Source of the DNA: Candidatus Hermodarchaeota archaeon
GTDB taxonomy: Archaea; Asgardarchaeota; Thorarchaeia; Thorarchaeales; Thorarchaeaceae
DNA length: 13,010 bases
Assembly (NCBI GenBank): GCA_048885865.1
Contig: JBHLLF010000064.1
Span: 1-13,010, forward strand
Reading direction: 5' to 3'
Shown here: in pieces, positions 1-13,010 of the stretch
Numbering within the stretch: the stretch's first letter is position 1
How the letters are laid out: every line of letters starts with the position of its first letter
Notes under the pieces: generated by a model
The model's input: the letters and a program-made list of their open reading frames with translations, nothing else
Databases searched by the model: none
What the model was told of the DNA's origin: nothing
Made by a program: the position numbers and the translations under genes

Positions 1-615
1 AAGGGGATATTCAAGTGGATGGTGATTCCCTCATCAAGACTCCACCCATCTATCGCACCATTGAATCGATACTATGGTGTCTACACTAACGGGGGCATCA
101 AGACACGAGGTATTGAAACCAGACGACGAGACACCTGTCTGTATGTGGGTGATTGCCAGGCTTCAATGCTCAAGGTGTTTGCCTGGGCCCAAAACAAGGC
201 CGAATTCATAGAGAAGATACCGGAGGCACATTTAGTATGTCAGGAGTTCATTGAGAGGCTCTATAGAGGAGATGTTGACATCCGGGACTTGGTCCTACAT
301 AATCGCCTCACACGTGAACCACACGAGTACCGTGCGACATCAAGAGCGGCAATAGTTGCTCAGCAGCTTGTAGAGAGCGGTCGAGAATTGCATGCAGGAC
401 AGAAGGTACGCTATGTTCTCGTGAGTGCAGACTCAGAGAGCCCTCTGCGCCGTGTCAGGGCACTTGAGTTATTTGATGATGCCACGAGATATGACCCCAA
501 GGCGTATGCGGACCTCTGCCTAAGAGCATTTGAGAATCTGATACCACATCAGTTTCTTGACGAACAGGATTTACCCTCAAAAGAGGATGTTCTAGCGCAC
601 GCGCCAAAGCTCTGA
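1..615 (+). CDS. Family B DNA polymerase, C-terminal palm/thumb part (archaeal PolB2-like); 5'-truncated by the window edge
   Basis: Frame 1 is open from base 1 (KGIFKWMVIP...), so the ATG at 19 is internal. It carries PolB C-terminal motifs NRYYG, KTRGIETRRRD, G-Q-K-V-R-Y-V and YDxxxY. The (E/K)GxxKW...P.LNRYYG pattern is what I recall for the PolB2 group. Confidence 0.85.
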   Translation, partial: KGIFKWMVIPSSRLHPSIAPLNRYYGVYTNGGIKTRGIETRRRDTCLYVGDCQASMLKVFAWAQNKAEFIEKIPEAHLVCQEFIERLYRGDVDIRDLVLHNRLTREPHEYRATSRAAIVAQQLVESGRELHAGQKVRYVLVSADSESPLRRVRALELFDDATRYDPKAYADLCLRAFENLIPHQFLDEQDLPSKEDVLAHAPKL

Positions 616-622
616 GGAGTTT

Positions 623-1963
623 CTATTCAGTGATAGCGTGGGCTTGCATAGCAATTCTGGGCTTGAGTTCACGCACTGGAATGCCAGTTTCCTTGGAAAC
701 CTTCATGACGTCATCGGCTTCAGGTTTGATGTTGATTATACTCCCATCAACACCTCGTGAAACCTTCACACGAACCATGAACTCCATGCCCTCAATCTCC
801 ATCTTGCACACAATGGTCTCTCTTGCCGCCTTGAGTCGATCCCAAGTTGTGTATCGAATTCCCAAAGTTCCGAGATGTCTGATCATGATTTCTGCGATAT
901 TCTGCAAGCCGGATTTAGCTGCAATCACCTTGACCACATAAGCAGGACGATTCTTCTTTCCATAGGCAGGAATCATCACAACATCATAGGCAAGGCCTCC
1001 TGACAGGAGGGTATCGAACATGGTTCCCATTATTTCGCCATCAATGTCATCAACAGTGGTTTCGATAACGACTACTTCATCCGCACTCCATGAATCAATC
1101 ATCCCAGCTCTATCCTCCTTTTTCTTTGGTGCATCTCTTTTCTTTGCAGGTTCTTTCTTGGGTGGTGCTTTCTTGGTTGCCTTCTTTAGTTCAGGCTTGG
1201 TTTCATCAGCAAACTCACCGACGATTACTCTCATTCGGTTAGTCACATCGCCAAGGTCACGAGAACCGAATCCAACACCCTGTTGCTTGACCATGAACCC
1301 TTCAGATGATTCCACAAACTCAGTTGCCAGTGTGGCCAGAAGAGCAGCGCCTGTTGGCGTGAGGACTTCTGTTTTTGCCTCACCCATTATGAATGGAACC
1401 TCGTTTGTCACGAGTATTTCAGCTACAGCAGGGACAGGCACTTCGAGCGGGCCATGTTCCGTTTCTATTGTGCCGCTCCCAACCGCTACATGAGTTGCAA
1501 TTATCCTAGTATCAGTTAGAAGGCCTGAACGTTCCATAAGATAGGCAGTTCCAATTAAATCGAGGATGGTATCGACCGAACCCGTTTCATGAAGATGTAG
1601 CTTGTCAATCGGGGTTTCATGTGCTCTCGATTCAGCCTGCAGAATCTCATTCAATGCTCTCTGAGCTATTTGCTTCGCAGGTGGTGATAGCTCCAATTCC
1701 TCAGCAACTGCATCCAACATTTCAATCAGGTCATTGGGTCTGAATCGCATCTCGGGGTCCTTTGAAACCTCCAATCGAACTCCTGACTGGTCATCTTCAG
1801 TCTTAGTGGTGAATCGAACCCTTAATGCTGGATCATATAGCAATAGACTTGCAGCCACGGGAAGAAGAGCATCGTCTTCACCCAGAAAATCGACTAGTGC
1901 AGATAGAAACATGTCCCCTGATGTGCCAGCAGTCCTGACATCAATAAGGACGGTTTTTGTCAA
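623..1963 (-). CDS. larC: Nickel-pincer nucleotide cofactor biosynthesis protein LarC (nickel insertase), single-chain
   Basis: N-terminal AGTSGDMFLSAL, AESRAH...HLHETGSVDTILDLIG, HGPLEVPVPAV, TPTGAALL and GVGFG motifs. The C-terminal domain has ETTVDD..GE, KKNRP, TLGIR, VKV and KPEADD. TTG start with GGAG upstream. Confidence 0.92.
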   Translation of the reverse strand: MTKTVLIDVRTAGTSGDMFLSALVDFLGEDDALLPVAASLLLYDPALRVRFTTKTEDDQSGVRLEVSKDPEMRFRPNDLIEMLDAVAEELELSPPAKQIAQRALNEILQAESRAHETPIDKLHLHETGSVDTILDLIGTAYLMERSGLLTDTRIIATHVAVGSGTIETEHGPLEVPVPAVAEILVTNEVPFIMGEAKTEVLTPTGAALLATLATEFVESSEGFMVKQQGVGFGSRDLGDVTNRMRVIVGEFADETKPELKKATKKAPPKKEPAKKRDAPKKKEDRAGMIDSWSADEVVVIETTVDDIDGEIMGTMFDTLLSGGLAYDVVMIPAYGKKNRPAYVVKVIAAKSGLQNIAEIMIRHLGTLGIRYTTWDRLKAARETIVCKMEIEGMEFMVRVKVSRGVDGSIINIKPEADDVMKVSKETGIPVRELKPRIAMQAHAITE

Positions 1964-2004
1964 TTCGTCATTCTCCGGTATGATCGATTGTCCAACTCAT
2001 GGCG

Positions 2005-2044
2005 CAACTAAGTCGCCCTTTTCTTTCTTTCGAGGGCGTAGTTG
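2005..2044. repeat. Imperfect inverted repeat (CAACTA-agt-CGCCCT ... AGGGCG-TAGTTG) upstream of larC
   Basis: The 6-bp and 6-bp stems with a 3-nt bulge are directly visible. The loop is T-rich on the + strand and A-rich on the - strand. Confidence 0.7.
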
Positions 2045-2137
2045 ACTGGGCTTTGCGGTCAGACTAGAATTCTTGCGGGTAGCCTAAATAATGTTGCCAG
2101 CACGAATAATTGAGCTCTGCGGCGAAAGTGAGTGTAC

Positions 2138-2169
2138 ATCCGAACATTAGAGGACTCTTCGATTCGGAT
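2138..2169 (-). repeat. Hairpin immediately after the cofE stop codon (ATCCGAA ... TTCGGAT)
   Basis: There is a perfect 7-bp inverted repeat, extendable by a G-U pair in the minus-strand RNA, with an inner AGA-GUCC-UCU mini-stem. Confidence 0.6.
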
Positions 2170-2982
2170 TCATTCTTTGAATGTCATCCGCGCATTTCTT
2201 TTCGTCGCAGAGCCACCTCGCCGCCATTGTTCAAAGATTGCCATGTACATGCACTCCTGCGGACTAATCCACATATCAGAAGAGTCAAACGACTCATCGA
2301 TGAACTCGGCTGGTGCAGAACGAATCAAGGCCGCAGGTATTGATTCATCGGACTCACCCATCACTGCAGTACATGCAGAAGCAAGATTGTCTGCAATTGC
2401 TCGTCTAGTTATCCTCATTTCATTGCCAAAGAGATCAGTTCGTCCTCTGTCATCAGCCACCGGTCGAAATCCAGCCACACCAAGTGCCATCCCAATATTC
2501 CCAAGGCGGAGTGGTTGAGTCCTGCTATCAATAATCATAACTCCGATGTCTATCCCATATCGATTATGTGCTTCCCGTCTGATTCGTTCAGCGCTCCCCT
2601 TAGGGTCGGTCGGTAACAGAGATGCGTATCCGGGTGGCACATTGGACTTGTCCACCCCAGCATTGGCCATGAGTGTGTTGTTTTTGATGGTTAGAATCAC
2701 ATATGGAATCCCACCGAGAATCTCGTCCGCCTCTCTGAGCACTAGCTCTGCAACCTCAGGCAAAAGATCGTACTCATCAGCAAGCTCGATGGCTTCCTCA
2801 CTAGGGTCAACTCTAGCAAGTTTGACTACCCGTCCTTCAGCAGTTCCTAATGGAGTTTCCGCAATCCCGAGGATGTCGTGATTCTTCAACTCGAGACCCT
2901 GTGATTCTAGTGCACCAATGAGGACTTCAAGAATGTCATCATTCTCAGAGATGATACGCGTCTTAATGGGAAAGATTTGCAT
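2170..2982 (-). CDS. cofE: Coenzyme F420-0:L-glutamate ligase (CofE family)
   Basis: Motifs AEGRVV, ANAGVDKSN, LLPTDP, IIDSRTQPLRLG, GVAG, DxRGRTDLFGNEM.IT, ADNLAS and MGESDESIPAALIR. The start is moved from the ORF-track TTG at 3033 to ATG 2982 (MQIFPIKT), which has a GAGGTG Shine-Dalgarno and matches the family N-terminus. Confidence 0.9.
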   Translation of the reverse strand: MQIFPIKTRIISENDDILEVLIGALESQGLELKNHDILGIAETPLGTAEGRVVKLARVDPSEEAIELADEYDLLPEVAELVLREADEILGGIPYVILTIKNNTLMANAGVDKSNVPPGYASLLPTDPKGSAERIRREAHNRYGIDIGVMIIDSRTQPLRLGNIGMALGVAGFRPVADDRGRTDLFGNEMRITRRAIADNLASACTAVMGESDESIPAALIRSAPAEFIDESFDSSDMWISPQECMYMAIFEQWRRGGSATKRNARMTFKE

Positions 2983-3017
2983 CAGTGACACCTCTGCTCC
3001 GGCGTGGAGACACACTA

Positions 3018-3025
3018 AGATAAAA
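3018..3025 (-). promoter_or_regulatory. Possible TATA-like box (TTTTATCT, preceded by purine-rich GAGAGG) for cofE
   Basis: It lies in the 60-nt gap between the marker-14 stop and the cofE ATG, about 35 nt upstream of the start and upstream of the SD. Confidence 0.4.
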
Positions 3026-3042
3026 CCTCTCAATGAACATAA

Positions 3043-4479
3043 TTAAGCCTTGGATTTCTTCGACCGCTGAAGCTTCATCCTGGCATCCATTATGCATTTG
3101 TCACCCTTTCGACCGCCCATTGGATTGTGAATAGTACCCATAGAATTCATACACCGAGCGGCAACAGCCGCCCCCATTGCCAGACCATCCTCGACTATTA
3201 GCATTTGCCTTGATTCAGTCCATTTTCTGCCGCTGTCTGTAAGCAGTTGTGAATTAGCAATTCTAGGCTTATTTCCTGTTGTGATGGCCCTTCCTGTGAG
3301 CCCCAGAGAAGTACCCTCCAGAATTAGACCTTCTGAGAATGCTAGGTCCACCAAGCGCTGTACCACTTGAACCTGCACGCAATCTATTACGGCTAGCAAA
3401 GCATCGGTACCGAATTCTTCAGCAATGTCCTTTCCAATCATCCCCAAGTCTGAAAGGCGAGACCCATTCACTCCGGAGTCCACGCCTATCAGAGTTACCT
3501 CAGATTCAATAGCTGCTTTCACATCAACTGGAACCATCCCAAATCTAGTAGTTCCCTTTGATATCGCCTCAACTCGAATATTGGCATGAACTTCATCTAT
3601 CAAGTCATTGTCGACATCAATCCTTCGAGGCCGCGCTGAGTCGCGGACATCAAGCAGAGAGCCAGTCCGTTCCTCCACGATTCCTGTTCCTCTGACCAAC
3701 GCATCTGGTATTGCTCCAGCTAGGCCAGCAAATGATCCAATGGTCTTTGCATATGGATGTCCATCATCTGTTACTCTACCAGCAAGAGTAGTCCCGAAGT
3801 CAAGGGTCATAACGGGGTTTCTAAAGTCCACATTTGCAATCTTTGCAGCTCCTTTCAATCCAGCTGTGACGAGCTCGCCCTCCATCTCATTTGCGACTAT
3901 CTCAGCATTAGAGGGGGGAAGAGAACTGGCTACAGCACCGTCAAAGTATACCTTATGGAGCCAAGTGAAGTCTCTCAGACTTAGCGGAAGATTCTCCGGT
4001 GAAATGGAAGCAGTCATCTTTCTTGGAGCTACACCCGTAGCTAGACAGCCCTCCGCAAGCGCTTTGACGATGGCTCCGACTTCCTCCGGCTCCGCGAATC
4101 CTGCATTGACTCCTGTAGAACGAACAACAAAATGGAGGTCCTTATCGATGTCAAGTCGTGCGCGGGCGAGTGCGGTTCTAAGTATATCAGACACCATCTC
4201 AGCAACTGACTCTTTAGTCAAGTCTATGCCAGTGAGTGTGTGACCAAAGACCTCCTCGCCATTTAGTGGAGGGCGAACATCCCTGGTCATTCGAACTTCC
4301 TTTTCGATTTCGAAGATTTCAGCAGTTTCGAGATTTGTCGATACAATCACACATTTTGTGGTGGTGTTTCCAAGTTCAACTGATGCAACGGTGTAGTAAG
4401 GTCCCATTCGAAGACTAGAAGGTCCAATGCTACGCGGGCGAATCAGTTTCAATTTTCCTTCTCCTTTTCCATCATTCAT
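3043..4479 (-). CDS. Methanogenesis marker protein 14 (DUF2114 family), ASKHA-fold putative ATPase
   Basis: Recognised family signature YYTVASVELGNTTTKC...KEVRMTRDVRPP..GEEVFG, plus FVVRSTGV, ANEMEGELVTAG, DFRNP..TLDFGTTLAGR, GLAGAIPDA and C-terminal EDGLAMGAAVAARCMNSMG..NPMGG..G.KCI. Its position directly after mtrH matches the usual context. ATGA overlap with the mtrH stop. Confidence 0.88.
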   Translation of the reverse strand: MNDGKGEGKLKLIRPRSIGPSSLRMGPYYTVASVELGNTTTKCVIVSTNLETAEIFEIEKEVRMTRDVRPPLNGEEVFGHTLTGIDLTKESVAEMVSDILRTALARARLDIDKDLHFVVRSTGVNAGFAEPEEVGAIVKALAEGCLATGVAPRKMTASISPENLPLSLRDFTWLHKVYFDGAVASSLPPSNAEIVANEMEGELVTAGLKGAAKIANVDFRNPVMTLDFGTTLAGRVTDDGHPYAKTIGSFAGLAGAIPDALVRGTGIVEERTGSLLDVRDSARPRRIDVDNDLIDEVHANIRVEAISKGTTRFGMVPVDVKAAIESEVTLIGVDSGVNGSRLSDLGMIGKDIAEEFGTDALLAVIDCVQVQVVQRLVDLAFSEGLILEGTSLGLTGRAITTGNKPRIANSQLLTDSGRKWTESRQMLIVEDGLAMGAAVAARCMNSMGTIHNPMGGRKGDKCIMDARMKLQRSKKSKA

Positions 4480-5411
4480 AGAAGTTTCCTGAAGGGGTGA
4501 TTCGCTGGTGGCTCTAGACCCATTTCCATCTTTGCAGACTCGGCCGAAAAGATATCTGCCATTGCTACCGCTGGAAACACTCTATCTGCATTGCCTATAG
4601 GACCGTAAAGGAGAAAATCAGCTCCCAGTGACTGAACAACTAGATTCGAGGCAATATCACATATCTTGTACGCTTCTCGGTTCTCCTTTCTATATTGCTT
4701 TAGCCAAGTCCATGACGATGCGGCATTATGAATCCCCGAACCTGTAGGATGACCATACAGTGTTTTTGATACAAATGTGAAAGAGACCGCGGCGCCAGCT
4801 CCAGCCCCCATAGCTGTTGTAGCTGTATCAATCAAGGGTTTATTCACCCCTACATCTTCTGCGATGGACAGTAGTCCCTGCTTCAGCGACGCAGCGCCTT
4901 CGTCAAGTATAGCCCTACGACCTGCTGTCGATGAGTCTTGCGGATTGAAGGCAAGCACGATTGCACACTCATGTTGGATATCACGCAGAGCATCAATCTC
5001 TTCCATAGTCACGGATATGTTGATAGAGTTGTAGATTGCCTTGTCGATGAGTCCAATCTCCTCAGAATAACGCAATCCTTCCACGCGTACCATAGGGTCT
5101 GTAGAGTCAATGATGAATGGCGCATCCGTCAAGGCAGATACAAAATCTATGTATTTCTCCATGGCACTTGCCGACTCAGCGAATATCTGAACCATTGCAG
5201 GGTTTCCTGTCATATCAGACATCGTTTCTTGCCCGTTGATCAGATTCTCTGCTGCACTCGTATCCACTATCCCTTTGGAGGCATCTTGTACTATCTTGTG
5301 TCCTCCATAGAAGATGGTCCCGGCCAGAACTGTTGGCGTTTCTCCGGGATTGCCCCCTATCTTTACGCCACCAACGTCATAGATGTACTGTTCTTTCTGA
5401 AACACAAACAA
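4476..5411 (-). CDS. mtrH: Tetrahydromethanopterin S-methyltransferase subunit H (canonical MtrH-family pterin:corrinoid methyltransferase)
   Basis: MFVFQKEQ...GGNPGETPTVLAGTIFY.GHKIV.D..KG, PFIIDST, IYNSIN, LIDTA, G.PTGSGIHN..S.W.WL and GADFLLYGPI. TTG start with a GGAG SD, 3 nt after the mtrA stop. Confidence 0.93.
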   Translation of the reverse strand: MFVFQKEQYIYDVGGVKIGGNPGETPTVLAGTIFYGGHKIVQDASKGIVDTSAAENLINGQETMSDMTGNPAMVQIFAESASAMEKYIDFVSALTDAPFIIDSTDPMVRVEGLRYSEEIGLIDKAIYNSINISVTMEEIDALRDIQHECAIVLAFNPQDSSTAGRRAILDEGAASLKQGLLSIAEDVGVNKPLIDTATTAMGAGAGAAVSFTFVSKTLYGHPTGSGIHNAASSWTWLKQYRKENREAYKICDIASNLVVQSLGADFLLYGPIGNADRVFPAVAMADIFSAESAKMEMGLEPPANHPFRKLL

Positions 5412-5414
5412 TGT

Positions 5415-6098
5415 CTACAACTCCTTCCCAATTAGAGCCGTTCCAGACTCAGTGGAATGAACTTCAATTCCGATAGATGACGGATGAGCAGTGATTATAG
5501 CACCGGCTTCTTGAGAAGCAACCAAGAAAGAGAAAGGGTTCAGTGACACCCCATATTCTGGAAGCAGAGTAATTGAAGCCCCAATTCCAATTCTTTCTGC
5601 TGTGCTTGCAGCCCCTCTGAAATCAATAAACATGGGTTCTTCATCAAAGGACCCTGGATTCTTGGCTTGCAGCTTTGCAGCCTTTTCAGATATATCATCA
5701 GCATGAGAGTTGTTCATCATGTCCACGAATTCAATCTGTTGCCTAAATCGCTCCACGCCTTCAAGGGGCACATTCTCAATGTAGGGAATGGCTCCGGGTG
5801 CGTCCACTATCTTACGTGTATCGGCGTCAACGCCGTTTTCGTAGAGAGCCTTCATAGATGAGCCAGTCAAATGACCAGGAACCTCAGGCCCTGCAAGAAT
5901 CAAGAAACGAATGGAAGGATTGGAGATCACATTGATGATGACCCGCTCAATTCCAATATTCTCAGTCTTACATGTACCAATTATGGCAAAGTCTCCGGGA
6001 ACATGGAACTTCTTACCTAATGTACAGATTGCTACAGAGTGATCGGGGTCTCCAACCTCGAAATCTCCAGGCACATGAGGCCAATTATTCGCAGACAC
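5415..6098 (-). CDS. mtrA: MtrA-family corrinoid-binding protein, soluble (no membrane anchor), with a C-terminal extension
   Basis: WP..PGD..VGDP..SVAICTLG, G.CKTENIGIERVIINVISNP.IRFLIL.G.EV.GH.TG (cobamide His ligand at about residue 76), GAIPYIEN, ERFRQQIE.VD and PG.F.EEPM. GTG start with an AGGAGGT SD. Confidence 0.93.
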   Translation of the reverse strand: MSANNWPHVPGDFEVGDPDHSVAICTLGKKFHVPGDFAIIGTCKTENIGIERVIINVISNPSIRFLILAGPEVPGHLTGSSMKALYENGVDADTRKIVDAPGAIPYIENVPLEGVERFRQQIEFVDMMNNSHADDISEKAAKLQAKNPGSFDEEPMFIDFRGAASTAERIGIGASITLLPEYGVSLNPFSFLVASQEAGAIITAHPSSIGIEVHSTESGTALIGKEL

Positions 6099-6109
6099 GA
6101 TGAAACCTC

Positions 6110-7027
6110 CTATTCCCCCGCCTTTGGCTCGAAGAGATGTTTCGTTGTTCCAAGCACTTGGCTAGCTTCCTCAACCGCAGAAAAAATGGCGTTCTGTATT
6201 AGCGCCACAGCTGCAAATACCTCCTGAGACCTTCTCATGGAGCCATACATTATGCAATCTGTAGCGAATAGTTGGGCTGCCACTATTGAGGCTACTACTG
6301 ATGAATTGACTATATCCTCCTTATCTAGACCCTGCTCCGTGATGAACTTCCAAGCCGATGGTGCATTATGTGGTGCTAGACATGTAGGCAAACCCAGCTC
6401 AGACTTTACTGCGACATTCGTTCTCAGTTCTAATCCATATCCTGCTCCCACAGGCATCGTTCCAGGATCAATAACGAATTTCTCTATCCCCAATCCCTTC
6501 GCATCAGAAACTATTGCCTCAATTACATCCATCCGTTCCTTCAGCGAGCTGGCCTTCGGGGACCATCCTAGTACAACAGCCATACTGAGTTGACTGTCTC
6601 TCAAGAATGCACGTTCATCCTCGTCCATGGACATATTGATCGAATTGTAGATTGCTCTCCCTGTTAAGCCAGCCTCATTGCAGAAGTCGGTAGCCCGCTT
6701 CTTGGCGCTAACATTGGGGGATTCATACATGAAGGGGCCATCGAAATTCTCAGCTAGCCATGATAGATGACGCTCCATAGCAATGCCCGATCGCCCATAT
6801 ACTTCCACAATCATTGGATGACCTGTTCTCTCGGACATGCCAATCCCAGCATCAAGCCATTCCTTTGCGGTCTTCTTGTCAAAGAGACCCTCTTTTGTGC
6901 TCTCAACAATTGATTGTCCTTTAAAGAAGAGTCCCCCCACAAGGACTGTTGGATTCTCTCCTGGATAGCCTCCGATTGTTATACCACTGAAATCAAACGA
7001 CTTCTGTTCTTTCTTAAAGACAAACAT
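6110..7027 (-). CDS. mtrH: Second, divergent MtrH-family methyltransferase paralog
   Basis: MFVFKKEQ...IGGYPGENPTVLVG, GLFDK, AIYNSIN, VIDP, G.PT...PHNAPSAW and D..MYG. It is clearly homologous to the downstream MtrH but has altered motifs. A GAGGT SD overlaps the metF stop. Confidence 0.88.
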   Translation of the reverse strand: MFVFKKEQKSFDFSGITIGGYPGENPTVLVGGLFFKGQSIVESTKEGLFDKKTAKEWLDAGIGMSERTGHPMIVEVYGRSGIAMERHLSWLAENFDGPFMYESPNVSAKKRATDFCNEAGLTGRAIYNSINMSMDEDERAFLRDSQLSMAVVLGWSPKASSLKERMDVIEAIVSDAKGLGIEKFVIDPGTMPVGAGYGLELRTNVAVKSELGLPTCLAPHNAPSAWKFITEQGLDKEDIVNSSVVASIVAAQLFATDCIMYGSMRRSQEVFAAVALIQNAIFSAVEEASQVLGTTKHLFEPKAGE

Positions 7028-7039
7028 TCTTGTTCAACC

Positions 7040-7942
7040 TCAACCGGGACGCGGATAAAGCCCTGCTAACTTGACGAGTTCTGGTACGCAGGACTCCCAG
7101 CCTACAGCCATTATATGAACACCGTCCACTCCATCAATTGTTCTCAATGAATTGATAGTTTCAGCAGCAATAGACAGACCTTCTTGCTGGATTGCCTGTT
7201 CCTTTTCCTCATCATCAAGCCCCTCAGCAGCATTATCTAGGCGTTGAAGAATCGCATCAGGAATTGTGATGCCAGATACATGTTCGGTCATAAACTCGGC
7301 CATTTCTAGTCCCCGCAAAGGAACAACCCCAGCTAGAATATACGTATTCAGATCCGCAAGGGATTCCACAAATTCTGCTAGGCGAGATATGTCAAAGACA
7401 GCTTGAGTCTGAAAGAATTGGGCACCAGATTCATGCTTCAGCTTTGCTCTTTGTATCTGATGCTCAACTGGCTCGACAAAGGGATCGAACGTCGCTCCAA
7501 GAAGGAAGTCGGGCACCCCCTCAATCTCCTCATCGGAATGATCTTTGCCAGCCATCATTCGAGAGGCCAATCGAAGAGCTTGAATTGAATCAATATCTGA
7601 AACAATCTTGGCTTGTGTATCTGACCCAAAGCCCGGAAGATCACCCGTAACAAAGAGCACATTGCGAATTCCTAGAGCATAAGCGCCATAAAGATCACTC
7701 ATCAAAGCCACTCTATTACGGTCTCTCATTGCCATCTGCAGGATAGGTTCTAGTCCTGCATCAAGTGCCAACCGTGCTCCTGCAATGCTGCTCATTCTGG
7801 GGATTCTTCTTGGATTGTCAGGTATATTAACTGCATCACAGAAGTCCTTGACGACACTCGCCTTCTCAATCAACGACAGGTGGTCGGCTCCTCGAGGCGC
7901 ACCTATCTCAGCTGTTACAACAAACTCACCGCTTTGCAGCAT
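7040..7942 (-). CDS. metF: Methylenetetrahydrofolate reductase (MetF family flavoprotein, acetogen/archaeal-type); the true start may be CTG at 7966
   Basis: VTAEIGAPRG (catalytic Glu), DAVNIPDNP...MSS, EPILQM..RDRNR.AL..DL.GA.ALGIRNVL.VTGD, GA.FFQTQAVFD, ILAGVVPL and GVDGVHIMA.GW. Confidence 0.9.
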   Translation of the reverse strand: MLQSGEFVVTAEIGAPRGADHLSLIEKASVVKDFCDAVNIPDNPRRIPRMSSIAGARLALDAGLEPILQMAMRDRNRVALMSDLYGAYALGIRNVLFVTGDLPGFGSDTQAKIVSDIDSIQALRLASRMMAGKDHSDEEIEGVPDFLLGATFDPFVEPVEHQIQRAKLKHESGAQFFQTQAVFDISRLAEFVESLADLNTYILAGVVPLRGLEMAEFMTEHVSGITIPDAILQRLDNAAEGLDDEEKEQAIQQEGLSIAAETINSLRTIDGVDGVHIMAVGWESCVPELVKLAGLYPRPG

Positions 7943-8000
7943 TTGCCCAAGATGAGATATCGGCAGTTTTGGGGACTCCCTGTGTGTAGATAGTGAAGGG

Positions 8001-8030
8001 TCAACCGATGTGAACCTCTTAACTACTTTG
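8001..8030 (-). promoter_or_regulatory. Putative promoter region of the metF-mtr unit (BRE-like CAAAG, TATA-like GTTAAGA, followed by GGTTCAC..CGGTT motif)
   Basis: It lies in the hflX-metF gap, upstream of a GGGAG SD. A near-identical motif occurs upstream of hflX. Confidence 0.45.
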
Positions 8031-8050
8031 GTGTGTTTTCAGGAATCTCG

Positions 8051-9340
8051 CTAGTCAATTCTCATAAGAGTCCCTTCAGCGACCATCTTGGATAGTTTCT
8101 GAGCAAGTACAGCATCCAATCTCACGTCAACAGATATTGTGTCCTTGCTGTACTCCTGATTAGAAACGGAAGTAACATCATGAAGCCAAGAAAGCATTGA
8201 CATTGACGTATCATCATACGGAAGAACTAGGCGGTACGTCGCAAGTGGCATAAGACTTCGCTCCACTGCTTCAATTAGATCTTCCAGATTCGTTCCAATC
8301 ATTGCAGAAATTGGGACAACTTCTGGATTGGTGGATTCGATCAATTCGATGCGTTGAGCCATCTCGTCTTCATCAAGAAGATCAATCTTGTTTAGGGCGA
8401 TGATAAGAGGAACGCCATTTGCCTCAATATCCACAAAAGTTTCCAAACAGGTGTTCAACTTGCGCTCAATCTCTTCCAATGAATCAGAACCGTCAACAAC
8501 TAGTATAATGACATCGGCCTCACCGATTTCCATCAGCGTTGTATTGAATGCCCGAAGTAGCGGACGAGGTAGATCACTAATGAAACCAACAGAATCGGTT
8601 AGAACTGCTTGATGACCCGGTAGCGGAATTGTGGAGGTTTTGGTTGATAGTGTGGTAAACAACTGGTCTGCAACTTCGGCTTCTGAACCAGTTAATGCAT
8701 TATGGAGGGTGCTTTTCCCAGCATTCGTATACCCTGCGAGTGTCACTTCCTCAAATCCTTTCTTTTCCCGACCCCTTCGCTTCAGGCTCTGTTTCCTTGA
8801 GATGGTTTCGAGCTTCTCTTCAATGACAGCAATGCGTTTACGAATATGCGAAATATGTATGTCCAATGGATTCTCGCCAGGTCCCACCTGATCTGCGATT
8901 GGTCTATCTCCAACATGCTCCTGCTGGAGCTGAATTCGAATCTGGTGACGCTGGAATGGTAGCTCATATCTAAGACGCGCCTGCTCTATTTGCAGCTTAG
9001 CCTGAGGAGTACGAGCATGACGGTCGAATATTTCTAGAATTACCTGAGTCCTGTCACGCACCTCAATCTCCCATTTCTCCATGAGGCGAAACATTTGACC
9101 AGATGTCAAGGTAGGTGAAAAGAGGACAAAGTCTGGCTCGTTGACTTGAATCCATGTTTGGATTTCCTCAACCTTTCCACTTCGGATGCCATATTTCGCT
9201 GATGATGCACCTACGATATCGAAGGTTCCTAACACCTCATAGCCTGCTGTGGTCGCCAAAGCCTCAAACTCACTAAGCAAATTCGGATCTTTGTAATCCC
9301 GCCTCTGTACGAGTAGAGCTTTGACTTCGGTCATTGTCAT
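8051..9340 (-). CDS. hflX: Ribosome-associated GTPase HflX
   Basis: N-domain EFEALATTAGYEV, GKVEEI, DRTQVILEIF..HART..AKLQIE.A.LRYELP. G1 GYTNAGKST, G2 DQLFTTL, G3 DSVGFI, G4 NKID and G5 ISA are present, with a C-terminal LVLPY domain. The start may be the second Met (9334). Confidence 0.95.
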   Translation of the reverse strand: MTMTEVKALLVQRRDYKDPNLLSEFEALATTAGYEVLGTFDIVGASSAKYGIRSGKVEEIQTWIQVNEPDFVLFSPTLTSGQMFRLMEKWEIEVRDRTQVILEIFDRHARTPQAKLQIEQARLRYELPFQRHQIRIQLQQEHVGDRPIADQVGPGENPLDIHISHIRKRIAVIEEKLETISRKQSLKRRGREKKGFEEVTLAGYTNAGKSTLHNALTGSEAEVADQLFTTLSTKTSTIPLPGHQAVLTDSVGFISDLPRPLLRAFNTTLMEIGEADVIILVVDGSDSLEEIERKLNTCLETFVDIEANGVPLIIALNKIDLLDEDEMAQRIELIESTNPEVVPISAMIGTNLEDLIEAVERSLMPLATYRLVLPYDDTSMSMLSWLHDVTSVSNQEYSKDTISVDVRLDAVLAQKLSKMVAEGTLMRID

Positions 9341-9356
9341 TTAACCGGAGTGAACC

Positions 9357-9370
9357 ATCTTAAAGCGTTC
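9357..9370 (-). promoter_or_regulatory. Archaeal BRE/TATA promoter for hflX (GAACGC TTTAAGAT)
   Basis: The TTTAAGAT box ends about 22 nt upstream of ATG 9334 and there is no SD, which is consistent with a leaderless transcript. Confidence 0.55.
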
Positions 9371-9429
9371 CATTCTATCCATAAGGAAAGATTCATGGGC
9401 ATATCCGATGGCACACCAAAAGGACTAGA

Positions 9430-11463
9430 ATGACCCAATTCGAGATTCGTGCAAAGGATGGACTCGCCCGGTTAGGGAGATTTACCACAGCCCACGGCAC
9501 AGTGAAGACTCCGCTTCTTATGCCTGTGGTGCATCCAGGAAAATCAGCAATTACGCCACAGGAACTAATTACCGAGTTTGGCTTCCAAATGGTAATCACA
9601 AACTCATACATCATTCGATCGCATGAACGATTCCGCACAAAAGCAATTGACTCTGGAGTTCATGGACTTCTAAACTTCAATGGACCTATCATGACTGACT
9701 CTGGCACATTTCAGATGTATTTCCATGGTCTGGCTGAAGGAGAGATTGACCCTCTCGAAATTATTGAGTTTCAGAAGGCCATAGGGTCAGATATAGGAAC
9801 CATCCTTGATGTATTCTCAGATCCATCGGTTGGAAGAGCCAAGGTTGAGCAGGATGTTGCCGTTTCGTTGGAACGAGCACGGCTCTCAGCGCATAAGAAA
9901 GGGGATATGATGCTTGCAGGAACAGTCCAAGGCGGCATCTACGAGGATCTCAGAGAGAGCTCAGCAAAAGAACTTGCGTCCTTGGACATCGATGTGCATC
10001 CAATTGGAGGTGTAGTCCCCCTAATGGAGCAATATCGCTATTCAGAGATGGCCCGGGTAGTACTTGCTTCAAAGAAACACCTTCCGCCTGATAGACCCGT
10101 CCATCTCTTTGGATGTGGTCACCCAATGCTCTTTGCGCAGGCGTCGCTTTTGGGTTGTGACTTCTTCGATTCAGCATCCTATGCGAAATTCGCAGAATCT
10201 GGTAGAATGTTGCTACCATCAGGGACTGTGCACTTAAAAGACCTAACTGAGCTTCCATGTAGTTGTCCAATCTGCAGTGCGACCTCGGCTGATGCTCTGA
10301 AGAGTGAGAAGAAGGAGGAGCAAGAGCTACAGCTTATGAAGCACAATCTCTACGTCAGTTCAGCTGAGATGCGGAGAGTGCGTCAGGCTATTTCAGAAGG
10401 CAAGCTTTTCGAATTGGCTGCATATCGAGCCAGAGGACACCCAACCCTCTATGATGCACTGGCGGTGATTCTAGAGCAACATCATCAATTGGAGAGCGAG
10501 GATCCAATAGGGAAGAGGTCTTCAATCTTCTATACAGGTCCGGAAACCACAAAACGACCAGAAATCACTAGGTTCCTTTCTCGGTTTGTTTCTCGGTATC
10601 CCTACAAAGAAACAAATACCGTTCTACTCGTATCGGACCCAGGTCTCAGACCATTCTCTGACACATCTGGTGAAATCATCAGGGAAGTCAGGAAGAGAAG
10701 AGCAGATGACCTAGTGCTACTATTTGTTACTCCAATGGGCATCGTACCCTGGGAATTAGAACACGTGCATCCAGCGCAGCAGTGTCTATTTCCAGAGCGT
10801 CTAGATTCAGAAACAATTGGAATAGTGTGTGAGAGGACGAGAAGAGTCCTTGAGTCGATGACATATGAAAAAGTCATTTGGTTCAAGCGAAAGGTCAATG
10901 TGGATATAGCGCTTTCAGGACTAATCAATGAGCTTTCTATTGAAACTGTTTCGAGTGCGACTGATGCAACGAATAAGTTGCCTCCAGCAGATGAAGATGT
11001 CTCTTGGACTAGAAGAAAACTTAGGGCACTCCTGATGCATCAGTGGGGAGTAAATGCGGGAAAATTGGCAGACCTTGATGGCCTGAAAATTGACCTCTCG
11101 AAGAGTACAGGCAAAATTAAACATTGCAAGATCAATGATGATATTCTTTTCACTTTGGTTCCTACAACTGGACTCCTAACTCCAACGTATCTAGGAGGGC
11201 AAGAGCTGCTACGGATCGGTCTTAATGACATCTACAAGGTTGTCATTGATTCAGATGTTTCAGAGTTCGTAGCAACTGGAAAGTCCGCCCTGGCCAAATT
11301 CGTGAAAATTGCTTCAATAGAACTCAAAGCTGGAGAAGAGGTATTGGTCCTTGATGAAGACCAGAATCTCCTAGGCACTGGAAGAGCTCAAATTAGTGGT
11401 CGTGAAATGACCGCATTCAATCGTGGTGTCGCCGTACAGATTAGGCATCCGCGGAAGGGCTAG
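9430..11463 (+). CDS. tgtA: Archaeosine tRNA-guanine(15) transglycosylase with C-terminal PUA domain
   Basis: FEI..KDGLARLG, TP.LMPVV.P, ITNSYII, MTDSGTFQ, FQ..IGSDIGTILD, VQGG, HPIGGVVPLMEQYRY, PVHLFGCGHPM and GCDFFDSASY. Zn site CSCPIC...HNL. PUA domain V..GKS..AKFV...GEEVLV....LLGTGRA...GVAV.IR. Confidence 0.95.
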   Translation: MTQFEIRAKDGLARLGRFTTAHGTVKTPLLMPVVHPGKSAITPQELITEFGFQMVITNSYIIRSHERFRTKAIDSGVHGLLNFNGPIMTDSGTFQMYFHGLAEGEIDPLEIIEFQKAIGSDIGTILDVFSDPSVGRAKVEQDVAVSLERARLSAHKKGDMMLAGTVQGGIYEDLRESSAKELASLDIDVHPIGGVVPLMEQYRYSEMARVVLASKKHLPPDRPVHLFGCGHPMLFAQASLLGCDFFDSASYAKFAESGRMLLPSGTVHLKDLTELPCSCPICSATSADALKSEKKEEQELQLMKHNLYVSSAEMRRVRQAISEGKLFELAAYRARGHPTLYDALAVILEQHHQLESEDPIGKRSSIFYTGPETTKRPEITRFLSRFVSRYPYKETNTVLLVSDPGLRPFSDTSGEIIREVRKRRADDLVLLFVTPMGIVPWELEHVHPAQQCLFPERLDSETIGIVCERTRRVLESMTYEKVIWFKRKVNVDIALSGLINELSIETVSSATDATNKLPPADEDVSWTRRKLRALLMHQWGVNAGKLADLDGLKIDLSKSTGKIKHCKINDDILFTLVPTTGLLTPTYLGGQELLRIGLNDIYKVVIDSDVSEFVATGKSALAKFVKIASIELKAGEEVLVLDEDQNLLGTGRAQISGREMTAFNRGVAVQIRHPRKG

Positions 11464-12607
11464 ATGGTGCAGCCGCAAGTGCTAAGGGATGGCCGGGAAC
11501 CTTGCGTAGAGCATCAACTCCTCCTAGTGGAAGTATCATTACTTCATCTGAGGGTGCAAAGAGGTGAATATCATCACCTTCCTTGATTTCAGAATCAGGA
11601 TCAAGTAGAGCCTGAGCCGAAATATCACCCACTTGGAAGTAGACCTCCAAAGAATTTCCAACGTATATTGTCCTTGTGACTTTGCCCACAATCTCGTTAT
11701 CTGAGGCGCCTTCCCGCTGTAGATGAAGGTCCTCAGGTCGTATGGCAACTTTGACTTCCTCATTTAATTCAAATGGGTAGCCATCAATCGTGGTTTGGCC
11801 AACAGCAGTCTGATCGTTTGGAATTCGTGCAGTAATGCTATCATTATTGACGCCCTCAACAGTCCCATCAATAAAGGTGCATTGCCCTATGAAATCAGCA
11901 ACAAAAACGGTCTGTGGTGTTGCATAGATCTCCCTTGGTGTATCGAACTGCTGGACATATCCCTTGTCCATGACAGCAACCCTATCTGAAATACTGAGTG
12001 CTTCATGTTGATCATGTGTAACATACACAGTTGTGATTGACATCTCCTTGTGTATTCTAATAATCTCCTCTCTCATCTCAATCCGAAGTTTCGCATCGAG
12101 ATTGGAAAGAGGTTCATCTAAAAGGAGCACGTCTGGTTCAATGACAAGTGCACGAGCGAGGGCCACACGCTGCTGTTGCCCACCGGAAAGCTGGTGAATG
12201 TGTCTTTGTCCAAGTTCCTCCATTCTTACGAGACTCAGAGCTTCGTTAACACGACGGGCAACAGCACTCTTTGTGTACCTCAAGTTTTTCTCAAAACGTT
12301 TCAGTTTCAATCCATATGCCACATTGTCAAATACCGACATATGTGGCCATAAAGCGTAGTTCTGAAAGCACATTCCCGTGTTCCGTTTGTGAGGAGGAAC
12401 AACTGTCATATCCTTATCATCGAAGAAGATTCGGCCACGATCAGGGATATAGAATCCAGCGATTAGGCGAAGAAGAGTGGTTTTTCCACAACCAGACGGC
12501 CCTAGAAGTGTGGCAAGTTCACCCTCCTCAATAGCAATGTTCACTTCGTCTGTAGCGACAACTTCACCAAAGGTCTTTCGCAAATTCTCAGTTCTAATCA
12601 CGACCAT
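11441..12607 (-). CDS. ABC importer ATP-binding subunit (PotA/FbpC/MalK-like) with C-terminal TOBE/OB domain
   Basis: Walker A GPSGCGKT, Q-loop FQNYALWPHM, signature LSGGQQQRVALARAL, Walker B LLLDEPLSNLD, H-loop YVTHDQ, and FVADFIG and IRPED. Confidence 0.93.
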   Translation of the reverse strand: MVVIRTENLRKTFGEVVATDEVNIAIEEGELATLLGPSGCGKTTLLRLIAGFYIPDRGRIFFDDKDMTVVPPHKRNTGMCFQNYALWPHMSVFDNVAYGLKLKRFEKNLRYTKSAVARRVNEALSLVRMEELGQRHIHQLSGGQQQRVALARALVIEPDVLLLDEPLSNLDAKLRIEMREEIIRIHKEMSITTVYVTHDQHEALSISDRVAVMDKGYVQQFDTPREIYATPQTVFVADFIGQCTFIDGTVEGVNNDSITARIPNDQTAVGQTTIDGYPFELNEEVKVAIRPEDLHLQREGASDNEIVGKVTRTIYVGNSLEVYFQVGDISAQALLDPDSEIKEGDDIHLFAPSDEVMILPLGGVDALRKVPGHPLALAAAPSSPSADA

Positions 12608-12617
12608 ATTTCACACC

Positions 12618-13010
12618 TCATATTCCTGTAATAGCTGCAGACCTAGCTCCCAGTATTTTGTTTGTGAGCGTAATTATTATCCATTGCACAACCATCAATA
12701 ATACCCCTAAACATGCTGCACTAGTTGCCCCTCCCCATTCACCTATCATCTCCAGCACCCTAGACGTCCAATATGTAATGGGTGCCTCCGAATGCCCAAC
12801 ACTACCTAATAGAAGGCTCGTGCTAACCTCGCTCACTGAATATACAAATGAAAGAAGTGATCCTGCAAGAAGACTCACACCTATGAGCGGTAATGTGATC
12901 TTAACGAATGTCCTATTCTTACTGGCACCCAAGTTTTGTGATGCTTCCTCTAGAACCACAGGCGTTGACATCAATCCTGCGTATGCAGCTCTGACAGTAA
13001 ATGGGAATTT
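12618..13010 (-). CDS. ABC importer permease (Fe3+/thiamine/polyamine-type), C-terminal part; 5'-truncated by the window edge
   Basis: The frame is open to the window end (KFPFTVRAAYAGLMSTP...). It has the EAA loop LEEASQNLGAS...F.KITLPL and hydrophobic TM segments, and lies 10 nt upstream of the ATPase. Confidence 0.88.
   Translation of the reverse strand, partial: KFPFTVRAAYAGLMSTPVVLEEASQNLGASKNRTFVKITLPLIGVSLLAGSLLSFVYSVSEVSTSLLLGSVGHSEAPITYWTSRVLEMIGEWGGATSAACLGVLLMVVQWIIITLTNKILGARSAAITGI

What the first reader, a model, noticed from the sequence alone, without database searches (positions are those of the whole stretch)
3043..7966. Candidate soluble folate/methanopterin methyl-shuttle operon: metF - mtrH' - mtrA(soluble) - mtrH - marker 14
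Seen: five co-directional genes with gaps of 12, 11, 3 and -4 nt. SD motifs overlap upstream stops, so this is one translationally coupled unit. No mtrB/C/D/E/F/G lies within or next to it, no mcr is in the window, and none of the five proteins has a convincing TM helix. Established: in methanogens MtrH moves methyl from CH3-H4MPT to the MtrA cobamide and MtrCDE couples transfer to CoM with Na+ pumping. MtrH-family members such as MtgA and CmuB use H4folate instead. MetF interconverts methylene- and methyl-H4folate. Inference: two different MtrH enzymes sharing one corrinoid carrier could form a transmethylase, CH3-H4MPT <-> Co-MtrA <-> CH3-H4F. MetF would link this to methylene-H4F, bridging the archaeal and bacterial-type C1 pools without energy conservation. 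It differs from the Methanosarcina mtxXAH operon in lacking mtxX, having two H subunits and including metF. I do not know of this architecture being characterised.
Basis: partly seen in the sequence, partly recalled or inferred. Interest (0 to 1): 0.9.

Follow-up and report, generated by a model that had tools for sequence, protein, structure and literature searches.

The report
Soluble Mtr-derived methyl relay operon, Thorarchaeota
An Asgard archaeon (Thorarchaeota) carries a membrane-free version of the methanogens' vitamin-B12 methyl-transfer machine, with two different methyltransferases around one cobalt carrier next to a methylene-pterin reductase. The gene set is real, conserved across the family and partly published, but the proposed folate-to-methanopterin bridge is only one possible job for it and has not been shown.

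Summary
Five tightly packed minus-strand genes encode an MTHFR-like MetF, a divergent MtrH (MtrH1), an anchor-less MtrA, a canonical MtrH (MtrH2) and methanogenesis marker 14 (DUF2114). A CofE-like ligase and a LarC-like gene follow.

The window is a whole contig of a Ca. Thorarchaeota MAG with no McrA and no MtrE. The gene order recurs in 18 of 20 loci from 16 genera, and MtrA is found in 73 of 81 class genomes.

MtrH1 is an isolated, Thorarchaeia-only clade. It keeps every pterin-ring and catalytic residue (Asp to Glu fixed at one) but has a remodelled tail site. Marker 14 is an ASKHA ATPase that lies just behind mtrH in methanogens too, so it is probably the MtrA activase.

This genome has both enzyme sets: Fwd/Ftr/Mch/Mtd/Mer/CdhDE and Fhs/FolD/MetF. 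That fits a methyl-level junction. However, it makes folate (true DHPS) and lacks RFAP synthase, the committed methanopterin step. That enzyme is missing from 40 of 41 family genomes yet present in other Asgard families.

The shuttle is therefore possible, not shown. MtrAH plus marker 14 in Thorarchaeia was published by Adam et al. 2022. This scan has met the operon before in at least 10 other genomes.

The parts
7040..7942 (-). metF: MTHFR-like methylene-pterin reductase. It is the only MTHFR in the genome, and no MetV partner is present.
   Evidence: PF02219 scores 97.5 bits. It is the only PF02219 match in the genome. MetV (PF12225) was not found in the genome, although a 226-aa MetV sits upstream of metF in many relatives. 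The nearest relatives are Asgard MetF at about 50% identity.
6110..7027 (-). mtrH1: divergent MtrH-family TIM-barrel methyltransferase specific to Thorarchaeia.
   Evidence: PF02007 scores 226.8 bits. It falls below the TIGR01114 cut-off (224.7 vs 271.4). It is 33% identical to MtrH2. Among 1.84 billion representatives there is one full-length cluster at 60% identity, and the next hit is at 35%. The clade has 100* support on a 0.84 stem. E102, N128, D187, H220 and N221 are invariant in 19 orthologues.
5415..6098 (-). mtrA: soluble cobamide carrier. It has a Rossmann-like domain with the His76 ligand, a disordered linker and a small C-terminal beta domain in place of the TM anchor.
   Evidence: PF04208 scores 199.4 bits. 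It aligns to solved MtrA structures 5LAA and 8Q3V over residues 3-160. The G75-H76 motif is invariant. In the AF2 model, residues 1-160 have pLDDT around 90, 163-173 are below 50, and 176-226 form five strands at pLDDT 59-76. There is no TM helix.
4476..5411 (-). mtrH2: canonical MtrH, the methyl-pterin:Co(I) corrinoid methyltransferase.
   Evidence: PF02007 scores 390.8 bits. TIGR01114 scores 402.3, above the 271.4 cut-off. It scores 281 bits against M. mazei MtrH 9QTP, with T32, Q75, D102, N128, D195, H228, N229 and the basic patch retained.
3043..4479 (-). Methanogenesis marker 14 (DUF2114, m26): an ASKHA-fold ATPase and the candidate activase or maintenance factor for MtrA.
   Evidence: PF09887 scores 602 bits. 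TIGR03285 scores 589.9, above the 274 cut-off. The AF2 model has pLDDT 83 and pTM 0.86. The fold is ASKHA, at Z 15-18. 103 residues are invariant across 20 Thorarchaeia and 12 methanogen homologues, including C145, C443 and C462. In methanogens it lies just downstream of mtrH in 13 of 19 loci.
2170..3033 (-). cofE-like gamma-glutamyl ligase, the most divergent of three paralogues. It is a probable member of the unit.
   Evidence: PF01996 scores 236 bits. TIGR01916 scores 194.5, against 250.7 and 256.6 for the two other genomic copies. TIGR04132 (a folate-type ligase model) scores 107, against 74 and 72. It is syntenic in 19 of 20 loci.
623..1963 (-). LarC-like nickel-insertion protein. It is a conserved downstream neighbour, and whether it belongs to the unit is uncertain.
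   Evidence: PF01969 scores 316 bits. It follows cofE in 18 of 20 loci. A Ni_insertion gene also lies near a stand-alone MtrH in an unrelated contig.

Best explanation
This is a membrane-free derivative of the methanogen Mtr methyltransferase that works as a soluble three-component corrinoid methyl relay.

MtrA carries a cobamide on His76 and has lost its membrane anchor. MtrH2 is a canonical methyl-pterin:Co(I) methyltransferase. MtrH1 is a Thorarchaeia-only paralogue that still has the full pterin-ring and catalytic residue set but a different tail-binding surface. It most likely performs the second half-reaction with a different pterin species.

MetF makes or consumes the methyl-pterin for one side. 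Marker 14, an ATPase of the actin/sugar-kinase fold inherited together with mtrA-mtrH from the methanogen-type operon, most likely keeps the cobamide in the active Co(I) state or loads it. The CofE-like ligase may glutamylate the carrier.

Net effect: a reversible, non-energy-conserving junction at the methyl level. [quoted passage not shown]

Shown: the gene content, the soluble nature, the conservation, the residue retention and the genomic context. Inferred: direction, substrates, the marker 14 role and the CofE-like role.

Sub-confidences: soluble corrinoid methyl-transfer module, 0.9. Marker 14 as activase or chaperone of MtrA, 0.5. Relay between two different pterin species, 0.3-0.35. 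The overall figure of 0.4 is for the explanation as a whole.
For: - Family assignments and tight coupling.
- No McrA or MtrE in the genome, and MtrA is single-copy.
- The module is found in 73 of 81 class genomes and 16 of 17 genera. Two apparent absences are contig-end artefacts.
- Gene order is conserved in 18 of 20 loci.
- MtrH1 is as conserved as MtrH2 (mean column identity 75% vs 73%). E102, N128, D187, H220 and N221 are invariant, matching the M. mazei and MtgA pterin and catalytic residues. It is therefore an enzyme under selection, not a decayed copy (PMC12774963, PMC7154762).
- Fixed MtrH1-specific changes (G32, F35, Q38, E102, P188) and a shortened basic patch point to a different substrate form.
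- In this genome MetF is the only MTHFR. No MetH-type, MetE-type or AcsE-type consumer of methyl-folate was found, so the MtrH proteins are the only visible outlet.
- Both methyl-branch enzyme sets and CdhD/E are present.
- Marker 14 has the ASKHA fold with intact nucleotide-binding motifs and 103 invariant residues. It lies behind mtrH in methanogens.
- By analogy, the genome's third MtrH sits with a bona fide RACo activase and a B12-binding protein.
- The one sister-family genome sampled lacks both the module and CdhD.
Against: - RFAP synthase was not found here and was found in only 1 of 41 family genomes, while other Asgard families have it. A true DHPS, MptE and GcvT show that folate is made. 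A second, methanopterin-type pool is therefore unproven.
- MtrH is a homodimer in Mtr (PMC12774963), so MtrH1/MtrH2 may be one heterodimeric enzyme on one carrier.
- Two genomes carry the module without metF.
- Mer is present in only 19 of 41 family genomes, so the archaeal methyl branch is often incomplete.
- Marker 14 has no recognisable Fe-S or flavin domain. Its fold match to RACo is no better than its match to kinases, Kae1 or FtsA.
- There are no biochemical or expression data.
Confidence: 0.4

Rival explanations
1. One-carrier model. MtrH1 and MtrH2 form an obligate heterodimer, replacing the MtrH homodimer of Mtr. The heterodimer loads or unloads MtrA from a single methyl-pterin, the one MetF makes. 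The other half-reaction is done by an unlinked partner, for example CdhDE/ACS or an unknown methyltransferase.
For: MtrH dimerises through its C-terminal helices, and probably only one protomer serves MtrA in the M. mazei complex (PMC12774963). The C-terminal regions of both paralogues are conserved. Only folate biosynthesis is evident. MtrA has a conserved extra C-terminal beta domain that could tether it to such a dimer.
Against: MtrH1 keeps all catalytic and pterin residues invariant across 16 genera. That is not expected for a purely structural protomer. No candidate second methyltransferase is linked to the operon.
Confidence: 0.3
2. Methyl-input model. MtrH1 has drifted to a non-pterin or modified methyl donor or acceptor. 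The module would feed methyl groups from an unidentified methylated compound through MtrA and MtrH2 into the pterin pool, where MetF oxidises them or ACS uses them.
For: MtrH1 sits on a long stem and fails every curated MtrH and MtgA cut-off. Its tail-binding residues differ from MtgA: the MtgA Y230, F243, F251 and W272 equivalents are S, E, V and E. Published speculation holds that non-methanogen MtrAH funnels methyl groups into the WLP (PMC9635834).
Against: The pterin-ring ligands and catalytic Asn are invariant. Known substrate-specific MT1 enzymes belong to other families. The genome already has an MtgA-like MtrH3/RACo/B12-protein cluster for that role.
Confidence: 0.1
3. Thiol-methylation model. 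Methyl-MtrA is the corrinoid methyl donor for methionine (or coenzyme M) synthesis. The module would survive as an anabolic methyl supply.
For: The corrinoid donor for archaeal methionine synthesis is unknown (PMC9012536). No MetE-type enzyme was found in 31 family genomes and no MetH-type domain in 11 genus genomes, so an unrecognised route is needed if methionine is made.
Against: No homocysteine- or CoM-binding methyltransferase is linked to the operon or detected in the genome. The conserved Cys residues of MtrH1 are not a specific new Zn site: C116 is shared with M. mazei MtrH, and MtgA has a Cys next to C216. These peptide-degrading archaea may simply import methionine.
Confidence: 0.07
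4. Evolutionary leftover. The genes are decaying remnants of a lost Mtr complex with no current function.
For: Thorarchaeia lack Mcr and the membrane Mtr subunits (PMC9635834).
Against: All frames are intact. Synteny spans 16 genera. Mean column identity is 65-75%. Marker 14 is about 50% identical to methanogen homologues, with 103 invariant residues.
Confidence: 0.03

Closest known systems
Thorarchaeia 'canonical MtrAH' plus marker m26 (DUF2114), reported as methanogenesis remnants (Adam et al. 2022, Sci Adv, PMC9635834)
   Same: These are the same genes in the same lineage. MtrA, the canonical MtrH and DUF2114 are linked by distribution, phylogeny and synteny, with no other Mtr subunits, and a role as a methyltransferase around the WLP was proposed.
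   Different: In the text and supplement I read, that paper does not describe the second, divergent MtrH, the metF (metV) and cofE-like linkage, the loss of the MtrA anchor with gain of a beta domain, or any mechanism.
MtrA-H complex of methanogens (M. mazei 9QTP/9QTS, PMC12774963; M. marburgensis 8Q3V, PMC10998594)
   Same: MtrA has the same cobamide domain and His ligand. MtrH2 scores 281 bits against M. mazei MtrH, with the same pterin residues and basic patch. The gene order mtrA...mtrH-marker 14 is as in Methanobacteria and Methanomicrobiales.
   Different: There is no MtrB-G, no membrane anchor, no Na+ pumping, and no CoM or Mcr context. The MtrB-contacting Asp5 is replaced in both MtrH paralogues (Gln5 in MtrH2, Lys5 in MtrH1). 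A second MtrH paralogue stands where mtrB would be.
Three-component corrinoid systems such as MtgABC of Desulfitobacterium hafniense (MtgA, PMC7154762), with RamA/RACo activases
   Same: The logic is the same: methyltransferase 1, corrinoid protein, methyltransferase 2, plus an ATP-dependent activase. MtgA is an MtrH-family pterin methyltransferase and scores 157-187 bits against both paralogues.
   Different: The carrier is MtrA-type, not the B12-binding PF02310 type. Both methyltransferases are of the MtrH family. The putative activase has an ASKHA fold but lacks the ferredoxin domain of RACo. A separate MtgA-like/RACo/B12-protein cluster exists elsewhere in this genome.
mtxXAH operon of Methanosarcina barkeri (Harms and Thauer; cited in the supplement of PMC9635834)
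   Same: It also contains paralogous soluble or non-pumping MtrA-like and MtrH-like genes in a small operon of unknown function.
   Different: Here there is no mtxX in the operon, there are two H subunits, and metF, marker 14 and a cofE-like gene are present. MtrA and MtrH2 are of the canonical type, not the Mtx type. The presence of MtxX elsewhere in the genome was not tested.
MtrA-like, MtrH and MtrAH fusion proteins of Atabeyarchaeia and Freyarchaeia (Valentin-Alvarado et al. 2024, PMC11291895)
   Same: These are also Asgard archaea without Mcr that keep MtrA/MtrH-type methyltransferases of unknown role.
   Different: Those are phylogenetically distinct fusions or MtrA-like proteins near MttB-type systems. 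They are not the canonical MtrA + two MtrH + marker 14 + metF operon.

Membership tests
Mtr complex (N5-methyl-H4MPT:CoM methyltransferase, MtrA-H) | MtrA cobamide-binding domain with a His lower ligand | tested here: met
   PF04208 scores 199 bits. The protein aligns to 5LAA and 8Q3V. The G75-H76 motif is invariant in 20 orthologues.
Mtr complex (N5-methyl-H4MPT:CoM methyltransferase, MtrA-H) | C-terminal transmembrane anchor on MtrA | tested here: not met
   The maximum hydropathy is 1.39. TIGR01111 scores 194.5, below the 249 cut-off. The tail is modelled as a beta mini-domain.
Mtr complex (N5-methyl-H4MPT:CoM methyltransferase, MtrA-H) | Membrane subunits MtrB-G, including the Na+-binding MtrE | tested here: not met
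   MtrE (PF04206) was not found in the 87%-complete genome. None lies in the operon in 20 relatives. Only MtrE was searched genome-wide.
Mtr complex (N5-methyl-H4MPT:CoM methyltransferase, MtrA-H) | Canonical MtrH | tested here: met
   MtrH2 scores 402.3 on TIGR01114, above the 271.4 cut-off. MtrH1 scores 224.7 and fails.
Mtr complex (N5-methyl-H4MPT:CoM methyltransferase, MtrA-H) | Methyl-CoM consumer (Mcr) in the genome | tested here: not met
   McrA (PF02249) was not found.
Pterin-binding MtrH/MtgA methyltransferases (applied to MtrH1) | Pterin-ring ligands and catalytic Asn (M. mazei D103, N129, D196, N230; MtgA D102, N129, D194, N227) | tested here: met
   E102 (a conservative change), N128, D187 and N221 are invariant in 19 orthologues.
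Pterin-binding MtrH/MtgA methyltransferases (applied to MtrH1) | Which pterin is used (H4F or H4MPT), and whether methyl-transfer activity exists | not testable with these tools
   This needs enzyme assays. The tail-site residues match neither MtgA nor MtrH fully.
Methanogenesis marker 14 (TIGR03285 / DUF2114) | Score above the curated cut-off, and linkage to mtr genes | tested here: met
   The score is 589.9, above the 274 cut-off. It is adjacent to mtrH here and in 13 of 19 methanogen loci.
RACo/RamA-type reductive activators of corrinoid enzymes | ASKHA ATPase domain plus an Fe-S (ferredoxin) electron-entry domain | tested here: inconclusive
   The ASKHA fold is present. RACo entries 3ZYY and 4C1N appear among the Foldseek matches, but no better than kinases, Kae1 or BcrAD/HgdC types. 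No Fer2 or Fer4 domain is present. Three Cys are invariant.
MetFV-type methylenetetrahydrofolate reductase | MTHFR barrel with an adjacent MetV subunit | tested here: not met
   MTHFR is present. MetV is absent from the locus and was not found in the genome, although it is present in many relatives.
Two-carrier (H4F plus H4MPT) C1 metabolism | Biosynthesis of both carriers | tested here: not met
   A folate-type DHPS is present (TIGR01496 scores 239, above the 162.6 cut-off). RFAP synthase was not found here and was found in only 1 of 41 family genomes. H4MPT-type enzymes are nevertheless present.

The most novel reading that the evidence does not exclude
The module is a true pterin-to-pterin transmethylase: methyl-folate to Co-MtrA to a methanopterin-like carrier, or the reverse. 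That would join a bacterial-type and an archaeal-type methyl branch in one cell. Marker 14 would then be the long-missing ATP-dependent activase of the Mtr corrinoid, here available in a small soluble system.
Probability: 0.25. Interest if true: 0.8.

Novelty: new variant of a known kind. Interest (0 to 1): 0.55.

Why it matters
Mtr is the central energy-converting methyltransferase of methanogens, but it is a large membrane complex. How its cobamide is kept active, and what marker 14 does, are both unknown. Thorarchaeia offer a five-protein soluble version with the same MtrA, MtrH and marker 14, which is far easier to reconstitute.

The second, re-tooled MtrH and the link to MetF also bear on how Asgard archaea wire their Wood-Ljungdahl pathway. 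These genomes combine methanopterin-type enzymes with folate biosynthesis and apparently cannot make methanopterin by the known route. Knowing which pterin each MtrH uses would settle what C1 carrier these relatives of eukaryotes really use.

Tried and rejected
- Complex prediction of MtrH1 + MtrH2 + MtrA gave no verdict (score 0.10, mark 0.32). I do not use it either way.
- A sequence search of the DUF2114 profile against PDB gave only chance-level hits.
- Literature searches for DUF2114 and for PDB entry 8Z9U found nothing useful. Liu et al. 2018 (PMC5864231) is not held.
- I considered MtrH1 as a Zn-thiol methyltransferase because of its conserved Cys116, Cys216 and Cys258. I rejected this because Cys116 is shared with M. 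mazei MtrH, MtgA has a Cys next to position 216, and the pterin ligands are intact.
- I looked for the MtrH1-type architecture outside Thorarchaeia. The nearest non-Thorarchaeia MtrH (P0004, 35% identity) is a stand-alone gene with no MtrA or marker 14 beside it.
- I looked for a link between MetV presence at the locus and Mer presence in the genome. No pattern appeared.
- My first impression was that MtrH1 has lost the whole basic tail patch. I corrected this. Most orthologues keep Lys/Arg at W+1 and W+4; the window copy has Thr at W+4.
- MtrA 'absences' in G015 and G070 are contig-end artefacts.

Full report
**Observation.** The window is one whole 13,010-bp contig (C64) of a 3.58-Mb MAG that is 87% complete with 5.3% contamination. 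Close relatives are titled Candidatus Thorarchaeota / Promethearchaeota.

On the minus strand lie five ORFs: 7942-7040, 7027-6110, 6098-5415, 5411-4476 and 4479-3043. The gaps are 12, 11, 3 and -4 nt. Pfam assigns them as MTHFR (97.5 bits), MtrH (226.8), MtrA (199.4), MtrH (390.8) and DUF2114 (602.1). GAGG-type ribosome-binding motifs sit on or beside the upstream stop codons. No 19-residue window in the five proteins reaches a hydropathy typical of a TM helix.

The unit continues with a CofE-like gene (2170-3033) and a LarC-like gene (623-1963). Upstream are hflX and, divergently, an archaeosine tRNA-guanine transglycosylase gene.

**Is it more than one odd contig?** MtrA is found in 73 of 81 genomes sampled from the class, covering 16 of 17 genera, and is almost always single-copy. 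I fetched 20 loci from 16 genera. Eighteen show the same order: tgt | hflX-(metV)-metF-mtrH1-mtrA-mtrH2-marker14-cofE-larC. Two (G007, G057) have the module without metF.

The roughly 850-bp gap before metF in many relatives holds a 226-aa MetV (PF12225, 112.8 bits). This genome's genus, and several others, lack it at the locus. No MetV was found anywhere in this genome.

Two MtrA-negative genomes turned out to have the operon cut by a contig end. The single representative of the sister family (96% complete) has hflX but no module beside it, no MtrA and no CdhD.

**The two MtrH proteins.** MtrH2 is canonical. It scores 402 bits on the NCBIfam equivalog (cut-off 271) and 281 bits against the M. 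mazei MtrH of the solved complex. It keeps Thr32, Gln75, Asp102, Asn128, Asp195, His228 and Asn229. It also keeps the basic patch that the M. mazei authors propose binds the anionic methanopterin tail.

MtrH1 fails every curated cut-off and is only 33% identical to MtrH2. In a library of 1.84 billion representatives it has a single full-length cluster at 60% identity, then nothing above 35%. In a tree it forms a fully supported clade on a long stem (0.84). That clade lies inside the archaeal MtrH group that also holds MtrH2 and Methanosphaera MtrH. It is not with the MtgA-like or Bathyarchaeia-like group, which holds the genome's third MtrH.

MtrH1 is nevertheless not decaying. Mean column identity across 19 orthologues is 75%, against 73% for MtrH2. 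The counterparts of the pterin-ring ligands and catalytic residues (Glu102 for Asp, Asn128, Asp187, His220, Asn221) are invariant (residue roles from PMC12774963 and PMC7154762).

What differs is fixed across the clade. The changes are Gly32, Phe35, Gln38, Glu102 and Pro188, a three-residue deletion in the basic patch, and non-aromatic residues where MtgA stacks the folate benzoate. My reading is that MtrH1 is a working pterin methyltransferase tuned to a different form of carrier. That is an inference.

**MtrA.** Residues 3-160 align with solved MtrA cobamide domains, and the Gly-His ligand motif (His76) is invariant. The canonical linker and TM helix are replaced. The model shows a disordered stretch (163-173) and then a five-stranded mini-domain (176-226, pLDDT 59-76). 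Its conserved motifs are W-[IV]-x-F, P-E-[YF], H-P-S and G-T-x-L-x-G-K-E.

In the M. mazei complex the MtrH dimer is held by the MtrB N-terminal strand. The contacting Asp5 is replaced in both paralogues here (Gln5 in MtrH2, Lys5 in MtrH1). The MtrA tail may therefore be a replacement tether, but I could not test this. The complex prediction gave no verdict.

**Marker 14.** The model is confident (pLDDT 83, pTM 0.86) and has the ASKHA fold. Z scores of 15-18 are tied among MK0840, CoaX, AnmK, the BcrAD/HgdC-type ATP-driven electron activators, FtsA and Kae1. RACo appears among the Foldseek matches but does not stand out.

Across 20 Thorarchaeia and 12 methanogen homologues, 103 residues are invariant. 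They include the nucleotide-binding glycine motifs and Cys145, Cys443 and Cys462. In Methanobacteria and Methanomicrobiales the gene lies just downstream of mtrH on the same strand, in 13 of 19 loci. This confirms the synteny that Adam et al. mention.

The Thorarchaeial mtrA-mtrH2-marker14 segment is therefore a contracted methanogen-type operon, with metF-mtrH1 added in front. An ATP-dependent role in keeping or making Co(I)-MtrA is the most economical guess. From my own knowledge, early work on the methanogen methyltransferase reported a need for ATP and reducing conditions for activation. I did not verify that in a paper here.

This genome has both enzyme sets.
- Methanopterin-type: FwdA (658 bits), Ftr, Mch, Mtd, a true Mer (441 bits, cut-off 349) and CdhD/E.
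- Folate-type: Fhs next to FolD, MetF as the sole MTHFR, a true dihydropteroate synthase (239 bits, cut-off 163) coupled to an MptE-like kinase, and GcvT.

That is the ideal setting for a methyl-level junction. No MetH-type, MetE-type or AcsE-type consumer of methyl-folate was found. The MtrH proteins are therefore the only visible outlet for what MetF makes.

Against the bridge, RFAP synthase was not found here. This is the committed enzyme of methanopterin synthesis. It was found in only 1 of 41 family genomes. By contrast, 29 of 71 Asgard genomes have it, including every sampled lineage that has Ftr and CdhD.

Thorarchaeia may use an unknown route, may scavenge the cofactor, or may run 'methanopterin' enzymes on another pterin. 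Mer itself is patchy, at 19 of 41 genomes. MetF belongs to a clade shared with other Asgard lineages, whose specificity has been questioned before (PMC9012536). Finally, because MtrH is a homodimer in Mtr, a MtrH1/MtrH2 heterodimer on one carrier is a serious rival.

**Other members.** The operon's CofE-like gene is the most divergent of three paralogues. It leans toward the folate-type gamma-glutamate ligase model more than the others do (107 bits against 74 and 72). From my own knowledge, a CofE-family enzyme replaces FolC in Chlamydia. A role in glutamylating the pterin carrier is therefore conceivable, but untested.

**Comparison and novelty.** Adam et al. 2022 (PMC9635834) reported canonical MtrAH without other subunits in Thorarchaeia, and marker m26 (DUF2114) tied to it by synteny. 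In what I read, they did not describe the second MtrH, the metF and cofE-like linkage, or the remodelled MtrA.

The system works like a three-component corrinoid methyltransferase (MtgABC-type logic) but is built from Mtr parts. It fails the membership tests for the Mtr complex itself: no anchor, no MtrE, no Mcr. I class it as a new variant of a known kind.

This scan has reported the same operon in at least 10 other Thorarchaeia genomes. What is particular here is the absence of MetV together with complete sets of both methyl-branch enzymes.

**Verdict.** This is a real, conserved, soluble Mtr-derived methyl-transfer operon. The folate-methanopterin shuttle is a reasonable reading but unproven, at roughly 0.3. 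A one-carrier heterodimer model is about as likely.

Noticed in passing
G000:C3:141565-146308 (L072:7566-12309): The genome's third MtrH (352 aa, closest to a Bathyarchaeota-type MtrH) sits in a separate cluster. It is followed by a RACo-type activase (Fer2 + RACo middle + ASKHA) and a B12-binding corrinoid protein, and it faces a 4Fe-4S protein. This is a classical MtgA-like methyl-transfer set.
   Followed up: partly
whole genome and family: Thorarchaeia keep FwdA, Ftr, Mch, Mtd, (Mer) and CdhDE. However, RFAP synthase, the committed methanopterin biosynthesis enzyme, was found in only 1 of 41 family genomes, while other Asgard families with these enzymes have it. Which C1 carrier these enzymes use is unexplained.
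   Followed up: partly
G000:C40:4187-7442 (L085:116-3371): A true folate-type dihydropteroate synthase with a C-terminal extension of about 130 aa is translationally coupled to an MptE-like pterin diphosphokinase. It lies next to a divergently oriented GcvT. The DHPS is found in 23 of 25 family genomes.
   Followed up: partly
window:2170-3033; G000:C1:160240-161049; G000:C2:103760-104587: There are three CofE paralogues. The one in the operon is the most divergent and scores highest on the folate-type gamma-glutamate ligase model.
   Followed up: partly
window:623-1963 and L081:4921-6156: A LarC-like nickel-insertion gene follows the operon in 18 of 20 Thorarchaeia loci. A Ni_insertion gene also lies two genes from a stand-alone MtrH in an unrelated metagenomic contig, beside tetrapyrrole genes. 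There may be a link to metal or cofactor insertion.
   Followed up: no
G059 (same genus, single contig): This genome has no MtrA, no HflX match and no true CdhD. Its FwdA and Fhs matches carry internal stops or are truncated. It is possibly a lineage losing the Wood-Ljungdahl pathway together with the module, or a poor assembly.
   Followed up: no
family-wide: No MetE-type (0 of 31 family genomes) or MetH-type (0 of 11 genus genomes) methionine synthase domain was found. Either these archaea need external methionine or they use an unrecognised route.
   Followed up: partly
window:7943-8050: Only 108 nt separate hflX from metF, with no obvious TATA-like element. hflX-metF adjacency (with or without metV) is conserved in most genera, so hflX may be co-transcribed.
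   Followed up: no

Follow-up and report, generated by a model that had tools for sequence, protein, structure and literature searches.

A predicted soluble MtrA of Thorarchaeota whose C-terminal tail resembles the N-terminal arm of MtrB and may dock MtrH

The mtrA-like gene studied here (227 aa, GTG start; positions 5415..6098 on the minus strand of the 13,010 nt stretch of Asgard archaeal DNA that was analysed, the window) encodes an MtrA that, judged from its sequence, is a soluble corrinoid carrier without a membrane anchor, and that ends in a tail resembling in its first part the MtrH-holding N-terminal arm of MtrB. The region of interest, 5415-5618 on the minus strand, corresponds to MtrA residues 161-227 and the stop codon. 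It appears fairly probable that the protein is a soluble MtrA with a beta tail, the MtrB-arm-like part of which tethers the corrinoid domain to a flanking MtrH dimer. By way of this tail, MtrA is probably held on the two MtrH proteins whose genes flank mtrA, and a docking function is assigned to the tail with moderate confidence.

Domain layout of MtrA and its gene cluster

The corrinoid-binding MtrA domain covers residues 3-164 (5607..6092, minus strand; Pfam PF04208, 199 bits, the match that together with the open reading frame and its translation identifies the gene) and aligns to the methanogen structures 8q3v_A (E 8e-61 against the window MtrA), 5laa and 5l8x. The ligand loop GHxTG corresponds to GHITG in 8q3v_A, and its histidine, H76, is the same in all of 22 homologues. 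The equivalog model TIGR01111 matched MtrA with 194.5 bits, below its cut-off of 249, and only model positions 8-174 of 238 were aligned. Because the TIGR01111 and Pfam matches stop at residue 164-166, nothing in the protein corresponds to the stalk-helix and membrane-anchor section of the model. Hydropathy analysis (Kyte-Doolittle, 19-residue maximum) gave 1.12 for the tail versus 2.29 for the anchor of a canonical MtrA from Methanobacteriaceae (locus L075), indicating that the tail has no hydrophobic segment, and strands rather than a helix were predicted. The first-pass annotation, which had described a tail without a transmembrane helix, is therefore borne out on this point. Residues 1-160 are an ordinary corrinoid domain, followed by a variable linker of about 14 residues and by a 53-residue tail of predicted beta strands, in the position where methanogen MtrA has its stalk helix and membrane anchor.

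The tail can be divided into three parts. A variable, probably flexible linker (residues 161-174; 5577..5618, minus strand) has poorly conserved alignment columns and pLDDT values below 50 at residues 162-169. It is followed by the MtrB-arm-like segment (residues 175-197; 5508..5576, minus strand) with the motif LLPEYG..L(D/N)P...LV, supported by profile alignment to MtrB and by genome and shuffle tests, and by a second half (residues 198-227; 5418..5507, minus strand) predicted as a three-stranded beta meander with the invariant residues P206, G219 and E226. An AlphaFold2 model of whole MtrA, based on a 22-sequence alignment, reproduced the corrinoid domain well, left linker residues 162-169 disordered and placed strands at residues 171-174, 176-179, 184-186, 193-195, 198-204, 207-216 and 219-226 with pLDDT values of 56-66. 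When the isolated tail was folded alone, the mean pLDDT was 47 and only the last three strands were predicted.

Sequence conservation extends to the end of the protein. More than 100 homologues, each about 228 aa long, cover the tail; in all 68 fetched Thorarchaeota loci (Thorarchaeota being the annotation of the close homologues) the match runs through residue 225-227, and P180 and E181 are invariant, as are the three second-half residues named above. Across residues 161-227, dN/dS was 0.05-0.16; in comparison with the nearest relative (locus L001) it was 0.047 in residues 175-197, the segment with the lowest dN in the tail. The tail is under purifying selection and is neither an artefact nor a decaying end.

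The gene lies in a cluster of co-directional genes, all on the minus strand. The first gene of the cluster encodes an MTHFR-family reductase (7040..7942; Pfam MTHFR, 97.5 bits; conserved synteny), followed by H2, a divergent mtrH-like paralog (6110..7027; TIGR01114, 225 bits, below cut-off), mtrA, and H1, an mtrH paralog of the canonical type (4476..5411; TIGR01114, 402 bits, above cut-off), which is matched by M. mazei MtrH (9qtp_o) at E 8e-83. Both H1 and H2 are candidate docking partners. Next come methanogenesis marker 14 (DUF2114; 3043..4479; TIGR03285, 590 bits), overlapping the end of H1 by 4 nt, a CofE-family gamma-glutamyl ligase (2170-3033; TIGR01916, above cut-off) and a LarC-family nickel-insertion protein with a Lys/Pro/Glu-rich insert of about 40 residues (623-1963). 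The order MTHFR, H2, MtrA, H1, marker 14 is kept in the 68 Thorarchaeota loci wherever the contig is long enough, and H1 is directly downstream and H2 directly upstream of mtrA wherever the contigs reach. The CofE-family and LarC-family genes come after the cluster in nearly all of these loci. Marker 14 also occurs within 5 kb of the mtr operon in loci of Methanobacteriaceae (L070-L078), in keeping with the description of marker m26 in the literature as 'tied to Mtr'.

The whole genome contains one MtrA match, which is the gene at 5415..6098, and three MtrH-family genes: H1, H2 (beside the MTHFR gene) and an unlinked third paralog (G000:C3:143056-143880, plus strand). The open frame of this third paralog reaches about 50 residues upstream of the part that aligns to MtrH N-termini. 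No match to MtrB (E<=1), MtrE or MtrG was detected in the genome, which is 87% complete, so that their absence is not proven; the 68 syntenic Thorarchaeota loci contain no match to these three subunits either.

Likeness of the tail to the MtrB arm

In the cryo-EM structure of M. mazei Mtr, the MtrH dimer is docked on a three-stranded beta-sheet of MtrB residues 1-23; this arm lies in the hydrophobic groove at the MtrH dimer interface, where small hydrophobic residues occupy a pocket, and keeps MtrH on the stalk, and its sheet is extended by strands of MtrF and MtrG (PMC12774963). MtrB residues 1-30 are disordered in the M. marburgensis structure; AlphaFold2 models from the same paper put them on the MtrH dimer and arrive at the interface seen in M. 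mazei (PMC10998594).

MtrB N-termini follow the pattern hydrophobic strand, A-P-E, four residues, L-D-P, three residues, hydrophobic strand, and the consensus of the Thorarchaeota tail is L-L-P-E-Y-G-x-x-L-D-P-x-S-S-L-V. Profile-profile alignment (hhalign) was performed with a sample of 43 MtrB sequences, 23 from the phylum of one methanogen genome and 20 from the phylum of a second centre genome. The tail matched the 23 MtrBs with a probability of 77% (P 2e-5, 23 columns), the second set of 20 sequences alone with 67% (P 5e-5), and all 43 with 87% (P 4.3e-6, 25 columns), whereas the controls gave P values of 0.12 (MtrF), 0.45 (MtrG) and 0.78 (C-terminus of canonical MtrA). The tail profile was also searched against five whole methanogen genomes in six frames; it picked out a single place in each of two, with E values of 0.012 and 0.051 per genome, and both places are the MtrB N-terminus.

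Composition-matched sequence shuffles scored with HMMER served as null models. The tail HMM scored 8-18 bits on MtrB N-termini of the PE type, and for most of these none of 1000 shuffles reached the real score. In the opposite direction, the MtrB-arm HMM gave 17-24 bits for several family members (top score 23.6; shuffle maxima up to about 10 bits), and the real score was reached by none of 500 shuffles in 15 of 22 members. The window tail is one of the more diverged copies of the family, with N for D in the L-D-P motif, and scored 6.4 bits versus 6.3 for its best shuffle; it was not singled out when MtrB-arm HMMs were run against all six-frame ORFs of its own genome (rank 82 and 233). The Pfam MtrB model (PF05440) did not detect the tail at E<=10. 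A profile search of the PDB with the tail returned MtrB (8q3v_B) at E 0.72 amid chance matches to LAMTOR5, and is taken as a lead only. MtrB N-termini of the DD type (L114-L119; I-I-D-D-D-L-V-x-D-V-N, without P-E) were not matched by the tail profile, which shows that the MtrH-docking arm differs between methanogens.

At the profile level, the resemblance between the tail and the MtrB arm is real, being both specific and reproducible. The earlier proposal of an MtrB-N-terminus-like tail stands for residues of about 173-197, which carry the arm motif over 23-26 columns (77-87% by hhalign), and is not supported for the second half (probability 0.2%). About 25 alike residues are too few to tell shared ancestry from convergence on a binding motif, and a descent of the segment from mtrB is therefore proposed only tentatively. 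An actual chimera of the mtrA and mtrB genes is conceivable; in canonical operons, mtrB is upstream of mtrA (reference operon mtrEDCBAFGH, from L075).

The second half of the tail has no detectable relative, so the whole tail is not simply MtrB. Scans of the tail against Pfam (E<=10) and NCBIfam were empty, and a search of 1.84 billion representative proteins with the tail profile recovered only this MtrA family and its fragments, with no relative of residues 198-227 outside the family. This restriction to the MtrA family marks the tail as a lineage-specific invention. Five remaining weak matches to the tail profile among the same representatives were rejected as repeat proteins or a fragment rather than relatives.

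An alternative that we regard as unlikely but worth weighing is that the tail, as a small beta domain peculiar to the lineage, serves a different purpose, for example self-association of MtrA or binding to marker 14 (possibly a corrinoid activase) or MTHFR, and that the likeness to MtrB reflects convergence or chance on a short strand-turn-strand motif. The confinement of the tail to one family, the lack of a relative for half of it, the short MtrB match that is weak in the window copy, and the fact that the named MtrB-MtrH salt bridges (see below) are not both conserved would all fit this explanation. However, of the four stalk subunits only MtrB is matched, and the match repeats with two separately fetched MtrB sets, works in both search directions at the family level and falls exactly on the MtrB residues that contact MtrH in the solved complex (PMC12774963), and mtrA is flanked by MtrH genes in the fetched loci.

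It is very improbable that the tail consists of two MtrB-like hairpins, one for each MtrH paralog. The first-pass annotation had raised this idea, taking the second half of the tail for a degenerate repeat of the first. Two MtrH paralogs do flank mtrA, and both halves of the tail are predicted to be beta-rich, each with a conserved proline after a hydrophobic strand; however, hhalign of the first against the second half gave a probability of 2% over 10 columns that were out of register. Because the second half is neither a repeat nor, at 0.2%, MtrB-like, the assignment of one hairpin to each MtrH paralog has no basis.

We give hardly any credence to the idea that the tail arose by remodelling of the stalk segment of MtrA itself. 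A short V-A-P-E strand does occur in canonical MtrA after the acidic linker, just before the stalk helix, and tblastn carried one methanogen match (L069) as far as query residue 181, but hhalign of the tail against the canonical MtrA C-terminus gave P 0.78, the TIGR01111 alignment stops at model position 174, and past P-E the residues of the tail fit the MtrB pattern and not the MtrA helix. The remotest of the explanations, a cryptic membrane anchor or peripheral membrane-binding segment, could appeal to the moderate hydrophobicity of the tail, which reaches 1.6-1.8 in two homologues, but is opposed by the maximum of 1.12 in the window copy, by the conserved prolines and charged residues and the strands predicted in place of a helix, and by the lack of membrane Mtr subunits among the matches in the 87% complete genome.

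Proposed docking of MtrA to MtrH

Tethering of the corrinoid domain to MtrH by the arm-like part of the tail is the reading that we prefer. Without a stalk, a corrinoid carrier would need something to keep it near its methyltransferases. Since the stalk and pump subunits were not found in Thorarchaeota, the arm-like segment probably works in reverse: residues 175-197 would sit in the groove of the MtrH dimer, as the MtrB arm does, and the tail would tie the corrinoid domain to a dimer of MtrH proteins from the genes on both sides of mtrA. The flexible linker, residues 161-174, could give the B12 domain the freedom to move into the active site or sites of MtrH, and the last 30 residues may, as a conjecture, complete or stabilise a small sheet. 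Binding of the tail to MtrH would involve H1, H2 or a mixed dimer as the partner.

Contacts known from the M. mazei complex can be compared with the Thorarchaeota proteins. Two MtrB-MtrH salt bridges are formed there, Arg5-Asp5 and Glu9-Arg211 (PMC12774963). MtrB Glu9, the E in A-P-E, is aligned to E181 of the tail, which is invariant; its partner Arg211 is replaced by Ser in H1 and matched in H2 by an Arg that does not vary. The Arg5-Asp5 bridge is not conserved, as the tail position is variable and position 5 is Q in H1 and K in H2. The Arg211 equivalent was considered as a marker of arm binding and was dropped, since the unlinked third MtrH paralog also has Arg at this position. A complex prediction for H1, H2 and the tail (one alignment per chain) gave a score of 0.02 and a mark of 0.32; it was run without controls and is counted neither way.

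A more specific and doubtful extension of this mechanism is that the tail docks MtrA at an H1-H2 heterodimer interface, so that one B12 domain swings between two pterin methyltransferase sites and the system, as a soluble, pump-free descendant of the Mtr head, shuttles methyl groups between a folate pool and a methanopterin pool. Both branches are represented in the genome, the methanopterin branch by Mch and Ftr and the folate branch by Fhs and FolD (G000:C5:79556-81954 and C68:3169-5651), and methyl exchange between the two pools via H2, MtrA and H1 would therefore be possible.

The attachment of MtrH to Mtr has been understood only since the M. mazei structure of 2025. If the proposed docking is correct, a soluble Asgard MtrA with the same docking motif would provide independent evolutionary support for the MtrB-MtrH interface and for the MtrB arm as an ancient MtrH-docking element, and would explain how the widespread 'MtrAH remnants' of non-methanogens act as a complex without a membrane stalk. 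MtrA and the two MtrH paralogs also make up a small, expressible three-protein system for studies of corrinoid shuttling, and may bear on folate-methanopterin methyl exchange in Asgard carbon metabolism.

Comparison with known Mtr systems

The closest counterpart of the tail is the MtrB arm, residues 1-23/30 (M. mazei 9qtp/9qtq/9qts, PMC12774963; M. marburgensis 8q3v/8q54, PMC10998594), with which it has the motif and its order in common (profile-profile P 4e-6 to 5e-5) and whose MtrH-contacting Glu9 aligns with the conserved Glu of the tail. Flexibility also appears common to both, as the arm is disordered in 8q3v without MtrH and the isolated tail is predicted at low confidence. The two differ in position, the tail being located at the C-terminus of MtrA and the arm at the N-terminus of the separate subunit MtrB, and in what follows, as MtrB continues with a cytoplasmic stalk helix and a C-terminal membrane helix whereas the tail has about 30 residues of unrelated predicted beta strands.

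Compared with methanogen MtrA (8q3v_A, 9qtq_A; soluble-domain crystals 5laa and 5l8x, PMC4915002), the corrinoid domain is about 50% identical and the His loop is kept, and both the canonical and the window genes adjoin mtrH; however, the acidic Glu/Gly linker, stalk helix and membrane anchor of the canonical protein are missing from the window MtrA. In L074 (genome G004, an uncultured archaeon), MtrA has a hydrophobic C-terminus and no Pfam MtrB match was obtained genome-wide, which may represent another reduced Mtr arrangement. For L080 (genome G002, titled Bathyarchaeia), MtrB was found in 226 of 401 sampled genomes of its phylum, and the collection may place this MAG in a methanogen-rich phylum.

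The same genes of the same lineage feature in Adam et al. 2022 (PMC9635834), where the main-text passages searched mention neither the missing anchor nor the tail, and full-text literature searches returned no description of an MtrB-like tail on MtrA. A membrane-free Asgard pairing of MtrA-like and MtrH domains also occurs in Atabeyarchaeia and Freyarchaeia as MtrA-MtrH fusions (PMC11291895). There the two domains are fused covalently, whereas in Thorarchaeota a non-covalent docking peptide and two separate MtrH paralogs are proposed to achieve the pairing.
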